A stretch of DNA of 64,000 nt from contig JBDRRF010000005.1 of NCBI GenBank assembly GCA_043825875.1, positions 1 through 64,000 on the forward strand, given 5' to 3'. The notes below the pieces were generated by a model, which saw only the letters and a list, made by a program, of their open reading frames with translations, ran no database searches and was not told the DNA's origin. This DNA comes from Pseudomonadota bacterium. Its GTDB lineage: Bacteria; Desulfobacterota; Desulfobacteria; Desulfobacterales; RPRI01. Shown here one piece after another: positions 1 to 64,000 of this stretch. A program made the translations under genes and the position numbers. How positions within the stretch are numbered: the stretch's first letter is position 1; each line of letters starts with the position of its first letter.

Positions 1-656
1 TTGAAGAGATCTTCGGCAAACTTTGGCAATTGTCCGGTGCTTGTCATACTTTGCTTGTTAACAATAAATGGAGGCAAAACTTCGGTATAGCCGTGTTCAG
101 TTGTATGTATGTCCACCATGAAATTTATCAGCGCTCTTTCAAGTCTTGCCCCCGCGCCAAAATATAATGGGAAGCGAGCACCTGTGATCTTTGAGGCTCT
201 GTCAAAGTCAAATATCTTTAGATATTCACCTATTTCCCAGTGGCTTTTCGGTTCAAATTCAAAAGCCGGCCTTTCCCCAACCATTTTTACGGCTAAATTA
301 TCTGAACTGTCCTTACCTTCCGGAACTGAACTATGTGGAATATTTGGGAGTTCAAGAAGAATCTTATTGATCATTTCCTCATTTTTCGAAAGCCCTGAAT
401 CGAGATTTTTTATTTTAGCGGAGACATTGCGCATTTCTAATACGAGGGCATTTGCATCATCGCCCTTTTTTTTCAAGGTTGCAATTTGTTCTGAAACAAT
501 ATTTCGTTGATGCCTCAGTTCTTCAATTTCGGTAAGAATTAATCGCATTTTTGCGTCGTAATGCTTAAATCCTTCAATATCAGCAACTTTGCCCCGTTTT
601 GCTATAGAATTTTGAACAAGATCCAGATTTTGTCTAACAAATTTGATTTCCAGCAT
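1..656 (-). CDS. serS: Seryl-tRNA synthetase, N-terminal part (runs off the left edge)
   Basis: Manual minus-strand translation from ATG at 656: MLEIKFVRQNLDLVQ...HWEIGEYLKIFDFDRASKITGARF...ARLERALINFM...TGQLPKFAEDLF, typical SerRS. Not in the ORF track because it is truncated. Confidence 0.95.
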   Translation of the reverse strand, partial: MLEIKFVRQNLDLVQNSIAKRGKVADIEGFKHYDAKMRLILTEIEELRHQRNIVSEQIATLKKKGDDANALVLEMRNVSAKIKNLDSGLSKNEEMINKILLELPNIPHSSVPEGKDSSDNLAVKMVGERPAFEFEPKSHWEIGEYLKIFDFDRASKITGARFPLYFGAGARLERALINFMVDIHTTEHGYTEVLPPFIVNKQSMTSTGQLPKFAEDLF

Positions 657-815
657 AATTATTCCTACTTTTATGTCAAATATAAGCCATATCAACAAGC
701 TCTGCAGGGTTTATTAAAGAAAATAATAAAAAGGGTGCGGCAAAATAGTTTTATTATCATAATACCAGTTTACTTTTAACCACGTACAAGCTTTTTAGTC
801 AATGATTTTTATAAG

Positions 816-844
816 TTGACTTTTATCACCAATCCTGCTATAAA
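816..844 (+). promoter_or_regulatory. Putative sigma70 promoter of the cyclo-ligase gene
   Basis: TTGACT-17 nt-TATAAA, with TG just upstream of the -10. Confidence 0.55.
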
Positions 845-877
845 AAACATTAATTTCCAAATTCCGGGAGACAATAT

Positions 878-1465
878 ATGGAAGAGTTGCGAGTAAAAAA
901 ACTTGAAATACGAAATAATATATCCAAAATTATCAATAAGCTTTCTTCTAACAATATACCCAAAATAAAGAAAAGTTTAGAACAACGGCTTTTTGATTTT
1001 GCAAATTTTGTCGAAGCAAAAATATCTTTATTATATATTAATACTGAATATGAGGTTGCAAGCAAAAATATTATCAATAATTCTATTAAGTTTAACAAGA
1101 CTGTTGTTCTCCCCTCCTATAATAAAGAAACACATGAAATAGTATTGATGAAGATTGATAATTTTACAAAAGATTTAAAGCCTGGGGAAAATGGTGTTTT
1201 GGAGCCTGATGCCAAAAGATGTAAGATAGTTCCAATAGAATTTATTGAAATAGCAATAATCCCCGGCCTTGCTTTTGATGAGAAGGGAGGAAGGATAGGT
1301 TCCGGTGATGGTTTATATGACAGATTGATTCCAAAACTTCCTTCTACTGCAAGAAAAGTAGGTCTGGCATATGAGAGCCAGATTATGCAACAAGTGCCGA
1401 TGGAGTCTCATGATAAACATGTAGATATAGTAATTACAGAAGATAGAGTAATATACAGGATTTAA
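878..1465 (+). CDS. 5-formyltetrahydrofolate cyclo-ligase
   Basis: IIPGLAFDEKGGRIGSGDGLYDR and HDKHVDIVITE motifs. Confidence 0.92.
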   Translation: MEELRVKKLEIRNNISKIINKLSSNNIPKIKKSLEQRLFDFANFVEAKISLLYINTEYEVASKNIINNSIKFNKTVVLPSYNKETHEIVLMKIDNFTKDLKPGENGVLEPDAKRCKIVPIEFIEIAIIPGLAFDEKGGRIGSGDGLYDRLIPKLPSTARKVGLAYESQIMQQVPMESHDKHVDIVITEDRVIYRI

Positions 1466-1474
1466 GCATATATT

Positions 1475-4400
1475 TTAAAATTCTGACATATGTTCTAATA
1501 ATGGAATAAATACGGATTCCGATATTTTTATAAATGAATCATTAAATATATCAAGAGAGTCTGTTTGCCCGAAACAAGTTTTGTAATACAGATCATAAGA
1601 AGTCATCCGGTTATAACCGCCTTCCAATTTATTGCAAACATCATTTATCGCATCTTTAATATTTTTATTGCCAATGTGAACTTGCCTTACATACTCGTAA
1701 GATAAATCAGGAAAAAAATTAAGTGGGTTTAAAAGGCCTTCCCAGTAAAGGTCAAGAAGCTTTGCGAGAATATCCCGGCTGTTTGAGGTATGTTTAAATC
1801 CAACTTCTTTATCCATACAAATAAGCAATGAGCTAAGTTGTTTTTTATTATAATATGTTGAACATAAGGCAAGATGATATAACCATGACTTGATAATATC
1901 TTTTGCTTTCATTGTAGCATATCTTAAGTTGATTATGCCGTCATCATGACAATTATCTAACCTTCCTGTTAATGAAAAACTATTTATTGTAATATCAAGT
2001 TCTAAAGAAGATAATATTTTACCTTCTTTGGCAGCTTCAGTTTTTTCTATAAAATTTTTTGCATCAATACTTGATTCGTTTAGCAGTATATCCCCGATTT
2101 TTTCATGGGGAAGCGTACCTTGTGATTTATATGAATTGAGACAAAAATCTAAAGATTTGCCTGCCTGTAAATCTGCCAAAAGGTTTTGATTAACCAGATA
2201 ATTATCAAGACCAGTCAAAGAAAAAATCTCTTTATCCGGTAAAGCGTATTGTACTTCTTCAAAATATATTCCTAGTCGTTTTTGAAGAAGATATTTTGCA
2301 GGATTTGCGAAAAAACTGCTCAAGGAATCAATATCTACTATTTTCCATTCATCAGAAGGAAAAGAGAGTTTGTTTGAAATAAAAGGGATATTGTCTTTTT
2401 CTGTAAGCCTGCTTTCATTTAAGCTGCATGCCGCGAGCATATTATCTTCTGAGTAACTGAAAAGCTTTGAGGAATCTTTAAAATAATCCGGAGAAAAAGC
2501 CTGGAGCTTATGAGAAGTTATCATCTTGTCATGGGTGAACCCAAAGCCTTGCTTGATATAATCAAGAAGCTCGCTTACTATTACAGAAGGCGGTATCAAG
2601 CTGTTATCCTGGATGCTTTGCCCGACATAGCTTATATAAAATATTTTTCTTGCGCTTATTAAACCTTCAAGAAATAGATATTTATCATCATTTTTCTTTG
2701 ATCTATCACCCGGTCTGGGATCGCTTGCCATAAGGTCAAAGCTGTATGAATATGAACTTCTTGGGAAAGCATCATTATTCATTCCAAGAATACATATAAC
2801 TTTGAAAGGTATGCTTCTCATTGGAAGCATAGAACAAAATGTTATACCTTTTGTTTTAAATCCGGATACGCTATATTCATTTTCGAGTTTTTTCCTTAAA
2901 TAATATTTAATAATATCAAATTCCAGGTCTTTATCAAAACCTGAAAGCCTGGCATTGTTTAGCAAGTCTCCCAAAACTTTGCGTATATACTGTATGCCAT
3001 GCTGTATCTCATCATTTGTTGTAAAAAAGGTATCAATAATTTCCGAAAGAAGAGTATGCCATTTTTCTATTGTTTGAGATCCTTTTAGCGATTTTCTTAA
3101 ATCAAAGATTTTTTCCAAGAACTCAAGGAAGTTTCCCAATATATTTGCATCAGAGCCCTCGATTTCGCTAAAAGGAAGGATGCCCATATACATAGAATCG
3201 TTATGCTGGGCACCTTTATGGCACATAGTATAGCCCAAGAGCAGTCTTTTTATTCCGGCCTTCCATGTGTTTTCAGAAATTTCAGGAAGACCCAAAGCTG
3301 TTTTATGGGCTCCGTCAATACCCCATCTGATTCTGGTATCTTGCAGCCAACCTCTTATGGTTTCGAGTTCGGATTCAACAAGCCCAAATTTTTCTTTAAT
3401 TCCCGGATATTCTAAAATCGCCATTACATGTGAAACTTCAAATCTGCTCTTACTCAAATCGAGGATAGATAAAAAGCCATCTATGATTTCGTTTTCTTTT
3501 CTTATGGCTCTATCTGAAATGGAAAAAGGAATATGCGGTTCATTATCATCTCTGTTATCAAATACTGCATTGATAAATGGAGTATAAACTTCTATATCCG
3601 GTGCCATTACAAGAATATCATCCGGCAAAATATCAGGATAATCTTCAAACATAGAAAGAAGATTATCGTAAAGCACCTCTATTTCCCTTGTTTGGCTATG
3701 GCATGAATGAAACTGTATGGAATGATCCGGGCCTTCAGGTTTGTAATGATTATCAGAGACATTTCTTTCTTTAAGGTTTAAAATGTCGGATTGTATGCAT
3801 GAAAGTATATCAATGCTTTTCTGATCCTCAAATTCTTCAATTAATATATGTTCGGCAGAAGTAATATATTCGAAAAAAGTTTTACCAAGCTCTCCTAAAG
3901 ATGATAATATGCTGTTTCCCTTTTCAATATGTAAATATTCTTCTTTTATTTTTGTTACATATTTCTTCTTTATTTTACCGGCTTCTTTGTCTGTAAGTAT
4001 ATCTGTCCAGTATTGGTTGCAAGGATTTAAAATAAACATATTAATTTCAACGGTATTTGCTAATTCTTCAATAAGTTGCATATGAAAATGCGGAAGGGAT
4101 GATATGCCAAAAACAGATACTCGTTCAAATAACTTTCCAGAATCAAAAGCCTGGGCTTTAAGTTTTTCAATTAGGGTTTTTTGCAGGTAAGGCCTGTGAC
4201 ATTTTTCATTTTCTTTTATGATTTCTTGCCATAAAATTGCCTGCCACTTATGGTTTATTTTGTTTTCTTCTTTTTTGTTTTCCCAGGAAAAAATAAAATC
4301 CGGTCTGAAAACTGTATACTGATCAAAAAGATTGGCAATTTTTTCGGAAATCTCAAAAAGCTTTAAACTGCTTTTATCGTTTTTAAGATATCTTTTTAAA

Positions 4401-4744
4401 CCTTCAAAATCTGTCCGGTCTAAAAATTCAGGAAGTATTTTTACAAGTTTTAATGTCATTATGTCCGGTGAAAAAAAGTTAGTTCCGGGGATATCTGCGA
4501 AAAAACTCTTAATCATATAATCAAGAAAAGCATTGGGGAAAGGAAAGCGGCAGTTTGCGCAACCACCGTTTTGCTTTGCAATTTGCATCAAGAGCCATCG
4601 TTCCATTGCTTTGCTCTGGACAATTATAATCTCTGGGGAAAGAGAAGATGATAATGACCCGCAAGCAGGATCTCCGACAATCTGAGCAAGCTTTTGGACA
4701 AGAATTTCAAGTTTATTGCTGGTATATATTTTAAGGCCCGGCAT
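1475..4744 (-). CDS. recC: Exodeoxyribonuclease V gamma subunit
   Basis: 1089 aa; YTSNKLEIL, IIVQSKAMERWL, ANLFDQYTVFRPD, HSCHSQTREIEVL, CSMLPMRSIPFKVICILGMN. Confidence 0.95.
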   Translation of the reverse strand: MPGLKIYTSNKLEILVQKLAQIVGDPACGSLSSSLSPEIIIVQSKAMERWLLMQIAKQNGGCANCRFPFPNAFLDYMIKSFFADIPGTNFFSPDIMTLKLVKILPEFLDRTDFEGLKRYLKNDKSSLKLFEISEKIANLFDQYTVFRPDFIFSWENKKEENKINHKWQAILWQEIIKENEKCHRPYLQKTLIEKLKAQAFDSGKLFERVSVFGISSLPHFHMQLIEELANTVEINMFILNPCNQYWTDILTDKEAGKIKKKYVTKIKEEYLHIEKGNSILSSLGELGKTFFEYITSAEHILIEEFEDQKSIDILSCIQSDILNLKERNVSDNHYKPEGPDHSIQFHSCHSQTREIEVLYDNLLSMFEDYPDILPDDILVMAPDIEVYTPFINAVFDNRDDNEPHIPFSISDRAIRKENEIIDGFLSILDLSKSRFEVSHVMAILEYPGIKEKFGLVESELETIRGWLQDTRIRWGIDGAHKTALGLPEISENTWKAGIKRLLLGYTMCHKGAQHNDSMYMGILPFSEIEGSDANILGNFLEFLEKIFDLRKSLKGSQTIEKWHTLLSEIIDTFFTTNDEIQHGIQYIRKVLGDLLNNARLSGFDKDLEFDIIKYYLRKKLENEYSVSGFKTKGITFCSMLPMRSIPFKVICILGMNNDAFPRSSYSYSFDLMASDPRPGDRSKKNDDKYLFLEGLISARKIFYISYVGQSIQDNSLIPPSVIVSELLDYIKQGFGFTHDKMITSHKLQAFSPDYFKDSSKLFSYSEDNMLAACSLNESRLTEKDNIPFISNKLSFPSDEWKIVDIDSLSSFFANPAKYLLQKRLGIYFEEVQYALPDKEIFSLTGLDNYLVNQNLLADLQAGKSLDFCLNSYKSQGTLPHEKIGDILLNESSIDAKNFIEKTEAAKEGKILSSLELDITINSFSLTGRLDNCHDDGIINLRYATMKAKDIIKSWLYHLALCSTYYNKKQLSSLLICMDKEVGFKHTSNSRDILAKLLDLYWEGLLNPLNFFPDLSYEYVRQVHIGNKNIKDAINDVCNKLEGGYNRMTSYDLYYKTCFGQTDSLDIFNDSFIKISESVFIPLLEHMSEF

Positions 4745-4773
4745 ATGATATCTTTTAATAATATATTTAAAAG

Positions 4774-6564
4774 TTATGAACTGTTTTCTTTATCATGTTC
4801 TATATGGTCGTGGTTGTGATAGCGATGGGGTGCATGGTTATGATCTTTTTCTTCTCCTGGATGACTGTGTACGAAATGATGGCTGTGTTCGTGTATGTGC
4901 TCGAACAGATCATAATGCCCGGCATCTTCATGCAGATGAGGCTGAATATGGAGATGTTTATGTATGTGCCTGTGCTCATGTTCATGTTGCAATCTGCTGA
5001 TGGTGCTGCTGCTTTTCTCACGATATGAGTAGGCCAATCCGTTTAAGTTTCCTAAGCGCTTGTCTTCCAGAAAAACTTTTATTGGCATATCTTCTATAAT
5101 CTTTCCCTTGTGCATAACAATGGTGCGTTCTGTCAGCTCTTTGATGAAAAAGATGTCGTGACTTACAAGTAAAAGCGTTGCGTTAAGGTTGGAGAGAATT
5201 GAAAGCAGCAGCTCTTCTCCCTGTGGATCAAGCCCTGCTGTAGGTTCGTCCAGAATAAGAAGTTTTGGATTCATAGCAAGTACGCAGGCGAGCGCAAGAC
5301 GTTTGCGTTCTCCTCCTGAAAGATGCAGAGGAACACGCTCTTCATAACCTTGCATATGAACCATTGCCAGTGCATCTTTTATTCTTCTATCTGCTTCTGT
5401 GCGTGAACAACCAAGCTGAAGCAGTCCAAATTCTATTTCTTCTTTCACACTTGGGCAGAAAAGCTGGTCGGCACAGTCCTGAAAAACCATGCCGATATGA
5501 CGCCAAAGAGTCTTTTGCTGTTTGTGCTTAACAGGGTTTCCTGCAAAATAAAAATCTCCGCTTCCATGAAGAAGACCGAGAAGACATGATAAGAGTGTTG
5601 TTTTGCCAGCTCCGTTTTCTCCTACAATTGATATCCGTTCGTTTTCACAAATCGTGAAATTGATACCGCAAAGCGCAAGTGTTTTGTCAGGATATCGGTA
5701 ATTGTAATCACTAAGAGCTACGAGTTGATTATCATAATTTATTTCGGAAGAAGAAGTTATCTTATGCGCTGTGTTTGTTTGACCGGTAATTGAGTCTGTG
5801 ATGACAAGCCGAAATGAAAAATCAATTCCGTGCGTTTTTAGTGATTGCCTTTGAGATACTAGTTCGCTCATTGTATAATCGTGATGTATGCGGCCCTTAT
5901 CTAAAACCACGGCACGATCGCAAAGTTCGTACAAAAAGATCAAATCATGGCTGATACAAATCAGTGTACCGGAAAAATCCTTTAAGAGATCCAAAAAAAC
6001 TTGCTCCTGATGAGGGTCCAGATTGGCTGTTGGTTCGTCTAAAAACAGCACATCAGGTTGCATGGAAAGTAAACCGGCTAAAGCTGCACGTTTTTTTTGA
6101 CCAAAGCTTAAGTTATGCGGAGCTTTATAGGCCATGTCCGTAAGACTTACTTTTTGTAATGCATAAAGAGCGGCTTGATTTGCATCCGGAATCGAAAGCC
6201 CCTGATTGCGGGGGCCGAAAGCAGTATCTTCTATAAGGGTGTGGCAGAACAACTGATCGTCCGGATCCTGGAAAAGCAGACCGATCTTAAGCCTGCTTTT
6301 AACAAGATGGTCACCTTTAAGAAGTTTTTCTTCATAAAAGACTTCTCCTGACACAGGCGAAAGCAATCCGCATAATTGTTTAACCAGAGTGGTTTTGCCT
6401 GATCCGTTCTGGCCCACAAGGGCGATTCTTTCTCCTTTAGCTATATCTATGTTGATATCGGATAGGGCAAGTGTTTTGTCAGGATATCGATAAAATAGGC
6501 TTCGGGCGGAAAAAAGCGGCGTATCGATAATATGCCTTGTGATATGTTGGTAAGGTTCATGCAT
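4774..6564 (-). CDS. ECF Ni/Co transporter ATPase with two fused CbiO/NikO domains and a His-rich C-terminal tail
   Basis: Two Walker A motifs (GQNGSGKT, GENGAGKT), FQDPDDQLF, LSFGQ and LSGGE signatures; His-rich last ~70 aa. Confidence 0.9.
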   Translation of the reverse strand: MHEPYQHITRHIIDTPLFSARSLFYRYPDKTLALSDINIDIAKGERIALVGQNGSGKTTLVKQLCGLLSPVSGEVFYEEKLLKGDHLVKSRLKIGLLFQDPDDQLFCHTLIEDTAFGPRNQGLSIPDANQAALYALQKVSLTDMAYKAPHNLSFGQKKRAALAGLLSMQPDVLFLDEPTANLDPHQEQVFLDLLKDFSGTLICISHDLIFLYELCDRAVVLDKGRIHHDYTMSELVSQRQSLKTHGIDFSFRLVITDSITGQTNTAHKITSSSEINYDNQLVALSDYNYRYPDKTLALCGINFTICENERISIVGENGAGKTTLLSCLLGLLHGSGDFYFAGNPVKHKQQKTLWRHIGMVFQDCADQLFCPSVKEEIEFGLLQLGCSRTEADRRIKDALAMVHMQGYEERVPLHLSGGERKRLALACVLAMNPKLLILDEPTAGLDPQGEELLLSILSNLNATLLLVSHDIFFIKELTERTIVMHKGKIIEDMPIKVFLEDKRLGNLNGLAYSYREKSSSTISRLQHEHEHRHIHKHLHIQPHLHEDAGHYDLFEHIHEHSHHFVHSHPGEEKDHNHAPHRYHNHDHIEHDKENSS

Positions 6565-6578
6565 TTGTATATTTTACC

Positions 6579-7511
6579 TCAATATATTGTATAGCATATA
6601 ATACGGTCGTAAATGATAAGCGCAATTCCTGCTGCAAGCCAGATTGCTGAAATTACAATATCACTTGTCTTTAGCTTCAACCCGGCAGGTTCGGGAAAAC
6701 GGCCCTTGTATCCGCGAGCACGCATTGCATCAAAAACCCGTTCAGTTCTTTCAAAGCTTCGTACTAAAAGCATTCCGAGAAAATTGGATAAAGCTCGCAA
6801 AGTTTGCATGTTGGTATGTTTTTTAAAACCTCTTACATGCATTCCGGAAGACATACGTTTGGCTTCATGACGAAAGACATGCAAATACCGGTAGCTTAAT
6901 AAAACCATCTGTCCGGCCATTTCCGGAACGCCAAGTCTGGAGAGCCCGTGCAGGGTTACAGGAAGAGGAGCGGTTGATAAAAGAGGCTCCATTAATAAAG
7001 TAATTGCTATAGCCTTTCCGGCAATAGTAGCAGCAAGCAGCAAACCTCTAAGGTTAAAAACAAGCCAATCAATATTCCCAAAAACAATAAGCGTATCTTT
7101 GCTGTGAACGGGAACTGATAAAGGCATTACTATAAAAAACATGCTGATAAAACCTGATATTGCAAGAAGTCTTAGAAGAGTTTTGGAAAATGAAACCCTT
7201 GCAACAAGAAGTACAAGCGATGAGATACAAATTGCAACAAGTGCCGATGTCAGATTTTTAAGTGATGCTATAATAAAACTGAAGACAAGTATTGTCACAA
7301 TTTTAAAGCGAACATCCCAGAGATAAAATGGTGATTTTGAAATGGCTCCGTCAATCGCCGGTACCGACCAGTCACGTTCTTCTTCAGGCACGCTTTGCTT
7401 GTATGCGATGCGCCTTAAAACAGCTATTGTTACTGTAAGGAATGCAACAGGAATCAGTATAAAAACCGGCAGTTGCCATAATGGCAGTTCGATATGGCTT
7501 ATCTCAATCAT
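6579..7511 (-). CDS. ECF transporter T component (CbiQ/NikQ)
   Basis: WDVRFKI, YRYLHVF, LLVRSFERTERVFDAMRARGY; start moved to ATG 7511, which overlaps the upstream gene's end. Confidence 0.88.
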   Translation of the reverse strand: MIEISHIELPLWQLPVFILIPVAFLTVTIAVLRRIAYKQSVPEEERDWSVPAIDGAISKSPFYLWDVRFKIVTILVFSFIIASLKNLTSALVAICISSLVLLVARVSFSKTLLRLLAISGFISMFFIVMPLSVPVHSKDTLIVFGNIDWLVFNLRGLLLAATIAGKAIAITLLMEPLLSTAPLPVTLHGLSRLGVPEMAGQMVLLSYRYLHVFRHEAKRMSSGMHVRGFKKHTNMQTLRALSNFLGMLLVRSFERTERVFDAMRARGYKGRFPEPAGLKLKTSDIVISAIWLAAGIALIIYDRIICYTIY

Positions 7512-8133
7512 TGTTATTTCCGGACGAATCAGAAAATGATAGTTCGAGTAACTCCGGTTTGACATGTGCCAGAAATCTTATGGTAAAAGCAGTCACAAGA
7601 CCCTCAATAATTATTACCGGTACATGCGCTGCCAGCGCTATTTTTGCAACACCAACAAAATCCTCACCACCGGTAAAAAGCAATACAGCCAGAATAATTG
7701 CTGCCAGCACCGTTCCGGTGGCTCCCACCAGTCCTCCTATAACAGTCTGACGCATTATGGTGTTGCCTTTATATTTTTGGAATAACCAGCCGCATATTAT
7801 AGCCGGTAGTCCCATCATGAGAGTATTTGCACCAAGTGCAGTCAATCCCCCGAATTGAAACAGCAGACTTTGCAAAAGAAGGCCGAGACCGATTGAAAGA
7901 AAGGCTGCCGGGCCTAGTAGAGCTCCGGTAAGCCCGGGTATAAGTAAATGAACGCTGGTAGGCCCGAAAGGGATATGTATCAGCGAAGCAACAAAAAAAG
8001 CCGCAGTAACTACTGCAAGTTTGGGAAGATCATTGTTTGAGGTACGGCGTGCGCTCCAGGCAGTAAAACCGGCTGCTGCAATATAACCGCCTATTGTCAC
8101 AGAAATGGGTAGAACCCCGTCTGATATATGCAT
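7504..8133 (-). CDS. ECF S component of CbiM/NikM type
   Basis: N-terminal MHISDGVL metal-binding motif at ATG 8133; SVHLL, GGLTALGAN. Confidence 0.92.
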   Translation of the reverse strand: MHISDGVLPISVTIGGYIAAAGFTAWSARRTSNNDLPKLAVVTAAFFVASLIHIPFGPTSVHLLIPGLTGALLGPAAFLSIGLGLLLQSLLFQFGGLTALGANTLMMGLPAIICGWLFQKYKGNTIMRQTVIGGLVGATGTVLAAIILAVLLFTGGEDFVGVAKIALAAHVPVIIIEGLVTAFTIRFLAHVKPELLELSFSDSSGNNND

Positions 8134-8137
8134 ACTT

Positions 8138-8446
8138 CTATTCCTTTTTGCGTGAAGCAACAAAAGCAGCTGTTCCGAACAGACCGAATATATAGCCGAT
8201 ACCGGAAAAAACATCTTTTAAACCGGGTTTGTCGAGATCGGCGCGAAGCGCTGCTATTTCCCTCTGGATGCGCCTTAGTTCGGAAGATAATTTGCTGTTT
8301 TGCTCTTTTAAAAGCTGCACAACATCATCGCCAGAGTAATTTTGAGGTTTATTCTCCTGTGTAGTCTGCGCCGAAACTTGACCTGTCGTAAAAGTAAAAC
8401 AGGCACACAACAGACCGATCAAAACCGCTCTTTGAACTAGTTTCAT
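8138..8446 (-). CDS. Small exported/membrane protein resembling the C-terminal half of NikL/CbiL-type accessory subunits
   Basis: Signal peptide, coiled coil (LSSELRRIQREIAALR), C-terminal helix DVFSGIGYIFGLFG. Confidence 0.65.
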   Translation of the reverse strand: MKLVQRAVLIGLLCACFTFTTGQVSAQTTQENKPQNYSGDDVVQLLKEQNSKLSSELRRIQREIAALRADLDKPGLKDVFSGIGYIFGLFGTAAFVASRKKE

Positions 8447-8778
8447 TTTCCTGCCTCCACCTCGGCCTTTTTTAACTTATAATTATTCTTATGCCCCATG
8501 GATGCCTCAATAACAATATTTAAATCATCAACCTTAGGTATGGTAAAGTTAAAAAATCCCTTTGCATCTGTAATTCCCTCAAGAAGCTTTTTGTTTTGAC
8601 TGTCAAAAACCAAGACTTTGCCCTTTTCAACCGGGCGGCCATCCGGAAAATAGCTTTCGGTGAAAACCTTCCCTCCTTCCGCATAGGCGAAAAGATTAAC
8701 CTTATGAGCCATTGCGTTTGTGCAAAAAAGCAATAACACAGAAACAAATATTAAAACAAAATTTAATTTTTTCATCAT
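8443..8778 (-). CDS. Periplasmic protein resembling the N-terminal half of NikL/CbiL-type accessory subunits
   Basis: Signal peptide ending AMA-HKVNLFA; EGITDAKGFFNF, ASMGH. Confidence 0.7.
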   Translation of the reverse strand: MMKKLNFVLIFVSVLLLFCTNAMAHKVNLFAYAEGGKVFTESYFPDGRPVEKGKVLVFDSQNKKLLEGITDAKGFFNFTIPKVDDLNIVIEASMGHKNNYKLKKAEVEAGK

Positions 8779-8788
8779 ATCACCCTTT

Positions 8789-9601
8789 TTATTTCATATC
8801 TATGGTATGTACCCAGATAACGGCTCCAATTTCAATCCCTTTTTCCTCTCCTTCATATTTGAGCTTCCAGTCGGCTTCATTTAAAGCGGCAAAACCCCAC
8901 CAACCAGCTCTGGGCATAGCATAACTGAAAACGCCTTTGCTATCGGCTTTTACAACCTGGGTTACATAAGGGTCTGATGGTGCGACAACGATGTTTTTGT
9001 TACCGGGAGATTCATTCAGATATTCTACCTCCACTTCGGCAAATGGTACAGGTTTCCCTTTAAGCAATACCTGGCCGGTAAACAAATTTCCGGTCCACAG
9101 GCCGTATGGCCTTGTAAACGGGATAATTTCAGTTTCCAGGCCAACAGGTTCATCCCATCCTTCTTCTTTACCTAATGCATTAACACATACTTTGGTGTAA
9201 TGAATGATAAAAAGATCTTCCGCCGGTTCCCAGTAAGGGGTGGGCTCTACAAAGAAGGTGTAGTCTCCGGGTCTGCGTATTTTATAATCGGCTGTCCAGA
9301 AGCTGAATTTTTCGCTCTGAACAGGACTTTTGCCTTTGGCTTCCTTAAGAGTACCAAGCAAATCATTTTTTTTGCCGTCATGGATTACACCGAACTGTTT
9401 GGGCTTGACCATTTCCATATAGTGCATTTCCATTGGATGAATAAATTTAATTTGAATATTTATGGTTTTGATATCATCTTTTGAGATGATGTCATCTGAT
9501 GGTATTACAGTTCCGAAATGAGCTGATGCAGGAACACAAGTAAATATAATAGCTGCTGAAACCATAGATATTAATAAGTAAAATAAGTATTTTGTACGCA
9601 T
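8789..9601 (-). CDS. DUF4198-type periplasmic Ni/Co uptake component (NikK-like)
   Basis: ASA-HFG after the signal peptide; [22 protein letters not shown]. Confidence 0.85.
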
Positions 9602-9643
9602 AGTAAATACCCCCTTAATTTTTTATGTTTGTTATTCTGCTAA

Positions 9644-10858
9644 CTAAAATTCTGCTGTCATCCTTATGCCGCTGATCCACCCTTTAACATCATCGGCGCC
9701 GATTTTGTGGTTATCTTTTAAATACTGAAGATCGAGAGTTGTTGAAAATACCTCGTTAAGGCCTATCCGTAAGTAAGCTTCGACTACCTTGGAGTTTTCA
9801 ATTTCCTGATTACCGCCCTTTAAATAGGCGCCGCCGATGCCGGCATTGTCCTGTTCGCGGTTCCATAATTTGCCGCTGATATTAATTCCTCCTGAATACA
9901 GATCCTGAAAATGTACGATAGCTTTATCATCGCTCCATCCAAATCTGATCCATGCGCCCAGAATATTTCCGAGTTCCTGATCAAATGAAATGATACAGCC
10001 TTTTAACGCTTCCGTACCACTTCCGTCAGTATCGCTGAAATCGTCGCTTGTTGCATCAAGCATAATTCGGTAGTTCCCTTCGCCTAAAGGTGTTTCAATA
10101 GTATATCCAACCTGGGCGGCGTAAAATTGATAAGCTTTGCTCTCGTCGTTTTCACCTATCTGCATGATTACTCCTCTTAAGGAAAATTTGCCGATTTCCC
10201 ATTCCGCAGCGCCGCCGATGTCATATGAGGGAAGAAAAGAGTTTGGGCCATTGACCAGCGCCTCATTCATAAACTGGGTATATTCGCAATTTGCATATTT
10301 GTTATCATCCAGATAATCCGTGGCATCTATTATACCTCCGGTGATACCAAGAGTGTGATCTTTGCCAAAGTCAAATGTATGTTTGTACCATGCAGCAAGC
10401 AGATAATCACGGTTACGGCCGTTTATATCTCTTACATCATCTTCCAGAGATGCTGCCCATGGTGCCAGAGCAAATGAATGATCATTCGTATTAAGTCCGT
10501 TTCCAGCACCAAACCCAAACTTTAGAAAAACATCATCCGCGTTTGTTGGCTTAATAGATAACTCCAATTGAATGGGAACCGCTCCGCGGCCAAAATCTTT
10601 TGCGCCTGGCCTGTCTTTAGCGCTTTCATACTGGTAAGCGCCTGCTATTATGCCGTTTAGAGTCATTTTATCTGAAATTATACCCAGCTCAGACGACTCA
10701 TTTGTATCCTTGATTTTTTCAAGTTCCGCCAGCCTTTGTTTTATTTGTGTTATTTCTTTTTGTATAGCTGCATCTTTTATATTCTTATCATCAGCAAAAG
10801 CGCTTGCCGCAAACATTGTTATAAGCGCAATCATAATAATTCTTATGATATTTTTCAT
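9644..10858 (-). CDS. Outer-membrane porin (OprB-like) heading the Ni/Co operon
   Basis: Signal peptide, N-terminal coiled coil, amphipathic beta strands, C-terminal Phe; IDATDYLDDNKYANCEYTQFMN. Confidence 0.75.
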   Translation of the reverse strand: MKNIIRIIMIALITMFAASAFADDKNIKDAAIQKEITQIKQRLAELEKIKDTNESSELGIISDKMTLNGIIAGAYQYESAKDRPGAKDFGRGAVPIQLELSIKPTNADDVFLKFGFGAGNGLNTNDHSFALAPWAASLEDDVRDINGRNRDYLLAAWYKHTFDFGKDHTLGITGGIIDATDYLDDNKYANCEYTQFMNEALVNGPNSFLPSYDIGGAAEWEIGKFSLRGVIMQIGENDESKAYQFYAAQVGYTIETPLGEGNYRIMLDATSDDFSDTDGSGTEALKGCIISFDQELGNILGAWIRFGWSDDKAIVHFQDLYSGGINISGKLWNREQDNAGIGGAYLKGGNQEIENSKVVEAYLRIGLNEVFSTTLDLQYLKDNHKIGADDVKGWISGIRMTAEF

Positions 10859-10899
10859 CTTTATTTATCTCCTTTCCGTAATGTCCAATTCCAACTTCC

Positions 10900-10959
10900 A
10901 AAAAAAAAGCCACAAAGGTTTAACGCATCATATTTGATGCGATATGCCTTCATGGCCTT
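10900..10959 (-). terminator. Intrinsic terminator-like hairpin upstream of the porin start
   Basis: Minus strand GCCAUGAAGG...CGCAUCA-AAUA-UGAUGCG...CCUUUGUGGC followed by U9. Confidence 0.7.
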
Positions 10960-11088
10960 ATTAAATTTATTTAAACGAATTTTTTAAGGAAACTTCTGTT
11001 TCCTGATTTTTTTAATCTGTATTATAACAAAATATAAAAATCAATAAATAATTTACACTAAAAAACATATGATCTTTAAAAATATTTC

Positions 11089-11955
11089 TTATATGGTGGA
11101 ATCTTTACGTATAAGTAAATAGAAAACACTTATAATAAACCAGAGACAGGCAACAAGAATAATAGTAGCACCGGTTGCTGTGTTTGCCCAATCCTGCGCT
11201 GAAATTATCAGGCCTGCTATTGCTGATGTGATGCTGATAAGAAGCGCCCACCAGAACATGGCACCTGCCGAACGGGCAAAATTCCTGGCTGTAGCAGCAG
11301 GAACTATCATCATAGCTGTAACGAGAAGTACGCCAACCGCCCATACTGAAAACATGACAATTAAAGCAAGCAGCCCTGCGAAAATATACTGGTAGGTGGC
11401 TACGTGTATGTTGTGTGCTTTGGCCAGAGTAGGGTTTAGCCCTATATATAGCAGGCGGTTATAGCTAAATGCCTGGAAAATCATGAGTGTGATAAACAAA
11501 ATGAAAATGTATAAGATATCGTTATTTCCGATTGTTAAAATGTCACCGTATAAAAAGCTTTGCATATCGCGTGCTACAGAGCGATCCCTGCTTACCACAG
11601 CCAATCCGAATGCAATTACTGCCGAAAAGAATACTCCGATAATAGTATCGGAAGACAACATACTTTTCCTTTGAACAGCCATAATACCAAGACCAACCAG
11701 TACACCTAAAAGAGGCATGGTCCAGTGAGGATTAACAGAAAATATAAGCCCCAGCGCAACACCGGCAAAAGCCGAATGGCTGATGGCATCGGAGAAAAAA
11801 GCCATTCGGAAATTTACTACCTGGACACCCATAGCAGCGGCCATTGGTGCAAGTAGTACCAGTCCGACAAGAGCCTGCTGCATGAATCCGGCCTGAAGGC
11901 AGTCAAAGGGAAGAATCCTGGCAATGATTTGATAAATGGGTAAAAGATCAGGCAT
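11089..11955 (-). CDS. znuB: Zn/Mn ABC transporter permease (ZnuB-like)
   Basis: FFSDAISHSAFAGVALG, FLYGDIL, VGVLLVTAMMIVPAATA. Confidence 0.85.
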   Translation of the reverse strand: MPDLLPIYQIIARILPFDCLQAGFMQQALVGLVLLAPMAAAMGVQVVNFRMAFFSDAISHSAFAGVALGLIFSVNPHWTMPLLGVLVGLGIMAVQRKSMLSSDTIIGVFFSAVIAFGLAVVSRDRSVARDMQSFLYGDILTIGNNDILYIFILFITLMIFQAFSYNRLLYIGLNPTLAKAHNIHVATYQYIFAGLLALIVMFSVWAVGVLLVTAMMIVPAATARNFARSAGAMFWWALLISITSAIAGLIISAQDWANTATGATIILVACLWFIISVFYLLIRKDSTI

Positions 11956-12763
11956 TTTGATCCTTATTGCAGCATGGCCCGGAGCAGATAGTGCTGCCGT
12001 CCGGCATGGAATTTGAATCTACCATTCCCATATGCATACCGAAAATAGCAGTAAGTGTTTCACTGGTCAATGCATGCTGCGGTGGGCCTTGTGCGGCAAC
12101 CTTATGATTGAGACAAATAACATGGCTGGCATGATGTGTTACTGTGGCAAGATCATGGCTGACCATAAGCTGTGTAAAGCCCTTTGCCTTACGAAGTCCG
12201 TCAAGAAGTTCACAAAATATATATTCTCCCTGAAAATCCACGCCCGAAGCCGGTTCATCCAGCACCAGCAGCTCGGGTTCCTGTTGCAGAGCCAAAGCCA
12301 GAAGCACCCGTTGCATTTCGCCACCGGAAAGGGCGCCGAGTTTGCGTTTGGCCAGATGTTCAGACTTTACAGAGGCAAGATATTCAAGAGATTGGTTTTT
12401 TAAGTCATTTTGAACACCGAACCAGAGTGGTTTTCTCTGGATTCCCATTGCAAGAAATTCTACTACAGTGACGGGTATTCCGCGATCAAAAGCGAACCGT
12501 TGGGGGACGTAGCCGATTTTTGAACAACTTCCATTTATATTGCATGTTGTATGTATAAAACCCTTATATGCTACTTCACCTAAAAGGGCTAAGAGCATCG
12601 TTGTTTTACCTGCGCCGTTAGGACCAATAATAGCGGTGCAGCCGCCCCGCGGAACAGCAGCAGTTACATTGTCAAGAATCGATATGCCACCGCGTTCGAC
12701 AGTTACATTTTCGAATGAGACTGCCGTATCAGCGGATTTTTCGACTGTTTTTAATTTATTCAT
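11948..12763 (-). CDS. znuC: Zn/Mn ABC transporter ATPase (ZnuC-like)
   Basis: GPNGAGKT, IGYVPQR, LSGGEMQR, VSHDL; start uncertain (12763 or 12778). Confidence 0.85.
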   Translation of the reverse strand: MNKLKTVEKSADTAVSFENVTVERGGISILDNVTAAVPRGGCTAIIGPNGAGKTTMLLALLGEVAYKGFIHTTCNINGSCSKIGYVPQRFAFDRGIPVTVVEFLAMGIQRKPLWFGVQNDLKNQSLEYLASVKSEHLAKRKLGALSGGEMQRVLLALALQQEPELLVLDEPASGVDFQGEYIFCELLDGLRKAKGFTQLMVSHDLATVTHHASHVICLNHKVAAQGPPQHALTSETLTAIFGMHMGMVDSNSMPDGSTICSGPCCNKDQNA

Positions 12764-13676
12764 CAAGTGTTTTTTCAAGAATCTTTATATTTTTTCGCAT
12801 GACTGTTTCATAATAATCCAGCGATGCGTTTTTTGGGCCGGTTGCAACCGGGTCTAAAATTTTGGTAACAATACCGGCTTCTGTGGCTATGACATGGCCG
12901 ATTTTTTGAGGATATTGAGGTTCGGTGAAAATCGCTTTTGCGTTTTCATTCCGAATGGTTTTTATGATTTTGAGAATTTCCGCCGCTGAAGGCTCCTGGC
13001 CGTCGTACTCGTGAAGCACAGCAACAATCTTAAGCCCAATATCCCTGGCAAGATAATCAAATACGCTATGCTGTGTTACTATGTGTTTGTTCTTAAGGCG
13101 CTTTCCAAGGGCCGAAAATTCGTCAGCGAGTTTATTCATTTTGTTTTCATAAATGCGGGCATTTTTCAGATAGATTCCTGCTCCGGCAGGGTCTATCATG
13201 GAAAGGCCATTTGCTATGTTTTTTGCCAAGAGAGCTGTCATACGGGGGCTGGCAAAAAGATGCGGATTTGTTCTGAAATGATGATGATCTGCATTGTCAG
13301 AATGTTGAAGAATATCTTTGATTCCACTGGAGCTGTCAATGGTTTTTAATGATAAATTAAATTTTTCAAGTGGTGCGCCAAGAAACTCCTCCATGCCAAG
13401 ACCGTTTATAATCAGTACGTCAGCTTCCACAAGTTTTTTCATATCCTGTGGTGCAAGAGCATAATCATGCGGACAGCCAACCTGAGCCGGAATCAGCAGA
13501 TCTACATTCATATTGTTTTTGCCGTGAATAATATTTAGAGTGATCAGGCGGATCGGAAAAGTAGAAGTCAATATATTAAATTTTTTATCAACCGCTTGTG
13601 CATTTGATAAAAATCCGGAAAAAGTAATACAATAACAAAGTATTGTCATATATAACAAAATGAATCTTTTGTTCAT
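12756..13676 (-). CDS. znuA: Zn/Mn ABC transporter substrate-binding protein (ZnuA-like)
   Basis: CPHDY, NGLGME, NPHLF, QHSVFDYLA; the MNKRF start at 13676 gives a signal peptide. Confidence 0.85.
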   Translation of the reverse strand: MNKRFILLYMTILCYCITFSGFLSNAQAVDKKFNILTSTFPIRLITLNIIHGKNNMNVDLLIPAQVGCPHDYALAPQDMKKLVEADVLIINGLGMEEFLGAPLEKFNLSLKTIDSSSGIKDILQHSDNADHHHFRTNPHLFASPRMTALLAKNIANGLSMIDPAGAGIYLKNARIYENKMNKLADEFSALGKRLKNKHIVTQHSVFDYLARDIGLKIVAVLHEYDGQEPSAAEILKIIKTIRNENAKAIFTEPQYPQKIGHVIATEAGIVTKILDPVATGPKNASLDYYETVMRKNIKILEKTLDE

Positions 13677-13774
13677 AACAAATAAGATCGCCTCTGATTT
13701 TGTTTCTGCAATAGTGAGAGAGTTTTGCATGGCTTTGGATAGGGTGTTATTAAACAATGCTCAACGCTCCCTAT

Positions 13775-13851
13775 CTCTGCGAATGCATTTGCATTAATGA
13801 TAGATTTTTTCTTCTTTCAAGTCAACATGTAATGCAAATATATTTGCATTA
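13775..13851. promoter_or_regulatory. Two palindromic operators (probable Zur/Fur-family boxes) flanking the znuA promoter
   Basis: Perfect 22-bp palindrome TAATGCAAATATATTTGCATTA (13830-13851) and a variant TGCGAATGCATTTGCA (13778-13793); minus-strand TTGACT-17-TATCAT at 13825-13797 lies between them. Confidence 0.75.
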
Positions 13852-13892
13852 AAGCAGATAATCGTATATATAATTTTAAAAAAGAGGTATTA

Positions 13893-14267
13893 ATGATAAA
13901 GAGAAAAACATCGCAAAGAGATGCAATCGAACAGGTTTTTAGAACTGAAAACAGACCATTGGGTGTTGAGGAGGTTCTGAAATCAGGCCGTAAGATTGTT
14001 AAATCTTTAAATCAGGCCACAGTCTATCGTAACCTTAAGCTATTGGTCGAAAATGGGTGGCTTAAACCTGTCAGTCACCCGGTGCTTGGAATATTGTATG
14101 AGCAAACCGGCAGGGAACACCACCATCACTTTTATTGCCGTATTTGTGACCGAGTTTTTGATCTTCCCGGATGTTTGCTAAGTGACATTAAAGCAGCTCC
14201 TGAAGGATTTGTGATGGAAAAACACGAGATTTTTCTTTCCGGAACATGTCCATCATGCACAGAATAG
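13893..14267 (+). CDS. Fur-family regulator, probably Zur
   Basis: [21 protein letters not shown]-terminal CPSC; divergent from znuABC. Confidence 0.88.
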
Positions 14268-14393
14268 TATTTGCTAATTGCCGGTTTCAAAAAATCATGC
14301 TATACATCTTTTCAACAATTATTTATCCGGTGGTCATACTTTGAGAAACTTCTAACGGAAGTATTATAATAATATAAAAAGGCAGTTAATTTT

Positions 14394-15713
14394 ATGAATC
14401 CTATAGCAAAACAGCTTAATCAGACTATTGAAAATGAGAATCCAAATTTACTCGATATGTTATCTTCTATCGGAAAGAACCTTTTTTTCCCGAAAGGCAT
14501 ATTGAGTCAGAGCGCCGAAGCAAAACAAAAAGCGTACAAGCTGAATGCAACTATAGGAATCGCAAAAGAAAGCGGTAAAACGATGTATTTTCCTTCCGTT
14601 ATGTCTTTGATAGACGGTATTGAGGCGGAAGATGCTTTGACTTATGCCCCGTCATTCGGAATTCCGGAATTAAGAAAAGTGTGGCAGGACTCTATTTATG
14701 AAAAAAACCCTTCCCTTTACGGCAAAAAAATAAGCCTGCCTGTTGTTACCTGCGGTATTACGCATGCGATCAGTGTGGTTGCCGATGTATTGATTGATCC
14801 TGATGATGTTGTTATTTTGCCGGACATGATGTGGGGTAACTATAATATGATTTTAAATGTCAGGAAAGGGGCAAGGATAAGCAATTATCCGATCTTTACA
14901 CAAAATGGTGAATACAATCTTAGTGCATTTGAAAAATTAATTAACACTGAAGCCAAGAAGCATAAAAAAATAACAGTGCTTCTCAATTTTCCGCATAATC
15001 CCACAGGTTATACTGTTTCGGAAAAAGAGGGAGATGGTATTGCTGATATTTTGCTTAACGCCGCTACAAAAGGTACCAATATAGTTACCATATGTGATGA
15101 CTCATATTTTGGGCTGTTTTATGATGATAAAACTTTAAAAGAATCTGTTTTTACCCGTATTTGTGACAGATCTCCCAACATATTGGCAGTAAAGGTTGAC
15201 GGAGCCACCAAGGAAAATTATGTATGGGGTTTAAGGATCGGTTTTATTACTTATGGTTGTAAAATCGATGGTGAAGCCGAAAAAATATATGATGCACTTG
15301 AAAAAAAGACAGCAGGATGCATAAGGGGTAATATTTCCAATGCTTCTCACTTAAGCCAGACCATAGTTTTAAAATCGATGAAAGATGAAAACTATGCTGA
15401 TGAAAAAAAACAGAAGTTTGATATCTTGCAAAGAAGAGCAAATAAGGTTAAGGAAGTATTATTAAATCCAAAATATAAAGATGTCTGGGACGTTTATCCT
15501 TTTAATTCCGGATATTTTATGTGTATAAAATTACATGGTCTCGATGCTGAGACTTTAAGGTTGCATCTTCTTGATAAATACGGCGTGGGACTTATTTCAT
15601 TTGGGAAGAGTGATCTTCGAATTGCATTTTCCTGTCTCGAAGAAATGGATATACAGGAACTTTTTGATATTATATTTCAAGGTGCCCAGGACATTAAAGG
15701 TTGCATAACATAA
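14394..15713 (+). CDS. PLP-dependent class I/II aminotransferase
   Basis: LNATIG, NFPHNPTGY, DDSY, DGATKE...WGLRIGF, LRIAFS. Confidence 0.88.
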   Translation: MNPIAKQLNQTIENENPNLLDMLSSIGKNLFFPKGILSQSAEAKQKAYKLNATIGIAKESGKTMYFPSVMSLIDGIEAEDALTYAPSFGIPELRKVWQDSIYEKNPSLYGKKISLPVVTCGITHAISVVADVLIDPDDVVILPDMMWGNYNMILNVRKGARISNYPIFTQNGEYNLSAFEKLINTEAKKHKKITVLLNFPHNPTGYTVSEKEGDGIADILLNAATKGTNIVTICDDSYFGLFYDDKTLKESVFTRICDRSPNILAVKVDGATKENYVWGLRIGFITYGCKIDGEAEKIYDALEKKTAGCIRGNISNASHLSQTIVLKSMKDENYADEKKQKFDILQRRANKVKEVLLNPKYKDVWDVYPFNSGYFMCIKLHGLDAETLRLHLLDKYGVGLISFGKSDLRIAFSCLEEMDIQELFDIIFQGAQDIKGCIT

Positions 15714-15859
15714 TTTCAATGGTTTCAGTGCCAGTTTGATTACCCATATTTTTTTGCTTAAAACATACTATTAAAGTTAGATGTTACTCTTAAAACACGG
15801 TCAAATTGTTTCATAACATAAAAAGACCGTCTCCATAATTCCACTCTTATCATATTGAG

Positions 15860-18800
15860 GTGATCGGTATGTATATGCAGTCCGGCAAGGAGAAGTATCA
15901 GGCAAAGAAGATCAGATCTCTTGGCTTGTGCCTCGGTGCATCAACAATTTCTGCGGTTGGAGTTGAGTTTGTGCAGTGTGCTGAAAGTACTGCACCTGAT
16001 ACTTTCATAAAATCTGAGATTACAGATTATATAACACTTCCCCATGAGGGTAATCCAAGACAAACTCTTCTTTCCGTATTTGAAAGGTTAGGCAGTTCTT
16101 TTGACAGAATATGCTCGACCGGCCGCAGATTCCATAAGCTTTTGAACCTATCGAAGATTTCCGAACCGGAAGCAGTAGAATATGCCTATCGTTATGTAAA
16201 ACCGCCAGAAATAGAATGTTCTGCAATTGTTTCTGCAGGCGGTGAAAGCTTTATGATATATGTATTAAACCGTGAAGGAAGGATTTCAAATGTAATTACC
16301 GGTAATAAGTGCGCTTCAGGAACAGGAGAGTTTTTTTTGCAGCAGCTTAGAAGAATGAATGTTTCGGTTGAAGAAGCAGCCGGTTTTGCAGAATCTGAAG
16401 ATCCTTATCATGTTTCCGGCCGCTGCTCTGTTTTCTGTAAATCAGACTGTACCCATGCTACTAATAAAGGGATTCCCAAATCAAAAGTTACTTCCGGATT
16501 GTGCAAGATGATGGCAAGCAAGATTCTGGAACTTTTGAAAAAAGTAAAAAAAGAAAACATAATGATAACCGGTGGAACTGCTCAAAACAAAATGATGATT
16601 GATTTTTTGCGCAAAGAGATTTCCGGTCTTATCATTCCTAAAGAGGCTCCTTATTTTGAAGCTCTGGGTGCTGCCCTATGGGGTCTTGAACACGAGACGA
16701 TTTCTTTTGCAGGTGCTGACTCTTTATTTAAGAGTGAATTAACTTCTTTTGAAATACTATCTCCGTTAAATGATATTAAAGATCTGGTTGAATTCAAGAG
16801 CATGCCAAAATGTGATGTTAAAGCAGGCGATATATGCACTTTAGGTCTTGATGTGGGATCTACCACAACAAAAGCAGTACTTCTGAGAAACAGTGATGAT
16901 TCAATTCTTGAATCGGTTTATCTAAGAACAAGCGGAGATCCGGTTGGCGCATCCAGAAAGTGTTATGATTATATCTTAAAAGCTGTTTCTGAAAAAACGC
17001 CGCTTTCCGGTATAACAATAGAAGGGCTTGGCGTATGTGGTTCTGGACGTCAGATAGCCGGTCTTCATGCCTTAACAGATGGTATAATAAACGAAATTAT
17101 TGCTCATGCAACAGCAGCTGTTTATTTTGATCCAAAAGTAGATACAATCTTTGAGATAGGGGGCCAGGATGCAAAATATACATACATTGTAAATTCGGTT
17201 CCATCGGATTACGCAATGAATGAAGCCTGTTCTGCCGGAACGGGTTCTTTCCTGGAGGAATCTGCGTTTGAAACACTTGGAATAAAAATGGAGGATATAT
17301 CAGATATTGCATTAAGGGGAGCAATGCCGCCGAATTTCAATGATCAGTGTGCAGCATTTATCTCTTCAGATATAAAAAACGCCATACATGAAGGGTTGAA
17401 GCAGGAAGATATAGTTGCAGGTCTTGTATATTCCATTTGTATGAATTATTCAAACAGAGTTAAGGGAAACCGGCCTGTAGGGGGCAAAGTATTCATGCAG
17501 GGAGGAGTATGCTACAATCATGCTGTACCTCTTGCTATGGCGGCTTTAACAGGCAAATCAATAATTGTACCTCCTGAACCCGGGCTTATGGGAGCATTCG
17601 GGGCGGCACTTGAGATCAAGAAAAGGATAGAGAAAGGTTTATTGGAAAAGAAATACTTTGATCTTGAAGTACTGGCAGGCCGTGAGGTTAATTATGGAAA
17701 GCCGTTTACATGTCATGGAGTAAAAAATGATTGTGATCGCCGTTGTAATATTGCAATCATTGAACTTGAAAATAATAAATACCCTTTTGGAGGGGCATGC
17801 AATCATTATTATAATCTTCGTAACAAGATAAAAAGCAGTGATGAAAACCTTGATTTTGTGCGTATCCGTCAGAAGCTTGTTTTTGAAAAATACGCTGCAT
17901 CAAGGCAGAACATACCGGCAGGCGGATTCAAAGGCCGAGTGGGTATTAACAGAAGCTTTCTTGTAAATACATACTATCCTTTATATTCAAATTTTTTCGC
18001 AGAGCTTGGGTTCGAAACCGTATTGCCGGATGATCCTTCTCAGGAAGGAATCGATCATAAAGGCGCTGCTTTTTGTTATCCGGTTGAGCTTGCTCATGGA
18101 TTTTTCTGGTCTATGATTTCAGTAGAAGATATTCCTGAGTATATATTTCTGCCGCATTTTAAAGCTGTTCCTGCTTTAAACGGAAATCAAAATTCACAGG
18201 TTTGCCCTGTTGTTCAGGGAGAAACATTTTATCTCCAGACCGCTTTTAAGGACAGACTTGATTATATTAAAAAGAAAGGCACAAAAATAATCAAACCCCT
18301 TATTGATCTTAGTAAAGGAATTGAATCTGCAAAAAGGCCTCTTTTTGAAACGGCAAAGAAAATGGGCTTTGGTAAAAAAGCTGCACAAAAAGCTTTTGCC
18401 GCAGCGTTATATGCGCAGGAAAAATGTTTTGAAGAGATGAAATCTATCGGGAATCAGGCATTAAAAGAACTCGAAAAAGATCCAAATAAATTTGGTGTAG
18501 TAATTTTTGGCAGACCTTACAACGGGTTTTGTGAAGAAGCCCATATGGGGATACCCCGAAAATTAGCCTCAAGAGGTATCCTGGTGCTGCCTTTCGATTT
18601 CCTTGATTTTAACGATGAAAAGAGCAGACCTAATATGTACTGGGGTATTGGAGAGATGCTGATCAAAGCGGGAAATTTTGTAAAAAGTCATCCACAGCTG
18701 TTTGGAACTTTTATAACCAATTTTTCCTGTGGCCCTGATTCTTTTCTTATCGGGTATTTCAGAGATATTATGGGATTAAAGCCGTCTTTAACCCTTGAGC

Positions 18801-20269
18801 TTGACAGCCATACAGCAGATGCAGGACTTGAAACAAGAATAGAAGCATTTCTTGATATTATAAATTCATACAGGCAGCTATTATCCGGTAATAAAATTGC
18901 TGTAAGAAAAAACGGCTTTAAGCCTGCAAGAGTTGCCCTTAATAATGGGGTTACAAAAGTAATTACCTCAAACGGCAGAGAGCTTTCCATGACCGATCCT
19001 AATGTTAAAGTACTCCTGCCTTCAATGGGAAGAATTCCTACCGAATCGCTTGCTGCAGTATTTCGCGCAAACGGCTTTAACGCAGAAGCCCATCCACCTT
19101 CAGATATGGCAGTTCTGAAACTCGGTCGCGCCAACACTTCGTGCAAGGAATGTCTGCCGTTACAATTAACAACAGGAACTTTGCTGAATTATATCAATAA
19201 CGGGAAACAAAACGGTGAGGTTCTTGTCTATTTCATGCCAACTTCTTGCGGTCCTTGCAGGTTCGGTCAATATCATATTTTTATGGAGGATCTTATAAAA
19301 AGATTGGAAATTCCTGATGTAGCAATGCTTTCACTGTCATCTGAGAACGGCTACTGCGGGATGGGGAACGGTTTTCAAATAAAAGGGTGGTGGGCGGTTG
19401 TAATCTCCGATATTATGGAAGATGTAAGGTCTATGATATTGGCAAATGCAGTTGATACTGAATACGGTATAAGCATTTTTGAGAATGAATGGAGGTTTAT
19501 TCTTGAGAAGATAGAAAAAGGTGATTTTGACAGCTTTGAAAAGGTGCTTAAAATTACAGCAAAAAAATTAAGTACTATTCCAATGAAACTATTGCCGGAC
19601 GAAGTCCCGAAAATATCGCTTGTTGGTGAGATATTTGTAAGAAGAGATTCGATATCAAGGCAGTATCTTACAGAAAAACTCGCTGCCATGGGGTTTGCAA
19701 CTCTTTGTGCTCCCATTTCGGAATGGTTGTATTATTGTGACTATCTGGTTGACAACAAGCTTTCAGATTCAAGAATGAATGCTATGGAAAAGTTTTCTTT
19801 TTCAATTAAGAAGAGAATTATGAAAAAATATGAAATAAGAATAAAGAAAATTCTATCGCAATCAGGGCTTGTGCATGCTGAACCTATAAGCGCAAAAGAT
19901 ATAATAAAAACCGCTATGCCTTATATGTCACCTGATCTTGTTGGTGAAGCAATCCTGACCGTAGGAAGCTCGCTTGCAGAAATTGCTTCGCATACTTGCG
20001 GGGTAATTTCGGTAGGGCCTTTTGGCTGTATGCCGAATAGAATATCAGAAGCAATATTAACAGAAGTTATGAACAAAGAAAATAAGCTTGCTACAAGTCC
20101 TGATGACATGCACTTAAAAGCAGTGCTTTCGGATATTGACACTCTTCCATTTTTTGCAATTGAAAGCGACGGTTCTTCTTTTCCACAGTTGATTACAGCT
20201 AAACTGGATGCTTTCTGTCTACAGGCAAACAGGTTCCATTCGGCTTTGATGGATTCAAAAGACTTATAA
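15860..20269 (+). CDS. CoA-substrate-specific enzyme activase / 2-hydroxyacyl-CoA dehydratase-type multidomain protein (two BadF/BcrA-type ATPase modules plus dehydratase-like domains)
   Basis: NKCASGTGEF, SGRCSVF, GLDVGSTTTKA, EIGGQDAK, MNEACSAGTGSF, NFSCGPDS, GPCRFGQY, PFGCMPN; start uncertain. Confidence 0.85.
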   Translation: MIGMYMQSGKEKYQAKKIRSLGLCLGASTISAVGVEFVQCAESTAPDTFIKSEITDYITLPHEGNPRQTLLSVFERLGSSFDRICSTGRRFHKLLNLSKISEPEAVEYAYRYVKPPEIECSAIVSAGGESFMIYVLNREGRISNVITGNKCASGTGEFFLQQLRRMNVSVEEAAGFAESEDPYHVSGRCSVFCKSDCTHATNKGIPKSKVTSGLCKMMASKILELLKKVKKENIMITGGTAQNKMMIDFLRKEISGLIIPKEAPYFEALGAALWGLEHETISFAGADSLFKSELTSFEILSPLNDIKDLVEFKSMPKCDVKAGDICTLGLDVGSTTTKAVLLRNSDDSILESVYLRTSGDPVGASRKCYDYILKAVSEKTPLSGITIEGLGVCGSGRQIAGLHALTDGIINEIIAHATAAVYFDPKVDTIFEIGGQDAKYTYIVNSVPSDYAMNEACSAGTGSFLEESAFETLGIKMEDISDIALRGAMPPNFNDQCAAFISSDIKNAIHEGLKQEDIVAGLVYSICMNYSNRVKGNRPVGGKVFMQGGVCYNHAVPLAMAALTGKSIIVPPEPGLMGAFGAALEIKKRIEKGLLEKKYFDLEVLAGREVNYGKPFTCHGVKNDCDRRCNIAIIELENNKYPFGGACNHYYNLRNKIKSSDENLDFVRIRQKLVFEKYAASRQNIPAGGFKGRVGINRSFLVNTYYPLYSNFFAELGFETVLPDDPSQEGIDHKGAAFCYPVELAHGFFWSMISVEDIPEYIFLPHFKAVPALNGNQNSQVCPVVQGETFYLQTAFKDRLDYIKKKGTKIIKPLIDLSKGIESAKRPLFETAKKMGFGKKAAQKAFAAALYAQEKCFEEMKSIGNQALKELEKDPNKFGVVIFGRPYNGFCEEAHMGIPRKLASRGILVLPFDFLDFNDEKSRPNMYWGIGEMLIKAGNFVKSHPQLFGTFITNFSCGPDSFLIGYFRDIMGLKPSLTLELDSHTADAGLETRIEAFLDIINSYRQLLSGNKIAVRKNGFKPARVALNNGVTKVITSNGRELSMTDPNVKVLLPSMGRIPTESLAAVFRANGFNAEAHPPSDMAVLKLGRANTSCKECLPLQLTTGTLLNYINNGKQNGEVLVYFMPTSCGPCRFGQYHIFMEDLIKRLEIPDVAMLSLSSENGYCGMGNGFQIKGWWAVVISDIMEDVRSMILANAVDTEYGISIFENEWRFILEKIEKGDFDSFEKVLKITAKKLSTIPMKLLPDEVPKISLVGEIFVRRDSISRQYLTEKLAAMGFATLCAPISEWLYYCDYLVDNKLSDSRMNAMEKFSFSIKKRIMKKYEIRIKKILSQSGLVHAEPISAKDIIKTAMPYMSPDLVGEAILTVGSSLAEIASHTCGVISVGPFGCMPNRISEAILTEVMNKENKLATSPDDMHLKAVLSDIDTLPFFAIESDGSSFPQLITAKLDAFCLQANRFHSALMDSKDL

Positions 20270-21110
20270 TTTCAAATGAATTATCGAAAAGATCAATAAT
20301 AAGCAGTTTGTTTCTTAAAAGAGCACCTTTATTAAGAAGTACTTTTATTGCTTCCGAACACTCAAGTGATGCCAGCAGAGAAACACAGTGTGCCAATGTG
20401 CCAAGAGATGTTTCGGCTCCCTTGTTTGGGGTGTTTTTAGCTTCGCCATAGATAAGTTTCAGGCCAGGGTCTTCGGGAAATATAGTGGTAATTTGTCCGT
20501 AGTATCCGGCAATTGCAGCAGATATAAATTTACAGCCTGCTTTTTTTGCTGCATTTTCCAGGACAAAACGTCCGGGAAGCGAATCAAGGCAGTCTATAAT
20601 TATATCCGAGTTTTCAATAAAGGCGGAGGCATTTTTATCATTTAAGAATTCACGGTGATGAATTGCCGTCACGGAAGAGTTGATTTCTGTTACTCTGATT
20701 TTTGCTGCATCAGCTTTCGGTATACAAATATTACTTTCCTTACTTAAGACCTGACGATTTAAATTGCTTTCTTCGAACACATCACCGTCAATAAGGTTTA
20801 AGGTTCCAACGCCTATCCTTGCAAGTGTTTCACAAACAGTTCCCCCAAGACCTCCTAAGCCTACAATTGTTGCTTTGGATTTTAAAAGTGTTATTTGATC
20901 TGCAAAATTAAACGACTTGACATTGCGGATATAACGTTCGGGAATGATTTCCGATTCCAAAGAGGCAATCTCAAGCTCCCGGCAATTTATATTGAATTCT
21001 TGAGATATTTTTTTAAGGTGATCTATCGAAATGCTTTTGTATGGCGTATTGTCAGGAAGTGTCTTATTGGCTAAAAACGCACAAAATTTACTTTTAATAT
21101 CATCGTTCAA
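20199..21110 (-). CDS. ThiF/MoeB/HesA family adenylyltransferase
   Basis: VGLGGLGG, IDGDVFEESNLNRQ, IDCLD. Confidence 0.88.
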   Translation of the reverse strand: MNDDIKSKFCAFLANKTLPDNTPYKSISIDHLKKISQEFNINCRELEIASLESEIIPERYIRNVKSFNFADQITLLKSKATIVGLGGLGGTVCETLARIGVGTLNLIDGDVFEESNLNRQVLSKESNICIPKADAAKIRVTEINSSVTAIHHREFLNDKNASAFIENSDIIIDCLDSLPGRFVLENAAKKAGCKFISAAIAGYYGQITTIFPEDPGLKLIYGEAKNTPNKGAETSLGTLAHCVSLLASLECSEAIKVLLNKGALLRNKLLIIDLFDNSFEIISLLNPSKPNGTCLPVDRKHPV

Positions 21111-21244
21111 TTTTTTGTTCCTTTCTGAACCGGTAAGACAAAATATGATAAATTCCGACTAATTGTAAAGGTGTCAATAATGTTTCAATTAGAGGGTTGT
21201 TTTTTTTATTGACATTTAGCATAAGTAACAATAGAAATCAAAAT

Positions 21245-21458
21245 CATATTCAGGTGCTCAGTTTGAGCATAAAAGGGAACCCTGTGAGAATCAGGGACGG
21301 GCCCGCCGCTGTGATCGGGGACGAAAACCGCATTTTTGCCACTGTCTGTTTTTAAAACAGGTGGGAAGGCGCGGTCAGCCCAGTTGAATTTTCCAAAAGG
21401 AAATTTTATTCAACGGGGCAAAGTAGATTGATCCGATAGTCAGAAGACCTGCCTGAGT
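21245..21458 (+). ncRNA. Cobalamin riboswitch upstream of btuB
   Basis: CAGGTGC...AAAAGGGAAC...GCCCGCCGCTGTGA...GCCACTG...GGGAAGGC...AGTCAGAAGACCTGCCTG. Confidence 0.95.
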
Positions 21459-21517
21459 GTTTGTGTGTTCTCCGAGGACAAGAGAGCGCAGATAGTATCT
21501 TGAGGATAAAAAAGGGT

Positions 21518-21557
21518 AATCCCCGGGACGATATAATCGGTCCGGGGATTTTTGTTT
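21518..21557 (+). terminator. Riboswitch expression-platform terminator
   Basis: AATCCCCGG...CCGGGGATT followed by a T-tract. Confidence 0.85.
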
Positions 21558-21598
21558 CCGGGCCTGAAACCTTAATTTTATTTCAGGAGGAAGGAAAA

Positions 21599-23665
21599 GT
21601 GAAAAAGAGCTTATCGGGTTTTTTATCGGTTTTATTTTTAATATTTGTACCTTCATTAGTTTTTTCAGAAGATGTAAAAGACGGTATAGCATCTTCGCCG
21701 GTTTTAGATGAGGTAGTTGTAAGCGCTACAAAAACCGAGGAGAAAAGAAAGGATGTCGCAAATTCGGTAATTTTAATAAATCAAACCGATATACAAGAAT
21801 CTACAGGAAAGTCTGTTGGAGAATTATTGGCAAATGAGCCAGGAATTGATTGGAGAACTCGTGGTGATTATGGTGGTGCTTCTCAAGAAATTCATATCAG
21901 AGGTATGGGAGCAGAAGGAACGCAGGTTCTTGTTAATGGGATTGTTGTAAATTCTCCATCTATTGGTAGTGCAGATGTAGGAAAAATTCCTTTAAACAGT
22001 ATTGAAAAACTTGAGGTAGTTAAAGGTTCAGGATCTCTTCTCTATGGAACAAGCGCTTCGGGTGGAATAATAAATATTATCACTAAGAGGCCTAAAAAAG
22101 ACAAAATGGACATTAAAGTCAGCGCCGGTTATGGTTCTGAAAACACTTATGAAATTTCAGCCGAACAGGGGATGTTTGTCACTGATGATTTTGGATATTA
22201 TATCACTGCTACAAAACGTGATACGGATGGCTTTCGAGATAACTCAGAGCTGAACCATAAGGATGTCTCTTTAAATCTTGTTTATGATAAAGGGGATATC
22301 TTAGATATAAGTCTCTATGGGGATTATATCGACAGAGATTTCGGTCAGCCGGGAGTTGATCCGCCAAAAGGGACATCGGCTTTTTATTTTAATGGAATCA
22401 AAGTATACGATAAAGATTCTGCCAGTTTATTTGGTGAAGGTGGTGATAAAGATGGACACCTTGCTCTTACAATACAAAGTAGCCCTTTAAAATGGCTGGG
22501 TATAAACCTAAAGGGCAGCTATATGAATATGGAGAATTATAATTATAGCCGGTATTATACAACCTGGCCTGTACCAGATTTTCCTGGAAGCGAGACATGG
22601 GTAACCAATGAAGTGCTCCAGGCTGAGGGTAATGTTGATATTCAGCCCATAGATGGCCTTAAAATTTTATTAGGCGGGGAATACAAAGAATATAAATGGA
22701 AAAATGAATTAATCAATCTGGATGGTAGTGGTACGAAAGTTTATTCTTCGAAATCAAGAACCAGTGAAAAATTACATACCAGTGGATTATTTACTGAAGC
22801 CCAATATAGACCATGCAGTTTTTTTAAAGCATCGGCTGGAGTAAGGCATGAAGATCACTCTGAATTCGGAACGAAATATGTTCCTCGTTATGGTATAATT
22901 ATAAATCCTTTAGAAGGCACAGTATTTAAATTTAATTATGGAAAGCATTTTAATGCTCCAACACCCAATGACTTGTTTTGGCCATACGAAGATTATGGGC
23001 CTGGTATGGGAGGCGTCCAGGGCAATACAAATTTAAAGCCTGAAACAGGGGAACACTCCGATGTAACCATAGAACAGTCATTATTAGATGACAAATTGTT
23101 TGTGACAGCTTCATATTTTAAATGGGATATAAATGATAAGATAAGATGGGCGTCGGATGCTTCCTATTTTTATAGACCTGAAAATCTGGACAGCTATAAA
23201 TCAAAAGGCTTTGAAATCGGATCAAAGTTTGGTCCTTATTATGATATAACTTTGTTTCTTAATTATACTTATACTGATGCAGAAGAAGAAATTGCCGGAG
23301 GCGTTAAACGTCAAAATCTTTATACTTCTGATCATTTTTATAAGTGTGGTTTTATATATTGGAATGACTCAGGCTTTACCATGACCACAACTTATAGATA
23401 TGTGGGAGATCGCCCCGGTTACTACAGAAATGATTCGGACAAGCATGCCGAGGTTAAACTGGATTCATATTATACTGTGGATATAAAACTCGAACAACGT
23501 TTATTAGATAACTGGGTATTGTCTTTACAGGGTAATAATCTGTTTGATGAAGAATATGATACATATACACGGAATTTTAAGAATCAGGATACAGGAATTA
23601 CTAGTATTGAGGGTTATCCAGGAGCCGGAACTTCAGTATTTTTTAACGTTAGGTATGAATATTAA
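21599..23665 (+). CDS. btuB: TonB-dependent cobalamin receptor
   Basis: GTG start after AGGAGG-AAGG; TonB box DEVVVSA, plug motifs IRG and EVVKGSGSLLYG, NLFDEEY; lies behind a B12 riboswitch. Confidence 0.88.
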   Translation: MKKSLSGFLSVLFLIFVPSLVFSEDVKDGIASSPVLDEVVVSATKTEEKRKDVANSVILINQTDIQESTGKSVGELLANEPGIDWRTRGDYGGASQEIHIRGMGAEGTQVLVNGIVVNSPSIGSADVGKIPLNSIEKLEVVKGSGSLLYGTSASGGIINIITKRPKKDKMDIKVSAGYGSENTYEISAEQGMFVTDDFGYYITATKRDTDGFRDNSELNHKDVSLNLVYDKGDILDISLYGDYIDRDFGQPGVDPPKGTSAFYFNGIKVYDKDSASLFGEGGDKDGHLALTIQSSPLKWLGINLKGSYMNMENYNYSRYYTTWPVPDFPGSETWVTNEVLQAEGNVDIQPIDGLKILLGGEYKEYKWKNELINLDGSGTKVYSSKSRTSEKLHTSGLFTEAQYRPCSFFKASAGVRHEDHSEFGTKYVPRYGIIINPLEGTVFKFNYGKHFNAPTPNDLFWPYEDYGPGMGGVQGNTNLKPETGEHSDVTIEQSLLDDKLFVTASYFKWDINDKIRWASDASYFYRPENLDSYKSKGFEIGSKFGPYYDITLFLNYTYTDAEEEIAGGVKRQNLYTSDHFYKCGFIYWNDSGFTMTTTYRYVGDRPGYYRNDSDKHAEVKLDSYYTVDIKLEQRLLDNWVLSLQGNNLFDEEYDTYTRNFKNQDTGITSIEGYPGAGTSVFFNVRYEY

Positions 23666-23764
23666 CATGGATTTTACCGTCCGTATTCCGGGATAGTTAT
23701 ATAAATCTACTTTTAGCAGGTTACTGAGTCAGATATATATTAAACTCGAAATGACATAGAATTA

Positions 23765-23793
23765 AGCGGGGGAGGGATAATCCCTTTCCCGCT
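23765..23793. terminator. GC-rich hairpin after btuB (terminator or stabiliser)
   Basis: AGCGGGGGAGGGA-TAA-TCCCTTTCCCGCT. Confidence 0.5.
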
Positions 23794-23883
23794 GTTAAAA
23801 AATTTATGGCTTTATGCAATGATGTAAAGATCATACGTTACTAAGCTGCCTCTTTTATTTTTTTGAAAAATGGAACAAAAATT

Positions 23884-25905
23884 ATGATAAATAAAATTAA
23901 GTTTCGTGTATTATTTTTTATTACCATTTTTATATGCTGTAATACTATTACAGCATTATGCTATCCGATTGACTTTGTAGATCATGCAGGTAAAAGTATT
24001 ACCATCAAAAAAACACCATCATCAGTAGTATCCCTTGTTCCATCTGTTAGCGAAATCATATTTAAACTTGGTGCAGCAGACAATCTCAAGGCTGTGACTA
24101 TTTATGATACTTCTCCTCCTGAGGTAAGCAAAAAAGAGATTGTCGGGGGATTTTTTTCACCTTCTATTGATAAGATCGAAAAGATAAATCCTGATGTTAT
24201 ATTCTACTCAAAGTTGCAAAAAAATGTAGTTGAAAAATTTAAAAATAAGAAATGTCTATTGATCAATCTTGAGCACGATTCCGTATCAGACTCCTTTGAT
24301 GTCATTTTTACATTAGGCAAAATTTTTAATAAAGAAGATGAAGCAAAAAAGATAGTAGATCAAATCAAAAAAGAATTTCGGATTATTTCAGAAAAAACAA
24401 GCAAGATTCCTGAAGCAAAGAAACAAAGAGTAATAAGGCTTATGGGAAGAGAAACAATTATGACTCCCGGGGATGACTCATTTCAAAACGATCTTATACG
24501 TCTTTCCGGTGGTATTGCGCCAGTGTTCAATAAAAAAGGGAAAATAGTAGATATCACCAAAGAGGAATGGGTGAAATATAATCCCCAGGTTATTTATGGC
24601 TGTGGCGGCAATACAAAAAAGTCTGATAAATTGTTTAATGAGCCAGGCTGGAAAGATGTGGATGCGGTAAAAAATGGCAGGATCTATAATTTTCCATGTG
24701 AGTTGACTTGCAGGGCTTCTGTAAATTCCGGATATTTTGTTTCATGGCTTGCTGCAAGAGTATACGGCGATGAGTTATCCGATGCTTCAAATTTTGTATT
24801 GGAAGAAAAGGTTTTCAAATCAAAAAAAATCGATGTGGATCTGGATTATATAAAGGATGCACATGTAGATTACAGCAAAATTTATGATTTTGGCAACAAG
24901 ACTCTGGTAGTGGAATTTAAAAAGCCGCTTTCAATAATATCGACACTTGAAGGACAGCGTAATGGCATAAAAACAGTTGGCAATCATTATTCTCCTCCGC
25001 CATGTTGGGGTATTGGGCATAATGAAGGTTTCGAGTCGCAACGGGATCATGTTTATAAAGTCATTGGGAAATCATTGAAAGACTCAAGTTTTCTCTTCAC
25101 CGGAGCGGATATGGACAATCTTTCCATCAAACGCAAGGAATTTAAAGATATGGTTGTCTATGCTCTGGTAACTGCCGGTGTTAAATCCAATGCTATGCGC
25201 ATGTCCACTGATGAAGGAATGTTCTATGAGCCGGGAACAATAAATATCATAATATTAACAAATATGAAGCTTACGCCAAGGGCTATGACAAGAGCTATCA
25301 TATCAGCAACAGAAGCCAAGAGTGCCGTTATGCAGGACCTTGATGTAAGAAGTACTTATACACCCATTGCTAATCAGGCCACAGGAACAGGTACGGATAA
25401 CATCCTAGTTGTTGAAGGTGCCGGAAAAGAGCTGAAAAATGCAGGAGGTCATTCCAAACTGGGTGAATTAATCGCAAAAGCAGTTTATGATGGTGTTTCA
25501 GAAGCTATATATAAGCAGAATGGAATGGTTGCAGAGCGTAATATATTTTCGCGTATGAGAGACAGAAATCTTAGTGTATTTGAGATACTTTCTGCATACG
25601 GATGTGAATGCAGCTCCGGAGAATCCGGTATGGTAGGCGAATTTGAAAATCTTTTGCTGCAACCCCGTTATGCTTCTTTTATAAAAGCATCTTTTGCTTT
25701 AAGTGATGATTATGAAAAAGGTCTTATTAATGATCTGAGTTCTTATGAATTATGGTGCAAGCAGGTGGAAGAAGAAATCGCCGGACATAAAATAACTGAA
25801 GATAAGGATTATCTTGCCGGAATAGATTTGCCGGTTGTTATTGATATGGCTTTAAATTCATTAATAAGTGGTATTCATGAAAGAAAGAGTGGTTCATCAG
25901 AATGA
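23884..25905 (+). CDS. cbiZ: Fusion of a BtuF-type periplasmic binding protein and CbiZ adenosylcobinamide amidohydrolase
   Basis: N-half VVSLVPSVSEIIFKLG...AVKNGRIY; C-half FTGADM, VTAGV, PGTINII, TEAKSA, ATGTGTD. Confidence 0.85.
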   Translation: MINKIKFRVLFFITIFICCNTITALCYPIDFVDHAGKSITIKKTPSSVVSLVPSVSEIIFKLGAADNLKAVTIYDTSPPEVSKKEIVGGFFSPSIDKIEKINPDVIFYSKLQKNVVEKFKNKKCLLINLEHDSVSDSFDVIFTLGKIFNKEDEAKKIVDQIKKEFRIISEKTSKIPEAKKQRVIRLMGRETIMTPGDDSFQNDLIRLSGGIAPVFNKKGKIVDITKEEWVKYNPQVIYGCGGNTKKSDKLFNEPGWKDVDAVKNGRIYNFPCELTCRASVNSGYFVSWLAARVYGDELSDASNFVLEEKVFKSKKIDVDLDYIKDAHVDYSKIYDFGNKTLVVEFKKPLSIISTLEGQRNGIKTVGNHYSPPPCWGIGHNEGFESQRDHVYKVIGKSLKDSSFLFTGADMDNLSIKRKEFKDMVVYALVTAGVKSNAMRMSTDEGMFYEPGTINIIILTNMKLTPRAMTRAIISATEAKSAVMQDLDVRSTYTPIANQATGTGTDNILVVEGAGKELKNAGGHSKLGELIAKAVYDGVSEAIYKQNGMVAERNIFSRMRDRNLSVFEILSAYGCECSSGESGMVGEFENLLLQPRYASFIKASFALSDDYEKGLINDLSSYELWCKQVEEEIAGHKITEDKDYLAGIDLPVVIDMALNSLISGIHERKSGSSE

Positions 25906-25958
25906 TTTGACCATTTTGCATATATTTAGTATTGTTTGATTTTATTATTTAGATAATA

Positions 25959-26170
25959 GGATTCAAGGATTCAAGGATTCAAGGATTCAAGGGTTCAAGG
26001 ATTCCAGTGTCCAAGGGGAAATGTATAGGGATCAAGAATAAAGTTTCAGGTGAAAAGCGCAAATAACGAAGTCCAAGGATTAAGAGTTCAAAAGCATATA
26101 TTTTTGCCATTGAACCATTAACCTTGTCACTTGAATCCTTGACCCCTCGACCCCTCGAATCCTCGAATCC
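25959..26170. repeat. Inverted octamer arrays (GGATTCAA)n ... (TTGAATCC)n bounding an ORF-less insert
   Basis: Six or seven GGATTCAA-like units at 25959-26014 and five TTGAATCC/TCGACCCC-like units at 26131-26170. Confidence 0.85.
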
Positions 26171-26185
26171 TAAAATTATAATCAT

Positions 26186-27127
26186 ATGAAAAAATTTATT
26201 ATATATATTTTAGCTCTTATTGCATTTTGCCTGATTGTAAATACTTCCTGGGCCGAAACCAGAACTTTTACCGATCAAGCGGGGCGGACTGTTAATGTCC
26301 CTTTAAATCCGCAAAGGATTGTGTCTCTTGCGCCAAGTATAACTGAAATTGTTTTTGCTCTTGGGCAGGAACACCGTCTAAAGGGAGTCACACAGTTTTC
26401 AGATTTTCCTGCCGAAGCAAAAAATTATCCTGTTGTGGGTTCTTATGTGAATCTGGATCTTGAAAGGATTGTAGCATTAAAGCCTGATTTATGCATTGCA
26501 ATAAAAGATGGAAATTCCAGAGATACGGTAAAACAACTGGATGCTTTAAATATTCCGGTTTATGCTATAAATCCGAAAAATCTGGAATCCGTGATGGATA
26601 CTGTTAATGAAATTGGGGAGCTTCTCAATGTTTCAAAAGAAGCCAAAATGCTTGCTGACGATATGAGCACGCGTATCGAACATATAAAAGTACTTGTTTC
26701 AAAAACTGACCATAAACCAAGGGTTTTCTTCCAGATAGGGATTGCTCCTATTGTATCAGTAGGTACTCATACATTTATCCATGAGCTTATTACGCGTGCA
26801 GGAGGGCAGAATCTCACCGAGGGTCCTATCTCTTATCCAAGATATTCCAGAGAACAGGTTTTAGCAATGGCTCCGGAAGTTTTTATTATCACATCAATGG
26901 CAAGGGGTGAGGTTTTTGAGAAGGTGAAGGCCGACTGGAGCCGCTGGAAGGATTTACCGGCTATAAAAAATAACCGCATTTATCTTGTTGACTCGAATAT
27001 ATTGGATCGTCCCACGCCCAGAATGGTGGATGGCCTGGAAATGCTGGTTAAAACAATTCATCCGGAACTCTTCAGTAACAACTCAGGTTCACAGTTCAAG
27101 GGTTCACAGTTCCAGGTTAGAGAGTGA
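26186..27127 (+). CDS. btuF: Cobalamin ABC transporter substrate-binding protein
   Basis: PQRIVSLAPSITEIVFALG, ERIVALKPDL, DRPTPR. Confidence 0.88.
   Translation: MKKFIIYILALIAFCLIVNTSWAETRTFTDQAGRTVNVPLNPQRIVSLAPSITEIVFALGQEHRLKGVTQFSDFPAEAKNYPVVGSYVNLDLERIVALKPDLCIAIKDGNSRDTVKQLDALNIPVYAINPKNLESVMDTVNEIGELLNVSKEAKMLADDMSTRIEHIKVLVSKTDHKPRVFFQIGIAPIVSVGTHTFIHELITRAGGQNLTEGPISYPRYSREQVLAMAPEVFIITSMARGEVFEKVKADWSRWKDLPAIKNNRIYLVDSNILDRPTPRMVDGLEMLVKTIHPELFSNNSGSQFKGSQFQVRE
27085..27120 (+). repeat. Degenerate 7/8-mer array (AGGTTCA-like) in the btuF 3' end
   Basis: aggttca cagttca agggttca cagttcc aggttag. Confidence 0.6.
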
Positions 27128-27136
27128 TGTAAACCC

Positions 27137-28147
27137 ATGAAAACCGCGCCTCATTATATTACCAAAAGACTTTTACTACTGTCTTTATTTTTATTTGCAA
27201 TATTACTTGCCTGTGTTTTTGCCGGGATTTCCATAGGTTCCACGGGAGGAGGATTTAAGTGGGTGTGGAACTCAGTTACGGGACAAACCGCCGCTGATTC
27301 AATGTTAAATACAATCATCTGGCAGATTCGTTTTCCAAGAGTGCTTATGGCTGTGCTGGTTGGAGCCACCCTTTCTTTGGGGGGTCTTGTCTTTCAGGCG
27401 CTTTTAAGAAATCCTTTGGCGGAACCTTATATTTTAGGTATTTCCGGTGGTTCCGCAATAGGAGCTATTATCGCCATTCTTGCAGGGCTATCACTTTTTC
27501 CGGGTGTCAGTTTATTAGCATTTTCAGGAAGTATTATTATACTTATATTAATTCTTGCTATGTCTTCAGGGCAATCAATTTTAAAAAAAGACTCTTTGCT
27601 TCTATCAGGAGTTATAATTAATGCATTCTGTGCGGCTGTGATAATGTTTCTGATTTCAATGGCGCATGACACAAAAATTCATAATATCATGTTCTGGCTG
27701 ATGGGAGATCTGTCTATGATTGAGATGCGGCATGTCGGATATCTTGCATTGATACTTCTGCCGTGTTTTGCAATCATCTTTATTTTTTCGAATTCCATGA
27801 ATCTTATGCTTTTGGGAAAAGAAATGGCACAGTCTATGGGAGTAAACATCAAAGCTGTAACTATTACCCTGTTGATAACAACTTCTCTTATGGTCAGCGC
27901 CACTGTTGCTAATTGCGGTCTTTTGGGCTTTGTGGGTCTTGTTATGCCTCATCTTTTGCGTTTAACTTTCGGATCTGATCACCGCATACTGGTGCCTGCA
28001 TGTATCTTGGCAGGAGGATCATATATGGTCATTTGTGATTTGCTGGCAAGAAGTATACCGCAGCAAGGCGAGATGCCGGTTGGAGTTATTACCGCCATGA
28101 TAGGCGCACCGCTGTTTATATATCTGCTCAAAAGGTCCGCGCGATGA
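27137..28147 (+). CDS. btuC: Cobalamin ABC transporter permease (BtuC/FecCD)
   Basis: IRFPRV, LRNPLAEPYILGISGG, GFVGLVMPH, PVGVITAMIGAP. Confidence 0.9.
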   Translation: MKTAPHYITKRLLLLSLFLFAILLACVFAGISIGSTGGGFKWVWNSVTGQTAADSMLNTIIWQIRFPRVLMAVLVGATLSLGGLVFQALLRNPLAEPYILGISGGSAIGAIIAILAGLSLFPGVSLLAFSGSIIILILILAMSSGQSILKKDSLLLSGVIINAFCAAVIMFLISMAHDTKIHNIMFWLMGDLSMIEMRHVGYLALILLPCFAIIFIFSNSMNLMLLGKEMAQSMGVNIKAVTITLLITTSLMVSATVANCGLLGFVGLVMPHLLRLTFGSDHRILVPACILAGGSYMVICDLLARSIPQQGEMPVGVITAMIGAPLFIYLLKRSAR

Positions 28148-28995
28148 ACAATGCAATTGATATAAGCGGGCTAAGTTGCGCCTACGGGGAAAACACTGTT
28201 CTTAACGATATCGGTTTTTCTGTAAAATCCGGAGAATTATTTATTATTATCGGGCCAAACGGTTCGGGAAAGACGAGTTTGCTTAAAACCATATCAGGAA
28301 ACATGAAATACGAAGAAGGTGGAATTAAATTATCCGGGCGGAATATTAATGCTTTTTCCGGAAAATCTCTTGCCAGATCTATTGCGCTTGTTCCTCAGAA
28401 TGTACCCACGGACTTTCCTTTTACTGTTAAGGAACTGGTTCTTATGGGGCGTTCTCCCTATCTGGGAATTCTAGGCCTTCCTGGAAAAGAGGATTTTGAA
28501 ATTGCAGAACAGTCCCTTGCTTTTACAGGTGCAACACATCTTTCTTCCCGCAAACTGGATCAGTTAAGCGGTGGAGAAAGACAACTGGTTTTTATTGCAA
28601 GAGCAGTTTGTCAACAGACTGGTATTATTCTTCTTGATGAACCTACCGCATCCCTTGACCTGTCGCATCAGGTGAACATAATGGATCTTATGGAAAAGCT
28701 TGTGGAGAAGAAAGGGCTCACCGTTGTTATGGTATCTCATGATATAAATCTTGCTGCAATGTATGCCGATACTCTGCTTCTGCTTAAAGACGGCAAAATC
28801 AAAAGCATAGGCAAACCTGATGAAGTACTTACTTTTAAAGTTCTGGAAGAGGCTTATGGATGTACTATTCTGGTGGATCAGAGTCCTCTGGGAAATGTTC
28901 CAAGACTTACGCTTGTTCCGCAAAAGTATGTTGATGCAAATAATAAGTGCATCATCTCAAAAAGAGTTGAAGTAAATGAAGGAATCAAGGATTAA
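28144..28995 (+). CDS. btuD: Cobalamin ABC transporter ATPase
   Basis: GPNGSGKT, LSGGERQ, LLDEPT, SHDINLAAMY. Confidence 0.88.
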   Translation: MNNAIDISGLSCAYGENTVLNDIGFSVKSGELFIIIGPNGSGKTSLLKTISGNMKYEEGGIKLSGRNINAFSGKSLARSIALVPQNVPTDFPFTVKELVLMGRSPYLGILGLPGKEDFEIAEQSLAFTGATHLSSRKLDQLSGGERQLVFIARAVCQQTGIILLDEPTASLDLSHQVNIMDLMEKLVEKKGLTVVMVSHDINLAAMYADTLLLLKDGKIKSIGKPDEVLTFKVLEEAYGCTILVDQSPLGNVPRLTLVPQKYVDANNKCIISKRVEVNEGIKD

Positions 28996-29231
28996 AGGGG
29001 TCAAGGGTTCGAGTGAGATAACTTGTGAAAGTTATAAAGAGCTAAATGTTATTTTGATTATAATTTCAGTCTGTGTTTGAAACCCAAATTATGATATCTG
29101 GTGACTTGGGTTATATGGAAAAAGAAAGGTTTCAGGAAATAAGAGAAGAGATCGGGGATGTCGAGAGAATGCTAAAAGCGATGATCAAAACCCTGAAAAA
29201 TAAACACTTGAATCCTTGAATCCTGGACCCC
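28981..29231 (+). pseudogene. Internally deleted four-helix-bundle (IVS/Avd-like) gene bounded by inverted octamer arrays
   Basis: Remnants SYKELNV (29030-29050), SVC, then FETQIMISGDLGYMEKERFQEIREEIGDVERMLKAMIKTLKNKHLNP* (29076-29219); arrays at 28981-29012 and 29208-29231. Confidence 0.75.
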
Positions 29232-29287
29232 TTGTACACTTTCTCCCAAGTAATTGGGAGAAGACTTACTAAGTTAATTGATAAGAG

Positions 29288-29926
29288 GTGAATATGCTGG
29301 ATATGTTTAAAAGCGGCGGACCGATTATGTATCCGCTTTTATTGTGTTCAATAATTGCTATGGCAATCATTGTTGATCGTTCTTTTTTCTGGATTCTTAC
29401 AGGGATGCGAAGAAACAGAGAGCTTGTAAATGATGTCCTTGATCTTTGTCGTAAGGGAGATTGGGATGCCGTTAGAGCAAGATCTGCCGGTTCAAATAAT
29501 TATGTTGTAAGAGTTCTTATAAGCGGGATTTTACATCGTGAATATTCTTTGACAAAAGCAATGGAGTCAGCTGCAGCAGAAGAAATAAAACGCATGAGCA
29601 GATACATGGGAGTATTGGATACTATTATTACCGTAGCTCCGCTTCTTGGAATTCTGGGAACCGTGACAGGTATCATAAAGTCCTTTGAAGTGCTGGGAGC
29701 AGGAGGGCTTGATAACCCGCAATCGGTTACAGGAGGAATTGCTGAGGCACTGATTACAACTGCTGCCGGGCTTTCAATTGCTATACCCTCGGTATTTTTT
29801 TATAATTATTTTAATTCCTGTATTCAACGTGCAGGCCAGATCATAGAAAAATACGCAACAAGTTTTGAAATTGTCTATGAAAAAGTTGTTATGGCATCGG
29901 AGGGTAATAAAGGAAATAAAGAATGA
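29288..29926 (+). CDS. exbB: ExbB/MotA/TolQ proton channel
   Basis: GGPIMYPL, APLLGILGTVTG, GIAEALITTAAGL. Confidence 0.92.
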   Translation: MNMLDMFKSGGPIMYPLLLCSIIAMAIIVDRSFFWILTGMRRNRELVNDVLDLCRKGDWDAVRARSAGSNNYVVRVLISGILHREYSLTKAMESAAAEEIKRMSRYMGVLDTIITVAPLLGILGTVTGIIKSFEVLGAGGLDNPQSVTGGIAEALITTAAGLSIAIPSVFFYNYFNSCIQRAGQIIEKYATSFEIVYEKVVMASEGNKGNKE

Positions 29927-30327
29927 AAGTCAAAATACCGTCTGCACAAAAAAGCAGGATCGAAATGATCCCGCTTATTGATATTGTTTTTCTGGTTCTT
30001 GTATCTTTTATTTATGCAACTCTTTCCATGGCGGTGCATAAGGGTTTACCGGTATGCCTTCCTAAATCAAGTGCTGTAAAACCTGAAAAAAAACTGGTTC
30101 TTTCCGTTACTATTGATGCAGAAGGCAAAATCTATGTGGATAAACAAGAAGTGTTGCTTGAAGATTTAAGCGTAACACTTTCTAATATGGCCAAAGGGCA
30201 TACTGATCCTGGGGTTTTGCTTTTTGCAGACAAAAGCATTTCATACCAGAATCTTTTTAAAATTTTAGATAAAATCAAAATATCAGGATTGGAACGTATT
30301 TCTCTCCAGGCAGAGGCGGAAAGATAA
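29923..30327 (+). CDS. exbD: ExbD/TolR protein
   Basis: IEMIPLIDIVFLVL, ADKSISY. Confidence 0.92.
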   Translation: MKVKIPSAQKSRIEMIPLIDIVFLVLVSFIYATLSMAVHKGLPVCLPKSSAVKPEKKLVLSVTIDAEGKIYVDKQEVLLEDLSVTLSNMAKGHTDPGVLLFADKSISYQNLFKILDKIKISGLERISLQAEAER

Positions 30328-31041
30328 ATGAAGCGTCTGCTGGTTGCCATAATACTGGCGCTTATGTTTCATGCCGGTTTGATGGCGCTTAATTTAGGTT
30401 GGTTTTTTGAAAAAAACATTAAATTGCCAAAGGCTGATTTTGTTGAAGTAACAATATCATATCGCGAGCCACCTCCTAAACCTGTAGTAAAAATAAATAA
30501 AGTTAAGCCTGTTGAAAAACCGAAAATAAAACCTAAAAAAATAGTAATACCTCCAAAAAAAATTGAGCCGATACCGGTTCCGGTAGAAGAGATCATTTTA
30601 CCTGATGAAAGGGAAATAGAAAATGACCAACCTGAAATAATACCGGAGCCTGTAGAAGATAATAAGGATAATGAAGAAATTGAGGAAGAAACTGATAATA
30701 TAATAACGGATGAAAATACATCAGAAAATAATACTATAGATGATAGTCTCGCTACCGCAAATGTTATACGGGAAGCATATCCTTTATATAAAACAAATCC
30801 TCCCCCTGCATATCCTAAAGTTGCCAGAAGAAGAGGTTATCAGGGCATTGTAATAATAAATGTTTTTGTTGATGAAAATGGCCGGGTAAAAGATTTAAAA
30901 TTATTTAATTCAAGCGGTCACAGAGTTTTAGATAAAGCTGCATTAAATGCAGTTAAAAACTGGGTTTTTGAGCCTGGAACGAAAGGGAAGAATAAGATGG
31001 CAATGTGGGTAAGAGTGCCAATAAGATTTGAATTGAAGTAG
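30328..31041 (+). CDS. tonB: Energy transducer TonB
   Basis: N-terminal TM helix with His, Pro/Lys/Glu-rich linker, PAYPKVARRRGYQG...SSGHRVLDKAA. Confidence 0.92.
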   Translation: MKRLLVAIILALMFHAGLMALNLGWFFEKNIKLPKADFVEVTISYREPPPKPVVKINKVKPVEKPKIKPKKIVIPPKKIEPIPVPVEEIILPDEREIENDQPEIIPEPVEDNKDNEEIEEETDNIITDENTSENNTIDDSLATANVIREAYPLYKTNPPPAYPKVARRRGYQGIVIINVFVDENGRVKDLKLFNSSGHRVLDKAALNAVKNWVFEPGTKGKNKMAMWVRVPIRFELK

Positions 31042-31062
31042 GGCGGGGTTTTATACCCCGCC
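31038..31062 (+). repeat. GTAG-family REP-like palindrome overlapping the tonB stop codon
   Basis: GTAG-GGCGGGGT-TTTAT-ACCCCGCC. Confidence 0.75.
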
Positions 31063-31085
31063 GAAATATGGTAAAGGAGTTAAAG

Positions 31086-31268
31086 ATGTATCTATACTGG
31101 CGTATACAGCAGGATTTGAACTGCCTTGGTGAAACCATACGATTTACTGATCCTAGTTTTATCAGATGTCATAGGCAATGGCTGAGAAAAAATCTGGCAG
31201 GCATAGCCCTTGCTGAAGGTTTTGAAGTTGAAGAATTACTAAAAAAAAGCTTAAGCGAAATAAATTAA
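31086..31268 (+). CDS. Hypothetical 60-aa protein
   Basis: AAGGAG ribosome-binding site 6 nt before ATG 31086; open to TAA at 31268; no family recognised. Confidence 0.5.
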   Translation: MYLYWRIQQDLNCLGETIRFTDPSFIRCHRQWLRKNLAGIALAEGFEVEELLKKSLSEIN

Positions 31269-31372
31269 CGATTTTATACAATAATTAATATTGGGGATTT
31301 ATTATTTTAATAAATAATATATAAAATATCTTGACAAAGTACTTCTTTAATACTTATTAAAGAAGGAAATAT

Positions 31373-31600
31373 AAATTCAGGTGCTTTTTAGCATATGGCG
31401 GCATGTGAAATGCCGCCCTACGGAATGCGTTGTAGGGCGGGGTTTTACACCCCGCCGGAATAGGGAACTCCGTGTGATTCGGAGACGGGCCCGCCGCTGT
31501 AATCGGGGACGAAGGTTGCAAGATGTCACTGTCACATATAATTGTGATGGGAAGGCGCAGCCTAATGGATGATCCGAGAGTCAGAAGACCTGCCTGAATT
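31373..31600 (+). ncRNA. Cobalamin riboswitch upstream of cbiM, carrying a REP insertion
   Basis: CAGGTGC...AATAGGGAAC...GCCCGCCGCTGTAA...GTCACTG...GGGAAGGC...AGTCAGAAGACCTGCCTG. Confidence 0.93.
31397..31456. repeat. Divergent doublet of GTAG-family REP-like palindromes
   Basis: GGCGGCATGTGAAATGCCGCC-CTAC (31397-31421) and GTAG-GGCGGGGTTTTACACCCCGCC (31432-31456). Confidence 0.78.
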
Positions 31601-31657
31601 ATTGTGTGTTTTCTACGGACAAGAGAGCGCTGCAAGGATCATGAGGAAAAAAATGGG

Positions 31658-31697
31658 ATTCCCCGGATCGATTAACATCGGTTCGGGGATTTTTTTT
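31658..31697 (+). terminator. Riboswitch expression-platform terminator
   Basis: TCCCCGGATCGAT...ATCGGTTCGGGGA followed by T8. Confidence 0.85.
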
Positions 31698-31748
31698 GTA
31701 TTTTTTGGGGTTTGTACCAATATATACTTTTTCACAGGAGATGTGCTT

Positions 31749-32546
31749 ATGAAGAAAATTGTATTTAAAACAGCCTGCACAGCGTTAAATAATTTTAAAG
31801 TTCATTTTCTTGCATTATCAGCTTTTATCATTTTGGCGTTTTCCGGTAATGCTTATGCAATGCATATATCCGAAGGGATATTACCTTTCAACTGGGCGGT
31901 GTTATGGTTTGTTATAGCTGCGCCATTTGTAGCGTATGGCTTATATAAGTTAAAAAAGCTTTCAAGTCTTGATCCTTCTTTCAAGCCACTTGTCGGTCTT
32001 GTAGCAGCAGTTGTTTTTATCATCTCATGCATGCCCATGCCTGTTCCAACAGCCGGCACATGTTCACATCCATGCGGAACCGGAATCTCTGCAATATTAC
32101 TTGGTCCTGGATTAAGTGTTCTTGTAGCTTCCGTAGCTCTGTTTATTCAGGCTCTTTTTCTTGCACATGGCGGATTAAGCACATTGGGTGCAAATATAGT
32201 ATCTATGGGCATAATGGGATCTTTTGCCGGATATATTACCTTTAAAACCTTGCGCGGATTTAATACAAACCTTTTTGCGGCAGGGTTTGCAGCAGGATTA
32301 ATAGCAGACTGGGCCACATATCTTTCCACTTCGGCTGAACTGGCATCGGGCATAATGGGCGGCTCGCCTTTTATGCCGCTTTTCACAAAAATAATTATAG
32401 CTTTTGTTCCTACTCAGCTTCCTCTTGGAATACTTGAAGGAGCCATCACCGGCGGAATGGTTGTATTGCTGTACAAGAAAAGGCCAGATTTGCTCATAAA
32501 GATGAAAGTAATTAAACCGGTGGGAGGTGTAGCCAATGAAGCCTGA
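31749..32546 (+). CDS. cbiM: Cobalt ECF transporter S component
   Basis: ATG 31749 after AGGAG; signal-like leader ending AYA-MHISEGILP; GTCSHPCG, AHGGLSTLGAN. Confidence 0.92.
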   Translation: MKKIVFKTACTALNNFKVHFLALSAFIILAFSGNAYAMHISEGILPFNWAVLWFVIAAPFVAYGLYKLKKLSSLDPSFKPLVGLVAAVVFIISCMPMPVPTAGTCSHPCGTGISAILLGPGLSVLVASVALFIQALFLAHGGLSTLGANIVSMGIMGSFAGYITFKTLRGFNTNLFAAGFAAGLIADWATYLSTSAELASGIMGGSPFMPLFTKIIIAFVPTQLPLGILEGAITGGMVVLLYKKRPDLLIKMKVIKPVGGVANEA

Positions 32547-32847
32547 AAAAAGTAAAATTATGGTCAAAATGGTTATGATCTTTGTTTTATCTGCAATTGT
32601 AGTTTGTTGCTTTCAGCCGTTTGTTTATAGTTCGGAAAAGTGGCCGGGCGTTGATGAATCCGTAGTGGAAAAATACGCAAAAGAGCATGGCCGGGAATCA
32701 TGCGATCCTCTTATAAATACAGATCAGGGAGACCTGCTTTTATTTGTATTTCTTCTGGCAGGTACAATAGGCGGATTTATCGGCGGATATTACTGGAGGA
32801 TGCTTCTTGTTCCACCAGGAGACCGGAAGGAAAGCCATAGTCTTTAG
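32536..32847 (+). CDS. cbiN: Cobalt transport protein CbiN
   Basis: WPGVDESVVEKYA...GDLLLFVFLLAGTIGGFIGGYYW, between cbiM and cbiQ. Confidence 0.8.
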   Translation: MKPEKSKIMVKMVMIFVLSAIVVCCFQPFVYSSEKWPGVDESVVEKYAKEHGRESCDPLINTDQGDLLLFVFLLAGTIGGFIGGYYWRMLLVPPGDRKESHSL

Positions 32848-32893
32848 GCTAATATTTCAAATATTATATATAAACAAGATTTCACTGGAACTC

Positions 32894-32953
32894 TGAACCT
32901 TGAACCTTGAACCCTGAACCCTTGAACCCTGAACCCATAAACCCATAAACCCT
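32894..32953. repeat. 7/8-mer tandem array (TGAACCT/TGAACCC)n
   Basis: About eight units between cbiN and cbiQ; reverse complement of the 27085-27120 array type. Confidence 0.8.
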
Positions 32954-32996
32954 CGTAATGAAGGACTAATAAAAAGTACTTTAGATAAAAACCAAT

Positions 32997-33752
32997 ATGC
33001 ATTTATTTGACGAATATTATAAAAACAATAATCTTCTCACAAGAGTTGATGTTAGAATCAAGCTCATATTAACGTTTTCACTGCTGATTATGGTTTTATG
33101 CAGCAATGGAATAACATTTCCTTTATTTATAGCCGTGCTTTCCTTAGTTATTTGCAGGATTATTGATATACCTTCACGCGTTATGCTTATCAGATTTTCA
33201 GAGCCCCTTTTTATAGCCGCTATGCTTCTTTTTTTAAAATTCTTTTTTACAGGCCACGAACCTTTGTTTTGTGTAAGTATTGCAGGGATTGACATCGTAG
33301 GGTACAAAGACGGCCTGATGGAAGGAATAAGGCTTTCAAGCCGCATTATAGGAGCTGTTTCGCTTATTGCACTTGCCGGATTTTCTTCTCCTTTTACAGA
33401 TATTATTACAGGTCTTTCATGGTTTAAAATTCCATCGCTGTTTATAGAGCTATTGATGATTACCTACAGATATATTTTTGTTCTTTTTGAAGATGCAGGC
33501 GTTATATATAATGCTCAAAAAAACAGACTCGGTTATTCAAGTATCCGGTCAGGCTTAAGTTCTTTCGGAACGCTTTCGGGTGAACTTATAATAAGAGCTT
33601 TTGACCGCAGCCAGATAACGACCCAGGCAATGTTTCAAAGAGGATACACCGGGAATATGCCTGTCGGCCATAGTGCTTCTTTTAAAAAAAATGAAGTTGC
33701 GATAGCATTAGTTATAATTGTTGCAGCCGGAGTGCTATGGAAAATTATGTAA
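32997..33752 (+). CDS. cbiQ: Cobalt ECF transporter T component
   Basis: DVRIKL, YRYIFVL, AQKNRLGY, AMFQRGY. Confidence 0.9.
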   Translation: MHLFDEYYKNNNLLTRVDVRIKLILTFSLLIMVLCSNGITFPLFIAVLSLVICRIIDIPSRVMLIRFSEPLFIAAMLLFLKFFFTGHEPLFCVSIAGIDIVGYKDGLMEGIRLSSRIIGAVSLIALAGFSSPFTDIITGLSWFKIPSLFIELLMITYRYIFVLFEDAGVIYNAQKNRLGYSSIRSGLSSFGTLSGELIIRAFDRSQITTQAMFQRGYTGNMPVGHSASFKKNEVAIALVIIVAAGVLWKIM

Positions 33753-34585
33753 GACTTTGCGTAAAAGACGTATCTTTAATATATCCTGATGGAACAAAAG
33801 CTCTTTTAGACATCAGCATTGAAATCAAAAAAGGAGAGTTTGCAGCAGTACTTGGTTCCAATGGATCTGGAAAAACAACGCTGCTTAAAATCATGGATGG
33901 GCTCCTTAAAGGCTCTGAAGGCACAGTACTTCTTGATGGTAAAAATATCAGAGAGCTTAGCCCTAAAATGAGATATCAAAAGATAGGCCTTGTTTTTCAA
34001 AACCCGGATGATCAGCTTTTTGCTGCAACCCTGTTTGATGATATAGCGTTTGGTCCGATAAATATGGGGTTAAATGTTTCTGAAGTTAAGGATCGTGTTC
34101 TTTGTGCATTAAAAGATGTTGAACTTGATGGTCTTGAGAAGAAATCCATTCATAACTTAAGTTATGGTCAGAAAAAAAGAGCATGTATAGCAGGGCTTCT
34201 TGCCATGGGCCATGAAATATTGCTGCTTGACGAACCGACGGCAGGCCTTGATCCAATGGGCGAATACAAGATGATGAGTCTTTTAAAAAAACTTAACCTG
34301 GAAAACGGCGTTACAATTGTAATGGCCACACACAGTGTGGATCTGGTCCCGATATTTTTATCCAAACTTTATATATTAAGCTGTGGCCGGATTGTAAGAA
34401 GCGGGGTACCCGAAGAGGTGTTTACAGCTCCAATGGAAATGTCGGAAGTAAAGCTCAGATTGCCCATGATTGCTGAGCTTGTTTATAAATTAAAGAATGA
34501 AGACGGCTTGCAGTTTGAGCGTATTCCGCTGACAATCGGCGAAGCCAGAAGAGATATAATAAAAGCAATGGAAAGCAAATCATGA
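33737..34585 (+). CDS. cbiO: Cobalt ECF transporter ATPase
   Basis: GSNGSGKT, FQNPDDQLF, LSYGQKKR. Confidence 0.9.
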   Translation: MENYVRLCVKDVSLIYPDGTKALLDISIEIKKGEFAAVLGSNGSGKTTLLKIMDGLLKGSEGTVLLDGKNIRELSPKMRYQKIGLVFQNPDDQLFAATLFDDIAFGPINMGLNVSEVKDRVLCALKDVELDGLEKKSIHNLSYGQKKRACIAGLLAMGHEILLLDEPTAGLDPMGEYKMMSLLKKLNLENGVTIVMATHSVDLVPIFLSKLYILSCGRIVRSGVPEEVFTAPMEMSEVKLRLPMIAELVYKLKNEDGLQFERIPLTIGEARRDIIKAMESKS

Positions 34586-34611
34586 AATCAATTAAGTAAG
34601 GATAGAAGCTA

Positions 34612-35259
34612 ATGGATTTAATGACAGGTCACAAAATCGAACAGCGCAGTCTGGCTATAATAGAAGATACAGTGGGAGAGCATGGCTTTAAGCTAAGGCA
34701 GTGGGCAATTGTACGCAGAATGATACATGCCTCGGCTGATTTTACAATTTTGCCTTTAATAAAATTTAATGCAGATCCAATATCAAAAGGAATTGAAGCA
34801 TTCAAACGGGGCGCAGCAATTATAACCGACAGCACCATGCTAAAAAGCGGTATTTCCAGAGAGCGTCTTTCCCAAATTAATCCTGTTTATGAAAAAGATA
34901 ATATATTTTGCAATATTGCAGATAATGAAGTTGCCAGGCTGTCAAAGACACATAATTTGCCCCGCTCTATTTTTAATATACGATCACTTAAGGATAAAAT
35001 CCATAGAGGCATTGTTTGTATAGGCAATGCTCCGACTGCACTTTGGGAAATTGTAAGGCTTATAAAAGAGGAGGGCATTGTACCTGACTTGATATTTGCA
35101 ATGCCGGTAGGTTTTGTTAATGTTGTTGAAACAAAAGATATGATTAAACAAACGGATCTTTCTTATATATTAATGGAAGGCCCGCGCGGCGGCACAACTT
35201 TTGTTGTAGCGGCTGTTAATGCAATTGCCATATTGGCATTGGAGGAAATTAATGAATGA
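34612..35259 (+). CDS. cbiC: Cobalt-precorrin-8 methylmutase
   Basis: IEQRSLAII, RRMIHASADF, IGNAPTAL, PVGFVNVVE, GPRGGT. Confidence 0.92.
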   Translation: MDLMTGHKIEQRSLAIIEDTVGEHGFKLRQWAIVRRMIHASADFTILPLIKFNADPISKGIEAFKRGAAIITDSTMLKSGISRERLSQINPVYEKDNIFCNIADNEVARLSKTHNLPRSIFNIRSLKDKIHRGIVCIGNAPTALWEIVRLIKEEGIVPDLIFAMPVGFVNVVETKDMIKQTDLSYILMEGPRGGTTFVVAAVNAIAILALEEINE

Positions 35260-35768
35260 AAGCATTTATCTTGCTTGGACACGGCAGCCGGGTACCCGGT
35301 GCAGGAAAGGATATGGAGACGGCTGCACTGATGCTGGAAGAAAAATATCAACTGGATATTGTTGAATGCTGTAATATGTCACGGCTCGGACCGCATTTTC
35401 CGGAAACACTTAAGACATGTGTTTTAAAAGGAGCAACGGAAGTAATTGTAATTCCCTATTTTTTGAACATGGGACTTCATATCCGGCTTGATATTCCTGA
35501 AATGATGAAAAAAGAAGCTGAAAAATATCCCGGTATCCGGTTGGTTTATGGGAAACACTTAGGCTTTGATGAAGCTTTTGTTGATATATTGCATAAACGT
35601 ATTGAGCAATCTGCCGCACTCCCGGATGTAAGAGAAATAGAACTTTTGCCGCGGGAAAAATATCCGGTTCCGGAAGGTCAGGGGGAATTTGTGGAAATGT
35701 CACCTGAAGAGGCAAAGAAATTTGCAAGCGGTCATAGCCATTTGCACCAACATTCGCATGAACACTGA
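35256..35768 (+). CDS. cbiX: Sirohydrochlorin cobaltochelatase, short CbiX type with His-rich tail
   Basis: LLGHGSR, IPYFLNMGLHIRLDIP, HLG; ends GHSHLHQHSHEH. Confidence 0.88.
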   Translation: MKAFILLGHGSRVPGAGKDMETAALMLEEKYQLDIVECCNMSRLGPHFPETLKTCVLKGATEVIVIPYFLNMGLHIRLDIPEMMKKEAEKYPGIRLVYGKHLGFDEAFVDILHKRIEQSAALPDVREIELLPREKYPVPEGQGEFVEMSPEEAKKFASGHSHLHQHSHEH

Positions 35769-36867
35769 AAAAAAGAAAAAACTGCGAGAAGGTTTTACTA
35801 CCGGAACATGTGCTGCTGCCGCTGCAGGTGCAGCTGTTGAAGCATATTTCGGGAATCCGCCAAATGCCGTTTTAGTGGATTTGCCGGATAATAATGCAAG
35901 TATATCCGTTAATATCAAAGCAATAAAATCCCTGCAAATCAAAGAAGGGATAAATATAGAAGCTATTGTTATAAAAGATGCCGGAGATGATCCTGATATA
36001 ACAAATGGCGCGCAAATCGGCGCGCAAGTTACTATTGTTGAAAGTAAAGTCAATCGGATTACGATAAAAGGCGGGGCAGGGGTGGGAAAAGTAACACGGC
36101 CCGGACTGCCTGTAAATATAGGTGAATCTGCTATTAATCCGGTTCCTTTAGAAATGATAGAACATGAAATTAAAAAGCGCCTGCCACAAGATAAAGCTTT
36201 TGCTGTGGATGTTGTTATTTTTGTTAAAAACGGTGAGATGCTGGCAGGAAAAACCCTTAATCCGAGATTAGGAATTGTGGGGGGGCTTTCTATTTTAGGA
36301 ACACACGGCATTGTTAAGCCTTTTTCTGCCAAAAGCTATCAGGACACAATCGATATATGCTTAAGATCCGCCCGTTATGATAATCAAAAGACTTGTATCT
36401 TATCTACTGGCCGAAAAAGTGAAAAATTGGCGCAGAAGATGTATGTGAATTTTAGTGAAAGATGTTTTGTGCAAACAGCCGATTTTTTCTCATATGCATT
36501 ACAAAAAGCGTCTGATCTGGGATTTGAACATATTATTCTTTCTTGTTTTTTTGGTAAATTATGCAAATGGGCTATGAATATGGCATACACTCATGCAAAA
36601 TCCGGCTTGATAGATTTTAAATATTTATCCAAAGCAGCATTTGAAGCCGGACTTTCAGATGAATTTTGCCGGTTTGTAGAGGGTGCTAATAATTCCAGGC
36701 AAATTTTTGAATCAGCACATAAAGAAGTGCCGCTTTTTGTGGATATAATCGGTGAGATGGCGATTGGAAATGCCTGGGCCACTGTAAACCAAAAACCTAT
36801 GGTCACAATTTGTCTATGGGACTATCAGGAGAAGTTTTATAAAAAATGGGAAATAAAGGTAGTATAA
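35758..36867 (+). CDS. cbiD: Cobalt-precorrin-5B C1-methyltransferase
   Basis: LREGFTTGTCAAAA, KDAGDDPDIT, TLNPRLGIVGGLSILGT. Confidence 0.95.
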   Translation: MNTEKKKKLREGFTTGTCAAAAAGAAVEAYFGNPPNAVLVDLPDNNASISVNIKAIKSLQIKEGINIEAIVIKDAGDDPDITNGAQIGAQVTIVESKVNRITIKGGAGVGKVTRPGLPVNIGESAINPVPLEMIEHEIKKRLPQDKAFAVDVVIFVKNGEMLAGKTLNPRLGIVGGLSILGTHGIVKPFSAKSYQDTIDICLRSARYDNQKTCILSTGRKSEKLAQKMYVNFSERCFVQTADFFSYALQKASDLGFEHIILSCFFGKLCKWAMNMAYTHAKSGLIDFKYLSKAAFEAGLSDEFCRFVEGANNSRQIFESAHKEVPLFVDIIGEMAIGNAWATVNQKPMVTICLWDYQEKFYKKWEIKVV

Positions 36868-38093
36868 CAAATAAAGAGAAGATACGTGTTATTGGTTTGA
36901 ATATAACAGGTGAACCATTGTCTTTAAAGAAACGTCAATATATAAAAAATGCCGATGTGCTGATCGGCGGTAAAAGACAAATTGAACAGGCATTGTTTTT
37001 TAATGGAAAAACCATTTTAATTACCAAAGATATTGACTCTTTAATAGATGAGATTAAACAGTGTATTAAGAAAAATTTAAATATTGTAGTACTTGCAACC
37101 GGAGATCCTTTGCTTTTTGGAATAGGAAATACTTTGATTCAACACTTCGGGATAGATTCTGTAGAAATTTATCCGGGTATATCCGCAGCCCAGGTAGCGC
37201 TTTCAAGGCTTGGCTTAAAAACCGATGAAGCGGTAATCATAAGCAGGCACGGTACGCACACGGATGATTTGCTAAGATTATTGAATCATAACACAGGGGT
37301 TATTTTAACTTCAAATACGTACAGTCCTTATGAGATAATACAAGAGCTTATAACAAGTTCTCCGCAAACAAAGAAATGGACCGGGCATGTGTGTCAATGT
37401 CTGGGAACAAAAGATGAAATTATACAAAGCGGACAACTGCAACAACTATGTTCATTTAATACATTCCGGGTTCCAAATATTCTTGTTGTACAAAACCCTG
37501 ATCCGGCTGCTTCAATTCGGATATCTGCAGAATTTGGCCTTCCCGATGATGCTTATGAACATGATGCAAATATGATCACACACTCTGAGATTCGTGCCAT
37601 AACTCTCTCAAAGCTTAAACTTGGTAATGCCGAAATATTATGGGATGTAGGAGCAGGATCAGGCTCTGTAGGAATTGAATCAGCACTTCTTAACCCGTAT
37701 GCCAGGGTGTTTTGTATTGAAAAAAATACCGAAAGAATAGAAAACATTACAGCCAATGCGAAAAAGCATAAAGTAAATAATATCTTCGTTATTGAGGGGC
37801 AAGCTCTGGAGGAGTGTTTAACTTTGCCCGCACCGGACAGAGTATTTATAGGCGGTGGAGGTGAAGACCTGCCCGATCTGCTGTCTCTTTGTTATCAGCG
37901 CCTTTCAAATGAAGGTATCATGGTTGTTAATACCGTAACCATAGAATCATTTGAAGTTGTCCGTACCTTTTTTAAGCAAATTAATAAAGAGATTGAATGT
38001 ATAAGTATTCAGATTTCCCGCTTACATACAATAGCCAAATATCATACACTTAAACCTGAAAATCCGATAACCCTGTTTGGAATAAAAAAATGA
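36846..38093 (+). CDS. cbiET: Bifunctional cobalt-precorrin-7 C5-methyltransferase / precorrin-6B C15-methyltransferase
   Basis: VLATGDPLLFGIG; ITHSEIRA, WDVGAGSGSVGIE, PDRVFIGG. Confidence 0.92.
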   Translation: MGNKGSITNKEKIRVIGLNITGEPLSLKKRQYIKNADVLIGGKRQIEQALFFNGKTILITKDIDSLIDEIKQCIKKNLNIVVLATGDPLLFGIGNTLIQHFGIDSVEIYPGISAAQVALSRLGLKTDEAVIISRHGTHTDDLLRLLNHNTGVILTSNTYSPYEIIQELITSSPQTKKWTGHVCQCLGTKDEIIQSGQLQQLCSFNTFRVPNILVVQNPDPAASIRISAEFGLPDDAYEHDANMITHSEIRAITLSKLKLGNAEILWDVGAGSGSVGIESALLNPYARVFCIEKNTERIENITANAKKHKVNNIFVIEGQALEECLTLPAPDRVFIGGGGEDLPDLLSLCYQRLSNEGIMVVNTVTIESFEVVRTFFKQINKEIECISIQISRLHTIAKYHTLKPENPITLFGIKK

Positions 38094-38809
38094 AAAATGA
38101 GAAGCAAAGAAATTTATATTTTGTCGGTTTAGGCCCTGGTGATCCGGAGCTTTTAACAGTAAAATCCATCCGCTTGATTAAAGAATGTGATGTTTTGTTT
38201 GTTCCGGTTCGCAAAATAAATTCAACCGAATCCATGGCATTAAATATTATCTCAGATAGCATTGATTTGAAAAACAAACGGATAGTTTTTCTTCATTTTC
38301 CAATGGTAAAAGGAGCGCAAAATATACTTGATGCAATGGAGCCGGCCGCACAATCCGTTCAGGAGCAGTTGAAGGAAAACGAATCCGGTGTATTTATCAC
38401 ACTGGGATGTTCAACCATATATTCAACAGCCGGAAATCTTTTTTTGGTACTTTGTGACAAAGATATTTCAATGCATTTTGTTCCGGGTGTGAGTTCCATA
38501 AGCGGTAGTGCGGCTTCATCCGGGATTCCGCTTGTATATTCGGAAGAAAAACTGGCCATATTGCCGGCAACGTATTCAATGGATCAGATTGAATCATGCC
38601 TGGATGTTTTTGAAACGGTAGTACTTATGAAAGCGCATTCCAGCATGGATATGATTTTGGAATTGGTAGCAAAAAAAGGTTTGCTTAAATCATCGTTTGT
38701 TGTGGAAAAAGCCACCAGCAATGAAGAAAAAGTACGTTTTATGTCCGATATCTGTGCAGGATATCGACCTCATTATATGAGCACAGTAATTATTAAGAAA
38801 AATATATAA
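38090..38809 (+). CDS. cbiL: Cobalt-precorrin-2 C20-methyltransferase
   Basis: VGLGPGDPELLTVK, FPM, ITLGCSTIYST, VLMK. Confidence 0.88.
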   Translation: MKNEKQRNLYFVGLGPGDPELLTVKSIRLIKECDVLFVPVRKINSTESMALNIISDSIDLKNKRIVFLHFPMVKGAQNILDAMEPAAQSVQEQLKENESGVFITLGCSTIYSTAGNLFLVLCDKDISMHFVPGVSSISGSAASSGIPLVYSEEKLAILPATYSMDQIESCLDVFETVVLMKAHSSMDMILELVAKKGLLKSSFVVEKATSNEEKVRFMSDICAGYRPHYMSTVIIKKNI

Positions 38810-38824
38810 GGAGAAAAATGTTTT

Positions 38825-39577
38825 ATGGCTATTGTTAGCTTTATCGGCGCAGGACCTGGAGATCCTGAACTCATTACTTTAAAGGCGGTTAAGCGGATCA
38901 AATCGGCAGGTATAATAATATATGCCGGGTCTCTGGTTCCAAAAAGCGTATTTCTCCCTCATACGAATTTGCCGGAAAAAAATATTATCAGCTCTGCCGA
39001 TCTGACTCTTGAAGAAACTCATCAACTTATGGTTCAAGCGATTGAAAAAGGCGAAAACGTGGCAAGGATTCATACCGGTGATTCTTCTATTTATGGCGCA
39101 ATTTATGAGCAGATGGCGCTTTTAGATACACAAGGAATTGATTATGAAGTAATTCCCGGAATATCTTCGGCTATGGCGGCTGCAGCAGCTCTTAAAACGG
39201 AATTTATGATTCCCGACGGCACACAAACGGTCATGTTTACACGAAGCCAGGGAAAAACACCGGTGCCGGAGCTTGAAGATCTGGAACTGCTTGCCACACA
39301 CCAGTCAACCATGGTTATTTTTTTAAGCGCTCATAAAGCGGATGCGGTTGTTGAAAAATTGAGTAAGCATTATCCTGTAAAGACCCCGGCTGTTATTGCT
39401 TACCGTATTGGCTGGCCTGATGAAATGATCATCAGAACCACAATCAAAGATATTGCATCATGCATAAGCGAAAACCGGATTCATAAACAGGCTCTTATTA
39501 TGGTGGGAGAAGTGTTTGCTGAAAAGAAGAGATTAAATACAAGATCGGTTTTATATGGCAAGGATAAGAATGGATGA
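38825..39577 (+). CDS. cbiF: Cobalt-precorrin-4 C11-methyltransferase
   Basis: FIGAGPGDPELIT, IYAGSLV, RIHTGDSSIYGAIYEQ, GWPDE, RSVLY. Confidence 0.93.
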   Translation: MAIVSFIGAGPGDPELITLKAVKRIKSAGIIIYAGSLVPKSVFLPHTNLPEKNIISSADLTLEETHQLMVQAIEKGENVARIHTGDSSIYGAIYEQMALLDTQGIDYEVIPGISSAMAAAAALKTEFMIPDGTQTVMFTRSQGKTPVPELEDLELLATHQSTMVIFLSAHKADAVVEKLSKHYPVKTPAVIAYRIGWPDEMIIRTTIKDIASCISENRIHKQALIMVGEVFAEKKRLNTRSVLYGKDKNG

Positions 39578-41429
39578 TCGACTAGATAATCAAATAGATA
39601 AGAAAAAAAATGCCGTTTGGACTCTTAATGAAAACGCACTTCGCCTGGCGTTTAAATGTGCTGATATTATAAACGCAAAAGCCCTGTTTACACCATCTGC
39701 CAAAGCAAACGGTTGTCAGGACGTTAGGCTTATCGTATATGATCGTTTTACGCAAAGCATTTTAGAAAATTTTTACGAATATGATGCACATATCTTTATT
39801 ATGGCATCAGGAATTGTGGTACGCGCTATTGCTCCTCTTATAATAGACAAGGCAAGTGATCCGGCAGTATTGGTGATTGATGAAAAAGGCAAACATGTTA
39901 TCAGTCTGGTATCTGGCCATCTTGGCGGAGCCAATGATTTGTCTGTCAGGGTTGCTATTGCTTTGGGTGCAGAGCCGGTCATCACAACAGCAACTGATAT
40001 AAGCGGTATTGTAGCGGTTGACGAAATTGCCCAGAGGATAGGCGCAAAAGTAGAAAATAAGGAAATGATCAAAAAAGTGTCTGGTTCTATGCTAAATAAC
40101 GCTCCGGTTGCGTTAATTTGTGATTATGCTTTGTATGAAACATATTACGGGAAAGCAGACTATAAACCTGATCATTTCAAAAACCCCGATGTTGATGATC
40201 TTGCCGGTTATGCGGCTTTATGCTTTATAACTGAAAAAATTTTTGAAATGGATAAAGAACTTTCGGTAAAATCACTTTTTATTCGACCGCCTAATCTATT
40301 TGTAGGTATTGGGTGCAACAAAAATACATCAAAAAAAGAAATATCAGGTGCAGTATGCGAAGTGTTTGAGCAGCACAGGCTTTCTCCGATTTCTATAGCC
40401 GGTGTTTTTACTATTGATAAGAAAAAAGATGAAGCAGGTTTACTGGAATACGTTCAAGCCATTGGTTTAAAACTGCAATATTATAATGCCGAAACACTGG
40501 ATGATATAGATGTAGATGGCATGTCGGCTCCTTCCTTGTACGCACAAAAATATGTTAAAGCAAAAGGTGTGGCTGAACCTGCGGCGCTTCTTGGTGCAGG
40601 TCCGGGATCTCAATTGATTGTGGCAAAGCAGAAAAAAGGAAATGTTACAGTGGCAGTTGCAAGAAAAAAAAGCGGTTATTTGCCAAAAACTAAAGGAAAG
40701 CTTTTTGTTTTGGGTATAGGCCCCGGTGATCTGGATTATATGACGGAGCATGTAAGGCGTGTTCTTAAAAGCAGTGATGTAATAGCCGGGTATGGTAAAT
40801 ATATCGAGTTGGTAGAGTCTGTTATAAATGGAAAAGAGATTATATCAACAGGCATGACAAAAGAAACCGAACGGGTGGATAAAGCAATACAGGCAGCCGC
40901 CGAAGGAAAAACCGTTTCGCTGATATGCTCAGGAGATGCCGGTATATACGGAATGGCCGGTCTGGTATATGAACGAATGCTTAATGCCGGTTTAGAGGTT
41001 GATATAGAAGTATCGCCCGGTGTAACAGCTGCCGCAGCAGCAGCATCTCTTTTAGGTGCGCCTTTAACAAATGATTTTATCACAATCAGTCTTTCGGATT
41101 TATTGACACCAACAGAAACTGTTATAAAACGGATAGAAATAGCCGCTGAATCGGATATGGTAACGGCCGTCTATAACCCTGTAAGCAAAAGGCGAAAAGA
41201 ACTTATCAGCAAGTTGCAGTCCGAATTTATTAAATACAGAGATAAAAAAACTCCGGTTGGAGTTGTTACCCATGCATTGAGAAATGGCCAGAAAAAAGAA
41301 ATACGTACTCTTAATGATTTTCTTGATTGTGATATGAATATGAATTCTGTTATTATTATCGGAAACAGCGATACGGTAGTTATTAACGGCCATATGGTCA
41401 CGAAGCGTGGTTATGAGCGAAAGACATAA
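39570..41429 (+). CDS. cbiGH: CbiG-CbiH fusion (cobalt-precorrin-5A hydrolase / precorrin-3B C17-methyltransferase)
   Basis: DPAVLVIDE, SGHLGGAN, ITTATD, GVAEPAA; then GIGPG, SGDAGIYGMAG, ISLSDLLTP, TKRGY. Confidence 0.92.
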   Translation: MDDRLDNQIDKKKNAVWTLNENALRLAFKCADIINAKALFTPSAKANGCQDVRLIVYDRFTQSILENFYEYDAHIFIMASGIVVRAIAPLIIDKASDPAVLVIDEKGKHVISLVSGHLGGANDLSVRVAIALGAEPVITTATDISGIVAVDEIAQRIGAKVENKEMIKKVSGSMLNNAPVALICDYALYETYYGKADYKPDHFKNPDVDDLAGYAALCFITEKIFEMDKELSVKSLFIRPPNLFVGIGCNKNTSKKEISGAVCEVFEQHRLSPISIAGVFTIDKKKDEAGLLEYVQAIGLKLQYYNAETLDDIDVDGMSAPSLYAQKYVKAKGVAEPAALLGAGPGSQLIVAKQKKGNVTVAVARKKSGYLPKTKGKLFVLGIGPGDLDYMTEHVRRVLKSSDVIAGYGKYIELVESVINGKEIISTGMTKETERVDKAIQAAAEGKTVSLICSGDAGIYGMAGLVYERMLNAGLEVDIEVSPGVTAAAAAASLLGAPLTNDFITISLSDLLTPTETVIKRIEIAAESDMVTAVYNPVSKRRKELISKLQSEFIKYRDKKTPVGVVTHALRNGQKKEIRTLNDFLDCDMNMNSVIIIGNSDTVVINGHMVTKRGYERKT

Positions 41430-41434
41430 ATATA

Positions 41435-42769
41435 ATGAAAACAAAAGCAGTGCTTATAGCAGGTGCTTCCAGCGGATCGGGTAAAACCACGCTCACTTTG
41501 GGCCTGATGGCTGCACTTAAGAAAATGGGGCTTGATGTTTGTGGATTTAAGAGCGGGCCTGATTATATTGATTCCAGCCTTCATAAAATAGTTACAGGCA
41601 AGCCTTCTATCAATCTTGATACATGGATGATGCCTAAAGATTATTTAGAGCGTTCCTTCCAATCCCGTGCAGCAAAAGCGGACATTTCCGTAATTGAAGG
41701 AGTTATGGGTATCCATGACGGAAGGCTTCCGGATTCATCCCAGGGTTCTACAGCTGAACTGGCAGCATGGCTTAAAGTTCCGGTAGTGCTTGTTGTTAAT
41801 GCAAACTCAATAGCCCGGACTGTGGCAGCCATAGTAAACGGTCTTGTTGATTTCGATCCAAAAGTCAATATTATTGGTGTTGTGTTTAACAATGTGGGCA
41901 GTTTAAAGCATTATGAAATATTGGGAAAAGCTGTAAGTACATATTGCAGTGTTCCGGCACTTGGTTGTATTCCCAAAAATAATGATATTGATATTCCCTC
42001 AAGGCATTTAGGCCTTTACATGGGAGAAGACGGAATTCTTGATAATTCTAAAATAAAAATCCTTGCAGATACTGTTTCAAAAAATGTGGATATTGAAAAA
42101 ATACTTTTACTTTCCGAAATGGATATAAAACATACGGATTTGTTTTTATCCTCATCTGATCAATTATCCGAAGATAAACCCAAGCGCATAGCCATTGCCA
42201 GAGACAAAGCCTTTTGCTTCTATTATGAAGATAATTTTGAGATCCTCAAACATCTTGGTTATGAAATCGTTTTTTTCAGCCCAATAGATGATAATAGCTT
42301 GCCAGAGGATGTGGATGCCTATTATTTCGGTGGTGGATATCCTGAACTCTATGCGGAGGCTTTGTCAAAAAATGAGAGCATGCGAGAGGCTGTGGCTGAA
42401 CAAAGCCAAAAAGGCGCTTTCATATATGGAGAATGTGGCGGCCTTATGTATCTGGGTGATTATTTAACTACAGTTGAAGGCCAATCATATCCCATGTGCG
42501 GATGCCTTCCATATAGTACGATCATGAAATCAGGCCTTCAGTCGCTTGGATATACCGAAGTATTGCCTTTAAAGGATTTTCTTTTTTTAAAACAAAATAC
42601 TCCGGTACGCGGTCACTGTTTTCACTATTCACAAATGATAAGAGACGATAAAAACCGGATGGAAAAGTTTTATTCAGGGCATCCGGCAGATAAAGCACAA
42701 GGATTTCGCATAAGAAATACTTTGGCATCATATGTACATTTACATTTTTCTTCTTTAATCAAGAAATAA
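41435..42769 (+). CDS. cbiA: Cobyrinate a,c-diamide synthase
   Basis: SGSGKTT, KSGPDYID, IEGVMG, SRHLGL, GGGYPEL, GECGG, YVHLHF. Confidence 0.94.
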   Translation: MKTKAVLIAGASSGSGKTTLTLGLMAALKKMGLDVCGFKSGPDYIDSSLHKIVTGKPSINLDTWMMPKDYLERSFQSRAAKADISVIEGVMGIHDGRLPDSSQGSTAELAAWLKVPVVLVVNANSIARTVAAIVNGLVDFDPKVNIIGVVFNNVGSLKHYEILGKAVSTYCSVPALGCIPKNNDIDIPSRHLGLYMGEDGILDNSKIKILADTVSKNVDIEKILLLSEMDIKHTDLFLSSSDQLSEDKPKRIAIARDKAFCFYYEDNFEILKHLGYEIVFFSPIDDNSLPEDVDAYYFGGGYPELYAEALSKNESMREAVAEQSQKGAFIYGECGGLMYLGDYLTTVEGQSYPMCGCLPYSTIMKSGLQSLGYTEVLPLKDFLFLKQNTPVRGHCFHYSQMIRDDKNRMEKFYSGHPADKAQGFRIRNTLASYVHLHFSSLIKK

Positions 42770-42989
42770 AAGTGTCATACTGGATTGAATGAAACCAGCT
42801 TATTTGCCTGCATAAAAAAATCCCACAGAAATTTAAAGGTATGCCGAAGTTTGGATTCCTATTTTACACATAACGCACCTTCATCTGTTTTTTCCTTTGT
42901 TAATTCTCGTTTTTTTGCTATAGTCATATACATTCTATTTTTCGAAATGGTTGCTTGAATGAATCTAACTTGAAATACATTGATATGCT

Positions 42990-43328
42990 ATGAAAAGGGT
43001 TCTGCCTAATTGTAAGAAGGCTTATGTTCCAGAAGAGAAACTGAGCAATTATCTATTGTCTGAAACACATGCTATTGGAAAGGCAAAAGCGAGATATTTT
43101 CAATCGATAGGCTATACATTAAAAAATTCTGCTAAATTGGTAGATGCATTAATAATGATTGCAAATTCCGAAAGCGTGAGCCAAGAAATAACCACTGTTT
43201 TTGGAACAAAGTATATTATTGATGGAAAACTTGATACGCCTATTGGAACAACGGTACAGTTACGCACTGTTTGGGTAATAGATGCAAAAGATGACCGGCC
43301 TCGATTTATTACGGCATATCCAGCGTGA
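42990..43328 (+). CDS. Small hypothetical protein (DUF6883-like, possible toxin)
   Basis: EKLSNYLL...H..GKAKA.YF...FGTKY...TVW...PRFITAYP pattern; family recalled from memory. Confidence 0.65.
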   Translation: MKRVLPNCKKAYVPEEKLSNYLLSETHAIGKAKARYFQSIGYTLKNSAKLVDALIMIANSESVSQEITTVFGTKYIIDGKLDTPIGTTVQLRTVWVIDAKDDRPRFITAYPA

Positions 43329-43355
43329 AAAGTCGATCTATAAAAGGAGCAAGAA

Positions 43356-43586
43356 ATGATAAAAGAACTGGACACAGTCGTTTTGACTCAGGATCTTCCT
43401 GAGCACAGCCTCAAAAAGGGAGACATTGGTGCTGTTGTACATTCTTACGAAGACAGCAAAGCCTTTGAAGTGGAATTTATAACTGGACAAGGGAATACTG
43501 TAGCTGTGCTTACTCTTAAAGCTGAAAATGTTCGTTTGATGCAAGGTAAAGAAATACTGCATGTTCGGAAGCTACAGGCTGCTTAA
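43356..43586 (+). CDS. DUF4926-like small protein (possible antitoxin/immunity)
   Basis: IKELDTVVLTQDLPEHSLKKGDIGAVVH...FEVEF; AAGGAG ribosome-binding site. Confidence 0.75.
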   Translation: MIKELDTVVLTQDLPEHSLKKGDIGAVVHSYEDSKAFEVEFITGQGNTVAVLTLKAENVRLMQGKEILHVRKLQAA

Positions 43587-43748
43587 TCTCGAAAGATTGA
43601 AGCAATCATAAGAGGTCATACTCGCTTTTTGTCATTTGCCACACCTTTCACTTCGTCCTTTCAAAAAGATAAAGAAAACTGCCTGTTGCAAATTATTCTT
43701 CTTTGCTAATATATAATTTTGTGTTATAGAAAAATAAATTCTGTACTT

Positions 43749-43867
43749 TTGAACCGCACAGCGAACGCAATCCCCGTTGCTAACAGCGGGATTAGCGAGC
43801 GAATCTGAAATTGAGTTAAAATCCTTACGGATGAAGATTCCCTGTTACTTATAGCGGGGAGCTTCAA
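43749..43867. mobile_element. Miniature two-hairpin element (IS200/IS605-derived, PATE-like)
   Basis: TTGAA...TTCAA ends; sub-terminal hairpins CCCGTTG-CTAA-CAGCGGG and TTCCCTGTTA-CTTA-TAGCGGGGAG. Confidence 0.55.
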
Positions 43868-43922
43868 ATAAGTCATTTGTAAAAATGTTGGGCATCAATA
43901 TTATGAATAGACAATAAGGCAT

Positions 43923-45248
43923 ATGGCTTCAATTAATATTGAAACAGTTCGTGAACAGTACCCCGGCATGACAGACGCCCAAGCAGCTTCACATATTGCT
44001 GAAGATGGCGATTTCGTCATCGTGGTTCGTTACAAGACAGAGTCCGAAGGCCCGTATACAAATTTAGGGCTCTGCTCGACCTACGCTGAGGCAGACAATT
44101 ATCTATTCAATGAAAAATTACATGATGTGGATGTAATTTGCGACCGGCGAAACACCTCAATACCAATTCCTAAGATACTTCATAATGCTCATGCCATTGC
44201 AAGAAATATCAAATTTGATAACAATGGCCGTGCTAACGAACCATGCTGTTGGAACTGCCGACACTTTAACATTCCTCTTTCCGGCAATTATTTATGCTGC
44301 ATGGACCAAGCAGGCAAGGGCGTTGTGGAAATACAGCGTGGAGATTTGTGCGATTATTGGGTTGCCCGGGATTCCTCTTCACTCTTGAATAACGACGCTT
44401 CAATTCAGAACATTAAACCGGCACCCGAGGAGAGTTCAAACGTTTTTCTTTACGGCGTAATCGGTACGTCGATTATCGGTCTGACTATTTTCGTTATCGT
44501 ACGTTATGGAGAGGGATGGGCAAAATCTTTGGAGAGAGTATTTGGTATCGCCGATGGCTTCTGGATCGGGCTTTTCATCTTCTTGGGTATTATATTCGTG
44601 AGCGTTGCACTTCTTTGTATTGCTATCATCGCTTCAAAATTTGAACACGATAGCCGGAAACATCATCAGTACTCCGATGGCGACAGCGGTACTCAGAATC
44701 TGAAGAATACCTTTAAAAGCAGCAAGATCCAGCGCATGCTGGATTTATTGCAATCAGCAGATGGCAACGCAAGTCTGGCCATTGACAACAGAGCACTATT
44801 TGGAGAATGCGAAACATGGGAGTCACTTGCCATGCTTTCTCTGGTCTATGAAAAGGTAGCGACATTGCTACATGAGGCAATGGAGTGGGATGCAAGCACG
44901 GAAACAGCTGCACATAGTTTATGGCGCGCTGCAAATATCGTAGACGGTGTACCGGATCATGAAGAAACTATTTCGATGTGGAGAAAAGTGCCTAAGAAGT
45001 TTGACTCAGTAACAGTAGCAAAAATGATCGCAAAACGCTGGGCGGAGGATGCAAAAGAATTTCTGTCTACCGCAAAGAATTTGCAGGTAACTCCAAATGA
45101 CACAACAGCTGTAGGTGAAGCTCCCAAAAGCAGGGATTTTACAGGCAAGATTCGCAAGTGCGTCAGTTGTGGCGTGGAGATTCCGGAGGGTAGGTTGGAG
45201 TGTCCTTCCTGTGGCTCTAGTTATATTATCTGGGAATCTATAGAATAG
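43923..45248 (+). CDS. Hypothetical membrane protein with a Cys cluster and C-terminal zinc ribbon
   Basis: 441-aa ORF; CCWNCRHF...CC...C, two TM helices, CVSC...CPSC. Confidence 0.7.
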   Translation: MASINIETVREQYPGMTDAQAASHIAEDGDFVIVVRYKTESEGPYTNLGLCSTYAEADNYLFNEKLHDVDVICDRRNTSIPIPKILHNAHAIARNIKFDNNGRANEPCCWNCRHFNIPLSGNYLCCMDQAGKGVVEIQRGDLCDYWVARDSSSLLNNDASIQNIKPAPEESSNVFLYGVIGTSIIGLTIFVIVRYGEGWAKSLERVFGIADGFWIGLFIFLGIIFVSVALLCIAIIASKFEHDSRKHHQYSDGDSGTQNLKNTFKSSKIQRMLDLLQSADGNASLAIDNRALFGECETWESLAMLSLVYEKVATLLHEAMEWDASTETAAHSLWRAANIVDGVPDHEETISMWRKVPKKFDSVTVAKMIAKRWAEDAKEFLSTAKNLQVTPNDTTAVGEAPKSRDFTGKIRKCVSCGVEIPEGRLECPSCGSSYIIWESIE

Positions 45249-45324
45249 CGGATCAATGGATACGCTGTAAGGTGACCCCCATTTTCTCCCAGATATACTA
45301 TTTTGTCTTTATCCAGAAAATATT

Positions 45325-47361
45325 CTACTTATCTTTATTTTCATCTTCTTTCATTTGTTTATACCAGGATTCTTTGCCATAGAGTATGTCCATACATTCC
45401 GGACAGAGGCCATGGCTGAACAATGCATCAGAATGATGCTCAATATAAGTTTCTATCTGGTTCCAATAACCTTTATCATCACGTATTTTTTTGCATTGGG
45501 CACAGATCGGCAGAAGCCCATTAAGAGTTTTGATGTTTTCAAGAGCTTCCTGGAGTTCATTGATTAGTTTTTTACGATCGTTTTCCATTTTTTTCTTTTT
45601 TGTTATATTTGACATTAATGTAGCAAATTGTCCCTCTTGAGGGCTGTATGCCACCACATCATAATATCTGTCTATTTCTTTAACATGAGTTTCAAAATGA
45701 ACAGGTTCCCCGGTAAGGGCAACTTTCCCGTAAGTATCAAACCAGTATGATTCTGTTTGAGGGAATGCTTCAAGCACTGTATTACCTATAAGTTTATTAG
45801 CCTCAATTCCTATGATCTTTTCAAAAGCTTTATTGACTTCCAGAAATCTACAGTTGTATGGCTTACCGTCTTCATCATATATTATTTCATGCAAAGCAAA
45901 TCCAACTGTCATCTTTTCTATCAATGTGCGGTAGCGCTTTTCACTATCTGTTAATGCTTTTTCAACTTGCTTTCGCTCTGTGATGTCTTCGGAAATACCT
46001 TCGATGAATTGAATAGCACCATTGCTGTCCCTGATTATATGAGGAGTATCCAATATTGTGTGTTGTGTGCCATCAGGATGAAGAAAAGACAATTCAATAC
46101 CCTTAACTTCATGTCCGGAAAGCAAATCAGCAAACTTCTTCCTGCCAAGCTCATACTCTTCCGGATTCCAGTTAATTATATTGTCAAAAATATTTTTTCC
46201 AATAGCTTTTTCAGGAGAAATTCCGAATATCGATTTTATTCCGGGACTCGCATACATCAAAGTTCCGTCCAGCGTAAAACTATAAATCATAAATTGGCTG
46301 CTTAACTCTTCTACCAGTCTCTGATATTTATCCTTAGAGCTTTGCAGAGCCTCTTCCGCCAGTTTGCGTTTATTGATTTCTTCTTCCGCTTCTTTAATCT
46401 TTTGTTCAAGTTGTTCATTAAGCTGTTTTAAATCTTTGGTTCGTTGTTCTACAAGGTTCTCCAGATGATCGCGATCCTTGCGTAATTTCGAAGACATTTC
46501 GTTAAATGAACTAACAAGTTCAAAAAACTCTTTACCTTCAGGGTATTCAATATGCTCTCCCAAATGTTCGGGATTGCTGACTATTTTAACAGACTTTTCC
46601 CTTATATAATTAAGGGGTGCAAATATGAAACTTTTGGTCAGATAGGTTATTGAGCCGAAAAGAGCTGCCAATATTAAGAGCAGTATTGCTGAAAGATGAA
46701 ATGAAAGTTTGTTGATCTGGGCAAATACATCTTCAACAGGTATTCGAATGGAGATGGCGGAAACAACTTCATCAACAGAACGGTTAAAACTTCTGGAAGC
46801 CCCGTATTGTTTCACCATATCGATTGGCGCTGTATCAGGATTGCTGTGGCATCTCAAGCAGCTTTCTTCCATTACCTCACCACGCTTAAGTACAACCAGA
46901 AATCTTTTACTCTCAAATTCCCGTATTGTCTTTGATTCCTTGATGTCCGGATTATTATTGAGTTTTTTTATGAAAGATTTTTCAAATGCATCTGCTTCAT
47001 TTTCAGGGCTTCTTGCATTAATAGCACATTCTTTGTAGTAATATTTTCTATCGGTTATTGATTTGAAATATTTATCTATTTCGCGGACTGCATATGTTGA
47101 TGACATCCAGATCGGATCAAAATAATCCGTCATTTTCATTGGACCAAGTTTTTTAAAAAGGACCGGTTTTAGTTGGTGTGAAAAGTAAGTGTGGATTGAA
47201 AGGTTCCGGTTAAGTGTTATCATTGCTTCTTCTTTGGCACTATTAACAGCATATATTTTCATTTGCCAGTTTATAATGGCAATCAATGCAAAAGCAGAAC
47301 AAAAAACCAGAAAAGCAATTGATAAAAACAAACGAGTGTTGATTTTATAAGGAGTTTTCAT
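45325..47361 (-). CDS. Membrane sensor: periplasmic haem-c (DUF3365-like) domain, HAMP, two PAS domains and a Cys-rich C-terminal domain; no kinase domain
   Basis: CLRCH haem motif, NARSPENEAD, DITERK PAS end, LPICAQCKKIRDDKGYW...FSHGLCPEC. Confidence 0.82.
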   Translation of the reverse strand: MKTPYKINTRLFLSIAFLVFCSAFALIAIINWQMKIYAVNSAKEEAMITLNRNLSIHTYFSHQLKPVLFKKLGPMKMTDYFDPIWMSSTYAVREIDKYFKSITDRKYYYKECAINARSPENEADAFEKSFIKKLNNNPDIKESKTIREFESKRFLVVLKRGEVMEESCLRCHSNPDTAPIDMVKQYGASRSFNRSVDEVVSAISIRIPVEDVFAQINKLSFHLSAILLLILAALFGSITYLTKSFIFAPLNYIREKSVKIVSNPEHLGEHIEYPEGKEFFELVSSFNEMSSKLRKDRDHLENLVEQRTKDLKQLNEQLEQKIKEAEEEINKRKLAEEALQSSKDKYQRLVEELSSQFMIYSFTLDGTLMYASPGIKSIFGISPEKAIGKNIFDNIINWNPEEYELGRKKFADLLSGHEVKGIELSFLHPDGTQHTILDTPHIIRDSNGAIQFIEGISEDITERKQVEKALTDSEKRYRTLIEKMTVGFALHEIIYDEDGKPYNCRFLEVNKAFEKIIGIEANKLIGNTVLEAFPQTESYWFDTYGKVALTGEPVHFETHVKEIDRYYDVVAYSPQEGQFATLMSNITKKKKMENDRKKLINELQEALENIKTLNGLLPICAQCKKIRDDKGYWNQIETYIEHHSDALFSHGLCPECMDILYGKESWYKQMKEDENKDK

Positions 47362-47650
47362 GTTTGTTCCCCTTGTTTTCTAATTACTATATTGATTGAA
47401 ATAGCTTTTAAAAGTGGCCTCCGGAAGTGATTATTTGAGAATCAAGTTTTTACTTTTTACCTGATGATATGTAACTCATATTTTATAGTGGATTTATTAT
47501 AAACAGAAAGCCGGCAGGATGCAAGCAATTGACTTATACCATTGTGTTTTTGATTATCCAAAAAACATTTGAAATGATCAATGCCTGTTCAAAATTCTAT
47601 AATACGATTCAAAATACCCATTAAATTAATCAGCAAATTATGCTCTTAGA

Positions 47651-47854
47651 CAAATTGAGAGAACAGTTCTATTGCTGCACTTTGGGGTAATGTGCATTTT
47701 GCTTTCGGCGGTTCTCTCATGCGGCGAATTCTTCATCTGATTGTTACGTTTATCCGGCATCCCAGCTATTAGCGGACCGCCACATCATTACTTATCCGGA
47801 TAAAAAAAATCAGAGAAAAGTCCTTTAATTGTTCCCCCGGAGTTGTTTAACTTC
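47651..47854. repeat. Degenerate direct repeat, copy 1 (left of the PIN TA pair)
   Basis: Shares CGGCGGTTCTCTCATGCGGCGAA and ...CCCGGAGTTGTTTA with copy 2. Confidence 0.75.
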
Positions 47855-47909
47855 TGCATAAAAACGATAATCCTTGACCGTGATTCAATGGTATGATATA
47901 TAATACCGT

Positions 47910-48329
47910 ATGAAAATCGTTATAGATACAAATGTACTATTTACAGCTTTAAAATCCCAGCTTGGTGCTTCGTATAAATTAGTTTCTCTTATACCAAGCA
48001 AGAAATATTCAATTGTAATATCAGTGCCTTTGATTATTGAATATGAAGATGTTCTGAGGCGGGGAAAGCTCCCAAATTCTATTACTGAAAAAGACATCAC
48101 AGATTTTATCGATTTTTTATGTTATGTCGGAGAACATCAAGAAATTTTCTTCCTCTGGCGACCTTTCTTGCCTGATTCCTCCGATGACCTTGTTCTAGAA
48201 GTTGCAGTTGCAAGCAGTTGCGATGCGATTATAACATACAATAAACGTCATTTTAAAAACGTAGAAAAATTTGGTTTAAGAATTCTTGATCCAAGAGAAT
48301 TTCTTACCGAGATAGGAGTGATATCATGA
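47910..48329 (+). CDS. PIN-domain toxin
   Basis: IVIDTNV, EYEDVL, LWRPFLPDSSDDLVLEVA, IITYNKRHF. Confidence 0.9.
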   Translation: MKIVIDTNVLFTALKSQLGASYKLVSLIPSKKYSIVISVPLIIEYEDVLRRGKLPNSITEKDITDFIDFLCYVGEHQEIFFLWRPFLPDSSDDLVLEVAVASSCDAIITYNKRHFKNVEKFGLRILDPREFLTEIGVIS

Positions 48330-48562
48330 GTACCTTAAGTTTGCGTATTCCAAATTCTCTGCATGAACAGATAAGGCAATTAGCTAAGCAAGAAGGAATT
48401 TCAATTAATCAATTTTTAGCGTCTGCTGCCGCTGAAAAAATGTCCGCACTATTGACTGAAGAATATATCCAAGCAAGGGCAAAAAAAGCGAGTTTGAAAA
48501 AATTCCAAAATGTACTCAAAAAGGTACCTAATTCGAAACCAGAAAATTATGACCTGATATAG
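48326..48562 (+). CDS. Ribbon-helix-helix antitoxin (HicB-like C-terminal domain)
   Basis: STLSLRIPNSLHEQIRQLAKQEGISINQF; ATGA overlap with the toxin. Confidence 0.88.
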   Translation: MSTLSLRIPNSLHEQIRQLAKQEGISINQFLASAAAEKMSALLTEEYIQARAKKASLKKFQNVLKKVPNSKPENYDLI

Positions 48563-48669
48563 GCAGTAAATGATACAGGGGAATGTTCTCGGGACATGCT
48601 ATACTCCTTATATCAATCAAAAACATGAAAGATTTAAATATAATGTAATAAGATGATTACATTATATAC

Positions 48670-48819
48670 CAAATTGAGGGTGCATTTCCAGTACTACACA
48701 CCTGCGGTAATATGCATTATACTTCCGGCGGTTCTCTCATGCGGCGAACTCTTCATCATCCAGATTAAAAAATTCAGAGAGAAGCCCTTAAATTGTCACT
48801 CCCGGAGTTGTTTAGCTCC
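48670..48819. repeat. Degenerate direct repeat, copy 2 (right of the PIN TA pair)
   Basis: Identical 23-mer at 48726-48748 versus 47706-47728. Confidence 0.75.
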
Positions 48820-49199
48820 AACAAGCATGTCAAGAATTTTTACACCTTTGGAATTGTACTATAATGCTGTTTATACAAGAGATTCGGCATAATCAATCCC
48901 TTTGTGCCGGAATAAGTGTCGGGATTTTTTGCAATCATAAATTATTTTAAAGATCCTTGCCCTGTAATGCGGTGATGTATGATGAGGGTTACCTCTAAAT
49001 ATTATGAGTATTATAAATATGTTGTTAACGTTCCTTAAAAGGAGTGCGCATGAAATGCAATATTGCATGGTTATTGCTTTATATTTTTAATTAATTTAAT
49101 TAAGGTAGCAAACCTGTAGAAAATATGGTTACTGGGTAATAAAAACATTTGATAACGCGGACGCTTCGCGTAGCGCGATAGATATAAAGAGGTATCAAA

Positions 49200-50216
49200 T
49201 TGGAAAAAAACGCTAAAATGTTCTGGACAGGATTATCACCCGATGAAGCAAGGGAAGCTCTTGTCAATAAAGACAAATCTATGAAGGACAAACGGATGAC
49301 GCTGAAAGAGGCGGTGTCCATGTTTGTAAAGGCCGGGGATAATGTTGGTATCGGCGGTTTCGTTAATGTCCGTCAGCCAATTGCTATAATCCATGAAATT
49401 ATTCGTCAGGGATTCAAAGACCTTATTCTTTCTTTCCATTCAGCAGGTATGGCTCCGGAGCTTCTTGCCGGCGCAATGATAGTAAGGCCTGATCATTGTT
49501 CTATCAAACGAATTGAACTGGCGTATTGGGGCCATGAAGGCTACGGTCTGTCACCTGCCTGGCGTTATGTAGCCGAGCGTGGCTTGGTAGAATTCGAAGA
49601 CTGGAGCAACTACAATATGTCAGCCCGATTCAAGGCCGGTGCTATGGGCCTGCCTTTTATTCCGACCCGCGGTCCGCTTGGTGGCAATGTCCGCAACACC
49701 AGTCGCACCAAGGTCATTGATTGTCCTTTTACCGGACGTCCTATTGCTTTGCTGCCGGCCAGCAATCCTAATGTGGGCCTTATTCATGTTCAGGCAGCCG
49801 ACATGTATGGCAACTGCATTATCCGTGGAACAGACGCCACATGTGCAGAAATCGCTATGGCTTCGGCTCACACCATCGTTACCTGCGAACAGCTCGTTTC
49901 CCATGAACTACTCGTTACCAACCCGAAGGACATCATGATTCCTTTCCCAGCTGTTGATGCGGTTGTCAAAGTGCCTTTTGGCGCTTACCCGGGAGCATGC
50001 CGTCGTCACTATTATTTCAATGGTGACCACATCCTTGAATTCTTAGGTCTTATTGCCCCGATATGCAAGGGTGGAACAACTGACGATTTGAAGGCCTGGT
50101 ATGATGAGTATATCTTTGGCGTTGAAAATTTTGAGGACTATATTGATAAATTCCAGACCAAGAAGCTGTTTGCTGATCAGGCAGCAGAGTCTTACAACTG
50201 CGAGCGATTGGCCTGA
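49200..50216 (+). CDS. Family I CoA-transferase subunit A (glutaconate CoA-transferase-like)
   Basis: IGGF, RFKAGAMGLPFIPTR, CPFTG, IHVQAADMYGN; TTG start after GAGG. Confidence 0.88.
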   Translation: MEKNAKMFWTGLSPDEAREALVNKDKSMKDKRMTLKEAVSMFVKAGDNVGIGGFVNVRQPIAIIHEIIRQGFKDLILSFHSAGMAPELLAGAMIVRPDHCSIKRIELAYWGHEGYGLSPAWRYVAERGLVEFEDWSNYNMSARFKAGAMGLPFIPTRGPLGGNVRNTSRTKVIDCPFTGRPIALLPASNPNVGLIHVQAADMYGNCIIRGTDATCAEIAMASAHTIVTCEQLVSHELLVTNPKDIMIPFPAVDAVVKVPFGAYPGACRRHYYFNGDHILEFLGLIAPICKGGTTDDLKAWYDEYIFGVENFEDYIDKFQTKKLFADQAAESYNCERLA

Positions 50217-50254
50217 TTATCAGATACAGTAATTTCTATTGAAAAGGAGTTATC

Positions 50255-51052
50255 ATGACAATATCAACAGATTATACCGCCCAGGAAATTATTGTTGTGG
50301 CGGGAGCAAAAGTTCTGGAAAATAATAGAATAGTATTTGTGGGGACCGGCCTGCCCATGGTTGCCACTCTTTTGGCAATCCACACCCACGCCCCCGGCCT
50401 GATCCCGGTCTTTGAGGCCGGCGCCGTTGGTCCTCCTCTCCGGCACGGTCTGCCTATATCTGTCGGCGATTCAAAGACCTTCACCGGAGCATCTTACGTG
50501 AAAGGATTAAACGGCGCTTTTGAGCTGACCCAGCGCGGCTTTGCCGATTTCGGCTTTATCGGTGGCGCTGAGGTTGATATGTACGGCAATCTTAATTCTA
50601 CCATGATTGGTGATTATCCTGACGGGTATCAGAAACCGAAAGTCCGGCTTCCGGGCAGCGGCGGTGCCAGTGATATGGCCGCTTCCTGTGATCGAACCAT
50701 TCTCATTGTTCCTCATGATAAGAAGAAATTCAATGAGAAGCTGTCGTACATTACCAGCCCCGGCCATTTAGATGGCAGCCCCAATGCACGCTATAACGCA
50801 GGTATGCAGGGCAAGGGCCCATATCGTCTCATCAGCACCAAAGGTATTTTCGATTTTGAAGAAAAAACCAAAAGAATGCGTCTTATACAGATATTTCCCG
50901 GTGAAACGGTAGAAAGTATTCAGGCGGCAACCGGTTTTGAACTGCTGGTTGCAGATAATGTCACCCAGTTTCCTGCACCGACAAAAGAAGAAGTACGAAT
51001 GATCCGTGAACAAGTCGATCCACTCGGAATTTTCGTCAAACACGCTGCTTAA
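50255..51052 (+). CDS. Family I CoA-transferase subunit B
   Basis: FVGTGLP, FEAG (Glu54), GGAEVDMYGNLNST, RLPGSGGA. Confidence 0.9.
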   Translation: MTISTDYTAQEIIVVAGAKVLENNRIVFVGTGLPMVATLLAIHTHAPGLIPVFEAGAVGPPLRHGLPISVGDSKTFTGASYVKGLNGAFELTQRGFADFGFIGGAEVDMYGNLNSTMIGDYPDGYQKPKVRLPGSGGASDMAASCDRTILIVPHDKKKFNEKLSYITSPGHLDGSPNARYNAGMQGKGPYRLISTKGIFDFEEKTKRMRLIQIFPGETVESIQAATGFELLVADNVTQFPAPTKEEVRMIREQVDPLGIFVKHAA

Positions 51053-51090
51053 AACATTTATTAAAACCATATAACACATGGAGATACGGC

Positions 51091-52650
51091 TTGCGCGCAA
51101 AACCCGGATTTTGCTCTGTGCTTTTGATCAATCCTCCTGTCGTAAGACCCTGCGAACCACCTGCAGGGATTGCGAAGCTTTTGGGGATGCTGGAAAAGCA
51201 TAATGTTCGTTGCCGGGTATTGGATGCCAATCTCGAAGGCCTGATGAATCTTCTGCAAAGTCCCGTCAAGGCCAACGACACTTGGACCAGGCGGGCATCG
51301 CGACATCTGGATTCAAATATTTCCGCGTTTCTTCATACTGATCTCTACAAAGATATTGACCGCTACACACGGGCAGTAAACGATATAGACCGCATTCTCG
51401 ACCAGGTTGCACTTTCTCATGGCGTCCATTTGGGGCTTGCAAATTATCAGGATATCACCCTTTCACCTCTTAGAAGTTTCGATCTCGTACGGGCATCGGA
51501 GCAACCGGAAACGAGTCCCTTTTACTCTTATTTTATAACGCGACTGTCGAATATCTTCGAAGATGAAGAGCCTTCCATTGTTGGAATCTCATTGAACTAT
51601 CTAAGTCAGGCCATACCGACCTTTTCCATGATTGGTCTCATAAGAAAACTTTGCCCTGACGCAAGACTGGTTCTTGGCGGAGGCCTTGTAACATCATGGC
51701 TCAGCAACCCAGGCTGGAACAATCCATTTGATGGTCTTGTTGATGATATGGTGGCAGGGCCGGGCGAAAAGCCCCTCCTTGACATTCTCAAATTGTCTCC
51801 TTTGGATGATCATGCATCACCGGATTACAGTCCTTTTTATGAAAAGCCTTACCTGTCTCCGGGTTTTGTTCTCCCTTACAGCGCGTCAAGTGGCTGCTAC
51901 TGGAGCCGATGCACATTCTGCCCGGAAAAGGCCGAGGGTGGTTCCTATTCTCCCCTTCCGGTGAATGAATCGATCTTAGACATAAAAGGGCTTATCAAAG
52001 ACAAAAAACCCCGTCTCATACATTTTCTCGATAACGCGATAAGTCCGGCGTTCCTTACCGCAATAGCCGACAAACCCTTCGGTATCCCCTGGTACGGATT
52101 TGTTCGCATAACCCGTCAACTGACAGATCTTGACTTCTGTAGAAGCCTGAAACGTTCCGGATGCGTTATGCTTAAGATAGGCCTTGAATCGGGGGACCAG
52201 GGTGTTCTTGATGCACTTGATAAGGGGATTAATCTGAAAGAGGCATCCATGGCATTGAAAAATCTTAGAGATGCCGGTATAGGCACTTACATATATCTGC
52301 TCTTCGGGACACCGTCCGAAACGTACAGAGAGGCAAAAAGCACCCTCGATTATGTTATTAAACATCAAGAGTATATCGACTATCTTAACCTTGCAATATT
52401 CAACATGCCTGCCTATGGTCCGGATGCGGCAGGTATGGATACTAAGGATTTTTATTCGGGTGATTTGACCCTCTACAGTCAATTCAGGCACCCCGGAGGT
52501 TGGGAAAGAAAGGATGTCAGAAAGTTTCTGGATCGCGAGTTTAAAAGAAATCACAAGATCCAGGCAATCTTGCGAAGAGATCCTCCTGTGTTCACATCGA
52601 ACCATGCCCCGTTCTTTGTCATGTCTAAAGGGGAAAAAAGGGGATTGTAA
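51091..52650 (+). CDS. Radical SAM protein with a B12-binding-like N-terminal region
   Basis: LLINPP, GCYWSRCTFC, LGGG, GLESG, YLLFGTPSET; start uncertain. Confidence 0.82.
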   Translation: MRAKPGFCSVLLINPPVVRPCEPPAGIAKLLGMLEKHNVRCRVLDANLEGLMNLLQSPVKANDTWTRRASRHLDSNISAFLHTDLYKDIDRYTRAVNDIDRILDQVALSHGVHLGLANYQDITLSPLRSFDLVRASEQPETSPFYSYFITRLSNIFEDEEPSIVGISLNYLSQAIPTFSMIGLIRKLCPDARLVLGGGLVTSWLSNPGWNNPFDGLVDDMVAGPGEKPLLDILKLSPLDDHASPDYSPFYEKPYLSPGFVLPYSASSGCYWSRCTFCPEKAEGGSYSPLPVNESILDIKGLIKDKKPRLIHFLDNAISPAFLTAIADKPFGIPWYGFVRITRQLTDLDFCRSLKRSGCVMLKIGLESGDQGVLDALDKGINLKEASMALKNLRDAGIGTYIYLLFGTPSETYREAKSTLDYVIKHQEYIDYLNLAIFNMPAYGPDAAGMDTKDFYSGDLTLYSQFRHPGGWERKDVRKFLDREFKRNHKIQAILRRDPPVFTSNHAPFFVMSKGEKRGL

Positions 52651-53060
52651 GGTTTTGGCTTATTGAATGATAATCTTGATAGAGTTGAAAGAAACTTAAA
52701 AACCTTACAGTGTTCCTATTGTCTCTTGGCTAGTAATGGTTAGGCGTAGTAATATTTTAGACATAATTGACAAATTGCATAAAACTTAATAAACGGTTGA
52801 GATCTTATTGGTATATAAAATACAATTGACTATTTTCAACTTTATGGCTTTTGTATTCAAAGCTTAAAAAGCATATCTTATATCTTTATGCATTTAGTTT
52901 CTTACCAATATTATTAAAGGATATTTAGGATATGAAATGAGTAAAGATAATTAATAAAGGGCCCCCTTTTTATAATGCTATGACAAAGCCGTGTAACGGA
53001 TAGCTACTTGCAGAGTCGGGAATTACACCAAAAATCAGAAAGAAATGGAGAACAAGGAAA

Positions 53061-53411
53061 ATGTTGAAGCCATGTTGTTTTATAATACTACTGATGGGAT
53101 TTATTATAGGATGTGGACACACTCAGTCCCATAATGTTGGGCTAATTTCGTTTGGTGATTTGGAAGGTAAAATAATCCCTGAGGATATTGATGGAGAAAT
53201 TCTTGAAGGAAAAGATTGTGCCAGAATAGGTTATAGGCCCTCATGTTATTTATCTAATGCGGTACGCGATGCTTTAAAGCAACGAAATTATGATACGTTA
53301 ATCGATGTTGAAGTTACCAACAGAACCGGATTCTTCGTTCCCTCTAATTGTATACAAGTAAAAGGTAAAGCAATAAATAGCCAATTACTACCAACCTCAG
53401 GAGTTAATTAA
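53061..53411 (+). CDS. Putative small lipoprotein
   Basis: Lipobox IIG-C; GGAG ribosome-binding site; LEGKDC...AVRDAL...LIDVEV. Confidence 0.7.
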   Translation: MLKPCCFIILLMGFIIGCGHTQSHNVGLISFGDLEGKIIPEDIDGEILEGKDCARIGYRPSCYLSNAVRDALKQRNYDTLIDVEVTNRTGFFVPSNCIQVKGKAINSQLLPTSGVN

Positions 53412-53764
53412 TGAAAAAAAATATAAAAAACTTAACTTGTATATTTTTTGTGTTATTTATTTGTAGTTGCACAACACCACATCCTCCTAAGCTCACTTAT
53501 CTGGCGTTAGAAAAACCTAAAGAAATTATAAAAACCGAACAGATGAAGAACTTGAATAAAGAGTTCTCGCGAGGCGGCTTTTATTTCGCTAATTATAACT
53601 TTCGCCCCGCTGCGGACATAAAAAAATTTATAGAACAAGCTGAAAAAGAATCAAATACCAACATATTAAGAAATGCTGATATTCAGCTTAATATCCCATT
53701 TTATTTTGATCTTTTGATCTTCGGTTATAATTATGGAACTGATTATTTGATAACTACGGAATAA
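53411..53764 (+). CDS. Putative small lipoprotein
   Basis: Lipobox ICS-C; translationally coupled (TAATG). Confidence 0.7.
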   Translation: MKKNIKNLTCIFFVLFICSCTTPHPPKLTYLALEKPKEIIKTEQMKNLNKEFSRGGFYFANYNFRPAADIKKFIEQAEKESNTNILRNADIQLNIPFYFDLLIFGYNYGTDYLITTE

Positions 53765-53818
53765 ATAGCTAAAGAAAAAAGACAGCCATGTTTTATAAAG
53801 ACCGGGGCCCTTTATAAT

Positions 53819-54015
53819 TTACTGCTAAGAACCAGCAACGTTTCCATCTCTACGACCATGAGACGGGTTTTGACCGGATAAGTGCTTTGTTCCGCAAGCA
53901 TTGATAGGCGGACCTCCCTGCGATTTATTAATAAAGGAATTGACCAGGGAAAACTAACGGACCTTACAGGTGGTGGTCTTATCCGCAGCAAGGGGGATGG
54001 GCTGCGGTAAAGTCG
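53819..54015 (+). pseudogene. Fragments of a Y1/HUH (RAYT-like) transposase
   Basis: LLLRTSNVSISTTMRRVLTG* (53819-53881) and RFINKGIDQGKLTDLTGGGLIRSKG/WAAVKS with a frameshift (53921-54015). Confidence 0.7.
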
Positions 54016-54114
54016 CTATTTTTAGGGGCTGGAAAGTTATCCTAAACGTTGGGGAAGTATTTGGGACCCGATAGGTATATACAGCGCCGGTCCTGATGAT
54101 GAGTGTGGTTTTTA

Positions 54115-55716
54115 TTACTTATCCAACAAACCTGCTGATTTTAAAAAATCATTTGCCACCTTAGCCGGACTTTGTCCTTTCCCGTCTGCCGCATAATTAA
54201 GCCGCTGCATGGTAGTGTCATCAATCTTGTTATATAAAAGTAAAAGAGTCTCTTTAAGTTCGGGATATTTTTTTAATGTTTCCATTCTTACTACAGGGAC
54301 AGCATTGTATGGAGGAAAGAAGATTTTATCATCCTGTAAAGGTTTGAGTTTATATGCTTCGATTCGACCGTCTGTGGTGAATGCGCAAATTATATCAACT
54401 TTCTTGTTATGTATGGCCTCATACATTAAAGACGGATCAAGATCACGTATGGTTTTAAATGATAGTTTGTAGGTTCTTTTTATTCCCGGATACCCGTCCG
54501 GTCTTTCTGCAAACTCGGATGTAAAGCCTGCATCAAGATTTTGCGCAACTCCTGTAAGATCCGATATCTTTTGCCAATCGTTTTTCTTTGCATCATCCGA
54601 TCGGACGGTAATAGCATATGTATTGTTAAAGCCGAAAGGTTTAAGCCACATCAGATCATACTGTTTCAGATACTTATCAGATACAAACTGTAATGCATCA
54701 TCGGGATTTGATATTACCGGGGCATTGAGTACCGCAGTTAATGCCGTTCCCGTGTATTCGGCATAAAGATCTATTCCTCCGCTTACAAGCGCTCCATGAC
54801 AAATCATGGAGCCGCCTAAGTTAAAGCGACGATCTACAATAATATCCGTTTTTGCTTCAATAAGCTGTGTCATTATCTCACCTAAGATAATCTGTTCGGT
54901 ATAATTTTTTGTTCCGATACGAATTATTTTATCTGCACCCGGATGAGACGATTCATTATATATGGCCGAAAAAGAAGATATGAATGTGGGCAAAACGCCT
55001 GCAAGAACAATTAAAAAAGGAATTGCAAAAACTGCTGGCCTGATAATTGCCTTAAAAGACCGTTCTTTATCTCTTTTTCTTTCAGGCTTTAATGCCCATT
55101 CCAAACCCCCTATTGAAAAATCCACAATCAATGCCAGGATTGCAGCAGGAACAGCGCCAAGAAGAATTAGTTTTGTGTCGGAAAGCGCAAGGCCGCGGTT
55201 TATAAATTGGCCAAGACCTCCAGCTCCTATAAAAGCGGAAAGAGTGGCAATGCCTACACCAACAACCGCAGCTGTCCTGATCCCGGCTACAATAACAGGA
55301 ACTGCAAGTGGAAATCGAACCAGTTTTAACTCCTGGTATGCGGTCATACCTATTCCTTTTGCAGCTTCTATCAGGTTTGGTGGTACACCATCAAGCCCTG
55401 TAAGCGTATTTCTTACAATCGGCAAAAGTGCATAAAGCGTTAAAGCAATAAGTGCAGGCGCAGCTCCTATTTTATTTAATATGGCAAGAAGAAAAACAAG
55501 CATGGCAAGACTTGGTATAGTTTGAAGTATACCTATAATGCCCATAACAGGAGTGCGAAGAAATCCATAGCGGAAAATATATGTTCCTAAAGGCACGCCG
55601 ATTAAGATCGCAAAAAAAGTAGATAAGCCAGTAAGCATAAGGTGTTCGCCGGTACGTAACAACAGCTCAGGCATTCTGCCGGACAGATAAGAGTATATAA
55701 GCCCAAGTTCTGTCAT
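54115..55716 (-). CDS. Osmoprotectant (glycine betaine/choline) ABC transporter, fused permease and substrate-binding protein
   Basis: QTIPSLA, FIGAGGLG, GTKNYTEQ, YAEYTGT, FNNTYA, FFPPY. Confidence 0.9.
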   Translation of the reverse strand: MTELGLIYSYLSGRMPELLLRTGEHLMLTGLSTFFAILIGVPLGTYIFRYGFLRTPVMGIIGILQTIPSLAMLVFLLAILNKIGAAPALIALTLYALLPIVRNTLTGLDGVPPNLIEAAKGIGMTAYQELKLVRFPLAVPVIVAGIRTAAVVGVGIATLSAFIGAGGLGQFINRGLALSDTKLILLGAVPAAILALIVDFSIGGLEWALKPERKRDKERSFKAIIRPAVFAIPFLIVLAGVLPTFISSFSAIYNESSHPGADKIIRIGTKNYTEQIILGEIMTQLIEAKTDIIVDRRFNLGGSMICHGALVSGGIDLYAEYTGTALTAVLNAPVISNPDDALQFVSDKYLKQYDLMWLKPFGFNNTYAITVRSDDAKKNDWQKISDLTGVAQNLDAGFTSEFAERPDGYPGIKRTYKLSFKTIRDLDPSLMYEAIHNKKVDIICAFTTDGRIEAYKLKPLQDDKIFFPPYNAVPVVRMETLKKYPELKETLLLLYNKIDDTTMQRLNYAADGKGQSPAKVANDFLKSAGLLDK

Positions 55717-56471
55717 GATAAATCCTTTATATCGGCAAGCTGTCTGGCAGGCTTTGAGAAAAGATCATGAACAAATTGGGTTGCAGGAGAACCAAGTATT
55801 TCTTTCTTTGCGCCGATCTGTTCGAGGTTTCCCTTATGAAGAACTGCTATGCGGTCTCCAAGCAATAATGCTTCAAAGATATCGTGCGTAACAAAAACAA
55901 TAGTTTTTTTAAGATGATTTTTTAAATTCAATAACTCTTGTTGCAGTGATTCACGGGTAATAGCATCAAGCGCACCAAAGGGTTCGTCCATTAGCAGATA
56001 ATCAGGATTTGCAGCTAAAGCGCGGGCAACTCCTACCCTTTGTTGTTGTCCTCCGCTAAGTTCTTCAGGAAACCTTTGTGCATATTCTTTTGCAGGTAAA
56101 CCTACAAGTGTAAGAAGCTCAATTGTCCGATTTTGTCTTTTTTCGGAAGACCAGCCAAGAAAGCGGGGCACAAGTTCAATATTCTGCTCTATAGTCATAT
56201 GAGGAAAAAGCCCGACACCCTGAAATACATATCCTATACTGCGACGCAGACTTACAGGGTTCATGCCTTTGATATCCTGACCGTTTACCTTAATTATACC
56301 GGAAGATGATTCGATCAAACGATTTATCATTTTAAGAGTTGTGGTTTTGCCACAACCTGAAGAGCCTAAAAGAACAAGAGTTTCGCTTTCACTAATAGAC
56401 AAGCTCAGGTCATTGACTGCATAAGTAAGGCCGCCGTCAAATGTTTTTGATACATTTAAAAGTTCAATCAT
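55713..56471 (-). CDS. Osmoprotectant ABC transporter ATPase
   Basis: GSSGCGKTTTLKMINRL, LSGGQQQRVGVARAL, DEPFGALD. Confidence 0.9.
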   Translation of the reverse strand: MIELLNVSKTFDGGLTYAVNDLSLSISESETLVLLGSSGCGKTTTLKMINRLIESSSGIIKVNGQDIKGMNPVSLRRSIGYVFQGVGLFPHMTIEQNIELVPRFLGWSSEKRQNRTIELLTLVGLPAKEYAQRFPEELSGGQQQRVGVARALAANPDYLLMDEPFGALDAITRESLQQELLNLKNHLKKTIVFVTHDIFEALLLGDRIAVLHKGNLEQIGAKKEILGSPATQFVHDLFSKPARQLADIKDLS

Positions 56472-56715
56472 ATGAAATAATTTAACCGATTATTATTCGT
56501 TTGGATACTGTGGAGTAATAATATCTGAATTTAAAAACAAGACTTTCTTAACACAATAACCCGAATTCGGCAAGAAAGGGGGGATGTATGTTCTAATTTG
56601 ACCATTTTCTCTTTCAAAATATTAAAAGATTGTTTACTTGGGTTTACATACTCTGTATTAACAATACCGGTACTCTGGAAAATTACAAAATTGATTTTTT
56701 GCAAAGGAAATATAA

Positions 56716-59700
56716 ATGACCGAGTTTGATACACTGCCTGATGAGATGATCCTTAATATTCATTCAATAGATAAGACGGTTCCCGAAAACCTGACAGTTA
56801 CTTTAGGCGGTCGTGAAATTTTAGAACCGGCTTTTGTGTTTAAAAACGAAAAATTTATACAGAAGCTTGAGCAATTGGAAGAAATGATACGGCTGCCTTT
56901 GCCCTGCGATGCCAAGGGAGTCATGGGGTCTAAAGAAAATGATTTGGAGTCGGCTATCTATGAACAATCAGTTACCATCGGAACCGGTCTGGCCGACATA
57001 CTAGATGATATGGGGCGACAAACCCTTACAGAGATGATGAATAGCACCAAGATACCATTGCTGCGCATCGTTGTTGACGGCGATTGGGCAGACCGTGTTC
57101 TGGCTTTGCCATGGGAACTTCTTTATATAGATGGCCGCTTTCCGGTAAAAGAAGCTCGCCTGGATGTGGTTCGTGAAGTCAGCGTGGCTAATGCGCCCGG
57201 TCTTGAGCCACAGACTACGCCTTTCAGGGTGCTTGTGCATATCGCCGCCCCGGAGGCTGACGATGGGCAAAGTTCGTTAATGTATGAAGAAGAAGCTTAT
57301 CGCCTTGTTCTTTCCATGCAGCAAGTCGCAAAAGACGCCGTTGCTTTTTCCGATTTGGGCACTGCAAGGGATCTGGTTCGGGCCGTTCGGAATATCAACC
57401 CCACCGTGGTTCATTTTACCGGACACGGTAGCCCCGGCACATTATTGTTTGAAAATGAAATCGGTGAAAACGCCGAGATCCCTATTTCATATCTTTTGAC
57501 ACAGATGCGGGCTTCGGCGGTTGGAGAACAGCCTGTTTTGCCCCAGGTTTTTTATCTGGCGTCTTGTTATGGCGCCTCCGGCACAGCCAACTTCACGCCG
57601 GCAGCTAAGTGCGGATATAGGCAGCTTAGCGAATTGGGCGCGGTTAAAGGGGAGGGGCCTTCCACCGCAACTACCATACAAAGACAAGGGTGCCCGGCCG
57701 TTGTGGCCTATTTTGGTCCGGTAGGGGATCAATTGTCCACCCGCGCGGAAACTATATTCTATAGTGGGTTGGCTGCGGGCAAAAAGCTTACCGAATCAGT
57801 GCGCAGCGCCCGTATAGATATGGCCGGAGTGCTTGGAGAAAAAGATAAGTATTATCGCTATCCGCTGGGCTGGGCGCAACTTGCGCTGTATCTGCGGGGT
57901 AACGATATTTCCATAAGCAAAGCAAAAACCGGGGGGAAAGCCGCCGATGATATTTACGTTCTGGAACAACAGCTTTACCGTCCTGATTCACCGGTTCATT
58001 CTCTGGATATGCTGCATTCCGGCATAGACGGGTTTATAGGCAGGCGCAAGGATCTTGCAATGCTCGGGCAACGCCATATCAAGGGCCAGCGCTTGTTTGT
58101 GCTTTACGGTCTTGGCGGTATCGGCAAAACCGCTCTTGCTGTTAACCTGATTCCAAAACTGGGAATAGATCAAGACAAAATAGTAATACTTGATGCGGCC
58201 CGTGCGGATAAAGCTGCAAATCCTTTTCAAGACCTCTGGGAGCAAATGACGGATCAGCTTCAGGATGCTTTTCCTGATATCCTGGCAAGCATACTGGAAA
58301 CTTATAAACAAAAACAAGATCCTGAAATATTGCTTGGCGCAATGATTGCCGCAGTTAAAGACCCCTGGCTCGTTTATCTGGACAATGCCGAATCGTTGCA
58401 GGTAAAAGTAAATTCCGAAAACGGCGATCTTGGCGCATGGGCATCCCAGGGTATTTCTCAATGGTGGCAAATAGTCGCTGCCGGTGCGTTTCATGGCGGT
58501 TCGCTCACGCTAATGGCCACAACCCGCTACTTGTGGGAAGGGATTGAAAGAAAAGACAGTTGGCAGCCAGGCGTATTGCGACCATCGGATATCGCACGTA
58601 TGATGCGCTGGTTTCCATATCTGCGGCAAATTTCCCATGAGAACAAAATGAAAATCATCGAATGGCTAAACGGCCATGCACGGGCATTGATCTATCTTGA
58701 AGGCTTGTTTAAAGAAATTCTCGATTCGCAAACACCGGAAGATGATATTTCAGCAGAAAGATGGCAGGCGGCAATTGAACAAGCCCTGCCCCAAACGGAT
58801 GAAAAACTGGAAAACGAAGACCTTATGCTTTCTCACATTTTGAAAAGACTCGACACTCCGGCCAAAGATCAGTTGCGAGTCCTCACCGCCTTAAGATCTC
58901 CCGCTCCTTTGGATGCGCTAAATAGTCTCGGAGACCAAACCGGCAGGCTTGAAAGTTTGGGCCTTATCACAAAGTTTTCCGGAAAATTTTACGGAATGCA
59001 TGCTAGCGTGAGCCGCTTTGTTGAATTGCTTTGCGGCCCGGCAGGCCCCGAAGATCATTTGCGCATCGGGCTGTGGTACGATGATGCTTACAAAGCTGAA
59101 AAACGTCTGGTTTTTGTTGAAGAAGCTGTTTATCATCTGGTAACGGCAGAAAAGGCTGATTTGGCAGCCACCCCGGCTGCCGATTTGGCAAGCCATTACC
59201 TCGCAACTCTTCGTTATGCCGAATCCGGGCAGGTGATAGATTCCGTAATAGCCCTTTCCCCGTCCGCCGATTTAACGGAAAATCTTCTTGCAATAAGAGG
59301 CTATCTCCATAACGCTCTTGGACGATACGAATTTGCCGCCGCCGATTTTCAGGAAATGATTGAATCCGCCCGTAAACGTGAGACAGAAGGCATTGCTGAG
59401 GCTCAAGGGCTTCACGGACTTGCCAATGCCCTTGTTGAATTGGGCCGATATGACGAGGCCGTTGAGGCTTTTAATAAATCACTTGGTATCACAAAGCAGA
59501 TTTATGGAACAGAGGCACATCCTGATTATGCCACATCTATTCATGGTCTTGCCAATGCTCTTGTTCGTTTAGGCCGATATGAAGAGGCTGTCGAGGCTTT
59601 TAATCAATCATTGAGTATCAAAAAGAGGATCTATGGATCAGTGACGCACCCTGATTATGCCGCTTCGCTTTCAGGTCTTGCCAACGCTCTTAGTAGCTTA

Positions 59701-60735
59701 GGCCGATATGAAGAAGCCGTTGAGGCCTATAATAAATCACTCAATATCAAAAAGGAGGCCTTCGGCAGTGACGAACACCCCGAATCTCTTCCCACCCGGA
59801 CAAATCTGGGAATGGCATTGGCAAAGATGGGACGAATTGATCAGGCGAGCAGAGAAATGGACCGAGCCTTATCTATTGCCAGAACTATGGGGCATCCTTT
59901 TCATACCGGCAACATCCTGGTTTTGTATGCACAGGTTGAAGCAGCCCGCAACACCCAAAAAGCCATAGATATGGCAGTAGAAGCTGAAGCTTTGTTAATG
60001 CAGCTATTCGAAACTTCGCACCCCACGCTGCAAGAAGTGAGGGCATTGATCGCCGGGTTGAAGGGCGGGCCTGAGCCTGAATCTGATCCTGCCACAGGGC
60101 AAAAAAAACAAAGGGCAAAAGTTACTCCGGATATGCTCAAAGACTGGGCTCATGAGCTGCTACATGGTGTTCCATCTGTTTCCAGGGTTGTGTTTGTCCA
60201 TCTGGCTCAGCGTATTGCATTGTTGATTTCCACTCAGGGCATCCTCACTCAATTGGCTGTGCGGATGGGTAAACCCGGATTAGAACTGGAAGATCCCACT
60301 GCGCTTGAGATGCCGGAAGATATGCCACCCGAACAGATCCAGGAATTAAAGTCCAGGCTTGCCTACATTAAGGCATTGATGAAAACGATGGTTGAGGACA
60401 TTAATGACAGGCTACGAGATTACCCCGAACAAAACGGGCGGATTGTATTAAATGAAGACCTGTCATGTACTGTTCCCGATGGGCTTTCAACCGTGCTGTT
60501 AGACGAAGCCGCAGCGATTATTTTAGTCGGTTCAGACGAATTGCTGCGGGCGGAACTTGACCTTGTTTTGAAGGGATTATCCATCCTGTTAAAAGATGAA
60601 GATGATCCGGCCGCAATTGGACTGCCGACCACTTTGCTCCGGAGATTGCCGGATCAGCGGGAAAAAATCGTTAACACGCTGAAGCCATTTTGCTCTGAAA
60701 GACAGAAGAAGCTCTTATTGGAAACGAAAGGATAA
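56716..60735 (+). CDS. CHAT (caspase-like) protease fused to a STAND/NB-ARC-like ATPase and TPRs
   Basis: LPWELL, VHFTGHG (His), YLASC (Cys), FIGR, GLGGIGKT, VYLDNAE, 43-aa TPRs. Confidence 0.88.
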   Translation: MTEFDTLPDEMILNIHSIDKTVPENLTVTLGGREILEPAFVFKNEKFIQKLEQLEEMIRLPLPCDAKGVMGSKENDLESAIYEQSVTIGTGLADILDDMGRQTLTEMMNSTKIPLLRIVVDGDWADRVLALPWELLYIDGRFPVKEARLDVVREVSVANAPGLEPQTTPFRVLVHIAAPEADDGQSSLMYEEEAYRLVLSMQQVAKDAVAFSDLGTARDLVRAVRNINPTVVHFTGHGSPGTLLFENEIGENAEIPISYLLTQMRASAVGEQPVLPQVFYLASCYGASGTANFTPAAKCGYRQLSELGAVKGEGPSTATTIQRQGCPAVVAYFGPVGDQLSTRAETIFYSGLAAGKKLTESVRSARIDMAGVLGEKDKYYRYPLGWAQLALYLRGNDISISKAKTGGKAADDIYVLEQQLYRPDSPVHSLDMLHSGIDGFIGRRKDLAMLGQRHIKGQRLFVLYGLGGIGKTALAVNLIPKLGIDQDKIVILDAARADKAANPFQDLWEQMTDQLQDAFPDILASILETYKQKQDPEILLGAMIAAVKDPWLVYLDNAESLQVKVNSENGDLGAWASQGISQWWQIVAAGAFHGGSLTLMATTRYLWEGIERKDSWQPGVLRPSDIARMMRWFPYLRQISHENKMKIIEWLNGHARALIYLEGLFKEILDSQTPEDDISAERWQAAIEQALPQTDEKLENEDLMLSHILKRLDTPAKDQLRVLTALRSPAPLDALNSLGDQTGRLESLGLITKFSGKFYGMHASVSRFVELLCGPAGPEDHLRIGLWYDDAYKAEKRLVFVEEAVYHLVTAEKADLAATPAADLASHYLATLRYAESGQVIDSVIALSPSADLTENLLAIRGYLHNALGRYEFAAADFQEMIESARKRETEGIAEAQGLHGLANALVELGRYDEAVEAFNKSLGITKQIYGTEAHPDYATSIHGLANALVRLGRYEEAVEAFNQSLSIKKRIYGSVTHPDYAASLSGLANALSSLGRYEEAVEAYNKSLNIKKEAFGSDEHPESLPTRTNLGMALAKMGRIDQASREMDRALSIARTMGHPFHTGNILVLYAQVEAARNTQKAIDMAVEAEALLMQLFETSHPTLQEVRALIAGLKGGPEPESDPATGQKKQRAKVTPDMLKDWAHELLHGVPSVSRVVFVHLAQRIALLISTQGILTQLAVRMGKPGLELEDPTALEMPEDMPPEQIQELKSRLAYIKALMKTMVEDINDRLRDYPEQNGRIVLNEDLSCTVPDGLSTVLLDEAAAIILVGSDELLRAELDLVLKGLSILLKDEDDPAAIGLPTTLLRRLPDQREKIVNTLKPFCSERQKKLLLETKG

Positions 60736-60994
60736 AGGGTAGTAATAGATACATAACAGTTTAGTCTATAATTTAACCTAACTGGCTCAGTGGATTTATT
60801 TATCCTCCCGCTCAGTTCTGCCTTCAGATAAACCTCATTTCTGTATTTGACAATAGGTAAGACCTAAAGAAAATGCCCTAAACAAATTGCCGATAAACTC
60901 TATGCAAGTTCACTGTCGGCCGATTATTCATATTTGAAGATAAAAAATCTGACAATATAAAACTTCATATCTTTTTCCAGGTCTATAAGGTCTG

Positions 60995-61063
60995 AAAAAG
61001 GTAGCGGCCAGCCGGAATTAATCCGGTTGGCCGCTAAGGAAAAGAAAAGATTTTTGGGGTTGT
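60995..61063 (-). ncRNA. Candidate sigma54-dependent small RNA
   Basis: Minus-strand sigma54 promoter directly upstream, CU-rich stretch, then hairpin UAGCGGCCAACCGGA-UUAAU-UCCGGCUGGCCGCUA and CCUUUUU. Confidence 0.5.
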
Positions 61064-61073
61064 TTATAATTAT

Positions 61074-61090
61074 TGCAAATAACTTGCCAA
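61074..61090 (-). promoter_or_regulatory. Sigma54 -24/-12 promoter pointing away from nifH
   Basis: TTGGCAAGTTATTTGCA with correct GG-N10-GC spacing. Confidence 0.65.
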
Positions 61091-61217
61091 TCCGGAATTT
61101 TATTTAATATTAATAGTAGATAATATATAAAACAATAAAACAAGATAGTTATAGCCAGCTATTTTTTTGTTTCTCATTAATAAATATTTTACAGATTTCA
61201 TGCCATTTGCATTAAAC

Positions 61218-61249
61218 TCAAAATAATGACACCAGTGTCATTATTTTGA
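61218..61249. promoter_or_regulatory. Perfect 15-bp inverted repeat, candidate enhancer-binding site
   Basis: TCAAAATAATGACAC-CA-GTGTCATTATTTTGA. Confidence 0.6.
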
Positions 61250-61493
61250 TACTTTATTTATACTTCTTGGGTCTTCTCCTGCTTCTTTTCCCTGATTTTC
61301 TTCCGCCCTTAAATTTAAGTGGGCAAAAAGTTTTAAACAATAACAAAATTACATAATTGTAGTAGTAAAGCTTATATATTGCAATTATGTATCATAAATA
61401 TATCTTCATAAGTAACTGTACTTATCAGCAACAAGCCAATAATATATATTAATATAAAGCATTTAAAACCATTTAATCGGATTTAATATCTTG

Positions 61494-61509
61494 TGGCATA
61501 ACTCTTGTA
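61494..61509 (+). promoter_or_regulatory. Probable sigma54 promoter of nifH
   Basis: TGGCAT-AACTC-TTGTA (GT variant at -12), about 55 nt before the ATG. Confidence 0.55.
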
Positions 61510-61523
61510 ATAAGTAATATTAA

Positions 61524-62387
<864 letters not shown>

Positions 62388-62405
62388 AGAAGAAAGGAAT
62401 TAATC

Positions 62406-62762
62406 ATGATTATGATCAGATCAATTGTCAGGCCGGAAAAAGTTGACGCAGTACTAGCTGCATTGATGGAAGCAGGCTTTCCCGGTGTAACAAAATTATC
62501 GGTTGTCGGACGCGGGAAGCAACGTGGGATTAAAATCGGCGAAATTACCTACGATGAGATCCCTAAAGAAATGCTGCTAACAATCGTCAAGGACAAGGAG
62601 AAGGATTTTGTCATTAAAACAATTTTAAAAGCGGCACGCACCGGAGATAAGGGTGCTTATGGCGATGGAAAGATATTCATTGTGCCTGTAGAGGAAGTTT
62701 ATACCATCAGTTCAGGTATAAAAGAGGATGCCGGAGGTAATATTGAAGAGGTGAAAATATGA
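62406..62762 (+). CDS. nifI1: P-II family nitrogenase regulator NifI1
   Basis: IVRPEK, GRGKQRG, YDEIPK, GDGKIF; between nifH and nifD. Confidence 0.9.
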   Translation: MIMIRSIVRPEKVDAVLAALMEAGFPGVTKLSVVGRGKQRGIKIGEITYDEIPKEMLLTIVKDKEKDFVIKTILKAARTGDKGAYGDGKIFIVPVEEVYTISSGIKEDAGGNIEEVKI

Positions 62763-63139
62763 AGGAAATATTGGCCATTATCCGAATGAACATGATGAAC
62801 CGGACAAAAACCGCCCTTTCCGAAGCGGGTATTTCCTCCATAACTGCGGGAAGTGTCCTTGGGCGGGGTAAAGGCCTTATAGATCTTCAACTGCTCAAAG
62901 GTGCCGAAAAAGGTTATGAAGAGGCCGTTTCACTTTTAGGGCAGAGCAACAGGCTTATACCAAAACGTATCTTAATTATCACTATTCCTAATAAACTTGT
63001 GAAAAAAACCGTAAAAACAATAATGAAAGTAAACAAAACCGGAAAATCCGGAGATGGTATTATTTGTGTAATGCCATGCCATGATGCTGTTAGAGTACGC
63101 ACGGGTGAAAGTGGTGATGATGTTTTAGATGATGTTTGA
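62759..63139 (+). CDS. nifI2: P-II family nitrogenase regulator NifI2
   Basis: KEILAIIRMN, GRGKG, LIPKR, RVRTGESG. Confidence 0.9.
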   Translation: MKEILAIIRMNMMNRTKTALSEAGISSITAGSVLGRGKGLIDLQLLKGAEKGYEEAVSLLGQSNRLIPKRILIITIPNKLVKKTVKTIMKVNKTGKSGDGIICVMPCHDAVRVRTGESGDDVLDDV

Positions 63140-63195
63140 GATGACGTTTGATTTGAAGCGCCAACAATAATTGTTCAAAAGAGGAGATGCTTAAA

Positions 63196-64000
63196 ATGGC
63201 GTTACCTGAAGAAAATATTAAAATTGATATTGATGGATATACTCCTGAAGAAATCAAAGAAGAAATGTTGCTGCAGTATCCACCTAAAGTTGCCCGTAAG
63301 AGGGCAAAGCAGATCATAGTCAATAAGTTTGGAGAAGACGGTGAAGTGGGCGATATCAGTCCAAACGTTCGGACAGTTCCGGGATTGATTGGTCAGCGGG
63401 GATGTTGTTATGCCGGTTGCAAGGGTGTTGTTTTAGGTCCGACAAGAGATATTATAAACATTACCCATGGGCCGATAGGATGCGGGTTCTATAGTTGGTT
63501 AACCCGCAGGAACCAGACTGATGCCAGTACTACTCCGGATAATCATAATTTTATGACTTACTGTTTTTCTACCGATATGCAGGATGAACAGATCATATTC
63601 GGGGGAGAAAAAAAACTCAGGCAGGCCATACAGGAAGCATATGACAATTTCCATCCAAAAGCGATTGCTGTTTTTGCTACCTGTCCCGTGGGTTTGATTG
63701 GAGACGATATTCATACTGTTTGTCGTGAAATGAAGGAAAAACTTGGAATAAATGTCTTTGGTTTCAGTTGTGAGGGATACAAGGGAGTGAGCCAGTCAGC
63801 AGGCCATCACATTGCAAATAACGGTATCTTTACCCATGTGGTAGGTACTGATGATACTGAGCGGGATGGCAAATATAAAATTAATCTACTGGGAGAATAT
63901 AATATCGGTGGAGATGCATTTGAAATAGAGCGGATCTTTGAAAAATGCGGCATTACTTTAATTTCTACTTTCAGCGGAAATTCCAGCATAGATAAATTCG
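63196..64000 (+). CDS. nifD: Nitrogenase MoFe protein alpha chain, N-terminal part (runs off the right edge)
   Basis: Manual translation: MALPEE...YPPKVARKR...RGCCYAGCKGVV...HGPIGC...TCPVGLIGDD...CEGYKGVSQSAGHH. Confidence 0.95.
   Translation, partial: MALPEENIKIDIDGYTPEEIKEEMLLQYPPKVARKRAKQIIVNKFGEDGEVGDISPNVRTVPGLIGQRGCCYAGCKGVVLGPTRDIINITHGPIGCGFYSWLTRRNQTDASTTPDNHNFMTYCFSTDMQDEQIIFGGEKKLRQAIQEAYDNFHPKAIAVFATCPVGLIGDDIHTVCREMKEKLGINVFGFSCEGYKGVSQSAGHHIANNGIFTHVVGTDDTERDGKYKINLLGEYNIGGDAFEIERIFEKCGITLISTFSGNSSIDKF

Follow-up and report, generated by a model that had tools for sequence, protein, structure and literature searches.

A putative family of sigma-54-dependent small RNAs with an anti-Shine-Dalgarno seed in the Desulfobacterales and its nifH-adjacent copy

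We analyzed a minus-strand segment located upstream of nifH in a 64,000-nt stretch of DNA from a Desulfobacterales genome (the whole stretch is referred to here as the window) and found that the segment very probably contains a genuine small-RNA (sRNA) gene, one of four paralogs in the genome, judging from comparisons among related sequences. Its anatomy, its paralogs, the covariation and strand of its hairpin, the synteny of the family with a regulator gene and the conserved sites upstream of its members were read directly from the genomes compared. From these observations we infer transcription of the family, the identity of its activator and its mode of action. The explanation that we favor, and consider likely, is that the gene belongs to a true sRNA family that is driven by a two-component system and acts through an anti-Shine-Dalgarno seed, the nif-linked copy being a young duplicate. 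A family unit would consist of activator sites ~130-300 bp upstream, a sigma-54 promoter and a ~20-nt variable 5' stretch, followed by a single-stranded CU-rich seed with a 16S-like anti-Shine-Dalgarno end and an intrinsic terminator. The ancestral copy would be the one that lies directly downstream of the genes for a histidine kinase and an NtrC-type response regulator, and this regulator would bind GTTCA-N6-TGAAC repeats and thereby switch on every canonical copy. The RNA would then act without Hfq, base-pairing to strong ribosome-binding sites of purine-rich sequence and thereby preventing the start of translation. The nifH-adjacent copy, common only to the nearest sister species (G008), would be a young duplicate that has kept the promoter, hairpin and terminator, bears a palindrome where the activator sites have been lost, and has diverged from the family in its seed. 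The coordinates of the features are collected in Table 1.

Table 1. Features of the predicted sRNA locus and the adjoining nifH region (positions are those of the window).
Feature	Position	Strand	Basis or remark
Sigma-54 -24/-12 promoter, TGGCAAGTTATTTGCA	61089-61074	-	Exact pattern match
Predicted sRNA, ~69 nt	60995-61063	-	+1 from promoter geometry, 3' end in U tract, fold, homology
Single-stranded CU-rich seed, UCUUUUCUUUUCCUU	61050-61036	-	Unpaired in minimum-energy and centroid folds; aligned to the seed column block
Terminator hairpin, 15 positions, 5-nt loop	61036-61002	-	Fold, covariation
U5 tract of the intrinsic terminator	60999-60995	-	CC sits between stem and U5
Upstream box, TATAACTATCTT	61153-61142	-	Conserved columns, 11-copy upstream-region alignment
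Upstream box, ATTAATGAGAAA	61181-61170	-	Conserved columns, 11-copy upstream-region alignment
Perfect 32-bp AT-rich palindrome, core TGACAC-CA-GTGTCA	61218-61249	.	Centre ~170 bp upstream of the predicted +1
nifH sigma-54-like promoter, TGGCATAACTCTTGT	61494-61508	+	-12 element GT, not GC; kept in G008, G011 and G013
nifH Shine-Dalgarno through A of AUG, AAGGAGAAGAAAA	61551-61563	+	Complementary to 61048-61036; possible target site
nifH, 274 aa	61563-62387	+	Named from translation
Two PII-like ORFs, then start of nifD	62406-62762, 62759-63139 (ORFs)	+	Named from translations, not family scan

The initial annotation had placed a near-consensus sigma-54 promoter on the minus strand, with no open reading frame behind it and a transcription start near 61063. 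The promoter is present, one nucleotide shorter than described there (the earlier limit, 61090, takes in one more preceding T), and its geometry, with GG at -25/-24 and GC at -13/-12, predicts a +1 at about 61063, in agreement with the earlier estimate. No ATG occurs between +1 and the hairpin. The sole ORF that overlaps the sRNA (41 aa, 61018-61143, minus strand) has its start upstream of the promoter, and the plus-strand gene upstream of the locus ends at 60735, 266 nt away. A loose sigma-54 pattern is expected to match by chance 0.74 times per window, and at least one match was obtained in 50 of 100 shuffles. Since the promoter pattern alone is not beyond chance and the hairpin was missed by a simple terminator scan, the case for the gene rests on comparative evidence. 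The TGGCA and TTGC blocks of the promoter were found to be invariant in all 11 same-genus copies and are kept order-wide. At the level of the genome, rpoN is encoded (PF04552 match, 208 bits) together with ~38 strong matches to sigma-54 activators, and 45 of 66 matches to a strict sigma-54 motif were intergenic, the non-coding share of the genome being 19% by crude gene calls. Further upstream, the two boxes TATAACTATCTT and ATTAATGAGAAA are common to the paralogs and may be sites for an architectural protein or an activator; a search of 60736-61562 for the IHF-like pattern WATCAWNNNNTTR gave no match.

The first 29 nt of the predicted RNA were unpaired in both the minimum-energy and the centroid fold, as expected from the unstructured CU-rich stretch that had been described after +1. 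The hairpin that follows, described earlier as a 15-bp GC stem with one mismatch, was found to contain 14 pairs and one A.C mismatch, with a folding energy of -27.2 kcal/mol and a z-score of -6.5; none of 200 shuffles gave an equally good fold. The U-tract reported to be restricted to the minus strand and to end at 60995 was likewise recovered, as a run of five. The 3' end of the sRNA therefore has the GC-rich stem-loop and the subsequent U run, on the transcribed strand, that define an intrinsic terminator. When the region 60500-61700 was searched against Rfam 15 by cmscan with E-values up to 10, no family reached its gathering threshold; six weak matches at chance level were returned, of which the best scored 21.2 bits where 49 were required, and sigma-54 sRNA families were not among them. 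A comparison of 60600-62500 with two metatranscriptome contig sets, from the study in which the locus is represented as DNA, gave no match, an outcome that is uninformative as to expression.

A BLAST search with the 121-nt unit identified paralogs in the same genome on contigs C5 (at ~80.2 kb, outside the window; 85% identity) and C76 (79% identity), indicating that the window copy qualifies as a family member by homology across promoter, seed and hairpin. A fourth copy, on C74, was detected by covariance model. Within the genus, G008 has three copies, one of which is syntenic, lies beside nifH and is 83% identical to the window unit by BLAST; three were also found in G011, and at least one in each of G013 and G016. 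In an alignment of 11 copies the TGGCA...TTGC pattern was invariant and the 5' stretch variable, while the CU-rich block and the hairpin were conserved. These paralogs, together with the covariation described below, provide comparative support for what had been proposed from a single sequence, namely an intrinsically terminated, sigma-54-driven sRNA of ~70 nt with an exposed CU-rich seed.

We then aligned 40 family members from across the order, in which promoter, seed, hairpin and U tract occur at fixed spacing. Within this alignment 92.8% of the hairpin cells pair, and compensatory double changes were present at 14 of the 15 hairpin pairs. The number of double-change cells was 82 as compared to 18.5 in shuffled alignments, a value reached by none of 500 shuffles, and pairing fell to 13-45% when the partner column was slid along the alignment. 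The 40-member alignment had itself been fitted to the covariance model, a procedure that favors the structure. Since the unit recurs with covariation in other genomes, it is an element beyond chance. The strand could be assigned as well: there were 41 G.U cells on the proposed RNA strand against 7 A.C cells, the counterpart of G.U for the opposite strand, and the 9 nt past the stem contained on average 6.1 T on the RNA strand and 0.1 on the opposite one. In the syntenic copy of G008 four hairpin positions are substituted, each of them yielding a G.U pair on the proposed RNA strand.

The distribution of the family was assessed with two covariance models. Model R1 had matches in 70 of 151 sampled genomes of the order (49 of 109 genera), and R2 had matches, with recognizably similar units, in 12 of 146 genomes elsewhere in the phylum; both models include the promoter, and units that have a sigma-54 promoter are therefore favored among their matches. 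The scores of the window copy, 113.6 bits (R1) and 99.1 bits (R2), follow from construction, because this copy sits in the seed alignments of both. A pattern scan of named genomes gave at least 120 loci. Among the 80 matches listed, almost all were from records titled Desulfobacterales or 'delta proteobacterium', including the genera Desulfonema, Desulfosarcina, Desulfatitalea, Desulfatibacillum and Desulfococcus; about four odd records among them may be chance matches or mis-binned contigs.

In 14 of 28 order-wide loci a gene for a response-regulator activator with receiver, sigma-54-interaction and HTH_8 domains was located directly upstream of the RNA on the same strand, the RNA lying 200-300 nt downstream, while genes for a TPR protein and a PfkB kinase converge on the RNA from the other side. 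The arrangement of histidine kinase, activator and RNA also occurs in G011 and at the C74 copy of this genome, and the regulator arrangement was seen at four of eight loci outside the order. This core copy is thus syntenic with the regulator across families, which is unlike a mobile element. The best matches of the two-component pair were AtoS/AtoC and ZraS/ZraR, yet these fell below the NCBIfam cut-offs and both assignments were rejected; no NCBIfam equivalog cut-off was reached by the pair, and a Pfam search of kinase residues 1-240, the sensor part, found no domain.

Upstream of the family promoters we detected two or three palindromes of the form GTTCA-N6-TGAAC, placed at constant distances of about -137, -215 and -291. 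At least one such site was present in 32 of the 40 loci and at least two in 30 of them (shuffles, 4.8 of 40), and the sites also occur upstream of copies that are remote from the regulator gene. This genome contains 10 of them, five of which are upstream of the three canonical copies. Among 12 same-genus copies 10 have the sites, and those that do not are the two nif-linked ones: no site with at least 8 of 10 matches was found in the 300 nt upstream of the window copy, and the same was true of the nif-linked copy of G008. Without the family activator sites the window copy may be silent or differently controlled. At the position where other paralogs carry GTTCA-N6-TGAAC, the nif-linked copy aligns instead with the 32-bp palindrome, which occurs once in the genome and is matched at 100% of its positions in the syntenic copy of G008; a genome-wide search identified no further copy of it near a sigma-54 promoter. 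The palindrome is a candidate site for an activator (enhancer-binding protein) of the nif-linked copy, and its replacement of the family sites fits either rewiring to another activator or a loss of control. It was also the sole element listed by the simple terminator scan, in which it appeared terminator-like on the plus strand.

Immediately before the hairpin, the last nucleotides of the family seed are CUCCUU in the genus and CCUCCUU order-wide, a sequence found in the anti-Shine-Dalgarno tail of 16S rRNA. In many genera a CAU is situated 7 nt upstream of the seed end, so that the complement reads as an ideal ribosome-binding site followed by AUG. Since the seed copies the 16S anti-Shine-Dalgarno sequence, the RNA probably blocks translation starts, and the best-supported mechanism would be pairing to purine-rich initiation regions in a manner that blocks binding of the 30S subunit. 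No match to the Hfq family was found in this 99.8%-complete assembly, and the action of the RNA would therefore be Hfq-independent. The seed of the window copy ends in UUCCUU and, compared with the genus consensus, has a 3-nt gap and a number of substitutions, although it has remained rich in C and U and is unpaired in the fold.

To rank targets we calculated duplex energies over 4246 crude start regions. The predicted energies correlated with those of plain anti-Shine-Dalgarno pairing (r 0.53-0.66). The best predicted target of the core copy was a gene for a Porin_5 protein, with a 16-bp helix, and a TonB-dependent receptor ranked among the top four for three paralogs. We rejected the porin as a conserved target, as extended pairing was seen only in this genome and in G008 among 11 orthologs and paralogs. 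Signal-peptide-like proteins were weakly enriched among the top targets (best p 0.013, uncorrected), and the enrichment did not exceed that of a plain 16S anti-Shine-Dalgarno control. We also searched five genomes for long targets in trans using a 17-nt sequence complementary to the order-wide seed and allowing up to two mismatches, and no long complementary site was found outside the RNA genes. The four exact matches, one of which is a further paralog with a different hairpin, and the one single-mismatch match were all RNA genes read on the other strand, whereas most of those with two mismatches resembled ordinary ribosome-binding sites.

The segment might hold no base-pairing RNA gene at all, and consist instead of a chance sigma-54 motif beside the terminator of the upstream plus-strand gene, of a short opposite-strand peptide gene or of a mobile repeat. 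The number of promoter patterns expected by chance and the multi-copy nature of the element are in line with such a reading, as is the fact that the seed, when read as its reverse complement, forms a ribosome-binding site and ATG in many copies across the order, with peptides starting MKKLLG. The opposite-strand frames, however, do not behave as a gene: 9 of the 40 members lack a ribosome-binding site with a start, in 17 the frame is closed by a stop within its first 10 codons, in 14 it extends past the end of the ~110-nt stretch, and the window copy has no ATG; a peptide gene was thereby excluded. The distance to the upstream plus-strand gene, with no plus-strand T-run past the hairpin, speaks against a terminator of that gene, and the fixed spacing in 40 loci, the confinement of the T-run and of the G.U pattern to the RNA strand, and the synteny of the core copy with its regulator across families leave this reading very improbable. 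A gene of this family could nevertheless be decaying, in that the window copy would be a recent, drifting paralog, scarcely or never produced and without a separate function. This would account for the missing GTTCA-N6-TGAAC sites of both nif-linked copies and for the altered seed, and the first ~20 transcribed nucleotides differ strongly between this genome and G008. The 5' stretch is variable throughout the family, though, and other elements have been preserved between the two genomes: the promoter core and its flanks are identical, the palindrome and its flanks are 100% conserved within an intergenic region that is only 81% identical overall (493 of 610 columns), all four hairpin substitutions of G008 keep pairing as G.U, and the U tract is retained. 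We regard decay as improbable.

The initial annotation had gone further and suggested that the RNA is nitrogen-regulated, shares an enhancer region with nif and tunes the translation of nifH or other mRNAs. In its full form this would make the RNA a nitrogen-controlled riboregulator that throttles NifH translation by pairing from the Shine-Dalgarno sequence to the AUG, with an enhancer shared or coordinated with nifH. The pairing that had been pointed out, 13 nt with one G-U, is indeed present, with a duplex energy of -15.5 kcal/mol. Helices of at least 13 bp with the window copy were predicted for only 50 of the 4246 start regions, 0.3% of 2000 shuffled seeds did as well against nifH, and the other three paralogs rank nifH far lower (922, 1866 and 2413) than the window copy does (143). 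The loss of the family sites together with the gain of a unique palindrome would fit rewiring, and a NifA-like activator is encoded in the genome. On the other hand, that rank means that 142 start regions score better, and the seed and the site are both of low complexity. In G008 an identical nifH start region is combined with an RNA that has the ordinary family seed, giving a 10-bp helix of -16.3 kcal/mol, which indicates that the nifH pairing has neither co-evolved nor improved. The search for conservation upstream of nifH in relatives was also unfavorable to the proposal: an RNA copy is present there only in this genome and in its closest relative G008, and even the unfiltered model detected none in G011 and G013, in which the nifH promoter and ribosome-binding site are conserved. 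The elements conserved upstream of nifH are the promoter TGGCATAACTNTTGT and TACA-N4-TGTA repeats, and G011 and G013 keep them without an RNA copy or the palindrome. The palindrome thus travels with the RNA unit and not with nifH and is not a conserved nif element; since the conserved nifH elements exclude it, there is no evidence of a shared enhancer, and no NifA-type site TGT-N10-ACA was found in the intergenic region (60736-61562). We conclude that the nifH match is for the most part what arises when a generic anti-Shine-Dalgarno seed is set against a ribosome-binding site rich in purines. Nitrogen-controlled throttling of NifH is unlikely, and nifH itself is a doubtful physiological target of the nif-linked sRNA. 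It is unlikely, too, that this copy is a nif-captured, rewired paralog whose palindrome is read by another activator (e.g., NifA-like or NtrC-like) and whose seed was changed to form the 13-bp nifH duplex. The likely reading is still that of an sRNA family under a two-component system with a young nif-linked duplicate. The core copy of the family appears to belong to a dedicated NtrC-family two-component system, and nothing specific seems to tie the RNA to nitrogen fixation; the nif-linked copy is a low-probability lead only and should not be annotated as a nif regulator.

The arrangement resembles several known systems, namely LuxO/Qrr, GlrR/GlmY, Nla19/Pxr and DVU0679 with its RNA. Qrr1-5 of Vibrio are described as dependent on LuxO and sigma-54, and GlmY of the Enterobacteriaceae is a sigma-54-dependent sRNA under the control of GlrK/GlrR; as in the family described here, one or more sigma-54 sRNAs are governed by one dedicated NtrC-family regulator that is encoded beside one copy. 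Neither Qrr nor GlmY has sequence or structure similarity to the Desulfobacterales sRNA, as the Rfam scan was negative. The Qrr RNAs depend on Hfq, whereas no Hfq was found in this genome, and GlmY acts by protein titration. Closer in phylogeny, Desulfovibrio vulgaris Hildenborough, a sulfate reducer of the same phylum and of another order, is reported to encode non-coding RNAs that depend on sigma-54 and lie downstream of the genes for the response regulators DVU0679 (Dv_sRNA2) and DVU0653 (PMC3333781, PMC4641369). In those loci, too, the gene of an NtrC-type two-component activator has a sigma-54 sRNA target immediately downstream; the likeness noted here is one of architecture, and the portions of the two reports available to us describe no anti-Shine-Dalgarno seed, dispersed paralogs or nif-linked copy. 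The Pxr sRNA of Myxococcus and Cystobacter lies downstream of nla19 and has a sigma-54 promoter, and its paralogs, which have their own promoters, are reported to have diverged functionally (PMC5568312). According to the same account Pxr is ~108 nt long with two or three stem-loops and its paralogs are in tandem, whereas the Desulfobacterales sRNA is ~69 nt long with a single terminator hairpin and its paralogs are dispersed.

Precedents also exist for the targets that were considered. NfiS (nifK) and NfiR (nifD) of Pseudomonas stutzeri and sRNA154 (nifH, nrpA and glnA) of Methanosarcina mazei, as outlined in PMC9170634, provide a precedent for post-transcriptional control of the mRNAs of nitrogenase structural genes; these RNAs are described there as stabilizing nif mRNAs, whereas the nifH pairing predicted here would mask the ribosome-binding site. 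The sRNA NcS25 of Burkholderia cenocepacia is reported to regulate an outer-membrane porin (PMC10117139), which parallels the best predicted target of the core copy, although the porin prediction made here is not conserved in the genus. Our search of the literature on sRNAs found no description of this Desulfobacterales family of sigma-54 anti-Shine-Dalgarno RNAs. The family is thus apparently undescribed but of a known architecture, that of an NtrC-type regulator with an adjacent sigma-54 sRNA.

The Desulfobacterales are key anaerobic cyclers of carbon, sulfur and nitrogen, and their small-RNA biology is almost unexplored. The family offers a regulatory hypothesis for this order, in which a pair of kinase and activator would operate through a defined DNA site on one to four anti-Shine-Dalgarno RNA outputs, and the post-transcriptional regulon that this predicts is directly testable in cultivated Desulfonema or Desulfosarcina, both of which are among the named matches. 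For annotation, the family would account for a group of sigma-54 promoters that look like 'orphans' because no gene follows them. If the nif copy has truly been rewired, it would constitute a fast post-transcriptional brake on the synthesis of nitrogenase reductase in a sulfate reducer without Hfq, and would represent a case of sRNA sub-functionalization through an enhancer swap that has been caught in the act.

A whole-genome search of the genome under study (G000), whose assembly is 99.8% complete, returned no match to the Hfq family. The same genome contained ~38 strong matches to sigma-54 activators, and 66 strict -24/-12 motifs were found across its sequence. Upstream of nifH we identified inverted repeats and a sigma-54-like promoter, both of which were kept in the closest relative, G008, and in two further genomes of the genus (G011 and G013). 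The classical NifA site, TGT-N10-ACA, was absent from the nifH upstream region even though a NifA-like gene was present on contig C65 of G000.

An additional sigma-54 promoter was noted at four loci carrying paralogs of the small RNA, on the same strand as the first and ~140-280 nt 3' of it. Reading the DNA by eye, we saw a small cysteine-rich reading frame of ~70 aa behind this second promoter in G000 and G008, and the ORF calls near the promoter in this region had no Pfam match. The ribosome-binding site of the frame included GGAGGAAAG, which is complementary to the seed of the RNA family. Extra copies of the RNA, in tandem or dispersed, were also present in other genomes of the order; the hairpin of one of the G149 paralogs had a completely different sequence and yet was fully paired.

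Coordinates of promoter elements and of additional RNA copies
Feature	Location	Strand	Remark
Second sigma-54 promoter region, L017	~2640-3013 (G000 contig C5 ~79.6-80.0 kb)	minus	
Second sigma-54 promoter, L021	3018		
Second sigma-54 promoter, L022	4038		
Second sigma-54 promoter, L026	3555		
RNA pair, G064	C1:4038524-4039136		500 bp apart
RNA pair, G113	C2:347375-350196		2.7 kb apart
RNA paralogs, G149	C1:1170525 and C1:1642793		
Inverted repeats upstream of nifH	window 61345-61400		TACA-N4-TGTA type
nifH sigma-54-like promoter	window 61494-61508		-12 element GT, not GC

At E up to 1e-30, the Porin_5 gene family was detected in only 5 of the 17 genomes of the genus, namely G000, G008, G011, G013 and G016. 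These are the larger genomes of the genus and also those in which the RNA was detectable by BLAST, mostly in multiple copies. At the core locus, where the RNA lies just downstream of the kinase-activator pair, one convergent neighbour encoded a TPR protein and the other a PfkB kinase. The G000 copy of the TPR protein weakly resembled YbgF, and one of the TPR homologues from the order-wide loci, that in L054, matched the TPR_21 family. In three loci from genomes outside the order (L181, L182 and L186), where the regulator was not the upstream neighbour, the adjoining genes encoded envelope-glycan enzymes, two family-9 heptosyltransferases and one PMT_2 glycosyltransferase. The neighbour genes thus give a faint hint that the RNA family may have an envelope-related role.
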